A DNA stretch of 64,000 nt, taken from an uncultured Pirellulaceae bacterium. GTDB taxonomy: Bacteria > Planctomycetota > Planctomycetia > Pirellulales > Pirellulaceae. How positions within the stretch are numbered: the first letter of the stretch is position 1; each line of letters starts with the position of its first letter. Shown here piece by piece: positions 1 through 64,000 of the stretch. The stretch is taken from positions 1,202 through 65,201 of the forward strand of contig CAYWIS010000003.1 in NCBI GenBank assembly GCA_964458385.1. Direction: 5' to 3'. Below the pieces are notes generated by a model. The model had not been told where the DNA came from. It was given only the letters and a program-made list of their open reading frames with translations, and searched no databases. The position numbers and the translations under genes are program-made.

Positions 1-527
1 AAGCCATTTATTTGATGTTCGCGTTTTGCTTGCAGCCGTGCCTCTGCGTGCCGTTGGTAAACCCAACGGCACACAAGGCAAGCTTTGTCTTTCATCCCGC
101 TAGCTGCGACTCGGTGGTTCGACCATCAGCGGCTTCCAGCATTTTGATCGCCGGCAACCACGCGAGAGCGGTAAAGAGTTAACCGCCGGCGATGCCCCTC
201 AGCCGACCGACAATCGTCGGCCATACCGTTCAAAAGCTCTTACTAATCAGACTGCGAATTCGCCCAACGGTGCTTAACAGCAAGGAAATCGCCGTACGAT
301 TTCGGGATTCTCGTAATCCAATCGAAATGCGATAGGCGGTTCAATGGTGACGGCATTCTGACGAAGAAGGGGCCCGGAGAATCGTAGCGCCTCATCGGCG
401 TGACCTTTGCGCCAATCTTGTCGCCTGGAGAAGACCCAAATGGCCGATGGGGACAGGGGCCTGAACGAGAGCCACAAATGCGGTAGATTGAGTAAAGGCG
501 GGTTAACGCTTGCGGGGCGCGAAAATT

Positions 528-824
528 ATGGAACTCGACGACGAGCTTTGCCTCTGCTTTCATGTGACCAAGCGGAAGGTGATTAACTTTCTGCGCGTCG
601 AGAAACCCCGTCGCGTAGGCCAACTCAGCGAGTGTTACGGCGCCGGTACGGGTTGCGGTTGGTGTCGCCCTTATCTCCGACGATTATTCGATCAAGCCGC
701 TCAAGGAGGCGAGTTGGACGCCGACTTACCCTCCGTCGCCGAGTACGCCCGAGCCCGCGCCAAATATATCCGCGAGGGAGGCGGCACGCCGCCGCCCGGC
801 GCCACGCCCATCGACGAACCTTAA
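528..824 (+). CDS. BFD-like [2Fe-2S]-binding domain protein (bacterioferritin-associated ferredoxin-like)
   Basis: ORF 510..824. The Cys pattern LCLCFHVT...GAGTGCGWC is typical of the BFD-like 2Fe-2S domain. Position 510 is a TTG and the first ATG is at 528. The C-terminal tail is Pro/Gly-rich. Confidence 0.7.
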   Translation: MELDDELCLCFHVTKRKVINFLRVEKPRRVGQLSECYGAGTGCGWCRPYLRRLFDQAAQGGELDADLPSVAEYARARAKYIREGGGTPPPGATPIDEP

Positions 825-854
825 GCCCGGCTCACGCATACCGTCGCACCCTTG

Positions 855-1304
855 ATGACTCCACCGTCCCAACTTGGCGAGTTTCCTGTAGTGATCTCCC
901 TGCCTGTCCTTTGGGGCGATCAAGACGCCTTCGGCCATGTCAATAATGTCGTGCCGATCCGCTGGTTCGAATCCGCGCGAATCGCCTATTTGGAGAGGCA
1001 GGAAATTTCCGCCATCATGGAACAGGAAAAGGTCGGGCCGATCCTTGCGGCGATTAGTTGCAACTACCGGCGGCAGATGACGTATCCCGACACGGTATGG
1101 ATTGGCGCCCGGATCACGCGTTTAGGACGCTCAAGCATCACCATGGTCCATCAGGTCTGGAGTGAACGTCGCCAGGCAATCTCGGCCGATGGCGAATCGA
1201 CCATTGTGATTTTCGACTACGCCGCGCAGCGCTCGGTGCGCATGAGCGACGCGCTGCGCCGGGCGATTGTTCAGGTCGAGGGCCGTCCCGTGGAAGGCGC
1301 CTAG
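855..1304 (+). CDS. acyl-CoA thioesterase, 4HBT/YbgC-like hotdog fold
   Basis: ORF 852..1304. The motif WGDQDAFGHVNNVVPIRWFESARIAYL matches the YbgC-type thioesterase active-site region. Position 852 is TTG and the ATG is at 855. Confidence 0.75.
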   Translation: MTPPSQLGEFPVVISLPVLWGDQDAFGHVNNVVPIRWFESARIAYLERQEISAIMEQEKVGPILAAISCNYRRQMTYPDTVWIGARITRLGRSSITMVHQVWSERRQAISADGESTIVIFDYAAQRSVRMSDALRRAIVQVEGRPVEGA

Positions 1305-1322
1305 CCCGCACGGTAACGCGGA

Positions 1323-2345
1323 TCACGCATGGCTTAATGCGATCCACTGCGCTAGCTTTTCACGAGCGGCGCCGCTGTCCAGAGCCTCAGCCGCGCGCTG
1401 GGCGCAGGCCAGCGGCGTGTCGCACATGCCTACGGTCCACAACGCCGCCGCCGCGTTGATAATCACCATATCGCGAGCAGGCCCCGGTTCGCCCTCCAAA
1501 ACGCGGCGAATGAGCGCCGCGCTGGCGGCAGGAGTGTCGGCGGCCAGCGCTTCTCGACCATCGCCGGCCGTCGGAAAGCCAAAATCTTCGGGACGCCAAG
1601 TAAACTCGTGCGTCTGGCCTTGCCTCGCTTCTACGGCGCGCGTGCCGGCGTACAGCGTTACTTCGTCCAGACCGTCATCGCCACAAACGACAACCGCCCG
1701 CTCGCCTCCCAACAGCCGCAGCGCCCCTGCAAGTAAATCCTGCAAGTGCGGTTTTCCCGTTCCGACAAGTTGATAGGGCGCTTCCGCCGGGTTGGCCAAA
1801 GGTCCAAGCAAGTTGAAGATCGTTGGGAAACCAAGCATTCGGCGAACCGGCGCCACATGCTTCATGGCTGGGTGCAAGAGCGGCGCAAAGCAAAAGCACA
1901 CGCCCACTTCGTCCAGACACATTCCCACGGTTTCCACCGAGGCGTCAACATTTACTCCCAACTCGACCAGCACATCGGCCGAGCCGCTCTTGCTGGTAAT
2001 GCGACGGTTGCCGTGCTTGGCGACCGCCGCCCCCGCGGCCGCCGCCACAAGCGCCGCCGCCGTGCTGATGTTGAACGTGCCCGATCCATCGCCGCCAGTC
2101 CCGCAGGTGTCCAAAAGACGGGTGCGGCGGGTGGGAATGCGCGTCATGTGGTCGCGCAAAGCCGCCGCGGCGCCGGCCACCTCTTCGACGGTTTCGCCTT
2201 TGTGATGCAGGGCCGTAAGAAGCATCGCAATTCGGTTCTCGTCAACGGCGCCGCGCATGATGCAGTCGATTGCGGCCTTCATTTCTTCCATCGTCAGGTT
2301 TTCGCCACCTGAAACGCGGCCGAGAAGAGAGTCGAAGTCGGTCAT
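1323..2345 (-). CDS. trpD: anthranilate phosphoribosyltransferase
   Basis: ORF 1323..2477. It carries the diagnostic TCGTGGDGSGTFNISTAAALVAAAAGAAVAKHGNRRITSKSGSADVL block. The start is placed at the internal ATG (MTDFDSLLGRV) at 2345 because the upstream extension is not TrpD-like. Confidence 0.9.
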   Translation of the reverse strand: MTDFDSLLGRVSGGENLTMEEMKAAIDCIMRGAVDENRIAMLLTALHHKGETVEEVAGAAAALRDHMTRIPTRRTRLLDTCGTGGDGSGTFNISTAAALVAAAAGAAVAKHGNRRITSKSGSADVLVELGVNVDASVETVGMCLDEVGVCFCFAPLLHPAMKHVAPVRRMLGFPTIFNLLGPLANPAEAPYQLVGTGKPHLQDLLAGALRLLGGERAVVVCGDDGLDEVTLYAGTRAVEARQGQTHEFTWRPEDFGFPTAGDGREALAADTPAASAALIRRVLEGEPGPARDMVIINAAAALWTVGMCDTPLACAQRAAEALDSGAAREKLAQWIALSHA

Positions 2346-2608
2346 GAGGTTTCGTAACGTTCCGCGATGGGACGAGAAGCAGAAGTCAGGAATCGGAGGG
2401 GCCGGTGGTTGGCGGGGACCTTTCCGCACCGTAGGCAAGATATGGAGCATTATGCCTGGTCGACCCGAAAAACACAAAGGCGCCGGGGATAGCCCCTCAC
2501 GAAAGGCGCGATAGAATTAGGCGTGTTCAAAGTAGCAGGGGCGCCACGAGCGCCATCTTCCGCGGCGCACGGCATGCGCGTACTACTTTTTCCCGAGGCC
2601 CGAGAAAG

Positions 2609-3664
2609 ATGCTATCCAAGGAAAAACTGCTCTCGCGTACCGTCGAGCATATCGACATCACCCAACACAACGTGGTTCCCCTTGTGGACGCCATGCGCGA
2701 TATGGCGTTTAGCGCTCGTGACCTGGCGCGGGCGGCCGACATCTACGACCGTATGCTGCGCGACACCGACTGCGGAATTATCCTCTGTCTGGCTGGCTCT
2801 CTGGTGAGCGCGGGGCTGCGCAAGGTGTTCGTCGACATGGTGCGCAACCGAATGGTCGACGCCATTGTGAGCACCGGGGCGAACATTGTGGATCAGGATT
2901 TCTTCGAGGCGCTGGGATTCCGCCACTGGCAGGCCGAAGACCGCCTCAAGGCGGGATTAGACGACAACGAGCTGCGCGAACTTCACATCGACCGCATCTA
3001 TGACACCCTGATCGACGAAGACGAGCTGCGCATCTGCGACGAAACGTGCAAGCGAATCGCCGACGAGCTGCCGCCCCGTCCTTATTCCTCGCGCGAGTTC
3101 ATTCGCGAGATGGGCCGTTATCTTGTGGATCAGGGGCAGGGCGAAGACTCGATTATCCGGGCCGCTTATGAAGAAGACCTCCCGATCTTCTGCCCCGCCT
3201 TTTCCGACTGCTCAGCGGGACTAGGTATCGTGGGGCACTACTTTGAGCGCGGCGATGAACCGAAGACCTCGTTCGACAGCGCCAAGGACTTTTACGAACT
3301 GACGCAGATCAAGATTCACAACCCCACCACAGGAATCTTTATGATCGGCGGCGGCGTGCCCAAGAACTTCACGCAAGATATTGTGGTGGCGGCCGACATC
3401 TTGGGGCACGATGCTCCCATGCACAAGTACGCCATTCAAGTGACCGTGGCCGACAGCCGCGACGGGGCCTTGTCTGGATCGACGCTTAAAGAGGCGTCGA
3501 GCTGGGGTAAAGTGGACACCGCCTTCGAACAAATGGTGTACAGCGAGGCCACCCTCGCTGTGCCGCTCATTGCCGCCTATGGTTACCACAAAGGCGCATG
3601 GCGCAACCGCGAGTTCAAACGTTTCCAAAAGCTTTACGAAAAGGAAGTTACGGCCGCCAAGTAA
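2609..3664 (+). CDS. deoxyhypusine synthase-like protein (possible homospermidine-forming enzyme)
   Basis: 351-aa ORF with DHS-family blocks (STGANIVDQDFFEALG, IGGGVPKNFTQD). The EASSWGK motif contains the lysine that is catalytic in eukaryotic DHS. Confidence 0.85.
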   Translation: MLSKEKLLSRTVEHIDITQHNVVPLVDAMRDMAFSARDLARAADIYDRMLRDTDCGIILCLAGSLVSAGLRKVFVDMVRNRMVDAIVSTGANIVDQDFFEALGFRHWQAEDRLKAGLDDNELRELHIDRIYDTLIDEDELRICDETCKRIADELPPRPYSSREFIREMGRYLVDQGQGEDSIIRAAYEEDLPIFCPAFSDCSAGLGIVGHYFERGDEPKTSFDSAKDFYELTQIKIHNPTTGIFMIGGGVPKNFTQDIVVAADILGHDAPMHKYAIQVTVADSRDGALSGSTLKEASSWGKVDTAFEQMVYSEATLAVPLIAAYGYHKGAWRNREFKRFQKLYEKEVTAAK

Positions 3665-3715
3665 GGCAACTGAGCGAGGCCCTTCTGGGTAAGATCTACC
3701 CTGCATTGCCCCAAC

Positions 3716-3883
3716 CTACATGGGGCCGCCTTCGCAGCAGGTTTCGCAGATGGTGTGGCAAGCCGAACATTGCAGCTTGCCACGAATCTCGATGAGCGTT
3801 CCGCCGCACACGGGACACACCGGGCGAGGAGGCCGCGGATCCGGGGCGTCATTACGGATAGGCGGATGCGGTGGTTGAGACAT
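3716..3883 (-). CDS. small Cys-rich zinc-ribbon protein (55 aa), hypothetical
   Basis: Translated by hand and below the ORF-track cutoff: MSQPPHPPIRNDAPDPRPPRPVCPVCGGTLIEIRGKLQCSACHTICETCCEGGPM. ATG at 3881..3883 and TAG at 3716..3718. The CPxCG...CxxC layout indicates a zinc ribbon. Confidence 0.45.
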   Translation of the reverse strand: MSQPPHPPIRNDAPDPRPPRPVCPVCGGTLIEIRGKLQCSACHTICETCCEGGPM

Positions 3884-3920
3884 CGCGTCCCCACACCAGG
3901 AAGAAAGCGGAACGAAACCA

Positions 3921-3945
3921 AGCGCACCCTTGATCAGGGTGCGCT
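3921..3945 (-). terminator. putative intrinsic terminator after glgP
   Basis: Perfect 10-bp stem AGCGCACCCT/AGGGTGCGCT with a 5-nt loop, 54 nt downstream of the glgP stop. On the minus strand it is followed by the T-rich TGGTTTCGTTCCGCTTTCTT. Confidence 0.5.
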
Positions 3946-3998
3946 GCTCTGGGGCGCTCGCACCGCAAACGCCCCATCGAATTGGCTTTAGGCCGTCG

Positions 3999-6200
3999 TT
4001 AGGGCATGTCGCAACTCAGGCCGCCCGCGGCCGGCACATAGCAGGTGCGGGTGTAGTCCATCACCATGCGATGTGCACTGAACCGCCACGCCAGGCTGGC
4101 GATGGAGTTCATCATCATCCGGATCCACCGTCGCGGCAGACCGTCGACATCTCGGTCATAGAATGTGGGGATGATCTCCGTCTCCAGGGTGTCGTACAGC
4201 GCCTCGGCGTCGCGAGCGTCGGTCACTTCGTCGTTGGTGTGACTGAAGCCTTTTCCAATGGCGAAGCCGTTTTGTCCGTCATACGCCTCCGCCCACCAAC
4301 CGTCGAGCACCGAGAAATTCAACCCGCCATTGAGCACCACTTTCTGACCGCTGGTGCCCGAAGCCTCCAGAGGCCGGCGGGGGTTGTTCAGCCACACATC
4401 GACCCCTTGCACCATGTGCCGGGCGACGTTGATGTCGTAGTCCTCGATAAACACGATACGATTGTTGAATCGTTCGTCGAATCGGGTGTTGACGATCTCC
4501 TGAATAAACTTCTTCCCCGGTTCATCCTTGGGATGGGCTTTACCCGCGAAAACGATCTGAATCGGCCGTTCGGGGTCGTTGATGAGCCGGTAGAGCCGCT
4601 CTTTGTCGCGCATGATGAGCGTCGCCCGCTTGTAAGTAGCGAAACGACGGCCAAATCCAATCGTTAGGATATTGGGATCAAGAATATTCCGGGCGGTTTC
4701 AATCACCTGATCGCTTTCGCCACGGCGGCGACACTGCCGAGCCACACGGCGCCGCACGAATTGAAGCAGCAGGTTCTTAAGCGCCACGTGCGTTTCCCAT
4801 AACTCCCCGGGATCGACCTCGTAGATCTTCTGCCATACCTCCGGCTCGCCCATTTTCTTCATCCAGTTAGCCGGGAAGTAACGGTCGTAAAGCTGCTGCA
4901 TCTGCCAGGCGAGCCAACTGGGAATATGGACGCCATTGGTAATGTGGCCAATAGGAATTTCCTCCTCGACGCGCCAGGGCCAAAGATTCGCCCACATACG
5001 GCGCGTCACATGGCCGTGCAACGAACTGACGGCGTTGGCCCGGCGCGAGAGCTTCAGGCCGACCACCGTCATGCAGAAGGGCTCGTGTACATTCTGCGGT
5101 TCAACGCGTCCCAGCCCCATGAGTTGATCGTACGAGATATTCAGTGCATCGCGCAGCGGGCCCAAGTGCTCTTCGACCAAGTCGCCGCGGAAGCGGTCAT
5201 GGCCGGCGGGAACGGGCGTGTGCGTGGTAAACACCGTCTGCTGCGAGACTTCGCGGAGCGCGTCGTCAAACGAGAGGCCATTGTCATGCATCCGCTCTCG
5301 GATTACCTCCAGCGGAGCGAACGCGCTGTGGCCTTCGTTCAAATGATAAACCCCAGGCCAGATCCCCAGCGCCCGAAGCGCTCGCACCCCCCCTACCCCC
5401 AGCACCAATTCTTGGCGAATGCGGGTCCGCTCATCGCCACCATAAAGACGGGAGGTCAACTCACGGTCTTCCGGGCGGTTCCCCTCAACATCGCAGTCCA
5501 GCAGGTACAACTTCACACGGCCGACGTGCATTAGCCACACTTTGGCGAATAGGTCGCCGGTGCGGGTCTCGATGCGAACGGTGATCGGCTCCCCCTCGGG
5601 AGAGAGGGCCGGCTCCATCGGCAAGTCTTCGACGTTGGTGTCTTGGTAGAGTTCGTTCTGGTAGCCGTGCTCGTCCAGCCGTTGGCGAAAATAGCCTTGA
5701 TCATAAAACAGCCCAATGCCAACCAGCGGGACCCCCAAACCGCTCGCGCTTTTGATATGGTCGCCCGAGAGAACCCCCAAGCCGCCTGAGTAAATGGGGA
5801 GCGACTCATGGATGCCAAACTCGGCGGAAAAATACGCGACGGGCTTTGCTCCTAACACGCCCGCATGCGTTGAACTCCAAGTTTGCTTTTCAGCCAAATA
5901 CTCCTTCAAGCGGCGATAAGCGTGGTTAATGCGGCTGTAAAGGACCATTTCAGCCGCGCGAATCTCCAGCCGTTCAGGCGTGAATTCCTTGAGCAGGGCG
6001 ATAGGGTTGTGGTCTAGTTGGCGCCAGCGAATGGGGTCCAGATCACGAAAGAGGTTGATCACCTCGGGATGCCAAGTCCACCACAAATTGCGGGCCAAGG
6101 CGTTGCACTTGTCGTATAGACTTTGCGCCGAAAGCTCTACACCCGGCGGCGTCGACTTGGGTGCAGTTGTGGGCGACATGAGCATACTCGCTGGGTTCAT
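3999..6200 (-). CDS. glgP: alpha-glucan (glycogen/maltodextrin) phosphorylase, GT35 family
   Basis: 733-aa ORF with an ATG start. It has the N-terminal DUF3417-like region (WWTWHPE, LDPIRWR), the [25 protein letters not shown] block and a C-terminal PLP-region block ([15 protein letters not shown]). Confidence 0.9.
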
Positions 6201-6537
6201 GGGAATCCCTTCTCCACCTGAACATTAGGACTACGTCCTTGAAACAAAACGCCAAATGCGTCGTAAAAGTATACCCATTCGGCGGTTGAGACGCGACCCC
6301 ATTCGTCGCCCCTGGTCGCGCCATTCAACCGCCAGATTCGCCGCAGATTGCCGCGATTGCGGTTTCCCACAACGACCGCCCTACGGCAAGCGTTGGAGCA
6401 TTCCACCAGACGCCCGTTCTCCCCCTAAGGCATTGGCTCGCAGCGTACGCGTCTCGTTTGCTCTGGACGAATTTGTTGGATTTTGGGACAGTTGGCCCGT
6501 CGTTGACCTCGATTAGCATTCTTTTACGGTGGCTGCT

Positions 6538-6771
6538 ATGTTCGATCGCCTGGGAGCGGCTCTAAGGCGGTGCTGGCTTATCTGGGTGCTCATCGTGACT
6601 CTGACGCCAGCGGGTTGCACTTTCGACTTTCTCGACCGGCTTCGCGGGCCTGGTTTTGACGACGACAGCAAGCGCCTAACCTCGGAACTGCCACAGCGGA
6701 AGCGCGAGGGTAAGCCGTTTAGCTTCTCCACCAAGGGCCGCGAAATAGAGAAAAATTTCGGGTTTGAGTGA
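6538..6771 (+). CDS. small putative lipoprotein, hypothetical
   Basis: ORF 6529..6771 (GTG), with an ATG at 6538. MFDRLGAALRRCWLIWVLIVTLTPAGC has a basic n-region, a hydrophobic core and an AGC lipobox-like cysteine. The remainder is charged and disordered-looking. Confidence 0.4.
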   Translation: MFDRLGAALRRCWLIWVLIVTLTPAGCTFDFLDRLRGPGFDDDSKRLTSELPQRKREGKPFSFSTKGREIEKNFGFE

Positions 6772-6880
6772 TTGCGCCGTGTGCGGCACTGCGGGGTCCC
6801 AATTCTTGAGGCAGTTCAATTTGATTCTGCGCGGTCGGGCGTCCGAAGATTAGTTTTGATCTTGTCTCTGCGCCCTGGCG

Positions 6881-7447
6881 TTGCAAAGGAATGCGACGTT
6901 GAAACCCGCGAGCACGCTTCAATATTTGTATCTTTCCCGCCTTGCCCGCCCGGCTCACGAGCGCGTCTTGTATCGCGCGCTTCGGCGTCGGTCCGTGCGC
7001 TCCATCGTGGAAATCGGTATGGGCGATGGACGACGCGCACTGCGTCTGCTAGCCGTCGCGCAACGATTCCGCCCCAATGAGCGGTTAAGTTATTCTGGAA
7101 TTGACCTTTTCGAAGCCCGGCCTGCCGGAGCGCCTGGGTTAGCGCTCAAGGATGCGCATCGCGAACTAACGCGAACGGGCGTGCAGCTACGTCTGGTTCC
7201 CGGCGATCCGTGGGCGGCCTTATCGCGCTGCGCCAACGCGCTGGCTAACACCGACCTGCTAGTGATCTCGGCCGACCACGAAGCCGAGGCGCTAGCCCGC
7301 GCTTGGTTTTACCTGCCGCGCATGCTTCACGAAGGTTCGCTGGTCTTTCTTGAAGAAGGGGCAACCGGCAACCGCCACTATCGCCAATTGAGCTATCAAG
7401 AGGCAATTGCGCGAGCCCAAAGCGAACCTAGCCGACGCGCCGCCTAG
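6881..7447 (+). CDS. hypothetical protein with class I SAM-methyltransferase-like motif
   Basis: 188-aa ORF with a TTG start, so the start is uncertain. VRSIVEIGMGDGRRAL resembles methyltransferase motif I (E/D-x-G-x-G-x-G). No other domain was recognised. Confidence 0.45.
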   Translation: MQRNATLKPASTLQYLYLSRLARPAHERVLYRALRRRSVRSIVEIGMGDGRRALRLLAVAQRFRPNERLSYSGIDLFEARPAGAPGLALKDAHRELTRTGVQLRLVPGDPWAALSRCANALANTDLLVISADHEAEALARAWFYLPRMLHEGSLVFLEEGATGNRHYRQLSYQEAIARAQSEPSRRAA

Positions 7448-7494
7448 CCTTGCGTCCGCCGCGGCGAAGAGAAGGGGGCCAGAAGAGCAAGGTC

Positions 7495-9306
7495 CTACTC
7501 GTCGCCCCCGTAGTGCGTTAGGTGGACGATTTTCGCTTTCAGGCCGCGTCCGATTACAATGCTGTTCCAATTCACACGGAATGGGAGCGTCCCTTCCGCA
7601 AACTCGCGGATATAGCGCCCTCGCGCTGACGCGGGAGTGCCCGGCGGCGGCGTGCGCACGGCGCGGTCGAGTTCCTCGTCGGTCACAATTTTGGCTGCAT
7701 ACCCCATGTCGGCCAGTTGGACAAAGTACCCTTCGCCCGACAACTCGTGGTATCGCAAGTCGATTTTCTTGCGCACTTCCCATGGAGCGCCCGCGCTGGC
7801 TTCGTCCAACAGAAACTTCTTGGTAACCCAGTCCAAGCGTCCTATAAGCGACTCAAGGGCATCGTTGCCATGCGTCTCGGCCAGTGATTCGTGATTGAAA
7901 CAGCCGGGCTGTTCCTCCGACTTCGCCGACTGATTATTGCTCGTGGCGGCTTCCTCCAACGCGTCGAGCACTTCTTCCCAGCGTCGGAATACATCGTGGG
8001 CTTCCTCCGGAGCGTCAGGGCGGCTATCGAGAAACTGGCGCACGGCGTTTAAGTAAAAGCGCTGAATCTGGAGTGCTGTCCAATGACGTCCGCCCGACAG
8101 CGCCACACGGGCCGACAAGCTTGGATCCGCCCCGATCGTGCGTATTGCGCGACGAAAGGATCGCAATTGGGGGATCCGCGGCATGGCTCGAGATTCAATT
8201 GCGTCGAGGATCAACATGGTCACACCGACGCGCAAGTACTCGGCTTCTTCGCACATATTCGAGTCGCCAAGACAAATCTGAAGCCGCTGCCGTTGCCGGA
8301 ACAAGGCAAAATAATCCCCCGGCGCCGCCCACGCCTGGAACGCCATCGCCTTGAAAAAATGGCCAAAACTAAACATCGGCCGATCGTTCAAGAATCCGCC
8401 GTAGCCGACCAGACAGTTAATCGCCTCGGCCTTATCAGCCAAGTGAAATCGGCCTTCACGGTCGACCATACCCGCTCCGCCAATTACCGATCGACTTGCA
8501 AGAAAAGGCAAGAGTTGTTGTCGGTGTGGAACAAATGCAGTTAAACAACCCAACAACCAAAGCCCAGCCGCCAGCGGGGCAGTCACCACACGCGTGAACT
8601 GCAGGAAGGCGATTTCCAGCCACAACGGAAGTGGGGCAGCGGTTTCGTTTCCCTCGGCGGCCATCTCGCCTAAGAGCAAGAGAAGCGCGCGGCGTCGCGC
8701 AGGAAACGTCAGGAAACCTCGCAGCACCAGATAGATCAGCCCCGCCACCGCAAGGTACAAAACCAATATCGCCACCTGGAGCAACAGGCCCAGCCAACAG
8801 AGCAGCATCATCGGAGCCAGCAACACCAGGCCGATCCGCCAAGCGACAAGCCGCCATCCTTCGGCAACGCGCGCCTCGTAGTTCTCTTGAGCGCCGTAAA
8901 CGTTATCGCGACTGTCGCGGTCGTTCTTGAGCAACGTGAACTCGCCAAGCACATGCGCGCCGGCGGTGGACTCACGCAGCAGATGATCTTGCGCCCGCTG
9001 ATACACCAGCACTTGCCGGGGCGAGCGACACTCGGGCGTCGCGCCTTCGATCAGCCCGTGACCGCCCGAATATTGCACGCGTTCAAACCACACGGCGCCG
9101 CCGTTAGCGGTAAACACGCCTTGTTTGAAGTGATGGGCGTCGACGGCGAGCACCCGCTCGCGCAACGCCGAGAGCATCGCTAAGTAAAGCTGATACCGGG
9201 TCAGTCCCGGGCCACGGCGCGAAGCGAGCGGCCGGTGCCGTATGGCGTATTCGGTCTCAAGGCCGACCAAACGGCGAAAGATGGGGAGCGGTTTCTTAGC
9301 GGCCAA
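7495..9306 (-). CDS. PafA/Dop-family (Pup ligase/deamidase, carboxylate-amine ligase fold) protein with internal multi-helix hydrophobic insertion
   Basis: 603-aa ORF with a TTG start at 9306. Family blocks are LVGLETEYAI, NGGAVWFERV...GLIEGATPEC, LLKNDRDSRDNVYGAQENYE, LLPFLASRSVIGGAGMV and RLQICLGDSNMCEEAEYLRVG. Residues about 146-262 are strongly hydrophobic (LVLLAPMMLLCWLGLLLQVAILVLYLAVAGLIYLVL ... LPLWLEIAFLQF ... LAAGLWLLGCLTAFV). Confidence 0.8.
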   Translation of the reverse strand: MAAKKPLPIFRRLVGLETEYAIRHRPLASRRGPGLTRYQLYLAMLSALRERVLAVDAHHFKQGVFTANGGAVWFERVQYSGGHGLIEGATPECRSPRQVLVYQRAQDHLLRESTAGAHVLGEFTLLKNDRDSRDNVYGAQENYEARVAEGWRLVAWRIGLVLLAPMMLLCWLGLLLQVAILVLYLAVAGLIYLVLRGFLTFPARRRALLLLLGEMAAEGNETAAPLPLWLEIAFLQFTRVVTAPLAAGLWLLGCLTAFVPHRQQLLPFLASRSVIGGAGMVDREGRFHLADKAEAINCLVGYGGFLNDRPMFSFGHFFKAMAFQAWAAPGDYFALFRQRQRLQICLGDSNMCEEAEYLRVGVTMLILDAIESRAMPRIPQLRSFRRAIRTIGADPSLSARVALSGGRHWTALQIQRFYLNAVRQFLDSRPDAPEEAHDVFRRWEEVLDALEEAATSNNQSAKSEEQPGCFNHESLAETHGNDALESLIGRLDWVTKKFLLDEASAGAPWEVRKKIDLRYHELSGEGYFVQLADMGYAAKIVTDEELDRAVRTPPPGTPASARGRYIREFAEGTLPFRVNWNSIVIGRGLKAKIVHLTHYGGDE

Positions 9307-9390
9307 CGCAGTATGCGACCAAAGGAGTGAGACAAGCCGTGCACGATCTCACGCAGGAGGGAAACGGTATAGGGCAGGGGTGGTCGCTCA

Positions 9391-9421
9391 ATAAAAAGAG
9401 GGCAAGGGACCGACCTTGCCC
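9391..9421 (-). terminator. intrinsic terminator/attenuator between Pup-like ORF and ligase gene
   Basis: The minus strand reads GGGCAAGG-TCGGTC-CCTTGCCC, a perfect 8-bp GC-rich stem, immediately followed by TCTTTTTATT. It lies 118 nt after the small-ORF stop and 85 nt before the ligase start. Confidence 0.6.
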
Positions 9422-9538
9422 ACACTGCGCCTCGGCGGCATTGCTGGCGACGCCGTCAGCGACGATTCCATGCGGGACGTTGCACGGTCGACATCCTCGT
9501 GGAAACACGCTGCAGCTTCCGCGTTACGAGCAGGTCCG

Positions 9539-9706
9539 CTACTCGCCGCCGTGGGGAGTCACCGATTCGTCGAGATACTGCTGTGGTTCGCGACGGCTAT
9601 CACGCCCAATCTCGGCGAGCAGTTTTTCGACCGGCGCCGCGGCCACGCTTTTCGTTTCCTGAGCGGTCGTGTCCGTCGGGGGCGCAGCGAGCAGTTCGTA
9701 ACTCAT
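9539..9706 (-). CDS. Pup-like small protein (55 aa) with C-terminal GGE
   Basis: Hand-verified translation: MSYELLAAPPTDTTAQETKSVAAAPVEKLLAEIGRDSRREPQQYLDESVTPHGGE-stop, with ATG at 9704..9706. The protein is acidic and low-complexity. The LLAEI...Y....GGE layout recalls Pup (..DDLLDEID...FV..YVQKGGQ). It sits directly upstream of a PafA/Dop homologue on the same strand. Confidence 0.55.
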   Translation of the reverse strand: MSYELLAAPPTDTTAQETKSVAAAPVEKLLAEIGRDSRREPQQYLDESVTPHGGE

Positions 9707-9993
9707 CCTCAAATCTCGCAAAAAAGGAAATTGAAGGGAGGAACACAACACCCCTCACCCCTTGCATCCTACCCCAGGCCCAACTAGCGAGCAAGCGTCG
9801 TGCTTGACTTTCGCCTCAGGATGCGTTTTCCTCTGGGAGCAAATAGAACCACCAGGCCTAGGAGCCAGGAATCATACGTTGAGCGTTAGCGTCAGCCTCG
9901 TTCAACCAGGGTTCGCCCCCAACCTTTCATTTCGTACTCTCCCGTATCTGTTTTCTGACACCCTCTTCCCTACCTTCCATCCGCAGTACTCGT

Positions 9994-10815
9994 ATGCAAC
10001 TTGGACTGATTAACTCGGCGTGGGTGCAGGCGAACCAACCGACGCAGTTCGGCTTGCAGAAGACGAAGGAACTTGGTTTTGACTCAGTCGACATCTTTGT
10101 TGATCCGCTCGATATCGACGTGCGTGAGCGGCGGCTGATTAAAGACGAGTGCGACCGCCTCGAATTGCCAATTGTTTCGATCGCCTGCGTGGCCGTTGGT
10201 CTGATCGACTTTAATCCCTCGGTGCAAAGGTTCCACATTGAACGCGTCAAAAAATATCTGGACCTGGCCTATGAATATCAGGCGAAAAACGTGTTGCTAG
10301 TGCTGGGCGAGTACATCTGGAATAAGGAAGTCATTCCGCCCGAGGAGCAATGGCGAACAGGAGTAGCGAACTGTCGTCAACTTGGCGACTACGCAGCCAA
10401 TTTGGGTCTGAGGATTGCGTTAGAGCTAGAACCGTTTCCTTTATCGCTGGTGAATTCGGTCGAAACGATGGTGCGATTCCTGGACGACTGCAACCACGAA
10501 GCTGTGCGGGCCAATATTGATATTTCGCACCTATTGCTGGCTGGCGTGAAGCCCGAGGAGTTGCGTCTGCTCAAGGGCCGTGCAATTCACGTTCACATTT
10601 CCGACTGCGACGGCAAAAAGCACGGCGACCTGCCGCCTGGGCGCGGCGTCGTTCCCTTTGAGCCGTACTTAAAGGAAATCAAGGACCTGGACATCGACGG
10701 GGCGATATCGATCGAGCTGGAGTACTCCCCCGAACCCGAGAAAATTGTCGAATGGGTCGCAGAAGCTTACCACGAAACCGATCGGCTCATGCAGAAATTC
10801 AACCTCCGCGGGTAA
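9994..10815 (+). CDS. sugar phosphate isomerase/epimerase (xylose isomerase-like TIM barrel)
   Basis: 273-aa ORF with an ATG start. The pattern is typical of the AP_endonuc_2 family (LGFDSVDIF, LRIALELEP, HVHISDCDG..HGDLPPGRG, ISIELEY). Confidence 0.85.
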   Translation: MQLGLINSAWVQANQPTQFGLQKTKELGFDSVDIFVDPLDIDVRERRLIKDECDRLELPIVSIACVAVGLIDFNPSVQRFHIERVKKYLDLAYEYQAKNVLLVLGEYIWNKEVIPPEEQWRTGVANCRQLGDYAANLGLRIALELEPFPLSLVNSVETMVRFLDDCNHEAVRANIDISHLLLAGVKPEELRLLKGRAIHVHISDCDGKKHGDLPPGRGVVPFEPYLKEIKDLDIDGAISIELEYSPEPEKIVEWVAEAYHETDRLMQKFNLRG

Positions 10816-10958
10816 ATCGTCGAAATCTGGTAAGCCTCTTGCTCTCAACGATTCTCTCCCCCATTTCTAGTCGCCACACAACGCGGCTCATTCGCTACGC
10901 CGGCTGGGCTCCTCACCTCCGAACAACTCGCCTTCTTCTAGCGCAACGGATACCATCT

Positions 10959-10975
10959 TGTGAAGCAGCTTCACA
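10959..10975. promoter_or_regulatory. 17-bp perfect palindrome TGTGAAGC-A-GCTTCACA, candidate operator
   Basis: Seen directly in the sequence. It lies in the 336-nt intergenic region about 180 nt upstream of the Gfo/Idh/MocA gene at 11152. The TGTGA/TCACA half-sites are CRP/LacI-like, but the spacing is non-canonical. Confidence 0.3.
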
Positions 10976-11151
10976 GCGCCGAGGAAACTCGGTTCCCGGC
11001 CAGGGCTACGCCGACGCTTAGCGGACGCAAACGGCGACCACAGGTGAAAGACGCACCTGGGCGAGCACAGAGAAAAACGCCAAGGGGTAAAACGCAACGC
11101 TTGCCAGCACCGTAGCACGTCATTTGCAATTCGTACTTCCCACAACCTTTC

Positions 11152-12273
11152 ATGGCTGACTTACCGCTTTCCCTCGACCTTGACTACCTTCCTCACATGC
11201 CGCGCGACCGGTCGGTGGGTATTGGCTGTATTGGAGCGGGCTTTATCATGGCCGACTGTCACCTGGTGGCCTACCGCCAAGTGGGCTTCAATCCGGTAGC
11301 CATTGCCTCGCGCACTCCAGAACGGGCCAAGGAAGTTGCGGCCCGTCATGCGATCCCCAAAGCGTACAACACTTATCATGAGTTGCTGGACGACGAGGCG
11401 GTAGAAGTGGTCGACATTGCCGTGCCGCCCGATGTCCAGCTTGACGTCATTCGCGAGGTGGTACAACGCTCCGGTCGCATTCGCGGTGTGCTGGCGCAAA
11501 AACCACTCGGAGTAGACTATACACAAGCCAAAGAAATCGTGCGGCTATGCCGAGAGGCAGGAATCCAACTAGCCGTCAATCAAAACATGCGCTATGACCA
11601 ATCGGTACGTGCATGCAAAACGTTGCTTAACAAGGGCGTGCTGGGCGAGCCGGTGCTAGCCACGATTGACATGCGGGCCATTCCTCATTGGATGCCGTGG
11701 CAACAGCGGTTGGGTTGGGTGACGCTGCGGATCATGTCGATCCACCATCTCGATACCTTTCGCTATTGGTTTGGCAATCCTGAACGGGTATACGCCAGCA
11801 TCCGGCCCGACCCGCGCACCACAAAGAAGTTTCCGCACCAGGACGGAATCTGTCTGTACATTCTGGAATACGCAAGCGGCTTGCGTTGCTCGGCCTGGGA
11901 CGACGTTTGGGCGGGACCAGCATTGGAAGGGGCGGCGGCTGATAACCGCATACTGTGGCGAGTCGAGGGGACCGAAGGCATCGCGAAGGGATCCGTTGGC
12001 TGGCCGCGCTATCCGGCCCGTGAACCAAGCACCTTAGACTTCACCACCGTGCGGCAGCCGGGCTATTGGCTCCAGCCACGGTGGAGCGAGGTCTGGTTCC
12101 CCGACGCATTCGCCGGTCCTATGGCGCAGCTTTTGTGTGCGTTGGAAGCCAACGAACCTCCCGAGATTAGCGGCGAAGACAACTTGAACACAATGGCTCT
12201 CGTCGAAGCGTGTTATCGTTCGGCCCAAGAGCACCGCGCTGTCGCTCTGGCCGAGATCACCAACGCTGCGTAG
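11152..12273 (+). CDS. Gfo/Idh/MocA family oxidoreductase
   Basis: 373-aa ORF. It has an N-terminal Rossmann motif ([12 protein letters not shown]) and the family-typical LAQKPL block. Confidence 0.85.
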
Positions 12274-12835
12274 CGAATGGTTCAATTCCCCAGTCCGAAT
12301 TACGGCAAGAGGCTTCACCTTTGTGCTTCGGCCGGGAAAATATGAACTCACCGCTACCTTCACCATTCGTTGCCGTCCACGTTCTTTCTTAGTTCTCAGA
12401 ACCGTCGCAAAGAAGCGACAAGTAACATCGTTGACGTCCACGTGGACGCCGTATGGATGGCCGGCTCGCGGCGACCCGACCGGCGCACTTTGTGCTGCGT
12501 TTTTCAGAAGGCGATCGTTCAATAAACACGGACCCATCCGCGCTCTGTTTGATGGCAATACACACATGTTCTCTGCGGATGGGTTCATCGGATGTTCGAT
12601 CACCAGTGCGGCCCCACACAACTGGACCAAGAGCAGGGGAAGTACTCCCGCCCGAAGGGCACACGAGGACGTTCGTCTGGTGTGATAACGAACGACATCG
12701 CCAAGAGTAAAATAAAAACGCTTTTATGAACGCCTTGCGGTGATGCCAAATTGTGTGTGCAATGCAAAGGCGTCACCAAACAAACGGTCGTTGGATTTTG
12801 TTCTCCAAGCCCCACCTGAGAGAGGGACCGCCCAT

Positions 12836-14482
12836 ATGCTGCGGCGCCGCGATCTCCCGCTTTGCTCCACACCCCCAACGCCTACTTACGCGATGATCGA
12901 GAACCGGAAACTGCGCGCTCCGGCGCGGCATGGGGAGGCGCTGTTCGATCCTCCTTTGGATGCGGCTGCGGAACTGGTGGAGCAGAATATCTCCCGCGCG
13001 CACAACGCGACCGTCGAAATTGCTGGCCGCCGATTAACCGACCTAGCGGCGGAAGCCCGCCGACTTTTGGTGCGCGACGCGCATCAGTACACGACGACGT
13101 ATCGCAATGCACCGGCGCTCTCATACTTAGCTGAAGACCGTTTGCTTCTTGCGGGCCATCAACCCCAATTGTTTCATCCAGGCGTTTGGTTCAAAAACTT
13201 TGCGTTGTCAGCATTGGGACGGCGCCTTGACGCCGTGGCCGTTAATCTAGTGATTGACAACGATGCCGCAGGCCCTCCAGCCTTGCGTGTGCCGGCTGGC
13301 TCGGTGCAAGAGCCCCGCTTGGAATCCATCCCCTTCGATAAGCCGGGGTCGGTGGTCCCTTACGAGGAGCGCAGCGTACTGGATCGGGAAACATTCCGTC
13401 AATTTGCGTCACATGTAAAGGAGACGTTGACTCCTTTCGTGCCGAATCCGCTCGTCACGCGCTTGTGGCCCTATGCCCTAGAGGCGTTGGACCGCACGAA
13501 CAATTTAGGTCAGTCCTTATCTCAGGCAAGGCACCGTCTAGAGGCCGACTTGGACCTGCAAACGTTGGAGTTGCCCCTGAGCCATGTATGCCGTACTCCG
13601 GTGTTTGCGCATTTCGTCGCAGCGCTACTGCAAGATTTGCCGCGGTTTATCGAAATCCACAACCAAGCGCTGTACGAATACCGTCGCACCCATCGCCTCC
13701 GCAGCCGCACCCATCCTGTTCCCAGCTTAGCCTTGGAGGACGAATGGTGCGAAGCGCCGTTCTGGGTTTGGTCGCGCGAAGATCCCACCCGGCGACGTCT
13801 TTTTGTCCGCCGCCCCAACCCACACGAAGTCGAGCTGTCCGATCGCCAGCATTGGTCGTTGCGGCTTCCTCTGCGCAAAACAGGCAACGTGACCGACGCC
13901 GTTAGCAGCCTATTGCGCCTACATGACGCCGGCGTTCGATTGCGGCCACGCGCTTTGATGACAACGCTTTACGCAAGATTATTCCTTGGCGACTTGTTCT
14001 TGCACGGCATCGGCGGCGCGAAGTATGACGAACTAACCGACGCTTTGATTCGCCGCTATTTCGAGCTGACGCCTCCAACGTTCTATGCAGTCACCGCCAC
14101 GGTGCTCCTGCCGGTTGAGCGTCCTGGCGTCACGATTGATGATCTGCGCCGTGTCGAGCAGCAACTGCGCGAGTTGCGTTACCATCCCGAGCAATACGTG
14201 AGCTACTCGCCCGAAGCGGCGCCATATATCGAAGCGAAGCGTCGATGGCTAGCTACTGAACCACCACGGGGGGCGCGCCGAGAGCGTCATTTGGGCATTG
14301 AGCAGGCCAACGCGGCGTTACAACCATTTGTCGAACCTCTGCGTCGACAACTGGAGCAAGAACGAGAAGCATTGCAGCGGGCTCTTCAGAAAGAGCGCTT
14401 GCTTGCCTCGCGCGAGTTCTCGTTCTGCCTCTTTCCCGAAGGTTTCCTTCCGCCGCTTTTTGAGCGTCTTCTGGAGAAGTAG
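12836..14482 (+). CDS. conserved hypothetical protein, possibly distant BshC-like (putative cysteine ligase fold)
   Basis: ORF 12740..14482. The start is placed at the ATG at 12836, which is preceded by GAGAGAGGGA. The motifs LLLAGHQPQLFHPGVWFKNF...NLVIDND (aa ~105) and RLRPRALMTTLY..FLHGIGGAKYDEL (aa ~368) fall at positions comparable to GGQQAGLLTGPLYTIHK...VAGEDHD and TRPLMQE...[10 protein letters not shown] in B. subtilis BshC, as recalled. The overall length is similar and the C-terminus is coiled-coil-like. The CDS itself is solid, but the function is tentative. Confidence 0.6.
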   Translation: MLRRRDLPLCSTPPTPTYAMIENRKLRAPARHGEALFDPPLDAAAELVEQNISRAHNATVEIAGRRLTDLAAEARRLLVRDAHQYTTTYRNAPALSYLAEDRLLLAGHQPQLFHPGVWFKNFALSALGRRLDAVAVNLVIDNDAAGPPALRVPAGSVQEPRLESIPFDKPGSVVPYEERSVLDRETFRQFASHVKETLTPFVPNPLVTRLWPYALEALDRTNNLGQSLSQARHRLEADLDLQTLELPLSHVCRTPVFAHFVAALLQDLPRFIEIHNQALYEYRRTHRLRSRTHPVPSLALEDEWCEAPFWVWSREDPTRRRLFVRRPNPHEVELSDRQHWSLRLPLRKTGNVTDAVSSLLRLHDAGVRLRPRALMTTLYARLFLGDLFLHGIGGAKYDELTDALIRRYFELTPPTFYAVTATVLLPVERPGVTIDDLRRVEQQLRELRYHPEQYVSYSPEAAPYIEAKRRWLATEPPRGARRERHLGIEQANAALQPFVEPLRRQLEQEREALQRALQKERLLASREFSFCLFPEGFLPPLFERLLEK

Positions 14483-14538
14483 CCCACAAAAGGGGCTCCA
14501 CTAAACGAGTGCATGCATGGAGCGATAACAGCAAGCCG

Positions 14539-15771
14539 CTACCGTGAGGCAATTCGGGCGTTGCGACGCCAGAGGTAAAGGGCGCAGCCAGTGGCGATCG
14601 TCGAGATCATGGCCAGCGCTCCGTACTTTTGCCAGTCCTCATTCAGGTACCCGGCCAATGCGGCGCCAATACCGCCTAAGCCAAACGTCAACGTGAAACT
14701 CAGCCCGTAGCTAAAGCTACGGCGTTGGCGCGGCGTGTACTTGGAAATCAAGCTGTTGTAAATGGGCTGGTACATAAAGTGAAACAAGGCGAAAGCCGCG
14801 GCGGCCGCAACGCGACCATAGCCCTCGGCAAACGCCATTGCGGTCAAACAGGGCACATTAAGCAGAGTAACCGCGGTCAATTGCCATTCGAGCCGCGACG
14901 GCCGCGCAATGCTTCCTGCGATATACTGCCCTACGCACCCCACCAACAATACGCTGCTGGTCCAGAAGGCGGCGTGATCCACCTTATCGGTCGGCAACGC
15001 CGCGCGTACATCTACCTCGCTCAGATAGCGCACCAGGAAGCTGAGCGCCCCTGCGTACACCATGCCTTGCAAGACGCCCACTCCCGACAACCCGGCAAAC
15101 GAAATCCAATCCCATCGGTCATCCTGCGATGGTCCCGTGCGAGTCGCGGCGGGCCCAGGCTCGCCATACCGACATAAGTACGCCACAAAAGCTGCCCCCA
15201 GAACCGCGCCGGGAAGTACAAGCATCCAAAAGTAGTCGCGCCACGAAAATCCGACGGAGATTGCCGCCCATGCCAACAGGGGCGCGGCGGCAATGCCGGC
15301 TGACCCGAACACGCCATGCATTCCCAGTGCTCGGCCGCGGGTTTCTGGCGTCGTGACATGGGAGATCAAGGCCAACCCTGCCGGATGGTAAATCGACGCG
15401 GCCGCTCCCATGGCAAGCATTAGTACAAAGAGGACCGCAAGCGGCGCAGCCAATCCCAATAGCAACGAACAAACCGCACATCCGCCGAGGAAAAGAGCCA
15501 GCATCCGCGCTGCACCCAACCGGTCAACCAGCCAGCCAGCCGCTAAGGCCCCGAAGCCCCATGGCAGCCGCCAACAAAAGATCAGCCATCCGGTAACCAC
15601 GGTTGAAACTTGGTAATCCTTCGCGACCAGGGGCTCAACGCTAGGAAAGGAAAGCTCATAGAAATGCGCCATGGCGTGCGCGCAGCAAGTCAATAGAACT
15701 AGCCCCGCCGTCGACGGATACACAGCAGCAGGCGTCGGAGAGGGAATCGTTGTTGGCGTCGTAGCGCTCAT
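14539..15771 (-). CDS. MFS transporter
   Basis: ORF 14539..15831, with the start placed at the ATG at 15771 (MSATTPTT). It has about 12 hydrophobic segments and MFS-like loops (GWLVDRLGAARM, TPETRGRALG). Confidence 0.85.
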   Translation of the reverse strand: MSATTPTTIPSPTPAAVYPSTAGLVLLTCCAHAMAHFYELSFPSVEPLVAKDYQVSTVVTGWLIFCWRLPWGFGALAAGWLVDRLGAARMLALFLGGCAVCSLLLGLAAPLAVLFVLMLAMGAAASIYHPAGLALISHVTTPETRGRALGMHGVFGSAGIAAAPLLAWAAISVGFSWRDYFWMLVLPGAVLGAAFVAYLCRYGEPGPAATRTGPSQDDRWDWISFAGLSGVGVLQGMVYAGALSFLVRYLSEVDVRAALPTDKVDHAAFWTSSVLLVGCVGQYIAGSIARPSRLEWQLTAVTLLNVPCLTAMAFAEGYGRVAAAAAFALFHFMYQPIYNSLISKYTPRQRRSFSYGLSFTLTFGLGGIGAALAGYLNEDWQKYGALAMISTIATGCALYLWRRNARIASR

Positions 15772-15967
15772 GAGGTCGGATTCTCGTTTCCTTTTTCCAT
15801 TAGAGCAGTTATCATGCGCCACGCGGCCCAAGTTTGCTACGCCCCGCTAGAGAAGGCTATGGTTGATAAGCCAGCCTGAACACTTTGCCGCTCCCTCCGT
15901 TTTGCCCTCTTCTGGCAATCGGAACCTTTCCGCCATCCCGGCGATTTCTGAAGCCCTTCGTCAAATC

Positions 15968-18900
15968 ATGATGCGATTCAACACGGCGATCATTCTACTC
16001 ACTTGGTGCTTTGCCTCTTCTAGCTTGGCTGATGACACGTCTATCGAGGGACTTCGACTTCCCGAAGGATTTCGGGTATCGCTCTATGCCGATGACGACT
16101 TAGCGCACGATATCTATACGCTGACCTTGGACTCCGCAGGGCGAGTCGTTGTAGCTGGACGTGGTTACGTGAAAGTGTTGCATGATGACGACGGTGACGG
16201 CCGGGCCGATCGTTCGACGTTATTTTCGAATACACCTGCCGCAGGCGCTCGCGGTATGGTGTTCGATGGCCCCCATCTCGTTTGCACCGGGGATAACGCC
16301 CTGGCTCGCTATGAAGATCACGATGGAGACCTTGTCGCCGATGGCCCACCCGTAATTCTGGCGCGGCTCAAGCAAGCTGGCGAGCACTCATCCAACGGCG
16401 TAGTGAAAGGCCCCGATGGTTGGTATTACGTTGTTTGCGGCAATGAAGTGGGGATTGATACAAGCCACGTAACGACTCCCGGTTCGCCCGTGAAGCGGCC
16501 GCATCAAGGCGCTATTGTGCGCGTCGCGCCCGATGGCTCACAGTCGGAAGTCGTCGCCCACGGATTTCGAAATCCCTATGACTTGGCCATCGACGCCCGC
16601 GGTGCGGTCCTTGTGGTGGACTCCGACGGCGAGCGGGACCAATATCTCCCTTGGTACAGCCCCACGCGTTTGTTTGACGTAGCCGCAGGAATGCACCATG
16701 GCTGGATGCTTTCGGGATGGTCGCGCAGTTGGAACCGACCGCCATGGTTTTTTGACACAGCGCCTCGCTTGGTGGAAATTGGCCGCGGATCGCCCACGGG
16801 CGCCGTCGTCTATCGTCACCGCCAATTCCCGGAAGCGTACCGAGGTGGCATATTCAGCGCCTGCTGGAGTCTGGGACGCATCTACTATTTTCCACTCGCC
16901 TCGGAAGGCGCCAGTTACGCAAGCCATTGCGAGGTGTTTCTACAAGCTACCGGCGGCGCAGGCTTCGCCCCCGTCGATCTGGCTGTCGGCCCAAAAGGCG
17001 ATCTGTTTGTAGCTATTGGCGGCCGCGGCACACGAGGCGGAGTTTTCCGCATTTCTTACGAATCGCCAGAGGCGCCGCCCTCCGACACGCCGAATGTTGA
17101 TCCCGTATCGCGTGTATTGAATGCTGATCAACCGTTGGCAAGCTGGTCTCGTGCGCAGTGGATTCCCTTGGCGAAGGAGTTAGGGGCGAAGGCCTTCGAG
17201 CGCGCAGCTTGTGATCCTTCGCTGTCAGTTGCCGAGCGGGGGCGCGCCGTCGAAGTTTTGGTTGAATTGTTCGACGGTCTACGCCCTCAGGTCGCAAGCG
17301 AAATAATCGATAGCGCTGAGCCGGACGTGATCGCTCGCGTCGCATGGGCTCTAGCACGCCGACCGCAGGACGTAAACAGCGAAACATTGCTTGCTCGGCT
17401 GACACATAGCCAGCACCCCTGGGTGGAGCGAGTCGCGTGGGAGGGTCTAGCTGCGTTGCCTGCCTTAACCGACGCATCGCTAACGGCTGATTGGGACGAC
17501 GTACACGACCATGTTCATCGTCGCGTCCGCGCCGCGGCGATTCTCGCCGGGGCCCGCTTGAGTGAGTCGGGATGGGCCAAGGCCGAAGCAACGGATCGAT
17601 CACTTCCTGTGAAACTCGCCGGGCTGTGGGTCCGGCACTACCGAGGCCAACTTCAAGCGGCGGACTTTACGACGGCCTTGGAAATGCTCCGGCAAACCGA
17701 CACCCCAGAACAGTTACTGGAGATCGTGCGACTGTTGCAAATCGTATTGGGCGACGTCCGTGTCGAACCGACGAAGCCCGGCGTGTATGCAGGTTATCAA
17801 CGTAATGAAACACCAGGGGCTGTACCGCCCGAACAACTGCAGTCCGCCATGCAACGGTTAGCCGTAATTTTCCCCTCGGGTAATGAGCCGCTCGACCGAG
17901 AAATCGCCCGGTTGGCAGGCATGCTGCAAATCACGTCGTCGGAAATCCTCGCAGACTTAGCGGCCAAGTGGACGCCGGAGAGTCGCGTGGAGGACGACAT
18001 TCATTATCTTATCGTGCTCTCGCGGATTCCCGGCAAGCGCAGCGTAGGGGTCACCCGGCGCACGGCCGCCGCACTAGCGCGTTTGCATCACAAGATGCAG
18101 CAAGGGAACTTCTACGCTAGTCGTTTTTGGCCCGAGCGTGTGGGCGAGACATTTGCCGAATTGCTCCGCCGCGATCCTGCGTTGGCGGACACGTTCGTTA
18201 GCGATCCGGCCTTGGAGTTGCCTGCTCAAAGCATCCTAGCGCTGCAACTTCCATTGGTGCAGCAGCGACAAGCGGCACAGCGATTATTGGATCGAGCCGA
18301 AGAATGGTCGGCTGACCTTGTGCGTCTAGTTGCTACGCTTCCCGCCGACGAACATCGCCCAGTGCTCCGCGCCCTATGGGACCGCGACATTGCCTTACGC
18401 GAAGCGGCCATTGTGCCCTTAGCGGTTAACCCCCACGAAGACGACCGCGCGCGGTTTGTCGAAACGTTGCGAAGTGGCGGTCCCGATGTGGCGGCGACCG
18501 CCGCCCAGGCGCTGCTCCGCCTCAATTCTCGCGCGCGTCCCGAAGAAATAGCGACCGCCCTCACCGCGTTTCGGCAGTACATGCGCGAGCGCCAGTATCA
18601 CGACACCGCGCAAGCATTGCATCAATTGCTTTCGAAGTGGACTAACCAGTCGCTGGCCGACTTGGCGACGTTGAACAAAAACCCCGTCGCAACCTATGAG
18701 GCATGGGCCGCATGGTTCACCAAGACCTACCCTCGTTACGTACACCATTTGAGCGCAGCGTCGGGTGAAGACAGCGCCGCGTTCCTCGCTCGACTGGATA
18801 ACCTGGATTGGTCGCACGGCGATCAAGAGCGAGGCCGGTTAGCGTTCCAGAAGTTCTCCTGCGCGCGCTGTCACGAAGGAGCTTCTCGCTGGGGCCCTGA

Positions 18901-19225
18901 TCTGAAGGGTGTTGGCAACCGTTTCTCTCGCCGCGATCTTTTCCTGGCCATTATCGACCCCAATCGCGATGTATCACCCGCGTACCGGGCGATGCAAGTC
19001 GTCACAAGTTCCGGTCGTGTGGTGGTTGGGCAAATCGTCTATGAGTCCCCCGAAGCCACCTTGGTGCAAACTGGTCCCGACACGACCGTGCGAATTGCTG
19101 ACGACGAGATCCAATCGATCGGCACGAGCTTGCTCTCGCCCATGCCAACGGGCCTGCTGCGAAACGCTACCGACGAAGAATTAGTCGATCTGTACGTCTA
19201 CTTGCGTTCCCTGGGCAATCGTTAA
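15968..19225 (+). CDS. planctomycete-type membrane-bound dehydrogenase domain / HEAT-repeat / C-terminal cytochrome c (CxxCH) protein
   Basis: ORF 15863..19225. A signal peptide begins at the ATG at 15968 (MMRFNTAIILLTWCFASSSLA). The N-terminal LPEGFRVSLYADDDL...DGDGRADR propeller-like region is followed by a long helical repeat region and a C-terminal FSCARCHEG heme-binding site. Confidence 0.85.
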   Translation: MMRFNTAIILLTWCFASSSLADDTSIEGLRLPEGFRVSLYADDDLAHDIYTLTLDSAGRVVVAGRGYVKVLHDDDGDGRADRSTLFSNTPAAGARGMVFDGPHLVCTGDNALARYEDHDGDLVADGPPVILARLKQAGEHSSNGVVKGPDGWYYVVCGNEVGIDTSHVTTPGSPVKRPHQGAIVRVAPDGSQSEVVAHGFRNPYDLAIDARGAVLVVDSDGERDQYLPWYSPTRLFDVAAGMHHGWMLSGWSRSWNRPPWFFDTAPRLVEIGRGSPTGAVVYRHRQFPEAYRGGIFSACWSLGRIYYFPLASEGASYASHCEVFLQATGGAGFAPVDLAVGPKGDLFVAIGGRGTRGGVFRISYESPEAPPSDTPNVDPVSRVLNADQPLASWSRAQWIPLAKELGAKAFERAACDPSLSVAERGRAVEVLVELFDGLRPQVASEIIDSAEPDVIARVAWALARRPQDVNSETLLARLTHSQHPWVERVAWEGLAALPALTDASLTADWDDVHDHVHRRVRAAAILAGARLSESGWAKAEATDRSLPVKLAGLWVRHYRGQLQAADFTTALEMLRQTDTPEQLLEIVRLLQIVLGDVRVEPTKPGVYAGYQRNETPGAVPPEQLQSAMQRLAVIFPSGNEPLDREIARLAGMLQITSSEILADLAAKWTPESRVEDDIHYLIVLSRIPGKRSVGVTRRTAAALARLHHKMQQGNFYASRFWPERVGETFAELLRRDPALADTFVSDPALELPAQSILALQLPLVQQRQAAQRLLDRAEEWSADLVRLVATLPADEHRPVLRALWDRDIALREAAIVPLAVNPHEDDRARFVETLRSGGPDVAATAAQALLRLNSRARPEEIATALTAFRQYMRERQYHDTAQALHQLLSKWTNQSLADLATLNKNPVATYEAWAAWFTKTYPRYVHHLSAASGEDSAAFLARLDNLDWSHGDQERGRLAFQKFSCARCHEGASRWGPDLKGVGNRFSRRDLFLAIIDPNRDVSPAYRAMQVVTSSGRVVVGQIVYESPEATLVQTGPDTTVRIADDEIQSIGTSLLSPMPTGLLRNATDEELVDLYVYLRSLGNR

Positions 19226-19331
19226 GGCAGCGAAAGGCTGGCAGGCTGCAGCCTCGGCGCCATTGCGTCATCCCAATTTCGCTGCGCTACCAGCGTTTAA
19301 GGTGGGACGCTTCGTGCGTTCACTCTGCGGG

Positions 19332-20915
19332 TTACTCGGCGCTTTGGATCGACTCGTGGGCGTGCGTAATTCGTGCATCCTGTTGGCGCGCAAAGTCCTG
19401 TACCGCACGCAGCAAGTCCGGGTCGCGGATTTCATCGATCAAAGGCATCAACTCTCGGTGCTTCGCAGCAGCGTTTGGCATGTCGCCCTTGTGAAGATAA
19501 TAGGCCAATTGGCCCGCCAGACCGAAAGCTCGGAAATGCCGTTCGGTTTCCGGGAGATTCGCCAACTCGTTGAAAACTTGCAACGCCGCATTCCAGTTGC
19601 CGTCTTCCATATAGATCTTGGCAAGACTGCGCTTGGCCAAGTTCACATAATATTCATCCTGCGGGAAGTATTCCTCGACGCTCCGATATGCCGAAGCTGT
19701 ATGCACCGAACGAGCATAAAGCCACTGAAGTTGCGCTGTGGCCGATTTGGGCACCGGCGGCAACGAAGCCGGGTCATACTCGAGCAGGCTCGGCGGGCGC
19801 AAAGTCCAAGCCGCCGCGGCGCCGCCGATGAACGCAACAACCGCCGCGATTAAGGCATACCCCAGAAGACTCGGCCGTTGGGTTGTGGTGCGGGCCGAAG
19901 TCTTCATCAAGGCATCCAGGCGCTGGGTGGCTTCGCTTCGGGCGGTCGAGAACGAAGCCCAATCATTGGAGGCCCAATCATCTAATGACTCCGACCATTC
20001 CGCGTCACTCCCTTCCAGTCGCAAATCACGCAAGTCGCGCAAGATTTCGCTCGCCGACTGGTAACGATCCTGAGGAGACTTGGCCAACATCTTATGAACA
20101 ATGCGGCAAAGCCCTTCAGGTAAGTCGGGCCGCAGGTTTTCCAGGCGGTCGGGGGCCTTTTTCAGATGCTGCACCGCTACCGCCAGCGGGCTTTCGGCGT
20201 CGAACGGCGGCCGGCCAGCGAGCATGTGGTAACAGGTAACTCCAAACGAGTAGATGTCGCTACGTGGGTCAACTTCCCCTCCCTCGACCTGTTCAGGGCT
20301 CATATACAGGGGCGTACCCATCGTCATGCCCGCCTGCGTCAACTCAAGCGACTGGTTCGACGCGCGTGCCAGCCCGAAATCGGCCACCTTCACTTCGCCG
20401 CCAGGAGCGATCAAGATGTTCTCAGGCTTGATGTCGCGGTGCACGATTCCCCGTTGCCCGGCGCGGTGCAGCGCTGACGCAACTTGCCGCATAATGTTGA
20501 CCGCCGACGCGGTCGAAAGGGGGCCTTTGCGCAGCAAAAGTTGCTTAAGGTTCTGCCCAGCAACGTACTCCTGTGCGATGAAGTGTACCTTGTCGATACA
20601 GCCGACTTCGTGGATCTGCACGATATTAGCGTGCACCAACGAGGCCGCAGACTGGGCCTCATGATAGAAGCGGCGAAGATACGCAGGATCATCGGCTAAG
20701 GCCGGTAGCAACACTTTCAGCGCCACTTGTCGGCGCAGCGATAACTGTTCCGCCAAATACACCTCGGCCATGCCGCCGCGACCCAAGCGGCGGAGGAACT
20801 GATAATCCCCCAAGCGGCGGCCCGAGAGGTCAAGCCCCGGGGCGGCGCGGGTTATGTCCGACGCAGGCGGACTTCCACTCATAGCGGCTCCTGCTGGCGT
20901 ACCGATGGCGAGCAT
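19332..20915 (-). CDS. Ser/Thr protein kinase with one TM helix and extracytoplasmic TPR-like domain
   Basis: Hanks kinase motifs are present (GRGGMAEVY, VALKVL, HRDIKPENIL, DFGLAR, SPEQ). A TM segment (LLGYALIAAVVAFIGGAAAAW) is followed by a helical C-terminal domain. Confidence 0.9.
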   Translation of the reverse strand: MLAIGTPAGAAMSGSPPASDITRAAPGLDLSGRRLGDYQFLRRLGRGGMAEVYLAEQLSLRRQVALKVLLPALADDPAYLRRFYHEAQSAASLVHANIVQIHEVGCIDKVHFIAQEYVAGQNLKQLLLRKGPLSTASAVNIMRQVASALHRAGQRGIVHRDIKPENILIAPGGEVKVADFGLARASNQSLELTQAGMTMGTPLYMSPEQVEGGEVDPRSDIYSFGVTCYHMLAGRPPFDAESPLAVAVQHLKKAPDRLENLRPDLPEGLCRIVHKMLAKSPQDRYQSASEILRDLRDLRLEGSDAEWSESLDDWASNDWASFSTARSEATQRLDALMKTSARTTTQRPSLLGYALIAAVVAFIGGAAAAWTLRPPSLLEYDPASLPPVPKSATAQLQWLYARSVHTASAYRSVEEYFPQDEYYVNLAKRSLAKIYMEDGNWNAALQVFNELANLPETERHFRAFGLAGQLAYYLHKGDMPNAAAKHRELMPLIDEIRDPDLLRAVQDFARQQDARITHAHESIQSAE

Positions 20916-21255
20916 TCCTGCTCAGCTTTCCAGTATGGAGCGAGCCGCCGCATTTGACAACGCTGCGAATCGGCCAGACGGCCTTTTTCCGAAACCGCAG
21001 ACGGCAAGTCGCGACTGCCGGCGCTTCAGCGAGAAGAAACACGTTCCAAGCCGTCAATTGCGGTGTCCAGCCAGAAATCCGATACCGCCTTGACCGACAA
21101 AGCCACGAGCAGAAATTGCACACTGTCACGTAGACAACCACAAACAAGCGTTATCCCCACGAGGCGCCGAGACGGGCAATCTCACTGGGGACGGACCGCT
21201 TGGGAGCAACTTGCTTGGCGCCGCGAGGTGTCGACAGAGTGCGCACCGCGGGGGG

Positions 21256-22905
21256 CTAGGGCACGATCGTAAAGCGAATCGAGGCTTGGCCAAACCGCCG
21301 GCCTTTAAGATCTTCGACGGTCAGTTGCAAGGTGTACGGCCCCGGTGCGATGCGTTTGGGCATATACATGCGGAAGGGCACAAAGTAGTCGCGGCGACGA
21401 TTACGACATAGCTCCTTTTCAGCCGGGAAGACATGTTCGGCAACACGTTGTCCAGCGGCGTCAAAGATCTGATAACTCCCCTGCATCTCGGTTTCAAAGC
21501 CGTCCGGGCGAGCCTCAGTTACGAAGTTTTCTATCTCGGCGTATAGCAGTACTTCCTGATTTGGGCGGAATTCGTAAGGCGAGAACTCCGTATAGCTGCC
21601 AAAGTTAAACACCTGCGTACAAAACGCGAGGTTACGTACATCCAGGCCGCTTACCGACGCAAGATGGTACAGACCTTGATTCAGTTCGCGCAACGCTAAA
21701 CGAGCACGGCGGTCGGGAAGCGGCGCCCCCTGCTCATCCAGGAACACCCCCAGGCCGTGAAGCTGGTGCTTCCAGAACTCTTGCTCGGCAGGCGAAAACG
21801 CTTCGACGCCACGCACCGCGTCTGCATGACGCTGAGCAGCCAGATACAAAAGCCGCAAATACGCCTCTTTTCGGGCTCGTTCTTGTTGTCCTTGTCCAAA
21901 GGTGCGAGGTAACTCGGGAGGCGAAGACGATGCGGCCTCCGATTGACGTGCTTCGGCGAGTTCACCCTCTAATGCGGCAATCGCCAAGTTCAGGTGCTCG
22001 CGCCAATTAAGCGGCTCGGAGGCCGCTTTTGTCGCGCTCGCGGGTTGTGCGACGATTGTGCCCGGCGGTGTTGAATCCGACGACGAGGGCGACGTTTCGG
22101 AAGGCGCGGCGTTGTCGGCAGGAGCGGCTGATGCCTGCTGGTCAGCCGAAGGCTTGGCGTCGGCCGGCGTGCTCGAGTCGGCGAGTGTCTCGGCCGCCGG
22201 AGACGATTCTGGTTTGGTTTCCGCCTGCGGCGGAGGCTCAGATTTTGCCGCAGGTTCTGCCTGAGGCTTTGTCTCTGCCGGAGGTGATGGAGGTTCAGGC
22301 TGCGCCGCGGCTGGTTGCGGGGGAGGCGGGCTTTCCGCCGTCGCCGGCGCCGCTTGGGGAATCGCCGGTTGCTGACTCCGCTCGCGCTCCCGCTGCATCG
22401 CCTGATACGTCTTGTAGTTCAACACCGCTTGTAGCTGGATCGCGACCAACGGCCAATCGTTATCAGGCGTACTGCGGACAATCTTCTCCCAGCGGTCGTA
22501 TTCACTCGCGTCCACATCGGACCGGCTCTTGAGCTTTGCCAGCAGTTCCTCTTTCGTGGGCGCCGCGGCAGGAGAAAGCTGCACGTCGGCTGTTGTCGTG
22601 AACTCAGAAGGCGGCGTTGGCGGTTCTTCGTTAGTAACGGGGGGTATTCGGGTAGGGGCCAGTACATTGAACAATCCCCAACCCGACGGTTTAGCCGCCT
22701 CGTGGTGTTCCGCCGGAGTTGCGTTCTGACTTACGGCACTCGTCGCTGGAGAGGCACTGGGGATTGAAGCGGGCGCCTTCGCCTCGGTCTGCGATGCGGG
22801 ACGGCCCAATCCTGCAATACCCGAGGAGGATCCAAACTGCGCACAACCACATAGTCCGGCAGCGCCGGCAAGAAGCATCCAAGCTAGTGGAGTGACTACG
22901 CGCAT
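21256..22905 (-). CDS. secreted lipoprotein with Pro/Ala/Glu-rich linker and C-terminal beta-rich domain, hypothetical
   Basis: ORF 21256..22926 (GTG), with an ATG at 22905 giving MRVVTPLAWMLLAGAAGLCGC, a lipobox. Residues about 186-290 are low-complexity P/A/E/S quasi-repeats. No catalytic motif was recognised. Confidence 0.7.
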   Translation of the reverse strand: MRVVTPLAWMLLAGAAGLCGCAQFGSSSGIAGLGRPASQTEAKAPASIPSASPATSAVSQNATPAEHHEAAKPSGWGLFNVLAPTRIPPVTNEEPPTPPSEFTTTADVQLSPAAAPTKEELLAKLKSRSDVDASEYDRWEKIVRSTPDNDWPLVAIQLQAVLNYKTYQAMQRERERSQQPAIPQAAPATAESPPPPQPAAAQPEPPSPPAETKPQAEPAAKSEPPPQAETKPESSPAAETLADSSTPADAKPSADQQASAAPADNAAPSETSPSSSDSTPPGTIVAQPASATKAASEPLNWREHLNLAIAALEGELAEARQSEAASSSPPELPRTFGQGQQERARKEAYLRLLYLAAQRHADAVRGVEAFSPAEQEFWKHQLHGLGVFLDEQGAPLPDRRARLALRELNQGLYHLASVSGLDVRNLAFCTQVFNFGSYTEFSPYEFRPNQEVLLYAEIENFVTEARPDGFETEMQGSYQIFDAAGQRVAEHVFPAEKELCRNRRRDYFVPFRMYMPKRIAPGPYTLQLTVEDLKGRRFGQASIRFTIVP

Positions 22906-23105
22906 CGTCCTTGATGATCGAACCACCTATGTGAATTCGGGCCGCGAAGGATAATCATGGCCAGGCGATAGAGCAAGACCGATTGCTTTTTGGTACAATC
23001 GCTTAGTCCTTTGGCGTCCTACCGTGATCGCTAAGGGACGTCTCCAAACTACCTTCCGGTGCACGCTTCGCGTGTTGCCGTTCCTTCCTTCCGATCCCGC
23101 CTGGC

Positions 23106-25973
23106 ATGAAAGTTTCCAACCTTTGCCGTCGCGGCGTCATGGTGAGCGTTACCGTATGGCTGGTGTGTGTCGCCACGCGCATTGTTGCCGCAGACGCGAT
23201 ATCGCCTGAGCAGGAAAAGTTCTTCGAAGAAAAAGTCCGGCCTGTGTTGGCCAACCGTTGCTACGAATGCCACGGCCCCAAGAAGCAGGAGAGCGGTCTG
23301 CGACTTGATTTCCGGGACGGAGTGCTCAAGGGAGGCGACAGTGGAACTCCTGCCGCCGTTCCCGGCAAACCCGACGAAAGCCTTCTAGTGGCGGCGGTAC
23401 GCGGTACGGGCGATTACGAGATGCCGCCCAAAGGCAAACTCTCGCCCGAAGAGATCGACGTTCTTGCTAAGTGGGTGGAAATGGGTCTGCCTTGGCCGGC
23501 CTCGGATGCAGCGCCTGTCATCAAGAGCTTAGATGAACAAATCCAGGAAGTGCGGACCACACACTGGTCGTTTCAACCCATCCGGCGTCCTCCTGTACCC
23601 CAGGTGCAGGACCGTGATTGGCCCAATACGCCACTCGACAACTACGTACTCGCCAAACTGGAAGCAGCGGGACTGACTCCTTCGCCCGAAGCCGATCGGC
23701 GCACGCTCATCCGGCGGCTCTCATTCGACCTTACCGGGCTGCCGCCCACACCGGAACAAGTCGACGAGTTCCTGGCCGACAACGGACCTGACGCCTACGC
23801 TCGGCTGGTCGACCGCTTGTTAGCGTCGCCACACTACGGCGAGCGGTGGGGCCGTCACTGGCTCGACGTGGCCCGCTACGCCGATACTCGCGGGTACGCA
23901 TTCGCACAGGAACGAAGATACCCGTACGCCTACACGTACCGTGATTATGTGATTCAGTCGCTTAACGACGATCTTCCCTTTGACCGCTTTGTTTGCGAGC
24001 AATTAGCCGCTGACCTGCTTCCGCCGGAAGAAGGCAATCGGCCGCTAGCAGCGATGGGCTTTCTCACCGTTGGCCGCAAATTCAATAACCGTCACGACGA
24101 CTTGGACGACCAAATTGACGTCGTCGGACGGGGATTGTTGGGTTTAACGGTGGCCTGCGCCCGCTGTCACGACCACAAATACGATCCGATTCCCGCGGCC
24201 GATTATTACTCGCTTTATGGGGTATTCGCCAGTTCGCGTGAGCCCGAAGAACTACCGCTATTAGGCGATCCCGCGCAAGCGGCCGGTTACGAGGCCTTTA
24301 TGGCCGAGTTAAACAAACGACGCCAGGCGCTAGAGGATTACGAAAACGAAGTACGCGTTCAGATCCAGCAAGTGGCCCGTGAAAAGGCCACGGATTATCT
24401 GGCCCGTGCAGCCGAACTGCCCGAGTCGTCGCTTGAGGCGTTGCCGTTGATCTCGCTCAAGAAGGATGAACTGAAACCCCGGTTGCTTGAACGCTGGCGC
24501 CAATATCTCAGACGGCATAGCCAACCCGATCATCCCGTGTTCGGCCCGTGGTCCCTGCTGTTGCAGTTGCCCGACGACAATTTCGCTGCTCAAGCGGCCG
24601 ATGTCGTAGCGAAACTCACCGAGAAGCCCGAGGGTCTGGAAACGGGACAACTCAACCCCCGCGTCAAGGCGGTCTTCCTGGCTGAATCGCTGTCGGCCAA
24701 ATCCGATGTCGTGCGAGTCTACGGTCAACTGCTCGCCGAAGCGATGGAGCAATGGAAGCAAGCGGGCGGCGACCAGTCGGCCCAAGAGAAACTCTCGCCC
24801 GAGTGGCGGCAAGTGGCTGCGGTTCTGACCGCTGACGACGCTCCTACGACCATCTCACGCGGCGATGTGCGTGGCTTAATGGACCGTGCACAGCGGAATC
24901 GGCAGCGTGAGTTGGAAAAGCAAATCGAAACATTTCAGGCCAATTCGCCCAATGCGCCGCCACGCGCGATGGTGCTGGCGGAAAATGACCAACCTCATAA
25001 TCCGCGAATCTTCCTTCGTGGCGACGCTGCTCGGCCGGGCGATCCGGTTCCGCGGCAGTTTCTAGCCGTGCTGGAAGGCGCCGAGCGAAAGCCCTTTGTC
25101 CAAGGCAGTGGCCGTTTGGAATTAGCTCAAAAGATTGTGTCTGACGATAACCCCCTTACTGCCCGAGTCATCGTCAACCGCATCTGGATGCATCACTTTG
25201 GTCAACCGTTGGTCGATACGCCAAGCGATTTCGGCGTGCGCACCGCTAAGCCGGTACAAGCAGACGTTTTGGATTACCTGGCCGCCCTTCTGCGCGAAAG
25301 CGGCTGGTCCCTTAAAACACTGCACCGTGAAATCGTACTATCGGCCACCTACCGTCAAAGCTCAACCAGAGTGGATAGCCAAACCGGCGGTTCGGAATTG
25401 GCGACCAGCGTTTCAACGTCACCACCGGATCCACGGACTATTGACCCCGAAAATCGCTTGCTCTGGCGCATGAACCGCCGCCGGTTGGAGTTCGAGCCCT
25501 TGCGCGATTCACTGCTATTTGTGGCGGGACGGCTGGATACCACCATGGGCGGCCGACCGGCCGATCTGATCGAAGCGCCGTTCAGTCGGCGGCGAGCGGT
25601 TTACGGCTTTATCGATCGGCAGGACTTGCCGAACTTGCTGCGGGTGTTCGATTTTGCCAGCCCCGACCAGAGCGCTGCAAATCGGCCCCAAACCACGGTG
25701 CCGCAACAAGCGTTGTTCCTGATGAACTCGCCTTTTGTGATCGAGCAAGCGCAAGCCCTCGCGGCGCGCCCCGAAGTCGCTTCGGCCGCAACGGACGCCG
25801 AGAAGATCGCGGCCCTGTACCGCATCGTCTTCGCCCGTTCCCCCAGTGACGCGGAACAACAGGTCGCCTTGGATTTCGTGCAATCAACGCAAGCCGGATC
25901 CACGCCGCTGTCAACTCGGGAGCAGTTAGCGCAACTTCTGCTCCTGACAAACGAGTTCACCTTCGTTGACTAG
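23106..25973 (+). CDS. PSCyt1/PSCyt2/PSD1 (DUF1549/DUF1553) planctomycete cytochrome-c-domain protein
   Basis: 955 aa. It has the N-terminal CYECHGPKKQESGLRLD heme motif, the DUF1549 block (RRLSFDLTGLPPTPEQV, ASPHYGERWGRHWLDVARYADT), a CARCHDHKYDPI motif and the C-terminal DUF1553 block (NRIWMHHFG, TVPQQALFLMNSPF). Confidence 0.9.
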   Translation: MKVSNLCRRGVMVSVTVWLVCVATRIVAADAISPEQEKFFEEKVRPVLANRCYECHGPKKQESGLRLDFRDGVLKGGDSGTPAAVPGKPDESLLVAAVRGTGDYEMPPKGKLSPEEIDVLAKWVEMGLPWPASDAAPVIKSLDEQIQEVRTTHWSFQPIRRPPVPQVQDRDWPNTPLDNYVLAKLEAAGLTPSPEADRRTLIRRLSFDLTGLPPTPEQVDEFLADNGPDAYARLVDRLLASPHYGERWGRHWLDVARYADTRGYAFAQERRYPYAYTYRDYVIQSLNDDLPFDRFVCEQLAADLLPPEEGNRPLAAMGFLTVGRKFNNRHDDLDDQIDVVGRGLLGLTVACARCHDHKYDPIPAADYYSLYGVFASSREPEELPLLGDPAQAAGYEAFMAELNKRRQALEDYENEVRVQIQQVAREKATDYLARAAELPESSLEALPLISLKKDELKPRLLERWRQYLRRHSQPDHPVFGPWSLLLQLPDDNFAAQAADVVAKLTEKPEGLETGQLNPRVKAVFLAESLSAKSDVVRVYGQLLAEAMEQWKQAGGDQSAQEKLSPEWRQVAAVLTADDAPTTISRGDVRGLMDRAQRNRQRELEKQIETFQANSPNAPPRAMVLAENDQPHNPRIFLRGDAARPGDPVPRQFLAVLEGAERKPFVQGSGRLELAQKIVSDDNPLTARVIVNRIWMHHFGQPLVDTPSDFGVRTAKPVQADVLDYLAALLRESGWSLKTLHREIVLSATYRQSSTRVDSQTGGSELATSVSTSPPDPRTIDPENRLLWRMNRRRLEFEPLRDSLLFVAGRLDTTMGGRPADLIEAPFSRRRAVYGFIDRQDLPNLLRVFDFASPDQSAANRPQTTVPQQALFLMNSPFVIEQAQALAARPEVASAATDAEKIAALYRIVFARSPSDAEQQVALDFVQSTQAGSTPLSTREQLAQLLLLTNEFTFVD

Positions 25974-26031
25974 CTCCTGCAGTCGTAGGCGTGTAAGGAA
26001 GCGCGCCTTGTTGTCGAAAAGTATCGTGTGA

Positions 26032-27690
26032 TTAGTACGCGCAGATGCGACGCACGGTCGAAGTGGTCGCTTCCCGGACGATGAAGCCTGTACGGTCAAT
26101 TTCGCGGAGGCCGTAACGATAGCCAATAAGCACGTTGCCGTTCGCTAACTCAACTGCGTCGTAGGCCAGGGGCAGTTCCTTGTTATAGGACCACACCACG
26201 TCCCCATTGGGCGCGTACTCGATCACCTTACCCAGCGCCGTGCAGACCAACGTATTGCCATTACTCAATCGCCGCGCGCTCTCTGGCGGAGGAACATTGT
26301 CGATACTCCACACCACCTCGCCTGTACCATCAATCTCGACGATTTTCTTGGTCGAGTACAGGCACACTAGCCACCGCCCCGTCTCCAGGTAACGCACGTC
26401 GTTGGGGCTGCCCGGTAGCTTGACCCGGCGGACAATTTCGCCGTTTGGGCGGACCTCGCGAACTTCCTGATCGTCAAACAAACCTATCAGGTACGTTCGC
26501 TCGGGCGTCACGTCGACCGTGGCGGGCATTTCGGGTAGGGAAATTCGCCACACCTCTTCGCCCGCACCGTTCCCCCGAAACGCAACCACAGAGCCAAAGC
26601 CCGCCAATACGCGATAACCTTCGGGCGAAATGGTGCAACCGCAATACGCTTCATCCTCCGGCACAAGACTTTGGCGTCGAAACCAAGTTCGGCCCGATTC
26701 GTCGCGTTCCGAAACCGAAAACGGATCAAAGTGACACGCCAAGTATCGCCCCGTTGGCAAAGGCCCGCTTGCTAATGGTTGCCGAAGCACAGCCTGCCGG
26801 CCCTGGTCGGCCAACCATGCCCGCCATTCCGCAACACCAGCCGCCCGTCGTTCCGGCGAGGAATACGCGGCATAGCCAAGGGCCTGTCCTGTGAGCGCAT
26901 ACATAACGCGAGCGGCCTGTGTACGAACTGACAATTCCTCAGACTCAAGCGCCGCTAGCAACACGCGGAAAGACTCCTCCCGCGCGTAAGGCGCCAGCGC
27001 TTGAGCCGCCGCCAGTCGCAGCGCCGGATCATCATGGCCGAGGAGGGGAAGCAAGTCTTCGCGAGCGTTCTCACCCACCGCCGCCGGTAACGCCAACAAT
27101 GCGGCGACTTGGGCTACGGGAGGCCCTTCAACAATGGCCTTCCTCAACAAGTCGGCGTCATTGGCCTGAACCGTGGTCCACAAGGCGCGACGCAAACATT
27201 CCTGGCTCGCCCACGTCGTCGCTTGCGGCGCCGCGCGCAGCACGTAAGGGGCTAACCCTTTGATCTCGCGCCGCACAATCGTGCGCAACACGGCCGGAAG
27301 CGTCGCCTGCCGCTTTTCTTGCAGTCGGGTAAGCCGCGCGAGGATCCCCCGAGCGCGCGCCCGCGTCTCTGCGTCTGGGCTTTGCGAAGCGTGTTGGACA
27401 GCCTCCAATGCGTCCAATTCCATCGCCAGTAGTTTCTGCGAGGCAGCTTCGCGTTCGGCGAACTTCTCACTTCCTAGTTGCCGCGCCCATAACCGCGCTA
27501 ATTGGATGTCTTCTTCGGAGGTTTTGGGCGGATTGAGAAATAACCGCAATCCCTCGGCATTCGGCGTCACGCCGTGCTCTGCCAAGAGGAGCAAGTCGGC
27601 CGCCTCGCCAAAATCCTTCTCCAGCCCCCGCACCTCGCGCGACGCCAAAGCCAAACCGATAAGCACAACAACCAGCAGAATTCGCCACAT
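26032..27690 (-). CDS. secreted HEAT-repeat plus beta-propeller (PQQ-like/BamB-like) protein, hypothetical
   Basis: ORF 26032..27693 (GTG), with an ATG at 27690. It has a signal peptide (MWRILLVVVLIGLALASREV), a helical repeat N-terminal half and repeated NG..VW/.G.LV strands in the C-terminal half. Confidence 0.7.
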   Translation of the reverse strand: MWRILLVVVLIGLALASREVRGLEKDFGEAADLLLLAEHGVTPNAEGLRLFLNPPKTSEEDIQLARLWARQLGSEKFAEREAASQKLLAMELDALEAVQHASQSPDAETRARARGILARLTRLQEKRQATLPAVLRTIVRREIKGLAPYVLRAAPQATTWASQECLRRALWTTVQANDADLLRKAIVEGPPVAQVAALLALPAAVGENAREDLLPLLGHDDPALRLAAAQALAPYAREESFRVLLAALESEELSVRTQAARVMYALTGQALGYAAYSSPERRAAGVAEWRAWLADQGRQAVLRQPLASGPLPTGRYLACHFDPFSVSERDESGRTWFRRQSLVPEDEAYCGCTISPEGYRVLAGFGSVVAFRGNGAGEEVWRISLPEMPATVDVTPERTYLIGLFDDQEVREVRPNGEIVRRVKLPGSPNDVRYLETGRWLVCLYSTKKIVEIDGTGEVVWSIDNVPPPESARRLSNGNTLVCTALGKVIEYAPNGDVVWSYNKELPLAYDAVELANGNVLIGYRYGLREIDRTGFIVREATTSTVRRICAY

Positions 27691-27989
27691 CACGAAGATC
27701 TCCCGCCGCCGTCAAAAGAGCCAAGGCGAAGGCGCGACGCGAACCAACTGCTTCATTTTACCAAGCCGGCAAAACTCTCACGAGTCGCAGCCGGCCCACG
27801 TGCAACAAGGACTACGGCTACGCGAGTCCCCAAGCTCCCCGCAATCGCCGCACTCCTCACCGTTATTCACGGTGTTGGCTCAAATTAAGCCGGCAGGGGA
27901 AGTATCTGATAGCAGGGCAGTGCGCGATGATCCGCCCAAAGAAATCCTGGAAGGCGCATTAAGAAATCGCCTCTCCCAGAATGCGAAAT

Positions 27990-28014
27990 GGCGCCTACAG
28001 AACTTGTAGGCGCC
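27990..28014 (-). terminator. putative intrinsic terminator after nrdJ
   Basis: Perfect 10-bp stem GGCGCCTACA/TGTAGGCGCC with a 5-nt loop, 32 nt downstream of the nrdJ stop. On the minus strand it is followed by ATTTCGCATTC. Confidence 0.5.
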
Positions 28015-28045
28015 ATACGAATGTCAGCACATTGCACTAGGGCCG

Positions 28046-31000
28046 TTATGAACAGCCCATGCTGTTGCCGCAATTATGGCAGAGGTAGCAATTACCATTG
28101 CGGACGGTGATGGCGCCGCAGTTGTCGCAGGAAGGAGCGTCACTTTGGAAACTAGCAAACTGCTGGTTACGATCACCCTGGCCGGAGGGATCAGCCAGGA
28201 AGGCTACGCCGGCTCGCTCCAGCAAGGTAACATCGATCGCGCCGTGGCCCGATTTCTTGCCATTGGGCGCGTGGCCATTACTATGGCCGTTACCAATCGG
28301 CGCCGCCTTTCCAACCAGCGCCGACCCGCCGTTACCCTTCTCAACTGGTTTGACTTCAGACTTCGAAGCGCCTCCGGCCTTCTCGGACTTGGCCTCGGTT
28401 TGTTTTTCACCGGCGACGACGGGCAACTCGCCGCGACTAGCTTCACGGTAGCCGGGCAGGAAAGTCATGCCGAGCCAGCGGAAGATGTAGTCCACCAGAC
28501 TCTTGGCGATGCGGATATCTGGGTTCGTGGTGTGCCCCATCGGTTCAAACCGGGTGTGGCTGAACTTGTTGACCAGCACCTCCAGCGGCACGCCATACTG
28601 GAGATTGATCGAGATAGCCGTCCCGAAGCAATCCATCAAGCCGCCGATCGTGCTGCCCTCTTTCGCCATCGTGAGGAACACTTCGCCAGGCCGGCCGTCT
28701 TCGTATAGGCCTACCGTAATGTAGCCTTCGTGCCCTGCGACGTTGAACTTGTGCGTAATCGACTGCCGTGTGTCGGGCAGGCGTTCGCGCCGCGGCCGCG
28801 CCGCCAATTCCTGTTCTTTTTTGGCCCGCTTGGAAGCTTCCGACTCGGTCGAAAGAGGTTGGCTTTGCTTGGAGCCGTCACGGTAAATGGCCAGCGCCTT
28901 GAGCCCCAATTCCCAGCCCCAGAAATACGCATCAGCAATATCCTCGGGCGTTGTATCTTTGGGCATGTTGACGGTCTTGCTGATCGCGCCGCTAATGAAC
29001 GGCTGGGCGGCGGCCATCATCTTCACATGGGCCCGCCAACTGATGCTGCGTACACCGTTCCTGGGCTGGAACGCACAGTCAAATACCGCCAAATGCTCTT
29101 CCTTAAGGCCAGGAGCGCCTTCAATCGTGTCATTCGCGTCGATGTAGTTAACGATGGTCTGAATGTGCGACTCGTCGTAGCCAAGCGTCTTGAGCGCTAA
29201 CGGAACCACGCGATTGACAATCTTGAGTGTTCCTCCACCCGCCAATTGCTTGTACTTGACCAAGGCGATATCCGGCTCGATCCCGGTGGTGTCGCAGTCC
29301 ATCATGAAGCTGATCGTGCCGGTCGGCGCCAGCACGGTGGCCTGAGCGTTGCGGAAGCCATACTTCCGGCCTTGCTCCAAGACCTTATTCCACAAGTTGC
29401 GAGCGGCCTCTCGGAGATATTCGGGACCCGCGTCATCGATACGCTCAACCGCGTCGCGATGCATGCCCATCACTTTGAGGAACGGCTCGCGATTCGCGGC
29501 GTAAGCCTCGAAGGGCCCCACCGCCGCCGCTAATTCGGTGCTTGTTAGGTTCGCGGCGCCGTGCAGGATGGCGGTGATCGAGCCGCACAGCCCATACGCC
29601 TTCGCCGAATCGTAAGGAATTCCGCTAGCCATAATCAGGCTGCCCAAGTTCGAGTAGCCCAATCCCAGCGGCCGAAAACGATGGCTATTTTCGGCAATCC
29701 GATCAGTGGGGTAACTGGCGTGATCGACCAGAATCTCTTGTGCGATGAAAAACAACCGACAAGCGGCGACAAAACCATCGACATCGAACGTTCCGTCCTC
29801 TTGCCGGAATTTCATCAAGTTAATGCTGGCAAGGTTGCAAGCCGTGTTGTCGAGAAACATGTACTCAGAGCACGGATTGCTGGCGTTGATTCGGCCTGAA
29901 TTCGGGCAGGTATGCCACTTGTTGATGGTAGTGTCGTACTGCACACCGGGATCGCCGCAATGCCAAGCGCATTCCGCCATACGGCGCAGCAGAAAACGAG
30001 CATCGTAGGTGGGACCGTCGGCGCCGGTGGTTACAAAGCGAGTTGTCCATTTCTCGCCACGACGCACGGCATTCATAAATTCGTCCGTGACGCGCACCGA
30101 GAGATTCGCGTTCTGGAAGAAGACCGAGCTATAAGCCTCGCCATTGAAGTTCGCGTCGTACTTGCCCGAAGCGATCAGCGTGTGCGCCTTTTGCTCTTCC
30201 TTCCATTTGCACTCGATAAATTCCAGAATGTCGGGGTGCCAAACCTTCAGCGATTGCATCTTGGCCGCCCGACGCGTCTTGCCGCCACTCTTAATCACCG
30301 AAGCGATCTGGTCGTAAACCCGCATGAATGACAGCGGGCCCGATGGACGTCCACCGCCCGACAGCTTTTCGCGCTGGGAACGAAGCGTAGACAGGTCGGT
30401 GCCGGTGCCCGAACCAAATTTGAACAACATGGCCTCGCTCGTCGCCAGGCGCATGATGTCCTCCATGTTGTCATCTACGCTTTGGATAAAGCAGGCCGAG
30501 GCCTGGGGAAATTCGTAGGGGTTCTCAGGTTGGGCGACCGCTTGCTTCTTTACATCCCAATGCCAATTGCACCGGGCGCCCTTGACGCCATAGTGGTGAT
30601 ACAGCCCCACGTTGAACCAAACGGGCGAATTAAATGCCCCCACTTGGTGCAAACACAGCCAAGTCAAGTCGCGGTAAAACCGTTCGCCGTCTTCAGCCGT
30701 TGCGAAATAGCCATCGGCAATCCCCCAGTCCGTAATGGTGCGAGTCACGCGGTGGATAAGCTGCCGCACGCTTCGTTCGCGCTCGGGCGTGCCGATTTCG
30801 CCGTAAAAGTACTTGCTCACCACCACGTTCGTGGCAAGCTGACTCCAGGATTTGGGAATTTCACAGTCCGTCTGTTCGAACAGCACTTCGCCGCTGTCGT
30901 CTTTGATTGCCGCCGAGCGAATTTCCCACTCCACCGTGTCAAAGGGATCCGCAACGTCTTCCGGGCAAAACCGGGCGGGAATCCTCAGCCCCTGACCTGG

Positions 31001-31054
31001 AGCGGCAACGTCGGAGGTAATCGAAGCCGAACGAGCAACATCCACAGTAGCCAT
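28046..31054 (-). CDS. nrdJ: adenosylcobalamin-dependent ribonucleotide reductase (class II)
   Basis: 1002 aa. It has RNR catalytic blocks (NPCSEYMFLDNTACNLASINL, GLGYSNLG, TVLAPTGTISF) and a C-terminal Cys-rich zinc ribbon (CDNCGAITVRNGNCYLCHNCG) typical of NrdJ. Confidence 0.92.
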   Translation of the reverse strand: MATVDVARSASITSDVAAPGQGLRIPARFCPEDVADPFDTVEWEIRSAAIKDDSGEVLFEQTDCEIPKSWSQLATNVVVSKYFYGEIGTPERERSVRQLIHRVTRTITDWGIADGYFATAEDGERFYRDLTWLCLHQVGAFNSPVWFNVGLYHHYGVKGARCNWHWDVKKQAVAQPENPYEFPQASACFIQSVDDNMEDIMRLATSEAMLFKFGSGTGTDLSTLRSQREKLSGGGRPSGPLSFMRVYDQIASVIKSGGKTRRAAKMQSLKVWHPDILEFIECKWKEEQKAHTLIASGKYDANFNGEAYSSVFFQNANLSVRVTDEFMNAVRRGEKWTTRFVTTGADGPTYDARFLLRRMAECAWHCGDPGVQYDTTINKWHTCPNSGRINASNPCSEYMFLDNTACNLASINLMKFRQEDGTFDVDGFVAACRLFFIAQEILVDHASYPTDRIAENSHRFRPLGLGYSNLGSLIMASGIPYDSAKAYGLCGSITAILHGAANLTSTELAAAVGPFEAYAANREPFLKVMGMHRDAVERIDDAGPEYLREAARNLWNKVLEQGRKYGFRNAQATVLAPTGTISFMMDCDTTGIEPDIALVKYKQLAGGGTLKIVNRVVPLALKTLGYDESHIQTIVNYIDANDTIEGAPGLKEEHLAVFDCAFQPRNGVRSISWRAHVKMMAAAQPFISGAISKTVNMPKDTTPEDIADAYFWGWELGLKALAIYRDGSKQSQPLSTESEASKRAKKEQELAARPRRERLPDTRQSITHKFNVAGHEGYITVGLYEDGRPGEVFLTMAKEGSTIGGLMDCFGTAISINLQYGVPLEVLVNKFSHTRFEPMGHTTNPDIRIAKSLVDYIFRWLGMTFLPGYREASRGELPVVAGEKQTEAKSEKAGGASKSEVKPVEKGNGGSALVGKAAPIGNGHSNGHAPNGKKSGHGAIDVTLLERAGVAFLADPSGQGDRNQQFASFQSDAPSCDNCGAITVRNGNCYLCHNCGNSMGCS

Positions 31055-31203
31055 TCGTCACAATCCTGGGTTAAGGGAGCGGCCGGAGTAGGCCCTTTTA
31101 GTGTACCCGAGTACAGTAAAAAGTCTCGTCCTGAGGCTCCCGATTTCTACGAGAAAAGAGAATCATCCAATTACAGACGGGAGAACCCTCACAGGTTTCC
31201 ATC

Positions 31204-31250
31204 ATACCAGATATTGTGGAAGCAACCCATGCATGCACAACATCTAGCGA
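31204..31250 (-). promoter_or_regulatory. tandem NrdR-box-like palindromes upstream of nrdJ
   Basis: Box 1 is at 31204..31219 (reverse complement CCACAATATCTGGTAT). Box 2 is at 31235..31250 (GCACAACATCTAGCGA). They match 12/16 and 11/16 positions of the published NrdR-box consensus acaCwAtATaTwGtgt as I recall it. The centre-to-centre distance is 31 bp, about 3 helical turns, and they lie 150-196 nt upstream of the nrdJ ATG. Confidence 0.45.
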
Positions 31251-31685
31251 TAGGACGAGTTTATAAAGTCTTCGCATCGCGTCAATTGCTTTATAGGAAG
31301 CAACCAAGATGCCGCGTCCATTTGGACTTACGGCCAGAGATAAAGAATGGTCCCACCCACAAACGATGAGCGGGAAGAAAGCTAATTGCTTGCACTGCTA
31401 GCAGTTAGAGAGAAATCGGCGGCGCTAGCACATGCCGTTGAAGAAAGAAGAAAATTAACAAGAATTTTCTATTGAAAAAGTTATACCAGCATATAGCGGG
31501 ACACTTGGCGCCCGCGAATAAACCACCGCGCAGCAATCCACGCCACTCAGCCCAAGAATGTGACGTGTGGGGAGAACGCGATCAGCTAATAGCTCTCCCC
31601 GCGGTGGATAGACAAGAGCCCGCACTACATCCCGCAGACGGGCCATTCCTAAAAGACTTTTCGTAACTTCCGCCTGAGACTACAG

Positions 31686-32039
31686 TTACGCTTGCGCCTC
31701 TGCGGCGGGCGATTCCTGCTCTTCCGGTACGCCCAAAATCTTACTAATGCGCACCCGTGTGTAGAGCTGGCGATGTCCCGTGCGCCGTCGGTAGTTCTTG
31801 CGGCGGCGGAACTTTTGAATTACCAACTTTTCTCCCTTCCGAGGGCCGACCACCTCGGCTTCAACGCTTACGCCTTCCACAAGCGGATTGCCGAGCTGAA
31901 CGCCATTTTTCCCCGAAACGAGGATAACACGCTCCAAGCGAATCTTCTCGCCGCTTGGAGTGTCGCGATAATCCAAATCGAGAAGTTGCCCCGTTTGCAC
32001 CTTATACTGGCGTCCGCCGTCTTGAATAATCGCGTACAT
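31686..32039 (-). CDS. rplU: 50S ribosomal protein L21
   Basis: ORF 31686..32093, with the start placed at the ATG at 32039 giving MYAIIQDGGRQYKVQTGQLLDLD, the canonical L21 N-terminus. The C-terminus contains the KFRRRKNYRRRTGHRQ block. Confidence 0.9.
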   Translation of the reverse strand: MYAIIQDGGRQYKVQTGQLLDLDYRDTPSGEKIRLERVILVSGKNGVQLGNPLVEGVSVEAEVVGPRKGEKLVIQKFRRRKNYRRRTGHRQLYTRVRISKILGVPEEQESPAAEAQA

Positions 32040-32151
32040 TGTTCTGTCCACTGACAAAGACATACCTGGAAAACTCGATAATTTACCGGACAACCTCGCT
32101 CACGTCGAGTCCCGTCAGCAAAGGAGACCTGTGTTGTCGGCAAACGACCGC

Positions 32152-32178
32152 GTCACCCAAGATGTCTCTTTGGGTGAC
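32152..32178 (-). terminator. hairpin downstream of the Trx-NHL gene (possible terminator)
   Basis: Perfect 9-bp stem GTCACCCAA/TTGGGTGAC with a 9-nt loop, 47 nt after the stop at 32225. The T-tract is weak. Confidence 0.35.
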
Positions 32179-32224
32179 AAGTAACGTCGCGCAAGGTCAC
32201 ATCCGGAAGCTCTATCGTCCCCGA

Positions 32225-34618
32225 TTATTCGGCAACGTTATGCGTGAGCTTGATCTCGGTCGCTTCGGCGTCGGGTTGAATTTCCAGAGGAACCGTCCAA
32301 GCGGCGTTCCCCACTTTGCAAAGCCCCTCGCCCCCCTCTTGGCAATAGTAGAATGAAACCCCTACGTCGAGCGAATCCGTTCCTGAACCAGTTACCGGCA
32401 ACTCGATGGTGAACGAAGGGAAAGGCTGTTCCAGCCGAGTCATCTTACCCAACGCATCGCGATCGACCGGCCCTACTTCCTGGTTTGCTTCGACTCGGTA
32501 GGAATTTGGAGCCAGTGCATTAAGTTTCCATCCCTTTGGCAGTTCCACGCTCACGCGCAAGATAATCTTGCCTTCGACCGGCTTTACCACGGTCAACGGC
32601 GCCTGCGCCCGATTGACACCGGCAAAAGCGGGAGCTTCGCGAATTTCCACCGGTTCGGGAGGCGTCAGGCCACGAATCTCCAAAGTGGCTACTTGATAAC
32701 CGTTCTTCAGATCGATGGTGCGAATACGATGGTTATTTGTGTCGGCCACATAAAGCTTGCCCGCAGCGTAGGAGATTCCCGCAGGCTCATCGAAGGTTTT
32801 CCGCCCCGGCTCACTCTTTTCGCGCTCGCCGCCAGCAATTGTTTTGACCGTCGTCGTGGCCAGGTCTAGTTCTTTAATCTTGTCGTTATAGGTGTCAGCA
32901 ATAAAGATCTTGCCCTCATGATGCACCACCCCTAGCACATGTTGCAAACGTACCTCCTTACCCTGGCCATCGACGTCGCCAAACTCAAACAGGCGACCAT
33001 GTGGCAGGTGAGAGGTCCCCACCACCGTCTTCACCTCACCCGCGGGGTCGAACGGAACAGCGCGAATGGAGCTTCCTTCGCTGTCGGCGACGTATAGCCA
33101 TTCGCCATCGGATGTCAGTCCACTCGGTTGAGCGAACGAAGCATAGCCGGCTTCATACGGGACACGCGGCAACAAAGGACCATCAACAATATCTTCCCGG
33201 CCATTGCCTGCGTAAGGGCCAATTTCCGATTCATCCAGCGGCATTTTCCAGATCTGGTGAGGCCCCGCCATCGCGATGTACAAATCCTCCCTGTGCACCC
33301 ATAGCGCCCACGGGCTGTTGAGTGCGGTCTGGGTGGGCTTACCAACCCACCGTTCAGGAGGCGGATCAAACGGTCCCAGCGTCTCCAAGCCGGGCCAACC
33401 CGCGCGACTTTGTTCACCTGTTCCGGCAATCGTAGATACCGTCTTTTGCCTGAGATCCACCTTGCGTAACAGGTGGTTTTCGGTGTCGGCTACATAAAGC
33501 GTATCGCCATGGAGAGCCACGCCTTGCGGATGGTCGAACGTGGCCTGTTGGTAATCTCCGTTGTTGGCGCCAATTGCGCCGGAACCAATCACATCGAGCA
33601 AATTCCCTTCAAGATCGGTAATGACAATCCGGTTATGATTGCTGTCGGAAATAAACAGGCGATTCGTTTTTTCGTCGGCAAGCACCTTACCAGGAAAGCG
33701 TAGCGGCGTTGGTTGCTGACGGTAAGCCAACAGGTCAAAGCGAATAGGCGTGGTATCAATTGCGCCCTTTGCGCGGTAGTACGGAAGTGCTCGCTTGAGA
33801 ACAGCATCCACCTGTTCAAACTTGAACTCGCCGCTTTTGCCCCATACTGCGTTGCCTTCCGGATCAATCATGAGTACCGTAGGCCACGCTCGCACACCGT
33901 AAGAGTTCCAGATTTTGTGTTCGTGGTCGTTGACGACCGGGTGTTCAATTTCGTACCGCAGAATCGCTTCTTTAATATTGTCCGCGTCTTTCTCGGTGTC
34001 GAACTTGGCCGAGTGAACACCAATCACGACCAATTCGTGTGGATACGCCTTTTCGAGCTTCTTTAACTCGGGCAGGACGTGCATGCAGTTAATGCAGCAG
34101 TAGGTCCAAAAGTCGAACAATACAAACTTCCCCCGCAAGTCGCGCAATCGCAACGGCCCACCTGTATTGAGCCACTCCATGTCTTCAGGAAATTCGGGCG
34201 CGGGAATGCGATGGGCAAAGGGATGCTCATCGTCTAGGGCGGCCGTAGGCGTCACTTGGTCCGTATCGCCATCCGGCTCAGGCGTAGGATCTTTCACAAC
34301 AGCCTCAGTATCGTTGGCGTCTCCTTGCTCGTTAGTCGAGTTAGCATCCGCAACATTCTCTTCGTCGCGAGAGTCCGATGTTGGCGACTCGGCCGGGATG
34401 CCTGCTTCATTCGCCTCGCTGGTTACGTTGGGATCTTGGCTCGAAATCTCCGGCGCATCTGATTCACTCGCGGTAGCCGACCTTTCGATCGCCGCAGGAA
34501 TTGGGGCCGTTTGTGACTGACAACCTGCGAGCGCGGCAAGGCAAGGCACCATAAACATCAGCACGGCTCGGCGCGCGGTATGCGCGGGAGTTAAGCGGCA
34601 ATCGTTCCGCGAAGGCAT
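32225..34618 (-). CDS. thioredoxin-like (TlpA/redoxin) plus NHL-repeat beta-propeller lipoprotein (NHLRC2-like architecture)
   Basis: ORF 32225..34771, with the start placed at the ATG at 34618 (MPSRND...MFMVPCLAALAGCQ, a lipobox). It has an acidic linker and a Trx fold with FDFWTYCCINCMHVLPELKKLE. Multiple NHL repeats (LYVADTENHLLRKVD, IFIADTYNDKIKELD, LYVADTNNHRIRTID) are followed by a C-terminal beta domain. Confidence 0.85.
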   Translation of the reverse strand: MPSRNDCRLTPAHTARRAVLMFMVPCLAALAGCQSQTAPIPAAIERSATASESDAPEISSQDPNVTSEANEAGIPAESPTSDSRDEENVADANSTNEQGDANDTEAVVKDPTPEPDGDTDQVTPTAALDDEHPFAHRIPAPEFPEDMEWLNTGGPLRLRDLRGKFVLFDFWTYCCINCMHVLPELKKLEKAYPHELVVIGVHSAKFDTEKDADNIKEAILRYEIEHPVVNDHEHKIWNSYGVRAWPTVLMIDPEGNAVWGKSGEFKFEQVDAVLKRALPYYRAKGAIDTTPIRFDLLAYRQQPTPLRFPGKVLADEKTNRLFISDSNHNRIVITDLEGNLLDVIGSGAIGANNGDYQQATFDHPQGVALHGDTLYVADTENHLLRKVDLRQKTVSTIAGTGEQSRAGWPGLETLGPFDPPPERWVGKPTQTALNSPWALWVHREDLYIAMAGPHQIWKMPLDESEIGPYAGNGREDIVDGPLLPRVPYEAGYASFAQPSGLTSDGEWLYVADSEGSSIRAVPFDPAGEVKTVVGTSHLPHGRLFEFGDVDGQGKEVRLQHVLGVVHHEGKIFIADTYNDKIKELDLATTTVKTIAGGEREKSEPGRKTFDEPAGISYAAGKLYVADTNNHRIRTIDLKNGYQVATLEIRGLTPPEPVEIREAPAFAGVNRAQAPLTVVKPVEGKIILRVSVELPKGWKLNALAPNSYRVEANQEVGPVDRDALGKMTRLEQPFPSFTIELPVTGSGTDSLDVGVSFYYCQEGGEGLCKVGNAAWTVPLEIQPDAEATEIKLTHNVAE

Positions 34619-34968
34619 GCAAAAGCTCCTGAGACTGCGGAAGGAACAGGTGGGCCAAACGGGGCAAACTCGAACCAATGCATGAAGTTTTATGGTACCG
34701 CAATTGGCGCAAGAGGAAAACGTCGCTTGGCAGTGGGCTTCCTTCGCGAGCATCTCCACGCCTAACTGCACGTCGACAGTGTGGAAAAGGAGCCTCGCCG
34801 GAAGTAAGCTATTCGCGAGTTTTTATTGAATTCCTGCGCACGGGTTTTTACGATGATGGTTAAATGAACCGTTTGGGACCTCACGTGCGTATCGTAAGTA
34901 GCGTCCTGCGAACACGTTGTTGTCGGGCGTTTCCCGTTCGTTGCACCTCTCTCTTCTTCAATAGTCTC

Positions 34969-35964
34969 ATGACTCGACTCCCCGCCACTCGATTGGTTGC
35001 ACGTCGCGATTTCTGCCGCTCCGCATTGGCGGGTGTTATGGGCGGCGGATGCTTATGGGCCAATCAGCTTCTTGCCCAACCGCCCGCGCCGCGTCGCCCT
35101 GCCGCGCCGGCCAAAAAAGAAGACATCCGCGAGCCCAAGCTGATCACGTTGGAAACGAAGGACGGTGTAGCGCTCAAGGCCGTCTACTTTCCCGGCAAAC
35201 CGAGCAAAGAGACCGTTCCTATCATCATGCTGCACGGCTGGAACGAACGTGGCGTGGTGTGGGAGGCGCTTGCGGCGTACTTCCAACGTACTTTGGGGCA
35301 TGCCGTCATTGTGCCTGACTTACGTGGTCATGGCCAAAGCGTCAGCCAGACGATCGGCGGGCGCGCACGTGAGCCACTGACGCCAGATGGCTTGACCCTA
35401 GCCGACATGGAAGCCACGGTCTGGGACGTCCAAGCGTGCAAGAAGTTTCTTGAGCAGGAGAATAATAAAGGCGACTTGAATCTGGAGATGCTGTGCGTCA
35501 TCGGCGCAGGTTACGGCGGTCTGATCGGTCTAAAGTTCGCTGCGCTCGATTGGAGCTGGCCTATTCTTACCACGGGTAAGCAAGGCCAGGATGTCAAAGG
35601 ATTGGCGCTGTTGACGCCTGTAGATCGCCACAAGCGAGTGATGGCCGCGCAAGCGGTAGCGGCCCTACGAGCGCCCATCGCCAGCGGCCGGTTCTCTCTG
35701 TTGTTCGTCGCTGGCGAACAAGACCGGCAAGGGTTTAACGACGCCAAACGCTTGCATCGCCAACTTGAGGCCATGTATCCGACAAACGACAAGAGCGGCT
35801 GCGTTCTTGTCACCCGCGACACCAACAGCCACGGCGCTCAGCTTATCGAACCGCAGCGCCGTTTGGGCGTCGAACAGGTGCTTGCCAACTTCATTGCCCA
35901 ACGCATTGCGGCTCGCAAGGGCGAGTTCGCATGGTCCGAACGTAAAAGCCCGCTTGAGCGGTGA
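34969..35964 (+). CDS. alpha/beta-hydrolase fold protein with TAT-like signal
   Basis: ORF 34864..35964, with the start placed at the ATG at 34969 (MTRLPATRLVARRDFCRSALAGV). The IIMLHGW and PDLRGHGQS blocks are typical of alpha/beta hydrolases. The nucleophile elbow is atypical (VIGAGYGG). Confidence 0.65.
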   Translation: MTRLPATRLVARRDFCRSALAGVMGGGCLWANQLLAQPPAPRRPAAPAKKEDIREPKLITLETKDGVALKAVYFPGKPSKETVPIIMLHGWNERGVVWEALAAYFQRTLGHAVIVPDLRGHGQSVSQTIGGRAREPLTPDGLTLADMEATVWDVQACKKFLEQENNKGDLNLEMLCVIGAGYGGLIGLKFAALDWSWPILTTGKQGQDVKGLALLTPVDRHKRVMAAQAVAALRAPIASGRFSLLFVAGEQDRQGFNDAKRLHRQLEAMYPTNDKSGCVLVTRDTNSHGAQLIEPQRRLGVEQVLANFIAQRIAARKGEFAWSERKSPLER

Positions 35965-36009
35965 CCCGAGCCACATGAATCGGGCCGAAGCGACAACCGC
36001 ACTCTTCTA

Positions 36010-36951
36010 TTATTCGGGGGTGGGCGTTTCGTCCACCAAGCGTTCGATAAGGGCCTCAATAATCGCGCGCTGACCGGCTTGCAGAAAGCCACGGGTGATG
36101 ACGCGATGGGCCAAGACAGGTACGGCTAGCCGTTTCACATCGTCGGGTGCCACAAAGTCGCGGCCTTCAATTAACGCCAGCGCCTGGGCCGCGCGGTACA
36201 GGCATAACGCTCCCCGCGTGCTTACGCCAAAGTGCAGTTCCTCGCAGTGGCGCGTAGCTTCGACAATGTCGAGCAAGTAGTCGGCCACCGACTCCTCAAC
36301 TGTTACCTCGCGCACCTGCCGTTGTAGGTCGATCAATTGCTCGATGCTTATAACCGGCTGCAGATCTTCGACCGGCTCGTTCAGGCGATGACTGAAAAGC
36401 ACTTGCCGCTCGTCGGCCCGTTCGGGATAGCCCATGGAAATACGCATGAGGAACCGGTCGAGTTGGCTTTCAGGCAAGGGGTAGGTGCCCTCGAACTCGT
36501 AGGGGTTCTGGGTGGCAATGACCATAAACGGCCGCGGAAGGTCATAGGTGGCCCCATCGACAGAAACGCGGTTTTCGCTCATCGCCTCCAACAACGCACT
36601 TTGGGTGCGGGGCGGGGCGCGGTTGATCTCGTCGGCCAATACCACGTTGGCGAAAAGCGGCCCTTCCCGGAAGACAAACTGCGAAGTTTGGCTGTTAAAT
36701 ACCGAGCCCCCCACGATGTCGCTAGGCAACAGGTCGGGCGTGAACTGCAAGCGACGAAACTCGCCCGAGATACTGCGAGCCAGCGCCTTGCCGACTAGCG
36801 TCTTTCCTACACCGGGCACATCCTCGAGCAAGAGATGTTCACCAGCTAGCAGCGCCACGAGGCAACGGCGCACGACTTCGCGCTTACCTAAGACGACCGA
36901 ACATACATTGTCCTCCAATTGGGCAATCAGCCCGCCAACATCGGTCGCCAT
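36010..36951 (-). CDS. MoxR-family AAA+ ATPase
   Basis: 313 aa. It has Walker A (LLLEDVPGVGKT), Walker B (LADEINRAPPRTQSALLEAM) and the MoxR AAA_3 blocks (VIATQNPYEFEGTYPLPESQLDRF). Confidence 0.9.
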   Translation of the reverse strand: MATDVGGLIAQLEDNVCSVVLGKREVVRRCLVALLAGEHLLLEDVPGVGKTLVGKALARSISGEFRRLQFTPDLLPSDIVGGSVFNSQTSQFVFREGPLFANVVLADEINRAPPRTQSALLEAMSENRVSVDGATYDLPRPFMVIATQNPYEFEGTYPLPESQLDRFLMRISMGYPERADERQVLFSHRLNEPVEDLQPVISIEQLIDLQRQVREVTVEESVADYLLDIVEATRHCEELHFGVSTRGALCLYRAAQALALIEGRDFVAPDDVKRLAVPVLAHRVITRGFLQAGQRAIIEALIERLVDETPTPE

Positions 36952-37266
36952 GCCTATCTCAGATCTACGGGTAGTGCGTTAACGAATATCCAGCATGGTA
37001 GTCGCCTTAGCGGGGGCTGGTCCAGTCCCGAACCACCTGCTAGTAACAACCAATCACTTTGGCCCACAAATAACGCTATGCCGTAGAACCCCACCACGCC
37101 GTGAAGTGTGTTTTAGGAGCGGTCCGCGTCGACGTGCTGAGAAGTTGCCACCGGCCCGCAAGTCAAATACCATGAATGGGGTCGCCCCCACACTGGCGAA
37201 TCCGCGCGATGCAACGGCGCTTCGCACGCGTTTTGGATCTCAACAGAACAGGAGAAGAGACATCCG

Positions 37267-38745
37267 ATGGCCGATTGGATTGCGGAAGATCTCGGCCGCC
37301 GCGCCCTAGATTTAGGGCTGATCGATGAGCGTCAATTAAACGCGGTTTGGGCGGAATTCGGCCGGCACGACATTGCTGTAGAAGATTTCAGCGCTGCCCT
37401 GGTACGCCGCGAGTTCTTGACGAACTTCCAGCTCGAACGATTGATGCGCGGCGAATCGACCGGCTACTTTTACGGCGACTACAAGGTCTTGTACCTCGTC
37501 GGTTCGGGCACATTTGCGCGCGTTTACCGGGGCGTCCACCGCACCACGGGACGTGTTGCGGCGATCAAGGTGCTGCGCAAGCGGTTTGCCGATGACGCCG
37601 CGAAGACGGAGCTTTTCCTGCGCGAAGGTGAGATGGGCAAATTGCTCCGGCATCCAAACATTGTGCCAATCTACGAAGTCGCCAAAGAAAATCGCCTTCT
37701 CTACATGGTGATGGAGTTTGTCGAGGGAAGCAATCTGCGCCAGTTCGTCAAAGTGCGGGGCCGCCTTTCGCCTGAGGATTCACTGCGTGTGGCTATCGAC
37801 ATCGTCAGCGCCCTTGCCTACGCCTTTGAGAAAGGAGTCGGCCACCGCGATTTGAAGATGTCCAACGTGTTGATTACCACCAACGGCCGCGCCAAGCTGG
37901 TGGACTTCGGTTTGGCTGCCATTGCTGGCGGTATGAGCGAAGCCGAACTGGCCGACATGGAAAATCCGCGCACGATCGATTACGCCGGCTTGGAACGGGC
38001 CACCGGTGTGCGCAAGGATGACAAGCGCAGCGATATCTTTTTCGCCGGCTGTATTTTGTACAACATCATGACGGGTGTTCCGCCGTTGGCCGAGACACGT
38101 GAACGTAGCCAGCGTCTTTCGGTCGCCCGCTACCAAAACATCAAGCCGATTACCGAGATTGTGCCCGATATCCCGCGCCCTTTGGTGCAGATCTGCAACC
38201 GCGCTATGGAATTTCGGCCAGAAAAGCGTTATCAAACTCCGGCCGAGTTCCTCGCCGACTTGAAGCAACTGCAACGTAAAGCTGAGTCGGGAACATGGGA
38301 AGATGCAGCCGCCCCCACTGACGGCGAGACTCCACGCGCCGTGCCAGCCATGAGTGAAGAAGGGGTTGATCGCACGCTCATGGTCGTCGAGTCGAACAGC
38401 AAGATCCAAGACATGCTGCGCGATCCGCTCAAGAAGTGTGGGTACAAGGTGCTGGTGATCAGTAACCCGGATCGGGCCATTAGTCGTTTTGACGATGACC
38501 CCGAGGTAGCCGATTGCGTCATCTTCTCGACCATTGAGTTAGGCTACCAGGCGTTGGATGCTTTCAATCAATTCCAGGCAGGCGAGCGAACCCGCCATGT
38601 GCCGGCCGTCTTGCTGGTAGCAGAGAAGCAAAAGCCGATTATCAAAGAGGCGAAACTTGACCCGCTCCATGTAGCCGTGGCGATGCCACTAAGTCTCAAA
38701 AAGCTTCGCTCTTGGCTGCTGAAAACCTTGGCCAATAAAGTTTAG
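37267..38745 (+). CDS. Ser/Thr protein kinase with C-terminal degenerate receiver-like domain
   Basis: Hanks kinase motifs are present (GSGTFARVY, AAIKVL, HRDLKMSNVL, DFGLA). The C-terminal roughly 125 aa have a CheY-like alternating pattern (LMVVESNSKIQ...CVIFSTIELG...PAVLLVAEK...AMPLSLKKL) but lack the conserved Asp/Thr/Lys residues. Confidence 0.9.
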   Translation: MADWIAEDLGRRALDLGLIDERQLNAVWAEFGRHDIAVEDFSAALVRREFLTNFQLERLMRGESTGYFYGDYKVLYLVGSGTFARVYRGVHRTTGRVAAIKVLRKRFADDAAKTELFLREGEMGKLLRHPNIVPIYEVAKENRLLYMVMEFVEGSNLRQFVKVRGRLSPEDSLRVAIDIVSALAYAFEKGVGHRDLKMSNVLITTNGRAKLVDFGLAAIAGGMSEAELADMENPRTIDYAGLERATGVRKDDKRSDIFFAGCILYNIMTGVPPLAETRERSQRLSVARYQNIKPITEIVPDIPRPLVQICNRAMEFRPEKRYQTPAEFLADLKQLQRKAESGTWEDAAAPTDGETPRAVPAMSEEGVDRTLMVVESNSKIQDMLRDPLKKCGYKVLVISNPDRAISRFDDDPEVADCVIFSTIELGYQALDAFNQFQAGERTRHVPAVLLVAEKQKPIIKEAKLDPLHVAVAMPLSLKKLRSWLLKTLANKV

Positions 38746-38838
38746 CAAGCGTCAATCTTCCCTTTTTCCGTCATCGCGCGTGGTTGGCCCGCTGCATGAC
38801 GTCCTCGGCGATCGTATGCGCCGTTCTGGAGAAAGTCC

Positions 38839-39639
38839 ATGCTCACCGTTCGCGATGTCTGTCAATTTCTTGAGACTTTCGCTCCGCCGCAATTGGCGGA
38901 GGAATGGGATAACGTCGGTCTGTTGGTCGGGCGACAAGATCGGCCAGCGACGCGGATCATGACCTGCCTAACAATCACGCCCGATAGCGCGGCCGAGGCT
39001 ATAGAAGAAGGGACCGAGTTGATCGTTACGCATCACCCGCTCCCATTTCGGCCCTTGAAACGTTTGACCGAACAGACCACGCCGGGCTCGTTGTTACTGC
39101 AACTCATCGAAGCGGGGATTGCCATTTTCAGTCCCCATACCGCGTTCGATTCCGCTCAGGAAGGAATCAATCAGCAGCTCGCAGAAGGTTTAGGGCTCGA
39201 CCAAATCGCTCCTCTTCGAGTACGCGACGACATAACAACCGTTGAATCAACCTTGGGCGCCGGTCGTTTCGGCGTGTTGCCCACCCCAACTCCATTGGCG
39301 GAGGTAGCCGAGCGGCTAAAAACCTTTCTTAGTATCGAGCGACTGCAACTCGTAGGCGATCCACAGCGTCATGTAGAAACCATTGCCGTCGCCTGCGGCA
39401 GCGCCGGCGAGTTCCTTGAGTCCGCGCGTTATCAGAGATGCGACGCGTTTGTGACGGGCGAAACGAGCTTTCATACCTGCCTGGAAGCGGAAGCGACGGG
39501 CATTGCTCTCCTGCTTCCTGGGCATTACGCAAGCGAACGTTTTGCGGTAGAGCATCTTGCGGACGTGCTTGCTAAGACTTTCCCCAATGCTCGTGTGTGG
39601 CCAAGTCGTCGTGAGCGAGATCCCTTACGGTGGTGGTAA
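38839..39639 (+). CDS. Nif3-like dinuclear metal centre protein (GTP cyclohydrolase 1 type 2 homologue)
   Basis: 266 aa. It has NIF3-family blocks (WDNVGLLVG, LIVTHHPLPFRPLKRL, SPHTAFD, FVTGETSFH). GGAGA lies 9 nt upstream of the ATG. Confidence 0.85.
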   Translation: MLTVRDVCQFLETFAPPQLAEEWDNVGLLVGRQDRPATRIMTCLTITPDSAAEAIEEGTELIVTHHPLPFRPLKRLTEQTTPGSLLLQLIEAGIAIFSPHTAFDSAQEGINQQLAEGLGLDQIAPLRVRDDITTVESTLGAGRFGVLPTPTPLAEVAERLKTFLSIERLQLVGDPQRHVETIAVACGSAGEFLESARYQRCDAFVTGETSFHTCLEAEATGIALLLPGHYASERFAVEHLADVLAKTFPNARVWPSRRERDPLRWW

Positions 39640-39664
39640 GACAGGATCACGTACGTAGTTACCA

Positions 39665-39690
39665 GGCCGGGAACAAAGCCGTTCCCGGCC
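39665..39690. terminator. bidirectional terminator hairpin between convergent genes
   Basis: Perfect 10-bp stem GGCCGGGAAC/GTTCCCGGCC with a 6-nt loop, centred in the 86-nt gap between the nif3-like stop and the M32 carboxypeptidase stop. Confidence 0.5.
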
Positions 39691-39725
39691 CGTCCTATTC
39701 TACGCCTCGAACGCGTTATACCACC

Positions 39726-41246
39726 TTACTCAATACCGTAGAGCGGTCCCAGCTTACCGCGCAAATAGTCGATGAGCGGCTTATGGTCCAGCGGGCCGCC
39801 AGTGATCCTTTGCACCAGTTCCGCAGCGCTATAACGCTGGCCGTGCTGATGAATCTTTTCACGAAGCCAGTCACGCAAGGGGAGGAACTGCCCGAGGGTA
39901 AAGCGATGTTCCAGATCGCCCAGATCTTGGTTCGCCTGGCGGAAAAACTGGGCGGCATACAGGTTCCCTAATGCATATGTGGGGAAATAGCCAATCAACC
40001 CCGCGCTCCAATGCACATCCTGCAGTACGCCATCAGCGTCATTCGGCGGTGTAATTCCCAAGTACTGCTGATACTTGTCACTCCACGCACCAGGCAAGTC
40101 CGCCACCGAGAGGTTGCCTTCGAGCAAATCCTGCTCCAGCTCAAAGCGAATGATGATATGCAGATTGTAGGTGGCCTCGTCCGCCTCCACACGAATTAAC
40201 GACGGCCGCACATCGTTGATCGCAAAATAGAATTGGTCGAGCGTCACACCTTCCAACGCGTCAGAAAACGCCTGCCGGGCCGCAGGGAAAAAGAACTCCC
40301 AGAATGCGCGGCTGCGGCCAACCATGTTTTCCCACATCCGCGATTGCGACTCATGAATGCCCAATGACACAAACTTCCCAGGCGGAAGGCCGTAATGTTC
40401 GGCTGGCAACCCTTGATCGTAGATGCCGTGTCCCGCTTCATGCAGGATGCCGAAGAATGCCGACGGAAAGAACCGCTCGTCATAGCGGGTGGTGATGCGC
40501 GTATCACGTGGCCCAACGTTGGTGCAAAAAGGATGGTGCGTCACATCGAGTCGCCCCGACGTAAACGAAAAACCGATTCGGGCCGCCGCCTCCTTACCAA
40601 ACGCCTCTTGCGCCGCAACCGGATAAACACGTTCGAGAATCTCGAGATGTGGCGAGCGGCCACTCTCGGCAATCGCCTGGACGAGCGGCGTCAAATCATC
40701 GCGCAGCGCGGCGAGTACACGGCGCACATTACTGGTCTTCTCGTCAGGTTCGTACGCGTCGAGCAGGGCGTCATAAATACATTCATCGTAGCCTAATGCC
40801 TCTGCCTCTTGCCGCTTGAGCGTCACGATCTGCTCCAACACCGGAGCGAATGCGGCGAAATCGTTATTCTTTCGTGCCGCTACCCAGACCTGTTGTCCGC
40901 GCACAGCCAACCGCGTCAACTCTTTGACTAGCGACTCGGGTAATTTCGTCTTTTTCTCGTACTCGCGGCGCATTTGCCGGATGATACAACCAGCATCGCT
41001 ATGCGGATCGGCCGCCAAGGGCGACTCCGCCAGTTCGCCTAGCCACTCGCCCAAGCGAGGATCCGTGTGGCGCTGATGGATAATCCCTGCCAAATAGGAA
41101 ACCTGCTCGGCCCGATAATCCCCAGCCTCGGGCGGCATATACGTGCGTTCGTCCCATTCGAGCAACTGCTGCGCTGACTCCAGCAGCGCCGTCTCATGCG
41201 CATGTTGCCGAACCTTCTCCAAAAGCGAAGCGTGCGAATCCGTCAT
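39726..41246 (-). CDS. carboxypeptidase M32 (Taq-type metallocarboxypeptidase)
   Basis: ORF 39726..41447, with the start placed at the ATG at 41246 (MTDSHASLLEKVRQ). It has the diagnostic HEAGHGIYDQG (HExxH) and GIHESQSRMWEN blocks. Confidence 0.9.
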   Translation of the reverse strand: MTDSHASLLEKVRQHAHETALLESAQQLLEWDERTYMPPEAGDYRAEQVSYLAGIIHQRHTDPRLGEWLGELAESPLAADPHSDAGCIIRQMRREYEKKTKLPESLVKELTRLAVRGQQVWVAARKNNDFAAFAPVLEQIVTLKRQEAEALGYDECIYDALLDAYEPDEKTSNVRRVLAALRDDLTPLVQAIAESGRSPHLEILERVYPVAAQEAFGKEAAARIGFSFTSGRLDVTHHPFCTNVGPRDTRITTRYDERFFPSAFFGILHEAGHGIYDQGLPAEHYGLPPGKFVSLGIHESQSRMWENMVGRSRAFWEFFFPAARQAFSDALEGVTLDQFYFAINDVRPSLIRVEADEATYNLHIIIRFELEQDLLEGNLSVADLPGAWSDKYQQYLGITPPNDADGVLQDVHWSAGLIGYFPTYALGNLYAAQFFRQANQDLGDLEHRFTLGQFLPLRDWLREKIHQHGQRYSAAELVQRITGGPLDHKPLIDYLRGKLGPLYGIE

Positions 41247-41471
41247 GAAAGTGCTCCCCAAAGGTAGACATGACATTGATTGTAGGCGCCGATGAAACGC
41301 GTCGCCACTGCCGACCAGAGAGGTCAGGGGAGGGGCAGAACTGACACAAAGGGGATAATCACTGGTCCCTGTCATTTGCCCCAGCATGAACCGGCCGCCG
41401 GACCATCGAGACCGAACGCCGCGCACTGTTCCATGACATCCTGCCAATCATGCCCAGTGCGCATAAGAAAC

Positions 41472-41496
41472 GACGCCGATCAAGATGAACGGCGTC
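41472..41496 (-). terminator. possible terminator after Gfo/Idh/MocA gene
   Basis: 7-bp stem GACGCCG/CGGCGTC with an 11-nt loop, 47 nt after the stop at 41543. On the minus strand it is followed by GTTTCTTAT. An A8/T8 run lies adjacent at 41506..41513. Confidence 0.3.
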
Positions 41497-41542
41497 GCAA
41501 AGACATTTTTTTTGGAGGCTGCTGTAACGGCAACCCTCACCA

Positions 41543-42898
41543 CTATGCGAATGGCTTGTACTTACCCGGTACGGGGACCGAGGATTCATAGCCACCGTCT
41601 TTGTCAGGCAGAACCGGCGGAGTGTCGTCAAAACTGGTGAATTGATCGGTGGGAGCGATTAACTTGCCATTCGCCAGCGCATCCTCCATCCGAACCTTGT
41701 TGCCAGAGTAGGTCGCCATGCGGCCAAGAATCGCCGTCATGGTGCTCATGGCGCCATATTCACCCTCGTTAGGAATCTTCCCTTCCCGTAGCGCGCGGAA
41801 CAACACATGGTGCTCTTCTTGGTGGCCGTTGCCTCCACCGCGACCGTACTGCCACGCCAGATCGCCGTTCGGTTTATAGATCTTAGCGCCGCTGATATCC
41901 GCGTGGCCGTTGGTTCCGTGCGCAAACTCAGAAACCGAATTCCAAGTATCGGGCTGGTGCCGGCACTGGCTGAACATCTTCACGCCATTAGCGTAGGTGA
42001 ACTCGACGAAGTGATGATCATAGATGTGACCGTAATCCTTGCCTTTGCGGACCTCACGGCCACCCATACCGTTTGCCTCGACCGGCGCCGAACCGATCAG
42101 CCAGTTGCTCACATCCAGGTTGTGAATGTGCTGCTCGCAAATATGGTCGCCGCAGAGCCAATTGAAATAATACCAGTTGCGCATCTGGTATTCCATTTCC
42201 GTCTGGTTGGGTTGCCGCGGGCGCACCCAAACCCCCGGGTTGTTCCAATAAACCCGTGTGCAAACGATGTCACCGATCGCGCCATCTTTCAGACGCTTGA
42301 TCGTTTCTTTGTAGGCTTCCTCATGATGGCGCTGAAGACCAATCGCCACCGCCAAGTTCTTTTGCAGCGCCTCTTCGTTAGCCTTCAGGAACCGTTTTAC
42401 GCCAGGCGCGTCGACGGCCACAGGCTTCTCGGCAAAGACATGCTTACCAGCCTTGATCGCCGCCTCAAAGTGCTGCGGGCGAAATCCCGGCGGGGTCGCC
42501 AAGATCACAAGATCGCAGTCGCTTTCGAGAACCCCCTTGTAGCCATCGAAGCCGACAAACTGACGATCCGTGGGGACATCAACCTGCTGAGGCTTGGACG
42601 ACTTGAGGCCGCGCAGGCCCGCTTGCAGTCGATCCTCGAAGACATCGGCCATCGCCACCAGTTTGACAGCGCCGCCTTGTGTGTTCATCGCCTGGTCGGC
42701 CGCTCCGACGCCGCGGCCGCCGCACCCGATCAGGCCGATCTTGATCGTGTCGCTGCCGTAAGCGTGAGCTGCTTGAGCCACCGTTAGGCTGCTCGCGAGA
42801 TTTCCGGCAACCGCCGCACCAGCAGCCAGAATTGACGAATTCTTAATGAAGTTGCGACGGGTCGTTTTCTGCTCGGCAGACTTCGGATTATCAGGCAT
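41543..42898 (-). CDS. Gfo/Idh/MocA family oxidoreductase with TAT signal
   Basis: 451 aa. It has a twin-arginine leader (TRRNFIKNSSILAAGAAVAG), a Rossmann motif (IGLIGCGGRG) and an AEKPV block. Confidence 0.85.
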   Translation of the reverse strand: MPDNPKSAEQKTTRRNFIKNSSILAAGAAVAGNLASSLTVAQAAHAYGSDTIKIGLIGCGGRGVGAADQAMNTQGGAVKLVAMADVFEDRLQAGLRGLKSSKPQQVDVPTDRQFVGFDGYKGVLESDCDLVILATPPGFRPQHFEAAIKAGKHVFAEKPVAVDAPGVKRFLKANEEALQKNLAVAIGLQRHHEEAYKETIKRLKDGAIGDIVCTRVYWNNPGVWVRPRQPNQTEMEYQMRNWYYFNWLCGDHICEQHIHNLDVSNWLIGSAPVEANGMGGREVRKGKDYGHIYDHHFVEFTYANGVKMFSQCRHQPDTWNSVSEFAHGTNGHADISGAKIYKPNGDLAWQYGRGGGNGHQEEHHVLFRALREGKIPNEGEYGAMSTMTAILGRMATYSGNKVRMEDALANGKLIAPTDQFTSFDDTPPVLPDKDGGYESSVPVPGKYKPFA

Positions 42899-43113
42899 AA
42901 AGGCAATCCTTGAGGGTGGGGTAGGAAAGAAAGAGGCCCATCCATCTTAACTTACCCGCCTTCCCATTTCAAACGTAGGAACCGCAGCGTATGGAGCAGG
43001 CTCCATGAATTGGGTGGGCCGCGCCGTTGCATGGGCCGGTCAGGAAAGTCCCACCAAACACATACCCATACCGTTGTCCAGTTGAGCCGAACTTTAAAGG
43101 CTCTCCACCGTCG

Positions 43114-43734
43114 TTAGCACCCGCGACGGCGTGCAAGAAAGTAGAGCCCTGTGTAAACGCGCACGTCGACAAGGCAACCCTCTTGCACGCGGTCCGACAG
43201 CCAACCGTCGGCATCCCGAAGGGGAACTTCGTGAACGACTATCTTTTCACCCGCAACGCCACCTCCTTTGGCCACACGAGAAAGCCCGGAAGCCACGAAG
43301 AAATCCAACACTTCGTCGGTCAAGCCAGCTGATGATGGGCCGGTGAAGATATGCTCCAAACGAGCGGCGTAGTAGCCAGTTTCCTCCTCTAACTCACGCT
43401 GGGCTGCCTCCGCCAAGAGTTCGCCGGCGGCGCCCTCCGCATCGCCCGCCAGTCCGGCGGGAAACTCGATGACACGGCGCTGTAGTGGCGGGCGGAATTG
43501 GTCCACCAGCAATACATTGCCCTGATCCGTTAATGGAACGACGACCACGACCCCGGTGGCGCCCTTACGCGTTACATATTCCCAATGACCGCGTCGCACA
43601 AACTGAAGAAACTTGCCTTCAGCAAGAAGCTCGACTTCATCCGCTGACTTCACCGTCGAATACCTCCCCCAATGCCAGGTTGGCGAATGTCCCAATTGCT
43701 TGCCGTTGCCTTTGGAGAGAACGTCCCTCGCCAA
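43114..43734 (-). CDS. NUDIX hydrolase (ADP-ribose pyrophosphatase-like)
   Basis: It carries a Nudix box, GLAGDAEGAAGELLAEAAQRELEEETGY. The annotated start is a TTG, so the N-terminus is uncertain. Confidence 0.75.
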   Translation of the reverse strand: MARDVLSKGNGKQLGHSPTWHWGRYSTVKSADEVELLAEGKFLQFVRRGHWEYVTRKGATGVVVVVPLTDQGNVLLVDQFRPPLQRRVIEFPAGLAGDAEGAAGELLAEAAQRELEEETGYYAARLEHIFTGPSSAGLTDEVLDFFVASGLSRVAKGGGVAGEKIVVHEVPLRDADGWLSDRVQEGCLVDVRVYTGLYFLARRRGC

Positions 43735-43905
43735 GACTAAAGATATGGTCAGTGAGTCGCCCGATCGCTAGCTCCCCGAAAACGAAATTCGCAACAATTC
43801 ACCGATGCGGCGTCCCCCCAGTTTCTTCATGGCTCCGCTTCGGCACGGTAGAGCAGCGAGAATCATTATTAAGAATTCTGCTCGGCCGATCGCTTCTTGT
43901 CCCCG

Positions 43906-44103
43906 TTAATCCACATCCTCAGTCGTCGTTGGCGGAGCTTTCTCTATATGTTCTTTCTCGCCCGGTCTCTCATAGCACGTGGCGCAGATTGCGCGCGACA
44001 GACACCTGTGTTTCCCACCGAGGCGAATCACTTCGCCTTTCATATGCTCGCAATCCGTGCGAATGAGGTGAATGTACGATCGCGTCCACCGTTTTGCTTG
44101 CAT
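43906..44103 (-). CDS. small Cys/His-containing hypothetical protein (65 aa)
   Basis: ORF 43906..44166, with an internal ATG at 44103 giving MQAKRWTRSYIHLIRTDCEHMKGEVIRLGGKHRCLSRAICATCYERPGEKEH... No family was recognised. It is on the same strand as, and downstream of, the 101-aa ORF. Confidence 0.3.
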   Translation of the reverse strand: MQAKRWTRSYIHLIRTDCEHMKGEVIRLGGKHRCLSRAICATCYERPGEKEHIEKAPPTTTEDVD

Positions 44104-44323
44104 AGGCAAGGGACAAACATTCCCTAGGATCGTGTTCGCCCTAGATGACGATTGTTGTTCATGCACTTATACAAGAGGTGATCGCGAAAACCTTGGCCCG
44201 AGTCTCGCCTATTTTCGCAGAGGTCCGTTGCGTGAACGTCCCCACGTTAGTTGCTCTCCTCAGCAAGTGCGCACCGCGTGCGCCAATCCTCGGCATAAAC
44301 TTCCACACCTTGCGTGCGAAGGT

Positions 44324-44629
44324 TTAGTCCTCGGGAACTCGGTTTCGGCGATCGCGCATCGCCGCGTAACCGGTGCGAGTTAAGGAATACGCGCCATGGA
44401 ATCCTTCTTTGACAAGATAGCCTTTCTCGGTCAATTTCCGCAAAGCGTCGCGGCGCTTGGCGTGATCCTGGCCGTTGAAACACAACATCTGGCCAGGGAG
44501 CATAAGGAACCGGCGAAAAGTTTCCAGTACGCTTCGTTCGGCTTTCGACAGCAAAGTGTTCTCCCGGTAGACGAGGGTGGGACGGACTCTCCCTTTACTA
44601 TACCAGAACTTGACGAAGTTCGCTCGCAT
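44324..44629 (-). CDS. small hypothetical protein (101 aa), possible winged-helix C-terminal half
   Basis: ATG start. The composition looks protein-like. LRKLTEKGYLVKEGFHGAYSLTRTGYAAM resembles the recognition-helix/wing region of MarR/PadR-type wHTH proteins. This rests on pattern only. Confidence 0.4.
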   Translation of the reverse strand: MRANFVKFWYSKGRVRPTLVYRENTLLSKAERSVLETFRRFLMLPGQMLCFNGQDHAKRRDALRKLTEKGYLVKEGFHGAYSLTRTGYAAMRDRRNRVPED

Positions 44630-45737
44630 CGGGTTCTAACCCGCACATGCTACGCCTTGCGTTTTGCTCGCGGCCCTGCTATTTCGCTTTCCAGTGCACA
44701 CTCTTAGGTAGCCGTACTGAACGCTCGGGCCGGCTTACAAGGATGGAAATCACCTGAAAGAACCGGCATTGGTTCGGCGACAATGGAAGACGCTGGTGAA
44801 GCAGCATGATCCTCTTAGCACGACGCATTCATTCGATCTTGGACACTTACCGCATCCGCAAAGGCCAGCGAACGCCGTTGGTCATGGGAGCCCCTCCAAA
44901 ACCGGGCCCAATTCCACTTCTTGCCGCTCTACTGCCCGGATAGCAATCGAATGGAATGCGTCGGGAAGAACCTACGCGATCCTACGACCAGCAATCAAAC
45001 CCACTCCCCACTGCAGGAGGTGCACGTCTGTCTGCGTTTCCTCGTGGTATCTACCGTCATCCACCCGCCCCCAACATGCCTCCTAAAGCCTTATACCGAA
45101 ATTTCGATAGGCTATTCGTCTAATGTAAACCGCACCGTTACCGCGCATGTTATGTAGACGCCTCCCGCGCGTTCATTGGGGGAGCAGTTCGGTGTTCGTG
45201 GGTCCTGCCCCAATTCCTTTACAACCATGTCCCAAGCTCGTCAGCAGCAATCATTGCCTAGCGGAGCATTCTTCAAGCATCCTTTTGCGAACACGTCAAT
45301 CAAATCGAGAATCCCTCGATTCTCAAACAATTTCGAATGAAGGCTTACCCAGTGCGGCGTCCTGTGGTGGGTTCAATGGGAGAGAACTGTTGCAGCATCT
45401 GGCACCAACCAAGTGACGCACAAACGCGCACGTCGACGTCGTTCCTCGCAACAATCAGCTGATCACACTCGCGTACATCGTTCTCGGCGGTAGTAAACGC
45501 AGAACGTCGCGGAACAACACGAGTTGGTTTAAGTTCTCTCTCCCACAGCGCTATTTTTGACACTGAACATGTTATGACGTAGGTTTCTTTTGACGCGTGA
45601 TGCACGCCTCAATCGGGTGTCGCCTGTCAGCTCCCGAGACTTGTCTCACTAATGGGCTGCATCGGCCAATTCTCGTCGCGCCATTCGGCGTCGGCCTTGT
45701 GACTCATCCGTGCAAGGGGCCCTACGGGGCGCATTTC

Positions 45738-46211
45738 ATGATCCAAACATTGGCGGAACCTAAGCGCGGTTGCGCACCAATTCGACGAATACTCAATACC
45801 CTTGAGCAGTCTGACTCGCCAAACGTGCGAACAACGGCCTCCCAAGACGACCCCGTGGCGTCACGCGTGCTGGCGGCGCTGATGCATAAGAACGTTCACC
45901 GTAAAGGGAGAGAGCGCCGCAGCGAACGCCGCTATCCGTATCCCCACCCCGTTTATCTCACGCCGCTGGCAGGCGAAGTCCCGTTGGTCGAAGAAACCGT
46001 TCAAGTGCACGGGAAACATCTCTCGGCGCACGGCTTCGACTTTTACCATCGTGAACCGCTCCCTTACCGCCGCATGATCGCCTCGCTCTTGGTCGATGGC
46101 GCTTGGGTCGGCCTGATTCTGGACCTGATGTGGTGCCGATTTACCGGCGCCGGCATGTATGACAACGGTGGGCGTTTTATTGCCCCCGCTAAGTCGCCGT
46201 TGGCAACATGA
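45738..46211 (+). CDS. PilZ-domain-like protein
   Basis: ORF 45597..46211, with the start tentatively at the ATG at 45738. RERRSERRYPY (RxxxR) is followed about 40 aa later by HGKHLSAHGFDF, a variant of the (D/N)xSxxG motif with His at the first position. Confidence 0.45.
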   Translation: MIQTLAEPKRGCAPIRRILNTLEQSDSPNVRTTASQDDPVASRVLAALMHKNVHRKGRERRSERRYPYPHPVYLTPLAGEVPLVEETVQVHGKHLSAHGFDFYHREPLPYRRMIASLLVDGAWVGLILDLMWCRFTGAGMYDNGGRFIAPAKSPLAT

Positions 46212-46573
46212 GATGACGGCCGAGCCGTAAACTTCGGGCCACCTGTTTTCCCAGCAATAACGGCGGATAAAAACCACTCAATCTCTCTTCCTACTTCCTT
46301 TTTTACCCCACTTTGCGTTTCGACAAATCCGAAACGCAGAGCTTCGCCTTGACGACGAACCCTAGTTCGTCGATCGACATAACCTCCCGAGGCGGCCATG
46401 AGCCGCCACCCTCCGCCGGACCGTCCCCACGCGGCCCGGCGATTTTTGTTACATCGTATCTTTCCTAAGAAACAGTACCGCGAAGTGCGAGTAAGACTTG
46501 CCGCGTCGAAGAGAGGCCAGTTGCGCCTGGACTCTGTGCCCCGCACCAGTGTCTTTTGCAAACGCAGCGTTAC

Positions 46574-47164
46574 TCACGAAACGAGCGTTACAGAGTCTTT
46601 GGCTTCCCCAAGGAACGGGGCCCAGCTTGGTAGCCGGACCGCTACCGCGTAAAGCGGCCTCCAAGCAGGCCTTACCGGGCGGCGACAGAGATGCATGTTG
46701 GCCTGCTCCGGCGTACGATCGGCCTTGCGGCGGTTACACTCCAGACACGCTAGAACGCAGTTCTCCCATGACGTTGCACCGCCGCGCGACCGAGGCAGTA
46801 CGTGATCCAACGTCAACTCATGGCGGCCTGGTTGTCGGCCGCAGTACTGGCAGGTCAACCGGTCCCGCTTGAAGACATTTCGTTTGCTAAAGGCCACAAC
46901 GCCATCGGGAATGCGGTCATAGTGCGCCAAGACCAGTACTTCCGGAATACGCAGTCGGAGCGTCACGCCGCGAATAACCGCCTCGTCCTGTCGAGACGGC
47001 ACGGCTATCCAGTCATCCCAGTTGTACAACTGATAGTTCTCCGGGTCGACGACGCGCGCCGCATCACGCGCCAGCAAAATCAACGCGCGCTGCACCGTGG
47101 ATACATGAACCGGCTGCCAGTAACGGTTCAACAAGAGCGCCGGCCGTTGCAAGAGCGAAGCCAT
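46574..47164 (-). CDS. HNH endonuclease family protein
   Basis: 196 aa with an ATG start. The HNH core is CQYCGRQPGRHELTLDHVLPRSRGGATSWENCVLACLECNRRKADR. The N-terminal domain (LLLNRYWQPVHVSTVQRALILL) is typical of the widespread ~190-aa McrA-like family. Confidence 0.85.
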   Translation of the reverse strand: MASLLQRPALLLNRYWQPVHVSTVQRALILLARDAARVVDPENYQLYNWDDWIAVPSRQDEAVIRGVTLRLRIPEVLVLAHYDRIPDGVVAFSKRNVFKRDRLTCQYCGRQPGRHELTLDHVLPRSRGGATSWENCVLACLECNRRKADRTPEQANMHLCRRPVRPAWRPLYAVAVRLPSWAPFLGEAKDSVTLVS

Positions 47165-47335
47165 GGGTGTTGATAACCGAGATCAAGACGCAGGAATCAG
47201 ACCAGCGAGTAGCGGCAGGGCGAGTCGACGCCAGAGCATGGCCGCCCACTCCGCACAAACGTCAGATGTCGGACACCCAGAAGAGCAAGAAGGTTCATCG
47301 CGGCGGGGGGCAGATGCTCAGCCAATAAACTCCTG

Positions 47336-48436
47336 TTAACCGAGTACACGCCGATGAAAGCGTCGCTTCCACGCGAGAAGCTGCGCGCGTGGCGACGCCG
47401 CCGGATAATGCGTTACGCGGCCTAACGGCGTCATCCGCGGGTTCCAGCATTGCTTGATTTCGTGCGTGGCAACGCCCATATCGAGACAATGATCGCCTCG
47501 CCTAATGCTGTCACGTAACGTCCACGCCAAGAGTACGCTCCCTACGCCACAATGCGCCCAGGCAGGATCGTATCCCATCCGCAAGCCGTAGAGTGCGCCA
47601 TCGGTATGGTAATTGTACGAAAACGCGACTGCCTGACCGTTGAGTCGTAATACGGTGATATCGAGCGTTCCGTTTTGAGCCGCCAGAAAATGGGTATCAC
47701 GAAAGAAATCGGCCACTTGGGAATGGCAGAGTGTGGTGCCCGTCGCGGACCGTCCCTGCCAACTGCGGCGGGAGATCTCGACGCACTCATCATAGAGCGC
47801 CCAACGTGGATCCCCGTCGCCATAGGCGGCCCCCAAGGGACGATAGCGTTCGAGGATCGCGTCGCCTTCCTGTGCTAACCGCTTCTCGGCGCGACGTAAA
47901 TTATTGCGAAACTTGCTGCTCAAACCGCTGAAGTACGCATTCCAGGTGTCTGGCAGGTCAACGATACAAGTCGTCGCCCAAACGCCCGCGCGCGCCGAGA
48001 AGCCCGCCATTTCCATCGCCCGCTGGGTGCGCCCACCGTCCACCGTTTCGTCGATCCATCGTAGGTCCAGTACATCCCAATCGCGTTGCACTCGCCTCAA
48101 ATAAAGCATCGCTGTAAGAAGCGTTGCCGCTGGCTGTCCGCCAATTGGTCCGTAGAACGATCCCCAATCTTGTAGCGGATAAGTCAAGACGCGAATCGCC
48201 CCCAAGCGAGTCGCTTCGCGACGAAGCACCAGGGGGAGAATCCCAATGATCTCCCCGTGGCTGGAGGCGACCAGCACCCGCAATTCCTGGCCGTGTCCAA
48301 AGTGCCGCCAATACGCCAAGAGCCAGTCCAAAGAGTGAAAAAATGAGCCGCCGCGTGTCTGCGCGAGAAGCGCACTCCAGCGCAGTGAGCTGGATTTCAG
48401 ATGCTCAATCTCGCGAATTTCTTCGATCGACGGCAT
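47336..48436 (-). CDS. GNAT-family acetyltransferase (BioF2/CelD/FemAB-like domain)
   Basis: ORF 47336..48502, with the start placed at the ATG at 48436 (MPSIEEIREI). The C-terminal LNGQAVAFSYNYHTDGALYGLRMGYDPAWAHCGVGSVLL block is typical of Acetyltransf_6-type GNATs. Confidence 0.7.
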   Translation of the reverse strand: MPSIEEIREIEHLKSSSLRWSALLAQTRGGSFFHSLDWLLAYWRHFGHGQELRVLVASSHGEIIGILPLVLRREATRLGAIRVLTYPLQDWGSFYGPIGGQPAATLLTAMLYLRRVQRDWDVLDLRWIDETVDGGRTQRAMEMAGFSARAGVWATTCIVDLPDTWNAYFSGLSSKFRNNLRRAEKRLAQEGDAILERYRPLGAAYGDGDPRWALYDECVEISRRSWQGRSATGTTLCHSQVADFFRDTHFLAAQNGTLDITVLRLNGQAVAFSYNYHTDGALYGLRMGYDPAWAHCGVGSVLLAWTLRDSIRRGDHCLDMGVATHEIKQCWNPRMTPLGRVTHYPAASPRAQLLAWKRRFHRRVLG

Positions 48437-48712
48437 GGTGTACTGCAATCGTAGGTCGAATTTTTTCGATTTGCAGTTTACCGGATCCCCCCATACGGGC
48501 ATTTCTCCCGCAACCTGCTCTGGCAGGCAGATTCAACGACCATTTAACGACAACACCCATTCAAAATCTAACTGATTTCGTGTTGCATTTTGGCTTCACA
48601 TCATCTGACGGGTGCATGGCGGGAAACAATTGGCTACCTGTTGTGAATTCTTCCGCCTTGGCCCACCCTGGGCTCATAGATGAATGCGGCGGTCCTGTGG
48701 TAAGGTGGGACT

Positions 48713-49738
48713 ATGGAGAATACTCACCCATCGCACAAGGAAATACGTTCCCCAAGTGGCGAGGACGTTTACATTGCACAAGCCGCTGACAAGGCGCCGT
48801 TGCGGGCGCCAACGTTGGAAGAGGCGATAACGCCGCGCCGCCCCCGGTATGTCCGGCCGATCATTCTTTTCCTACTAACCTGTATTTCCACATTCTGGGT
48901 TGGCTCCACGCTCTGGCGCCCAAGCCTGTACGGCTTTTTCCCAGGTGACGACCCGTTCATGCCCTTTCGCCGCGCCGCTGTTGCGCACTGGGAGGAAGGG
49001 CTGATTTACATGGTTTGCCTGATTGGCATCCTGCTTGCGCACGAAATGGGACATTTTGTGGCGACAGTCATTTATCGCGTCCCCGCCAGTCTTCCGCATT
49101 TCATTCCCTTCCCCTTAGGTCCGTTTGGAACGATGGGAGCCGTCATCGCTATGGATGGCCGACGGGCCGACCGGCGGCAGATCTTCGACATTGGCTTGGC
49201 AGGTCCCCTAGCGGGGTTGGCGATCTGCCTGCCCGTAGCGTTCGTCGGGCTAATGAGGCTAGATTTCAGTCAACCTCAAACGGGGGGAGCAATTCTAGAT
49301 CTACCGTTTCTGTTGGTCTGGGCACTCGACTGGCTGCGTCCCGAAAGCTATGAGGCGTATCGACAACAAGGCGGCGTGTGGGTAGCCCAACTGAATCCGT
49401 ACTTCATGGCGGGTTGGTTTGGCCTGCTCGTAACAGCAATCAATATGGCCCCTGTTAGCCAACTTGATGGCGGGCACGTGATTTATACGCTACTTGGGCC
49501 GCGCGGACGGTGGATTGCACGCGGATTCATTCTGTTCGCTGTGGCGTACGTCGTATTCGCCAGCGCCTATGTTTGGACGGTCATGCTGCTTCTAGTGATC
49601 TTAATGGGCATTGACCATCCGCCCACGGCAAATGACCGAGTCCCACTCGGTCGAGCGAGAGCGTGTCTCGGGGCTCTTTCACTGACGATTCCATTCCTTT
49701 GCCTTCCGCCGCGACTTATCACTTTGGTGGGCATGTAA
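48713..49738 (+). CDS. site-2 protease family (M50) zinc metalloprotease
   Basis: It has HEMGHF in a TM helix, the second motif NMAPVSQLDGGHV, and multiple TM segments. Confidence 0.85.
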   Translation: MENTHPSHKEIRSPSGEDVYIAQAADKAPLRAPTLEEAITPRRPRYVRPIILFLLTCISTFWVGSTLWRPSLYGFFPGDDPFMPFRRAAVAHWEEGLIYMVCLIGILLAHEMGHFVATVIYRVPASLPHFIPFPLGPFGTMGAVIAMDGRRADRRQIFDIGLAGPLAGLAICLPVAFVGLMRLDFSQPQTGGAILDLPFLLVWALDWLRPESYEAYRQQGGVWVAQLNPYFMAGWFGLLVTAINMAPVSQLDGGHVIYTLLGPRGRWIARGFILFAVAYVVFASAYVWTVMLLLVILMGIDHPPTANDRVPLGRARACLGALSLTIPFLCLPPRLITLVGM

Positions 49739-49790
49739 AGGAATGCGCGCTCGTTACGAATGCCCCGATAGATCTCGAAGGCTGTTCGCA

Positions 49791-50213
49791 ATGTCGGACT
49801 TCACTCCCATCCTTCAGGCAACGCTAACGCCTATCGCCTTGATCTCGGGCGTGGGATTGTTACTGCTGAGCATGGTCAACCGGTATAACCATGCCATCGA
49901 CCGAATCCGTCACCTGTTACACGAAAAGAAGACGTGCGAGCCAGCGGACTTGCCCAAGCTCGATCGCTCCATTGAGGTGATCTATGCCCGCTGCAAAGTC
50001 ATGAAGAATGCGATTCTCTGTGTCGGCGTGAGTATTGTGGCAAGCGGCGCTATGGTATTCGCCACCGCTGTGGAAGAAATCGCCGGATTGGACCTGCTAT
50101 TAATCAAAGAATTGTTGCTGATCACCTCAGTGGGTTTGGTCGTTCTAGCCGCTGTTCTGTTTGTGATTGAAGTCAACTACTCTCTCCATGCATTACGGCT
50201 CGAACTCGAATAG
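49791..50213 (+). CDS. DUF2721-like membrane protein
   Basis: ORF 49743..50213, with an ATG at 49791 (MSDFTPILQATLTPIALISGVGLLLLSMVNRYNHAIDRIR). It has three hydrophobic helices, a pattern recalled for DUF2721. Confidence 0.65.
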   Translation: MSDFTPILQATLTPIALISGVGLLLLSMVNRYNHAIDRIRHLLHEKKTCEPADLPKLDRSIEVIYARCKVMKNAILCVGVSIVASGAMVFATAVEEIAGLDLLLIKELLLITSVGLVVLAAVLFVIEVNYSLHALRLELE

Positions 50214-50258
50214 CCGAAGTTCTTCCGTGATCGGCAGCGCAAGGCGATGCCAAGGCCA

Positions 50259-51797
50259 TTACTTTCGCAAATCGTAGCACATCAAGACGTCTTGCTCGCG
50301 AAGGTAAAGTTTGCCGTCGGCCACTACCGGATGGGCCCAGCTCTCGCGCTCCCGGTGTACCGGAGTGAAAACGCTCTTAAGGCGATACTCGCGCGGTGTA
50401 GCTTCAATTAAGGCCACCGTTCCATTCTGGTAACGGAAGATCAAATCACCATCCGCGTAAGCAACCGCGGCGGAACCCGTTCCCGGCCCTCGCTCTCGTC
50501 CCCCCCACATGATCTTACCGGACTTCAATTCGACACAAATCGGAAAACCGTTGTTGTGTCCGTGGCCCGCATAAATGTAACCGTCCACGAGGATCATCCC
50601 TCCGTGATGGTTTTGGAACGTCCGCCGGTCGAGACGATAAACCTCCTGCACTACGGCCTCGCCGCCGCGACCAACGATTCGCAAGAGGGCGGAACCGCCA
50701 TCGTCATAGCCCGACGAGCAGAAGATCAAATCGCCAGAGACGATCGGCGTAGGAATGTTCGCCGTGCCGTTGGAGATTTGATCGTAGCCCCACAGGAGTT
50801 TACCATCGTTAGCCCGCACACCGATGACGCCTTTGCCCGTCAACTGCACGTACTGCTTGACGCCGCCAGCATTGCTCAACACAGGCGATGAGTAGCCAGC
50901 GCCGCCATGGCCGCGCCCTTCTGGAGCCGACGGACAAGCCCAGATGACTTCGCCCGTTTCCTTTTTTAGCGACACAAGCATTGCGTCCCGGGCGCCTGGT
51001 GTGCAGATCAAACGATCGCCATCGACCAAGGGCGACTCGCTAAATCCCCAGCTTGGCCGCTCAGCGCCAAAATCACGGCCAAAGTTCTTGCGCCAGACCT
51101 CACGCCCCGTCTCTCGCTCCACGCACAGCAGGTTTCCGTCGTTATCTTCGACAAACACCAGATCGTCATCCACAGTGGGCGTGCCTGTGGGCTCACTACT
51201 CCCGCCAACGCGAGCCGACCACACTTCCTGCCCGTCCTCTGCATTGAGACAAATCAACTCAACCGTGCCGCCCCGGTTGCCCTGGGTATAGATTTTCCCT
51301 CCCGTGACGGCGACACTCGCAAAACCGTTTCCCAGGCCGCGTTTCTGCCATACCAGCGGCGGACCGTTTTCTGGCCAAGTATCGAGGAGGCCCTTCGATA
51401 ACGACACACCGTCACGATTGGGCCCCCGCCACTGTGGCCAATGATCATCCGACGACGAGGCTGAGCCTACCGAATCCGCCTGTCTTGTAGTCGCCTGTTG
51501 CCGATTGGCGCGACGCCGAGCAAGTTCTGCTCGCACATATTGTTGATCCTCATTGCTCAGCCTTGTTAGCGGCACACTGATGCGCTGGCCGTCTTCTCGC
51601 TCGAGCACGGCCCTGCCGTCCTTCACCTCAATCAGCGCTGCCTGAACTTGAAATCTTCCGGTGGAATCGCTCCACTGACGCCGTTCGCCTTCGTCCGCCG
51701 CATGCGCCTCGCGCCAAGGATATGACGCAACCTGGAGCGCAAGTCCTACGATCATACAAGTCAACAAGATCCAGAGATGGGCAAGGCGGTGGTGCAT
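50259..51797 (-). CDS. SHD1-domain plus PQQ-like beta-propeller repeat protein
   Basis: It has a signal or anchor segment. RQWSDSTGRFQVQAALIEVKDGRAVLEREDGQRISVPLTRLSNEDQQYV matches the SLA1-homology-domain-1 pattern common in planctomycetes. WPQWRGPNRDGVS and repeated propeller blades follow. Confidence 0.8.
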   Translation of the reverse strand: MHHRLAHLWILLTCMIVGLALQVASYPWREAHAADEGERRQWSDSTGRFQVQAALIEVKDGRAVLEREDGQRISVPLTRLSNEDQQYVRAELARRRANRQQATTRQADSVGSASSSDDHWPQWRGPNRDGVSLSKGLLDTWPENGPPLVWQKRGLGNGFASVAVTGGKIYTQGNRGGTVELICLNAEDGQEVWSARVGGSSEPTGTPTVDDDLVFVEDNDGNLLCVERETGREVWRKNFGRDFGAERPSWGFSESPLVDGDRLICTPGARDAMLVSLKKETGEVIWACPSAPEGRGHGGAGYSSPVLSNAGGVKQYVQLTGKGVIGVRANDGKLLWGYDQISNGTANIPTPIVSGDLIFCSSGYDDGGSALLRIVGRGGEAVVQEVYRLDRRTFQNHHGGMILVDGYIYAGHGHNNGFPICVELKSGKIMWGGRERGPGTGSAAVAYADGDLIFRYQNGTVALIEATPREYRLKSVFTPVHRERESWAHPVVADGKLYLREQDVLMCYDLRK

Positions 51798-52027
51798 GGT
51801 TTCTGGTATGTATGAGAATCAGATAGCCGGAAACAGCCTGTTCGGCGATGAGCCGGGTTTCGGACGGCGACCATTCCCCGCGAGGACCAGCGGATCCAGT
51901 GATTCGGAGTATCTCCGCCCTTTTTCAACCGCTTACTCACCCCCGACGTGGGTGCGTCTTAGAAATGAAAACCGCCCATTGCGGCATGAATAAATGGTCG
52001 GCTGATCACAAAGTATCACACAATTTC

Positions 52028-53119
52028 TCAAAATTCTTGACGCGGCTCCTGCTGCGTCAGGCAGTGGAACGATCCCAGCCCCCATACCAAGTCAAGCGAA
52101 GGTAATCCGCGCACTTCATGTTGGGGCATTAGTTCGCGAAGAATCCCTAATGCATGGTCATCGGCGGGATCGCCAAATTGTGGAACGAGCACCAACCCGT
52201 TGGCAATATAAAAATTGCAATAACATGCAGGAAGCCGCTGCCCATCGTAGTACTTCGGTGCGGGCAAAGGCAGCGGAATTACCTCCAGTTGTCTTCCGGT
52301 GGCGTCGCGCATTTCGCGGAAAGCGCGCAAGTTTTCCTGCAGAGGTTCGAAATTCTCATCCGACTCGTCTTCCGTTATTGCGGCGACGACCGTTCCCGGC
52401 CCCACAAATCTCGCCAGTTGGTCAATATGGCCATCGGTGTCATCGCCGGCCAATTCGCCTCGGGGCGCCCATAATACTTTCTTCGCGCCCAAGTAGTCCG
52501 CCAACAATTGCTCCATCCGTTCGCGCGACATATCTGGGTTGCGGTTAGGGTTCAATACGCATGAGGCGGTGGTCAGCACCGTTCCTTGGCCATCTCCATC
52601 AATGGCGCCTCCTTCGAGAACCACGCCGGTGGCAAACCGACGTCGGCCAGTCAATTCGGCGATCTGCCGTGGCACTTGGTTGTCGAGATCGTAGGGAGGA
52701 TATTTCCCGCCCCAGGCGTTATACTCCCAATCGACCAAGGCCGGAGGTTGGGTGCGCGAATTCAAAAAAGTGGGGCCGTGATCGCGAGCCCATGCGTCAT
52801 TCGTCCGGATGTCGTGCAAAATAATGTTTTCGCGCCCGCCTATAAATTTCTCCGCGACTCGCCGAACCTCGTCTCCCCCCGCCAACACATGAACTGGCTC
52901 GACTTCGGCGATTGCCAGCACCATTTGCGCGAATTCGTTGGACACCGGTTCGAATTTACCGGGCCAGGTCTTGGGGTTGTGCGGCCAGGCAACCCACGTC
53001 GCCGCATGAGGCTCCCATTCGGCAGGCCAGCGGTAACCCAAAGCAGCAGGCGAGTTGGAGGAAAACGTCAACACCGGTCGAGAGGCAGGAAACAGGGAGA
53101 AATCGGTACGCCGCGGCAC
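52028..53119 (-). CDS. aguA: agmatine deiminase
   Basis: 363 aa with a GTG start. It has PAD_porph family blocks (YRWPAEWEPHAATWVAWPH, NDAWARDHGPTF, EGGAIDGDGQGT) and the C-terminal catalytic Cys context GLGSFHCLTQQEP. Confidence 0.88.
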   Translation of the reverse strand: MPRRTDFSLFPASRPVLTFSSNSPAALGYRWPAEWEPHAATWVAWPHNPKTWPGKFEPVSNEFAQMVLAIAEVEPVHVLAGGDEVRRVAEKFIGGRENIILHDIRTNDAWARDHGPTFLNSRTQPPALVDWEYNAWGGKYPPYDLDNQVPRQIAELTGRRRFATGVVLEGGAIDGDGQGTVLTTASCVLNPNRNPDMSRERMEQLLADYLGAKKVLWAPRGELAGDDTDGHIDQLARFVGPGTVVAAITEDESDENFEPLQENLRAFREMRDATGRQLEVIPLPLPAPKYYDGQRLPACYCNFYIANGLVLVPQFGDPADDHALGILRELMPQHEVRGLPSLDLVWGLGSFHCLTQQEPRQEF

Positions 53120-53183
53120 TTGTTCCGCGACGCTCTAGTGAAGGATAATCGTAACCCATCCTGCCTGTTTACAAAACGAGCCT

Positions 53184-54002
53184 ATGCCTCTCTATCTTCG
53201 TTATCGAGTCGATACGACGATCCCTGTCGAAGTTGAAGGCCTTACGCCAGACGTTGTCCGGGGCAAATCGCTCCCCGAGATCGAACGAACGGAGATTTTT
53301 CACGGTAATCGAAGACTCCCTCTGGCCGAGCTTTTTCAGGTTTCGGGCGATCCCTCCGACGGCCAAATGATATGGGAAGGCGACTTATCGGGAGTCCACT
53401 GGATCGGCGCCAAGCTGCGAGAAGGTGTCATTCGCGTTGAGGGGAACGCCGGCCGCCACCTGGGAAGCGAAATGACCGGGGGTGAAATTCACGTATCCGG
53501 CGACGCGGGCGATTGGGTGGGAGGTGAAATGAAAGGGGGACTAATTCACGTTCGCGGCCGTGCCGGACACTTGGTCGGCGCCGCATACCGCGGCAGTCGG
53601 TTGGGCATGAAAGGGGGGACCATTTTGATTAACGGTGATGCGGGCAATGAAGTTGGACGCATCATGCGCCGTGGGTTGATAGCCGTGGGGGGGAATGCTG
53701 GCGACCTCGTGGGCTTCAACATGGCCGCCGGCGCCGTGTTCATCTTTGGTGAGGCAGGGATTCGCCATGGTGCGGGAATGCGGCGCGGCAGTCTGGGGCT
53801 GTTTGGCGCCAAATCTCCACGTCTGCTTCCTAGCTTCCGCTATGCTTGCCGTTACCGCCCAGTTGTTCTGCCGCTGATGTTCCGGCAACTTCGGCAGTAT
53901 GGCTTTCACGTACCCGACGAATTGGAGTCAGCCTTATTCGACCTGTATAACGGCGATCTGCTTGAGGGAGGACGGGGTGAAGTGCTGGTTCGGGCCGTGT
54001 GA
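53184..54002 (+). CDS. formylmethanofuran dehydrogenase subunit C-like / FhcC-like (GXGXG beta-helix) protein
   Basis: 272 aa. It has the repeated G-x-aG-x-x-G-x-x-M-x-GG-x-i-x-V-x-G beta-helix turns (GNAGRHLGSEMTGGEIHVSGDAGDWVGGEMKGGLIHVRGRAGHLVG...) characteristic of FwdC/FhcC and the glutamate synthase C-terminal domain. Confidence 0.8.
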   Translation: MPLYLRYRVDTTIPVEVEGLTPDVVRGKSLPEIERTEIFHGNRRLPLAELFQVSGDPSDGQMIWEGDLSGVHWIGAKLREGVIRVEGNAGRHLGSEMTGGEIHVSGDAGDWVGGEMKGGLIHVRGRAGHLVGAAYRGSRLGMKGGTILINGDAGNEVGRIMRRGLIAVGGNAGDLVGFNMAAGAVFIFGEAGIRHGAGMRRGSLGLFGAKSPRLLPSFRYACRYRPVVLPLMFRQLRQYGFHVPDELESALFDLYNGDLLEGGRGEVLVRAV

Positions 54003-54177
54003 AGCGAGGCAGTTTTGCAGTCTGCAGCGCCCCCGCGGGATGAACCAAACCAACGTCGTACCACCGTGAACGTTGTCTCCATTGCTTGCTTGTGGGCGTG
54101 AATCAACATACCATCGTAACTGTCCCCTCCCGATGCGAAATCCCTTCGCATCTACTCGTTCATGGCGTTCATATCCT

Positions 54178-56370
54178 ATGAAACACGTTACCAGTGGCGG
54201 CGGCTGGCCAGCCATCTTGTATACCTTACGAAAGGCCCGACAAGCTGGCGGCTTTTGGAAGCTCTACAAGGCGATGCGGTCTCGCAATGCCTGTAAGACC
54301 TGCGCTCTTGGTATGGGGGGCCAGAAGGGAGGCATGGTCAACGAACGCGGCCATTTTCCCGAAGTATGCAAAAAGTCGCTCCAGGCGCAAGCATCAGATA
54401 TGCAAGCGGCCATTCCGGAGGACTTTTGGGCAACCTACAGTATCGCACAGCTTCAGCGATTCACTCCGCGAGAGCTGGAAACCCGCGGCCGGTTGGTGCA
54501 ACCGGTGTTGCTAGAGCGAAGCCAAAACTACTACCGGCCGATCAGCTGGAACGAAGCAATGGATCGCATTGTTTCCAAGCTGAAGCAACTTCGCGCTAAC
54601 GAAACCTTCTGGTACTTCAGTGGCCGCAGTTCCAATGAGGCCGGCTTTCTCCTGCAACTCTTCGCCCGGCTTTATGGAACGAACAATATCAATAATTGCA
54701 GCTACTATTGCCATCAGGCCAGTGGCGTGGGGTTAATGTCGTCGGTGGGCAGCGGAACGGCGACGTTAGTGCTAGACGATGTTGAGCGCGCCGACCTGGT
54801 ATTCGTGATCGGAGGCAACCCTCCCAGCAACCATCCTCGGTTAATGACCACCCTGATGCACGTCCGTCGGCGCGGGGGTGAAGTCATCGTAATTAACCCC
54901 GTAATTGAAACGGGGCTCGTCAAATTCCGCGTTCCAAGCAATGTGCGGAGTTTGCTCTTTGGCGACAAGATCGCCACATTGTATGTCCAGCCCGACATCG
55001 GCGGCGATTTAGCCCTCTTAACGGGCGTGGCTAAACGCATTGACGAGATGGGCGCCCAAGACGAGAACTTCCTTCGCAACTATTGCGAAGGGTACGACGC
55101 CTGGATTGCGCACGTGCGGCAGCTTTCTTGGTCCGAAATTCAAGCCAAGTCGGGAGTTTCCCAAGCCGACATTAATGCGATCGCCGAACGTTACGCCGCG
55201 GCCCAGAATGTGGTGTTCAGCTGGACAATGGGTGTTACCCATCACGCGCATGGCGTACAGAACGTGCAAGCCATTGTGAACCTCGCCCTGATGCGTGGCA
55301 TGGTTGGCCGTCCTAACGCGGGCTTGCTGCCGATCCGGGGACACTCAAACGTGCAAGGCATTGGGTCGATGGGTGTTACGCCCAAACTGCGCGATGAGAT
55401 ATTCGACCGCCTGCAACGCGAGTTCGGTGTTACACTGCCAACCACACCGGGCCTCGACACGCTTGGCTGCATGGAAGCGGCTCATGAAGGGCGGCTCAAA
55501 TTGGGCTTCTGCCTGGGAGGCAACCTCTACGGCTCGAACCCCGACGCCCACTTTGCGGCCTCCTCGCTCTCTCACCTGGAGATGCTCGTCTACCTGAATA
55601 CCACTCTTAATACAGGCCATGCCCATGGCTTGGCTGCCGAAACGATCATCCTCCCAGTGCTAGCCCGCGACGAAGAACCACAGCCGACCACACAGGAGTC
55701 GATGTTCAATTACGTGCGATTGAGCGATGGCGGGCCACGGCGGCACGAGGGCCCGCGAAGCGAAGTGCAAGTTATCGCGGAACTGGCGGAAGCGACACTC
55801 GGTCAAGGACCGATTGATTGGCGTTCCATGCGGAATACCGGCAAGATTCGGGAGGCTATCGCTAAGGTCATACCTGGCTTTGAGAAACTTGCCGAGATTG
55901 ATCGCACCAAACAGGAGTTTCAGATCGGCGGCCGCACTTTCCACGAGCCGCGTTTCGCCACCCCGACCGGCCGGGCGAAACTGCACATCCACGAACTGCC
56001 GGAATTGCGCGGCGGAGGCGACGAACTACGGTTGATGACCGTTCGCAGCGAAGGTCAGTTCAATACGGTAGTGTACGACGAAGACGATCTCTACCGCGGC
56101 CAAGATCGCCGCGACGTAATCCTACTTCACCCCGACGATATTGCGCGCCTGGGTCTCCAAGCCGACCAGCGAGTTACCGTTCGCAGCGAAGCTGGCGAAC
56201 TCGCGGGCATTATTGTGCGAGCCTTTCCACAGATAAAGCCAGGCAATGCGCTGATGTACTATCCCGAGGCGAATGTTCTGGTGCCTCGTCACGCCGATCC
56301 GCAATCGAAAACCCCGGCATTCAAAGGGATTCCGGTGAGCATCGAAACCCGCACTGCAGTCAAGGTATGA
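54178..56370 (+). CDS. FdhF/YdeP-family molybdopterin oxidoreductase
   Basis: ORF 54073..56370, with the start placed at the ATG at 54178 (MKHVTSGGGWPAILYTLRKA). It has the YdeP-type N-terminus NACKTCALGMGGQKGGMVNE, molybdopterin oxidoreductase blocks, and a C-terminal molydop-binding barrel. Confidence 0.88.
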   Translation: MKHVTSGGGWPAILYTLRKARQAGGFWKLYKAMRSRNACKTCALGMGGQKGGMVNERGHFPEVCKKSLQAQASDMQAAIPEDFWATYSIAQLQRFTPRELETRGRLVQPVLLERSQNYYRPISWNEAMDRIVSKLKQLRANETFWYFSGRSSNEAGFLLQLFARLYGTNNINNCSYYCHQASGVGLMSSVGSGTATLVLDDVERADLVFVIGGNPPSNHPRLMTTLMHVRRRGGEVIVINPVIETGLVKFRVPSNVRSLLFGDKIATLYVQPDIGGDLALLTGVAKRIDEMGAQDENFLRNYCEGYDAWIAHVRQLSWSEIQAKSGVSQADINAIAERYAAAQNVVFSWTMGVTHHAHGVQNVQAIVNLALMRGMVGRPNAGLLPIRGHSNVQGIGSMGVTPKLRDEIFDRLQREFGVTLPTTPGLDTLGCMEAAHEGRLKLGFCLGGNLYGSNPDAHFAASSLSHLEMLVYLNTTLNTGHAHGLAAETIILPVLARDEEPQPTTQESMFNYVRLSDGGPRRHEGPRSEVQVIAELAEATLGQGPIDWRSMRNTGKIREAIAKVIPGFEKLAEIDRTKQEFQIGGRTFHEPRFATPTGRAKLHIHELPELRGGGDELRLMTVRSEGQFNTVVYDEDDLYRGQDRRDVILLHPDDIARLGLQADQRVTVRSEAGELAGIIVRAFPQIKPGNALMYYPEANVLVPRHADPQSKTPAFKGIPVSIETRTAVKV

Positions 56371-56468
56371 TACACACCCTACCAACCGACTCGACTAGTG
56401 GGTGTTCATCCAACGAAATCAGCCCCGCAACAGCCGTAAGTGACGCCGGCGGTTTGCCCAGACGCATC

Positions 56469-57908
56469 TTACGCCAGCAGTTCCTTCACAACTTTTCCGT
56501 GTACGTCCGTCAGGCGGAAGTCGCGGCCAGCATGGCGGTAGGTAAGACGTTCATGGTCAAAACCTAAGAGGTGGAGAATCGTGGCTTGCAGATCGTGGAC
56601 ATGGACCGGTCGTTCGACCACATGAAAACCTAGTTCATCGGTGGCGCCGACCGTGACGCCCGGTTTGACCCCACCGCCAGCCAACCACATGGTAAAGGCT
56701 TGTGGATGATGATCACGCCCCTGCGAGCGGCCAAGCGCAGGATTAGACTCAACCATGGGAGTTCGCCCGAATTCCCCTCCCCAGATCACCAGCGTTTCGT
56801 CGAGCAAACCACGCCGCTTGAGGTCTTGAATCAAGGCGGCGCTCGCCTGATCAGTAGCAACGCAATTGTTGCGGTGGTTGCCCGCAACGTCGCTATGGGC
56901 GTCCCATCCTTCGTGGTAAATGTTCACAAATCGTACACCGCGCTCGATCATCCGCCGGGCAAGTAAACATGCCCGAGCAAACGACGGTTTGTCCGGATCA
57001 CAGCCATAAAGGTCGAGCGTCTCTTGTCCTTCACTGCGTAAATCCGTCAATTCGGGCGCAGAGGTTTGTAGGCGAAAGGCCATTTCGTACGCGGCAATGC
57101 GGGTAGCGATCTCTGGGTCGCCCTCGGCCTCCAATCGGCGGTGGTTAAATTTGGAAATCAGGTCAAGCGAGTCACGCTGGGCGTGCGCATCGATTCCCGG
57201 CGGACTCGATACATTCAAGATCGGGTCGCCCTGATTGCGAAACCGAACCCCTGTGTAAATCGTAGGCAGAAAGCCGCTCGACCAATTTGCAGCTCCACCG
57301 CTAATACCGCTGCCCGTGGACATGACCACATAGGCAGGCAGATCCTGTGTTTCGCACCCCAGCCCGTAGAGGACCCATGAACCCAGGCTAGGCCGGCCCG
57401 GTTGGGCAAAGCCGGTGTTGAGGAAAATCTGCGCCGGAGCATGGTTGAACTGGTCGGTATGGACAGATTTCACCAAGCAAATATCGTCCACAACCTTCGC
57501 CAAGTGCGGCAACGTCTCGGCCAGTTCGGCGCCACATTGGCCGTGCTTAGCGAACTTGAATCGCGGGCCAAGCACACCAGCGTCGGGCTGAATGAACGCG
57601 TAGCGTTGATCGCCAATCACCGATGGCGGCAACGGTTTCCCTTCCAACTTGACCAATTCAGGCTTGTAATCAAACAGGTCAAGTTGGCTCGGAGCGCCAG
57701 CCATAAACAGATGAATCACCCGTTTGGCCTTCGGTGCAAAGTGCGGAGGTTTTGGCGCTAAAGGGTTGGTTGCCGCCTGTGCTGAGGACGTCAACGCGCC
57801 GGTAATCAGCCCCCCTAGCGCGATCTTGCCGAGACCTACGCCGCATTCGCTCAAAAAGTAACGGCGGGAAACAGAATACAGCGCGTGGTTAGTAGAACGG
57901 TTCGACAT
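56469..57908 (-). CDS. DUF1501 domain protein (sulfatase-like fold, TAT signal)
   Basis: 479 aa. It has a twin-arginine-like leader ([14 protein letters not shown]) and the DUF1501 blocks [24 protein letters not shown] and GGEFGRTP...GRDHHP. Confidence 0.9.
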
Positions 57909-58009
57909 GACTTTATCTTCAAAGCCTTAACGACAATTCGACACGAGATTCGCCCACCGGCTAAGAACGGCAATATGATGCTCGTGTTAGCGTGCTCCAG
58001 GACGGTTTT

Positions 58010-61000
58010 TCAATTCCTCGTAATAAACTCGTCTAAGTTGAATAGAACACGGGCGACTAATGTCCAGGCAGCCTGCTCAGCCGCTTGAGGACCGTCGCCA
58101 GCGAGCGGTTTTGGACTCAGCTCGCCCGACGCAAAACGTTGTTTTTGCTGTTCGTAGAAAGCCAGTAAGTCGTTGCGTTCCTGTGTGCTTGGGGGACGCA
58201 CCAGGCAACGGCGGAATAGATCGTCCATGCGAACTTCGGTAGGGCGCATGTCTGCCGCGAAAGTCTTGCCGAGCGCCTGGGCCGCTTCTAGAAACATACT
58301 GTCATTCAAGAGTGTGAGGGCCTGAAGCGGCGTGTTCGAGACGTCTCGCCGAGCAACACAGGCCTCTCCGCTCGGAGCATCAAAGGTGGCGTACATAGCG
58401 AAGGGCGCTGTGCGTTTACTGTAGGTATAGAGGCTACGGCGGTAACGATCCTCACCTTGGCTCGCCTTCCACGGAAGCTGGCCATAGGTTCCTTCGGTGG
58501 TCACGCTCGCAGGTTGCGGCGGAAAGACGCTCGGACCGCCAATTTTGGGTGAAAGCAACCCACTTGCCCGCAATACGGAGTCGCGAATCAGTTCGGCCTC
58601 TAACCGCACCCGCGGACCGCGAGCCAGCAGTCGGTTTTGCGGATCTTTACTGAGTAGTTCCGGTGTCACACGGGACGATTGCCGATACGTTCCGCTGGTG
58701 ACAATCAAACGGTGGAGCTTCTTGAGCGACCAACCTTCTTGCATGAATTTGACCGCCAACCAGTCAAGTAGTTCTGGATGAGAAGGCAGCTCGCCCTGGA
58801 TTCCAAAATCGTCCACCGTGCGTACAATGCCCGTACCGAAGATGGCTGCCCATTGCCGGTTAACGATCACGCGCGCCGTGAGCGGGTTCTCAGGTGAAAC
58901 GAGCCATCGCGCAAACGTCAAGCGATTGCGCGGCGCACCTTGCGGCAATGGAGGCAGCACCGCAGGTACATCCGGCTCGACTTGCTCTTTGGGTTGCAGG
59001 AATTCGCCACGATGATGGCGGAAGGTCAGCCGGGGGTTTTCCGGCAGTCGTTCCTGCATAACCAGCGTGGTGGGATAGTGCGGTCGCTTTCGCAATTGGC
59101 GGATACGTTTGGCATGCTCCGCCAGCTCCGGTGTTTGAAGCAGGAACTCTTGCCGTAATCGCATGCGTTCCGCGTCAGTCAGTAGTTCGTCAGGGATCGC
59201 CAACAGCCTTTCAACTTCCTCGGGCAAATCACGAGCTTCACCACCCCGTGGATCCGTGGTGACCGAGATACGGAAGCGCCCCAGTGAACTTGCGAAATGG
59301 CGACCGAAGGTCATTCGCAGGTGAAGCTCGTTCGCATGAATCGGCTGTTCCAGAACGAACACTGCCGTGTGCCGCTCGCCTTGGCGACCATCAACAGACC
59401 AGCCGGTTTGCACGTCGCCGTCGATCGCCATTTGGGCAGCTCCCGGGTTGGCGCCAAAGCGATTCTTGGCGTAGGAGTGCGAGGCACGCGCGAACTTCGT
59501 TGGTTGCCCATCAGCGAAAAGCGCAAATTCCCCGAGAAAGAAGTCCCCTTTCGTTCCCTCATAGTACGTCATACCCGGACCGTGGGCAGGCAGCCGGTCG
59601 TCGGGCAGCGCTTCGAGGCGAATTGCGGTAATCGCTTGCTCAGGTGGATGGAAGGTCAATTCATAAATATCCTGTTTCGTTGTATCCCCCGAGGCAAATA
59701 CGGAATTGTCGTCCTGCACCATCAAATGTGGCGAGTTCGATTTCGCTGTCGTCGGACGCAATGCAGTCCAGGCAACGGTTCTCTCGCGTTCCTGTCTAAG
59801 CCAAGCGGCAAAGCGTTCATCTAGCGACGCCTGATCAGCCGGCCAATGGCGGGGCAACTCCGTCAGAAGACGCTCCGCTTCGTTCAGGTTCCGGGCATAA
59901 GCCGCGTCTAGTTCAGGACTAGGCAAGTCTAACTCCGGTTCATCGACGTTGTTCAACAACGCCATCAATCTGTAATACTCCTCCTGACTAATCGGATCGT
60001 ACTTGTGAGAGTGGCACTGAGCGCAACCGAGCGTTAACCCCAGCCATGTTGTACCGGTGGTCGCTACACGGTCGGTCATCGCATGGAAACGGAACTCCAA
60101 GGGATCGATTCCGCCTTCCTCGTTAAGCATCGTATTGCGATGAAATCCCGTTGCGACCCGCTGTTCGATGCTGGCGTTTGGCAGCATATCTCCCGCCAAC
60201 TGCTCGATCGTGAATTGATCAAACGGCATATCAGCGTTTAGCGCACGAATTACCCAATCGCGATATGGCCAGATCGAGCGGGGGCGGTCCTTCTCGTAAC
60301 CATTTGTATCTGCGTAGCGCGCTAAATCGAGCCATAACCTCGCCCAACGCTCGCCATAGTGCGGCGACTCAAGTAGCCGGTCGACCAGCGCTTCATACGC
60401 CTGTGGCGATGAATCGCTGAGAAACGCCTCGACTTCCTCTGGCGTAGGTGGTAGGCCAATCAGATCGAGATAAACGCGACGGATCAATGTGAAATTATCC
60501 GCCGGCGGCGAGGGGGCCAAACCTTCCGCCTCCAGCCGAGCGAGGATGAAATGGTCAATCTCGTTCCGCAGCCGCTTCGAATGTTTTACCGGGGGAGGCG
60601 GAACTTGCGCCGGCGCTACAAATGCCCAATGCTCGGAGTACTTCGCGCCCGAGGCAATCCAACGGCGCAACGTTTCTTTCTGCGTCGGTGAAAGCCGCAT
60701 TTTGGTCGACGGTGGCGGCATGCGTTCGTTTTCATCCCCCGACAAGATACGACGCAGCAGTTCGCTTTCTTCCGGCTTGCCGGGAACAATGGCGATCGCC
60801 CCCGAATCAGCGGGCTTCGTAGCATTCTCTCGCCGATCAAGGCGCAAGTTTGCTTCGCGGGTGCTTTCATCGGGACCATGACAGGTGAAGCAATATTGCG
60901 AGAGAATCGGACGCACGTCACGAATAAAGTCCGGTGTGGTCGATACGTTTCCCTCCTCGGCAGCCAGCAACACCGAACCGCAAGTCAGGAAGACGATCAA

Positions 61001-61018
61001 GGCAAGCGACGACTTCAT
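58010..61018 (-). CDS. PSCyt1/PSCyt2/PSD1 (DUF1549/DUF1553) protein with inserted discoidin-like module
   Basis: ORF 58010..61063, with the start placed at the ATG at 61018 (MKSSLALIVFLTCGSVLLAAEE signal). It has the CFTCHGPDESTREANLRLD heme motif, a DUF1549 block (SPHYGERWARLWLDLARYADT), CAQCHSHKYDPI, a central AIDGDVQTGWSVDG segment and DUF1553 blocks (NRQWAAIFG, NTPLQALTLLND). Confidence 0.9.
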   Translation of the reverse strand: MKSSLALIVFLTCGSVLLAAEEGNVSTTPDFIRDVRPILSQYCFTCHGPDESTREANLRLDRRENATKPADSGAIAIVPGKPEESELLRRILSGDENERMPPPSTKMRLSPTQKETLRRWIASGAKYSEHWAFVAPAQVPPPPVKHSKRLRNEIDHFILARLEAEGLAPSPPADNFTLIRRVYLDLIGLPPTPEEVEAFLSDSSPQAYEALVDRLLESPHYGERWARLWLDLARYADTNGYEKDRPRSIWPYRDWVIRALNADMPFDQFTIEQLAGDMLPNASIEQRVATGFHRNTMLNEEGGIDPLEFRFHAMTDRVATTGTTWLGLTLGCAQCHSHKYDPISQEEYYRLMALLNNVDEPELDLPSPELDAAYARNLNEAERLLTELPRHWPADQASLDERFAAWLRQERERTVAWTALRPTTAKSNSPHLMVQDDNSVFASGDTTKQDIYELTFHPPEQAITAIRLEALPDDRLPAHGPGMTYYEGTKGDFFLGEFALFADGQPTKFARASHSYAKNRFGANPGAAQMAIDGDVQTGWSVDGRQGERHTAVFVLEQPIHANELHLRMTFGRHFASSLGRFRISVTTDPRGGEARDLPEEVERLLAIPDELLTDAERMRLRQEFLLQTPELAEHAKRIRQLRKRPHYPTTLVMQERLPENPRLTFRHHRGEFLQPKEQVEPDVPAVLPPLPQGAPRNRLTFARWLVSPENPLTARVIVNRQWAAIFGTGIVRTVDDFGIQGELPSHPELLDWLAVKFMQEGWSLKKLHRLIVTSGTYRQSSRVTPELLSKDPQNRLLARGPRVRLEAELIRDSVLRASGLLSPKIGGPSVFPPQPASVTTEGTYGQLPWKASQGEDRYRRSLYTYSKRTAPFAMYATFDAPSGEACVARRDVSNTPLQALTLLNDSMFLEAAQALGKTFAADMRPTEVRMDDLFRRCLVRPPSTQERNDLLAFYEQQKQRFASGELSPKPLAGDGPQAAEQAAWTLVARVLFNLDEFITRN

Positions 61019-61153
61019 AACACGCACCGTAACAAGTAGGTCCCGTCGGTTCGACGGGACCATGTCCTTTGCGTTCAGGTTGTTCTCTTCGGTTACGCCC
61101 TAACTCTCGCAAACATGCTCGGCGACCATGCGTGTGGGAGCCTCTAGATCGCA

Positions 61154-62620
61154 TTACGCGATTAACTCTTCGACCACACGAGCGGGCTCCACGCCACTAA
61201 GGCGCTGGTCAAGTCCTTGGTGCTTGACGGTAAAGCGTTCATGGTCGAATCCCAGGAGCCGGAGCACCGTAGCGTGAAAATCGCGAATGTGGACGGGATC
61301 TTTCACAATGTTGTACGAGAAATCGTCCGTTTCCCCGTAGATTGTGCCTCCCTTCACGCCGCCGCCCGCCATCCACATCGTGAAGCAACGGGGATGGTGA
61401 TCGCGGCCGTAGTTCTGCATCGATAAGCCGCCTTGCGAGTATATCGTGCGTCCAAACTCACCTCCCCAAATGATAAGCGTCTCATCAAGAAGACCGCGTT
61501 GCTTAAGGTCCTGCACCAAACCGTAACACGGCTGGTCGATGTCCCGGCACTGATCGGGAAGACGTCCCGCGACGTTGGCGTGGGTGTCCCAATTGTTGTG
61601 ATAAATCTGAATAAACCGCACTCCGCGTTCGACCATACGTCGCGCGAGGAGAACCGTGTTAGCGAATGTGCCTGCCTTCCTGGCCGCTTCTCCGTAAAGC
61701 CGGAAGGTGCTTTCCGGTTCGCTGGCGAGGTTCGTAAGTTCCGGCACGCTGCTTTGCATGCGAAACGCCAGCTCATATTGCTGAATGCGGGTATGAGTTT
61801 CGGGATCGCCCACCTGGGCGTAATTCATCTCATTCAGCTTTTTCAGGCCATCCAGCGTCATGCGTCGCACCGCGCGCGGTACGCCTGGAGGATCGTTAAT
61901 GAAGAGAATTGGATCACCGCTGGTCCGAAAGCTCACACCCGCGTGTTTGCCCGGCAGAAAGCCCGAGGACCACAAACGAGCCGAAATCGCCTGCACTTGT
62001 TCCGTGTTCGTGGGTTGAGCAACAAGCACCACAAAGGTCGGCAGGTCCTCATTGAGCGAGCCCAAGCCATATGACGCCCACGCTCCCAGACACGGCTTAC
62101 CCGTAATTTGACTGCCGGTCTGGATGTAGCTGATCGCCGGCTCGTGGTTAATGGCCTCGGTGTGCATAGAACGGATGAAGGCCATGTCATCCACCATCTT
62201 GGCCGTCCATGGCAAGAGCTCGGTCACCCACATTCCGCACTCGCCATGCTGCGTAAACTTGTACTTCGAGGGGGCGATAGGAAAGCGGGCCTGACCGCTC
62301 GTCATGGTTGTAAGCCGCTGCCCCATTCGAATCGAATCGGGCAAGTCCTTATCGAACCACTCCTTCATTACGGGTTTATAGTCAAACAGATCCATCTGGG
62401 GCGGTCCGCCTACCATGTGAAGGTAGATCACATGCTTCGCCTTCGCCGGAAAGTGCTGTAAGGTCGGCGGATTAGCGGGGCCACCCTGCGGCGCAAATTC
62501 AGCCGCCTGCCCGCCGCGTCCCATTAAAGTCGACAACGCCGCCCAGCCGAGTACATGCGAGCCTTGCGCAAAGAAATGACGGCGCGTGATGTTCTGGCGG
62601 AACTCATGAAACGGAACCAT
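61154..62620 (-). CDS. DUF1501 domain protein
   Basis: 488 aa, a paralogue of 56469..57908 (YLHMVGGPPQMDLFDYKP, NWDTHA, GGEFGRT...GRDHHP). Confidence 0.9.
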   Translation of the reverse strand: MVPFHEFRQNITRRHFFAQGSHVLGWAALSTLMGRGGQAAEFAPQGGPANPPTLQHFPAKAKHVIYLHMVGGPPQMDLFDYKPVMKEWFDKDLPDSIRMGQRLTTMTSGQARFPIAPSKYKFTQHGECGMWVTELLPWTAKMVDDMAFIRSMHTEAINHEPAISYIQTGSQITGKPCLGAWASYGLGSLNEDLPTFVVLVAQPTNTEQVQAISARLWSSGFLPGKHAGVSFRTSGDPILFINDPPGVPRAVRRMTLDGLKKLNEMNYAQVGDPETHTRIQQYELAFRMQSSVPELTNLASEPESTFRLYGEAARKAGTFANTVLLARRMVERGVRFIQIYHNNWDTHANVAGRLPDQCRDIDQPCYGLVQDLKQRGLLDETLIIWGGEFGRTIYSQGGLSMQNYGRDHHPRCFTMWMAGGGVKGGTIYGETDDFSYNIVKDPVHIRDFHATVLRLLGFDHERFTVKHQGLDQRLSGVEPARVVEELIA

Positions 62621-62707
62621 AGCAAAGTCCTCAACGCGTCGATTAACTCTTGGAATGCACCGAATGTACGCGGCTCAAAACGTGATATTGCCGCACTTGC
62701 GTAAGGC

Positions 62708-64000
62708 CTATTTGTTCAGCACCTCGTCCAAGTTCATCAGCTCATTGCAGACCATAGTCCAAGCTGCTAATTCGCTGGGTTGAATGGCAGGATCAGCTTT
62801 CGACTCACCCACAGTGATAAGTTTTGCGGCGTCCTCCGGCGCTGACTGATAGTAGGCGGATAAGTCTTCAAGCGACTGGCGGATCACCTGTTTCTCCTCC
62901 TCCCGAAAGCTGCGAGCCAGGAGTCGTTTGCCGATCACGTCGAGTCGCCCATTGAATGTTTCGCCGCCTTCCTTGATTGCCGTCTGGGCCAAGTGACGGG
63001 CCGCTTCGATGAACTGTTCGTCGTTCAATGTCACCAATGCCTGAAGCGGCGTATTTGTACGCTCGCGACGGACAACGCAGTATTCCCGGTTGGGAGCATT
63101 GAAAATGTCCATCGATGCGGGCGGCGCCTGTCGTTTCCAGAATGTGTACATGCTGCGGCGATAAAGATTTTCGCCTGTGTCGCGCTGGTAGCTGCGCGTG
63201 TTACTCACATTCATGGCGATCGCCTCCCAAACGCCAGGCGGTTGGTATGGCTTGACGCTTGGCCCCCCGATCTTCTTTACCAACAAGCCGCTAGCGGCCA
63301 ACGCATAGTCACGGATCATTTCGGCGTCCATACGGAACCGCGGCCCGCGCGACAACAGTCGGTTGTCAGCATCCTTTTCTAGCTTCTCCGGTGTGACGTT
63401 GGCCGCTTGGCGGTATGTGGCCGAAGTGACCATCAGCCGGAACAGCTTCTTCACATCCCAGCCCGATTCGCGGAACTCCACCGCCAACCAATCGAGCAAC
63501 TCGGGATGCGACGGCAACTCGCCCGACACGCCAAAATCGCCGGTGGTGCGTACCAGGCCCGCGCCAAACACTTCCTGCCAGAAGCGGTTCACGGTCACAC
63601 GTGCTGTAAGTGGGTGTTCGGGCAGGAGCAGCCATTGAGCGAACCCTAACCGGTTGCGCGGCAGATGGTCAGGGAACGGAGGGAGCGCATCGGGCGTATC
63701 GGCGTTCACCTGCTCTCGGCGTTGATCGTATTCGCCGCGAAACAAAACGAATGCCGTCGCCGGCCCCTCTCTCTCTTGCATCACGTGAGCCACAGTAGCG
63801 CGGGACTTAATGTCGTTCTGTTCGCGCTCCAGTCGCGCGATTTCCTGGCTGATCGCCATCGATGGCGGATCGAGATTCAGCAGCCACCACCCAAAAAGCT
63901 CCTCGGTTTCCGCGTCTGTCCGTTGGTCTACAGACTTGGCCATGATCGAAGCGTACCGGGTAGCTTTCGCGAGCGTTTCCACTTCTTGCGGCGATAACGT
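62708..64000 (-). CDS. DUF1553 (PSD1) domain protein, 5'-truncated by window edge
   Basis: The frame stays open from 63982 to the window end, with no in-frame stop in 63983..64000. It has DUF1553 blocks (NRFWQEVFG, SHPELLDWLAVEF, NTPLQALVTLND). It precedes a DUF1501 gene, the canonical pair arrangement. Confidence 0.85.
   Translation of the reverse strand, partial: TLSPQEVETLAKATRYASIMAKSVDQRTDAETEELFGWWLLNLDPPSMAISQEIARLEREQNDIKSRATVAHVMQEREGPATAFVLFRGEYDQRREQVNADTPDALPPFPDHLPRNRLGFAQWLLLPEHPLTARVTVNRFWQEVFGAGLVRTTGDFGVSGELPSHPELLDWLAVEFRESGWDVKKLFRLMVTSATYRQAANVTPEKLEKDADNRLLSRGPRFRMDAEMIRDYALAASGLLVKKIGGPSVKPYQPPGVWEAIAMNVSNTRSYQRDTGENLYRRSMYTFWKRQAPPASMDIFNAPNREYCVVRRERTNTPLQALVTLNDEQFIEAARHLAQTAIKEGGETFNGRLDVIGKRLLARSFREEEKQVIRQSLEDLSAYYQSAPEDAAKLITVGESKADPAIQPSELAAWTMVCNELMNLDEVLNK

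Follow-up and report, generated by a model that had tools for sequence, protein, structure and literature searches.

A predicted membrane-anchored Pup-ligase/Dop-family enzyme encoded beside a Gly-Gly-Glu-ending small protein in an uncultured Pirellulaceae bacterium

Almost all that is understood of pupylation concerns Actinobacteria, in which it marks proteins for the proteasome; there the ligase PafA works with Mpa and the proteasome, and the Pup of Corynebacterium ends in Gly-Gly-Glu. PafA (4B0T, 4BJR) is a soluble enzyme with a catalytic Asp, whereas Dop (4B0R, 5LRT, 7OYH, 9CKU) is a hydrolase, acting as depupylase and deamidase, with a Dop loop of approximately 40 residues. The GCS2/YbdK carboxylate-amine ligases (1R8G, 1TT4) share the glutamine-synthetase-type core but are small-molecule ligases without C-terminal Pup-binding domain or protein-tag partner. 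A transmembrane (TM) insert is lacking in all three groups. The closest described systems are those of Rhodopirellula baltica and Plesiocystis pacifica, for which a TM insert in the ligase, an adjacent Pup gene and the idea of a membrane anchor were put forward from genome analysis (Iyer, Burroughs and Aravind, 2008, Biol Direct 3:45, PMC2588565). The TM-insert ligase is a real feature that has been in the literature since 2008, and a later study used these proteins as outgroup (2020; PMC7947786). In the open-access literature that we searched, we found no experimental work on planctomycete pupylation or UBact.

The window analyzed here, a 64-kb stretch of genomic DNA, contains a member of the same family. 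The features of its catalytic part are:

7495..9306, minus strand: Pup-ligase/Dop-family gene, an ORF of 603 aa with a probable TTG start at 9306
9250..9264, minus strand: GhExE motif (G15-L-E17-T-E19), nearly invariant in the family; in carboxylate-amine ligases it forms the Mg/ATP site
9082..9084, minus strand: E75, invariant; this Glu occupies the site of the PafA/Dop catalytic Asp according to the profile alignment
8881..8889, minus strand: Q140-E141-N142, the conserved [HQ]x[NH] motif of core strand 4, directly before the insertion

The protein belongs to the Pup-ligase/Dop family (PF03136) by a full-length profile match (aa 12–583 on profile positions 1–440 of 441; E 1.5e-80, 271.8 bits at a cut-off of 25), by its active-site motifs and by its two-domain fold. 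An AlphaFold2 (AF2) model of the 603-aa protein (pLDDT 92, pTM 0.92) retrieved Dop and PafA structures in Foldseek with E-values of 1e-24 to 1e-17 and target-normalised TM-scores (TMt) of 0.69–0.83, the best set being 7OYH, 4B0R and 4BJR (E 1e-24 to 1e-23, TMt 0.72–0.83). Dop was the best match overall (TMt 0.79–0.83; profile-to-PDB comparison 206 bits; separate sequence alignment E 1.7e-29), followed by PafA (Foldseek E 2e-23, TMt 0.72; profile 159 bits; sequence alignment E 1.2e-23), and the GCS2/YbdK enzymes were reached at a Foldseek E-value of 9e-05. The protein failed both equivalog thresholds, with 166.2 bits for PafA (TIGR03686, cut-off 551.3) and 143.4 bits for Dop (TIGR03688, cut-off 492.3). 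The public gene calls P0001 and P0002 begin at M44 and have thereby lost the GhExE motif.

The Dop/PafA fold is intact and the motifs binding ATP/Mg and phosphate are kept, namely GhExE, QxN, R272 and Qx4D. G15-L-E-T-E19, which pairs with GIETEY of Dop and PafA in sequence and profile alignments, Q140-E-N142, R272 and Q343...D348 of strand 6 were invariant or nearly so among 59–80 homologues; within strand 4, Q140 and E141 were invariant and N142 nearly invariant. These residues represent the GhExE (strand 1), [HQ]x[NH] (strand 4), Arg and [QH]x4D (strand 6) motifs of carboxylate-amine ligases (PMC2588565), and PafA has the GhExE, strand-4 and strand-6 motifs in common with our protein. The PafA-type catalytic Asp (YLDVGS-type motif) is absent and E75 aligns in its place: in the profile alignment, WFE lies opposite YLD of Corynebacterium glutamicum PafA, with about 6 additional loop residues after it, and loop residues 79–82 have pLDDT values below 50 in the AF2 model. 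The Dop loop is absent as well, as in PafA, since our protein has about 22 residues fewer than Dop from GhExE to GATPEC and can be aligned there without interruption with PafA, but not with Dop. Owing to the exchange of Asp for Glu, the extra loop and the scores far below the TIGR cut-offs for PafA and Dop, we infer rather than assert that the enzyme is a ligase and not a hydrolase. The closer similarity to Dop than to PafA, the substituted catalytic Asp with its altered neighboring loop and an active site that would lie at the membrane surface could also suit an enzyme that is no protein-lysine ligase, be it mainly a Dop-like depupylase hydrolase or one that uses a non-protein amine, for instance a lipid head group, as acceptor of the GGE tail. 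We regard this as improbable, because every ATP/phosphate motif needed for ligation is retained, the Dop loop is missing and a tag ending in Glu would be useless without a ligase. Moreover, only a single Pup-ligase/Dop homologue is reported in these organisms (PMC7947786), and the 64-kb window contained no paralogue.

The most conspicuous difference to PafA and Dop is a family-specific segment within the catalytic domain, which comprises the following parts:

8548..8874, minus strand: insertion of aa 145–253 between core strand 4 (YGAQENYE) and the next conserved helix, delimited by alignments
8836..8859, minus strand: amphipathic lead-in GWRLVAWR, aa 150–157, with W156 invariant and R157 98% conserved
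8713..8835, minus strand: TM-grade hydrophobic stretch by hydropathy, aa 158–198, with 38 uncharged residues
8533..8706, minus strand: amphipathic module, aa 201–258, consisting of an R-rich loop, a LFGRDLVEGRETG-type motif and a helix at 228–256 (E231, R239, P244)

The preliminary description had reported about 115 inserted residues between YGAQENYE (aa 137–144) and LLPFLASR (aa 265–272), within a span of 8521–8871 that corresponds to aa 146–262 and with a quoted peptide that corresponds to aa 151–259. This estimate was close. In the alignment to solved Dop, ENYE144 lies opposite ENYL159 and our protein resumes at about aa 254 opposite Dop 158–162; for PafA of C. glutamicum, residue 134 is the last of ENYL and the alignment is regained from 142 (KALGKRLMPFLITRQ). 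This pairing of strand 4 with the next helix in both enzymes leaves approximately 108 residues (aa 145–253) without counterpart in either, and the segment is thus a true insertion. It was present in 233 of 233 homologues, nearly without gaps and with a median length of 107 aa, and likewise in all 120 of the 120 best database homologues with hardly any gaps, so that it is neither a chance nor a local artefact. Variation is absent or almost absent at W156, R157, P165, W171, Y184, A188, Y192, G213, W229, E231, R239, P244, A246 and F258. A Pfam scan of the insertion alone gave no match at E ≤ 10, which indicates that it is not a known membrane domain. A profile made from the insertion only matched 52 clusters among 1.84 billion representative proteins, all of them ligase homologues or fragments; no stand-alone membrane protein, other host or donor was found in this set. 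Planctomycetota (mainly Pirellulales) supplied almost all of the 233 relatives, to which a Myxococcales metagenome-assembled genome (MAG) is added. Recognisable versions occur in Roseimaritima, in Pirellula and in this Myxococcales MAG, and the ligase from the uncultured Pirellulales-like lineage studied here is only 36–38% identical to those of Roseimaritima and Pirellula. As in R. baltica and P. pacifica, the hydrophobic insertion follows directly after core strand 4 (PMC2588565).

Hydropathy singles out one part of the insertion. In a Kyte-Doolittle (KD) 19-residue window the maximum was 2.53 within aa 152–203, 1.85 within aa 240–259 and 0.92 outside the insert, and the summed Hessa-type score of aa 158–198 was -2.2. 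The stretch is TM-grade in 96–100% of the 233 homologues, with a median uncharged run of 38 aa; roughly 55 of these proteins have runs as long as 42–46 aa. The KD maximum outside the insert (median 1.22 over the 233 homologues) revealed no other TM-like segment. By contrast, aa 201–258 contain conserved charges, namely an R-rich 203–206, R214, D215, E218, R220, E221, E231 and R239, with only 14 apolar residues between R239 and position 254, and their Hessa sum is +1.7 in our protein and positive in most members (family median +2.1). The mean number of Lys plus Arg was 1.7 in the flank 146–157, 0.06 in the middle of the stretch (172–183), 4.4 in the loop 196–227 and 3.4 in the flank 254–264. 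Charged residues in mid-stretch occur in certain members: a subclade has D-R or D-K at 178–179 (L047, L049, L052, L059, L062, L067, L079 and P0128 have D178, followed by R or K at 179 in most of them), and position 177 is E, R or K in others.

From these data, aa 158–198 most likely form a tight helical hairpin (approximately 158–176 and 180–198) and the lead-in aa 150–157 is the probable cytoplasmic interface. The two TM hairpins, or three to four TM helices, that had been envisaged are not supported, as only aa 158–198 are clearly TM-grade and the module 201–258 is charged. The four TM segments counted for the insert (PMC2588565) would accordingly be reduced to probably two, the hydropathy of our protein supporting about two and AF2 predicting four helices, of which two are long. 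The proposed membrane tether is supported for the part that is TM-grade across the family and not for the rest of the insert, which is only marginally hydrophobic. Both catalytic halves must share one side of the membrane, because the two ends of the insert rejoin the catalytic fold at adjacent points. In our model, residues ~158–198 would pass into the cytoplasmic membrane and back out again as a tight helical hairpin, the cytoplasmic ends of which would be marked by W156-R157 and by R196 together with the R-rich 203–206. The amphipathic module aa 201–258 would stay cytoplasmic and pack on the lead-in helix and the membrane surface, and the whole catalytic domain would thereby be kept at the inner face of the membrane. 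Judged from the sequence, the insert most likely fastens the enzyme to the cell membrane on its inner side, which agrees with the cytoplasmic-face anchoring proposed for R. baltica and P. pacifica (PMC2588565).

The AF2 model differs from the hairpin in its details. It places the lead-in within a helix at 150–162, predicts aa 164–196 (helix B) as one continuous helix with pLDDT of about 96, which is at odds with a hairpin turn near residue 177, and resolves the module into helices 201–212, 214–218 and 228–256 (helix D). A second AF2 run with P0090, which has an Arg in mid-stretch, gave the same continuous helix. The same anchored enzyme might thus span the membrane once with each of the antiparallel helices 164–196 and 228–256, so that the conserved loop 197–227 with its R-rich part and LFGRDLVEGRETG would be periplasmic and could sense or bind something there. 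The continuity of helix B and the 29 residues of helix D in two family members (pLDDT 93–98), KD values of helix D of at least 1.6 in 85% of homologues and weak covariation between 192–246, 199–241 and 172–255 are in line with such an arrangement, and, judging from the numbering, antiparallel packing of B and D would place Y184 opposite R239 and Y192 opposite E231, both of them conserved pairs. We nevertheless consider it rather unlikely. It would leave about 4.4 Lys/Arg per 30-residue loop outside, contrary to the positive-inside rule, and bury the 90% conserved R239 near the bilayer center together with the D-R or D-K pair of the 178–179 subclade; the uncharged stretch of 42–46 aa in roughly 55 of 233 members is too long for a single span, and 91% of members have a positive summed insertion score for helix D. 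Furthermore, AF2 is not membrane-aware and its two runs share most of their alignment. Mean-field direct coupling analysis (DCA; 232 sequences, Meff about 155) yielded top pairs that join the ends of the insert, with G159–L252 as the strongest besides 147–257 and 152–259, and anti-diagonal averages that were flat for the hairpin and the two-long-helix models alike. In either topology, the shared side of the catalytic domain is most likely the cytoplasm.

The contact between the first and last helices of the insert indicated by G159–L252, and the compact, confidently predicted helical sub-domain in a chain with an overall pTM of 0.92, would also be compatible with an insert outside the membrane, forming a greasy four-helix bundle that oligomerises a soluble enzyme or packs on the catalytic domain. 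Such a bundle is the least probable of the arrangements considered here: 38–46 charge-free residues with a KD of 2.5 and a Hessa sum that is negative in 96% of 233 sequences are typical of bilayer segments and not of soluble cores, the stretch is bordered by Trp-Arg at one end and by Arg clusters at the other, and the plus strand over the ligase gene has an AT skew (0.23–0.24) as strong as over the MFS transporter gene at 14.5–15.8 kb.

Upstream of the ligase gene, on the same strand, the window contains:

9539..9706, minus strand: Pup-like gene of 55 aa, MSYELL...RDSRREPQQYLDESVTPHGGE followed by the stop, ending in PHGGE, 232 nt upstream of the ligase gene
9390..9421, minus strand: terminator-like hairpin with T-run (GGGCAAGGTCGGTCCCTTGCCC TCTTTTTATT) between the Pup-like and ligase genes

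The small ORF has the properties of a Pup-type gene, encoding 50–90 residues with C-terminal Gly-Gly-[Glu/Gln] next to a ligase gene, and an adjacent small gene with a G[EQ] end is likewise found in R. baltica and P. pacifica (PMC2588565). An upstream ORF ending in GGE was detected in 82 of 85 related loci (C-terminal consensus YL(D/E)E(T/S)VVPHGGE), and one further locus, a Roseimaritima variant, has a small ORF ending in NGE. Among 79 distinct GGE-ending sequences the commonest lengths were 50–62 aa, and only the C-terminal, ligase-binding half is conserved. In most cases the Pup-like stop codon adjoins the ligase start or lies beyond it, as with the 11-nt overlap in locus L004. Neither the window protein nor 45 family members had a Pfam match, including Pup (PF05639), at E ≤ 10, and profiles of 5 and 45 members recovered no Pup from the PDB or Pfam, yielding matches at chance level only; the link to Pup reported from PSI-BLAST/HMM (Iyer et al., PMC2588565) was thus not reproduced here with HMMER. 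A hairpin similar to the terminator-like one at 9390..9421 occurs at the same place in L006, and in L001 the corresponding sequence aligns but was not flagged by the terminator scan; an Rfam scan of 7000–10500 gave no match. The C-terminus of the ligase itself reads HYGGDE before the stop. As a Pup-like tail of the family this ending was discarded, since [FY]GG[DE]... is confined to the closest relatives and the wider family ends otherwise.

Considering the insertion together with the small ORF, we think it likely that the gene product is a Pup-ligase/Dop-family enzyme which is anchored in the membrane and works with the co-encoded 55-aa GGE protein. A deamidase step would be unnecessary in the proposed reaction, as the tail always ends in E, and the enzyme would then transfer the small protein to lysine amino groups of membrane-proximal proteins. 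A coupling partner such as a membrane protease, as suggested in the preliminary description, did not emerge: all-against-all BLASTP of the ORFs from 86 loci revealed no conserved partner protease or membrane protein and, apart from the Pup-like gene, no conserved neighbor in more than 11 of the 86 loci, the only other recurring ORFs being antisense shadow ORFs of the ligase gene. The linked membrane-protein gene described earlier (PMC2588565) was not a conserved neighbor in these loci either, and the nearest membrane-protein gene in our window, at a distance of 5 kb, is that of the MFS transporter. In 29 large window ORFs (roughly the first 56 kb) we found no domain of the proteasome or of an Mpa-like AAA protein, nor was there a proteasome-type conserved neighbor at the 86 loci. 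The lack of proteasome genes at the loci, which is shared with R. baltica and P. pacifica (PMC2588565) and contrasts with PafA, fits a non-canonical role. In view of the missing linkage to genes for a proteasome or an Mpa-type ATPase, and since conservation of the Pup-like protein is confined to its C-terminal half, the fate of the tag is probably regulatory or proteasome-independent.

A more speculative version, to which we attach very little weight, is that the hairpin holds the active site on the bilayer and the GGE protein is joined to amines at the membrane itself, with module 201–258 as substrate gate. Acceptors could then be lysines of integral membrane proteins or, more unusually, the amine-bearing head groups of lipids such as phosphatidylethanolamine and ornithine lipids, and a lipid acceptor, if true, would be a bacterial counterpart of Atg8-PE lipidation. 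This version starts from the predicted membrane-apposed ligase, the universal GGE partner and the absence of proteasome linkage.

The two-gene module of a GGE small protein and a predicted membrane-anchored ligase was present in at least 178 species-level genomes, mostly Pirellulales. Its occurrence without proteasome linkage in the examined loci points to a second, membrane-centered use of Pup chemistry. Compared to the description from 2008, our analysis adds a wider census, the constant Glu at the end of the partner protein, the exchange of Asp for Glu at the catalytic position and a lower TM count, probably two instead of four. Cultured carriers of the module include Anatilimnocola sp. NA78 and Roseimaritima sediminicola.

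The ligase gene and its partner lie on the same strand, separated by a short spacer:

7495..9306, minus strand: ligase open reading frame (ORF), 603 aa, TTG start
9539-9706, minus strand: Pup-like ORF, 55 aa, 232 nt upstream of the ligase gene
9390-9421, minus strand: terminator-like hairpin (strong, 8-bp stem, 6 GC pairs) and T-run in the 232-nt spacer

The Pfam profile Pup_ligase (PF03136) covers the ligase end to end (E 1.5e-80, profile positions 1-440/441). Against the NCBI equivalog models it reaches 166 bits for PafA (cut-off 551) and 143 bits for Dop (cut-off 492), far below both thresholds. An AlphaFold2 (AF2) model built on 59 homologues was confident (mean pLDDT 92.2, pTM 0.92). With Foldseek, it matched Dop (E about 1e-24, target-normalised TM-score 0.79-0.83), PafA (target-normalised 0.69-0.72) and, more distantly, YbdK/GCS2. 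The query-normalised TM-score was just 0.62, which is what about 130 residues beyond the common fold would produce. Dop is overall nearer to the ligase than PafA (206 vs 159 bits), but the planctomycete enzyme lacks the Dop loop, and PafA aligns contiguously with its N-terminal half. Planctomycetes were reported to have only a single homologue of this kind, with 29-31% identity to PafA as well as to Dop, which served as an outgroup (Hecht et al., 2020; PMC7947786). No paralogous ligase-family gene was found in the window. Public gene calls for the ligase and its close relatives (P0001, P0002, P0006 and P0007; 542-568 aa) begin at Met44 (region 9175-9306, minus strand) and so lack the GhExE motif of the active site; starting from the TTG at 9306 gives back an N-terminus that agrees with the rest of the family. 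The ligase ends in ...HYGGDE* (aa 598-603, window 7495-7515, minus strand), similar to a Pup tail. This likeness is probably incidental, as [FY]GG[DE]... tails are confined to the closest relatives and the wider family has other C-termini.

We checked the ligase for the motifs that Iyer, Burroughs and Aravind (Biol Direct 2008; PMC2588565) gave for carboxylate-amine ligases; all of them were found and are nearly invariant in the family:

G15-E19: GhExE motif
In LIEGATPEC: strand-3 acidic residue
Q140-E-N142: QEN motif
R272: conserved Arg
Q343...D348: Q...D motif

Judged by these motifs, the active site of the planctomycete enzyme is intact and of the Pup-ligase type. Where PafA (YLDVGS) and Dop have their catalytic Asp, this family has an invariant Glu, E75. 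Just after E75, some 6 residues form an additional loop, the sole region of the AF2 model in which pLDDT drops under 50 (E75 and loop: aa 75-82, window 9061-9084, minus strand).

The preliminary description had placed a hydrophobic insertion at 8521-8871 (aa 146-262), between YGAQENYE (aa 137-144) and LLPFLASR (aa 265-272), and these landmarks are correct. In sequence and profile alignments to the solved structures, ENYE144 pairs with ENYL159 of Dop, and the alignment picks up again at about residue 254 of the ligase, opposite Dop 158-162. In Corynebacterium glutamicum PafA, the last residue of ENYL is 134, and the alignment continues from residue 142 (KALGKRLMPFLITRQ). Therefore, about 108 residues (aa 145-253) are without counterpart, and on these alignments the segment is a true insertion into the catalytic domain relative to the solved enzymes. 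It is nearly gap-free in all of the 120 best database homologues (542-610 aa, 48-100% identical to the ligase), the named ones being annotated 'PafA2 family protein' from Pirellulales, Pirellulaceae or Planctomycetes MAGs. Conserved are W156, R157, G159, P165, W171, Y184, A188 and Y192, an Arg-rich stretch at 203-206, a LFGRDLVEGRETG-type motif at 211-223, and P227, W229, E231, R239, P244-L-A246 and F258. Searching one genome per GTDB species gave relatives in 178 genomes. The best 80, of which every inspected one contained the insert, are nearly throughout Planctomycetota, including Anatilimnocola sp. NA78 (complete genome), Roseimaritima sediminicola, a Pirellula MAG and a Gemmatales MAG, together with one Myxococcales MAG. 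An insert-only profile searched against 1.84 billion representative proteins (E <= 1e-3) matched only 52 clusters, each of them a 550-690-aa ligase homologue, matched at about residues 135-300, or else clearly a fragment; the insert is thus limited to the ligase family, and no donor protein was found in this search. Pirellula-type relatives (locus L083, 2843-4789; protein P0165) carry, within the insert, an additional low-complexity polar stretch of about 60 residues after the hydrophobic part, indicating that the loop there accepts large polar additions.

Membrane topology was judged from hydropathy, charge distribution, family variation, AF2 secondary structure and covariation. In the ligase, Kyte-Doolittle (KD) hydropathy over 19-residue windows peaked at 2.53 in aa 152-203 and at 1.85 in aa 240-259, and Hessa-type summed insertion scores were negative solely for windows within 158-201. 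The first region has TM-grade hydrophobicity in 96-100% of 233 homologues, and no comparable hydrophobicity was found elsewhere in the protein. The second is marginal, with KD >= 1.6 in 85% of the homologues and a summed score below zero in just 9% (median +2.1). By hydropathy, the chain makes a bilayer-grade excursion after strand 4; a non-membrane bundle is improbable, and so are four spans. Both the 'two transmembrane hairpins' of the preliminary description and the published '4 TM segments' look like over-counts.

The AF2 model contains helices at 150-162, 164-196, 201-212/214-218 and 228-256, followed by 259-271, the normal Dop helix; the homologue P0090 gave the same pattern despite an Arg in mid-stretch. 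Taken at face value, these would form two long antiparallel helices with loop 197-227 at their distal end. Sequence rules favour another arrangement. Mean Lys/Arg counts are 1.7 in flank 146-157, 4.4 in loop 196-227 and 3.4 in flank 254-264, and virtually none occur in 172-183 (mean 0.06). The uncharged run following W156-R157 has a median of 38 residues, reaching 42-46 in roughly 55 of the 233 members. One subclade has a charged D-R or D-K at 178-179, other members E, R or K at 177, and the supposed second span contains R239 (90% conserved) and E231 (91%), with just 14 apolar residues between R239 and the often basic position 254. The Lys/Arg placement, the mid-stretch charges and R239/E231 agree with a tight hairpin of two helices (about 158-176 and 180-198). 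A single such hairpin, with both ends and the whole 201-258 module cytoplasmic, has in our estimate roughly an even chance of being correct, while the AF2-type arrangement with an external loop seems rather unlikely. Covariation was shallow (Meff about 155); its strongest regional pair, G159-L252, shows that the first and last insert helices touch, and nothing further. Every membrane model considered keeps both halves of the catalytic domain on one side, as originally proposed, and the charge distribution points to the cytoplasm. AT skew of the plus strand climbs to 0.23-0.27 over the ligase insert (8001-9500) and an MFS transporter gene (14501-16000), both genes being on the minus strand, because hydrophobic codons are T-rich.

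The Pup-like ORF encodes MSYELLAAPPTDTTAQETKSVAAAPVEKLLAEIGRDSRREPQQYLDESVTPHGGE, with the C-terminal end ...YLDESVTPHGGE. Of 85 related loci, 82 have a corresponding ORF upstream, with a GGE tail in all 82 (consensus YL(D/E)E(T/S)VVPHGGE), which indicates an obligate partner. A Roseimaritima variant ends in NGE. The N-terminal half varies and has many T, S, P, A and Q residues. Searches with HMMER revealed no similarity to Pfam Pup or PDB Pup chains, and the Pup label therefore rests on size, tail, synteny and the profile searches reported in 2008 (PMC2588565). In most genomes the Pup-like stop abuts or overlaps the ligase start, leaving no spacer. Both relatives that have one keep the hairpin with sequence changes (loci L006, 2919-2950, and L001, about 5800-5850), and it could keep expression of the tag well above that of the enzyme.

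The ligase may use ATP to activate the small protein at its terminal Glu, which it would then join to lysines of membrane-proximal proteins; a deamidase step would be unnecessary and the outcome of tagging would be proteasome-independent. A much less likely alternative is that the enzyme is a hydrolase or uses a non-protein acceptor. Iyer et al. (2008; PMC2588565) described Pup ligases of Rhodopirellula and Plesiocystis with 4 TM segments, unlinked to proteasome genes but linked to a 'membrane protein' gene, and proposed that they might modify membrane proteins. The finding is therefore real yet already known, and the gene in the window extends the group by one member, from an uncultured Pirellulales-like lineage. 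Our analysis contributes the census of relatives, the constancy of the GGE tail, the Glu in place of the catalytic Asp, the finding that no third gene is conserved, and a lowered TM count. No experimental follow-up of TM-inserted Pup ligases was found in the open-access literature searched.

No other neighbour, including the 'membrane protein' gene, recurred in more than 11 of 86 loci, and a scan of 29 large ORFs, which covered roughly the first 56 kb of the window, brought up no proteasome subunit or Mpa-type ATPase. Further genes in the window, without ligase linkage in other genomes, encode a deoxyhypusine-synthase homologue (2609-3664, plus strand), a MoxR-type AAA_3 ATPase (36010-36951, minus strand) and a PSCyt1/PSCyt2/PSD1 cytochrome-domain protein (23106-25973, plus strand), of a type that marks planctomycetes.
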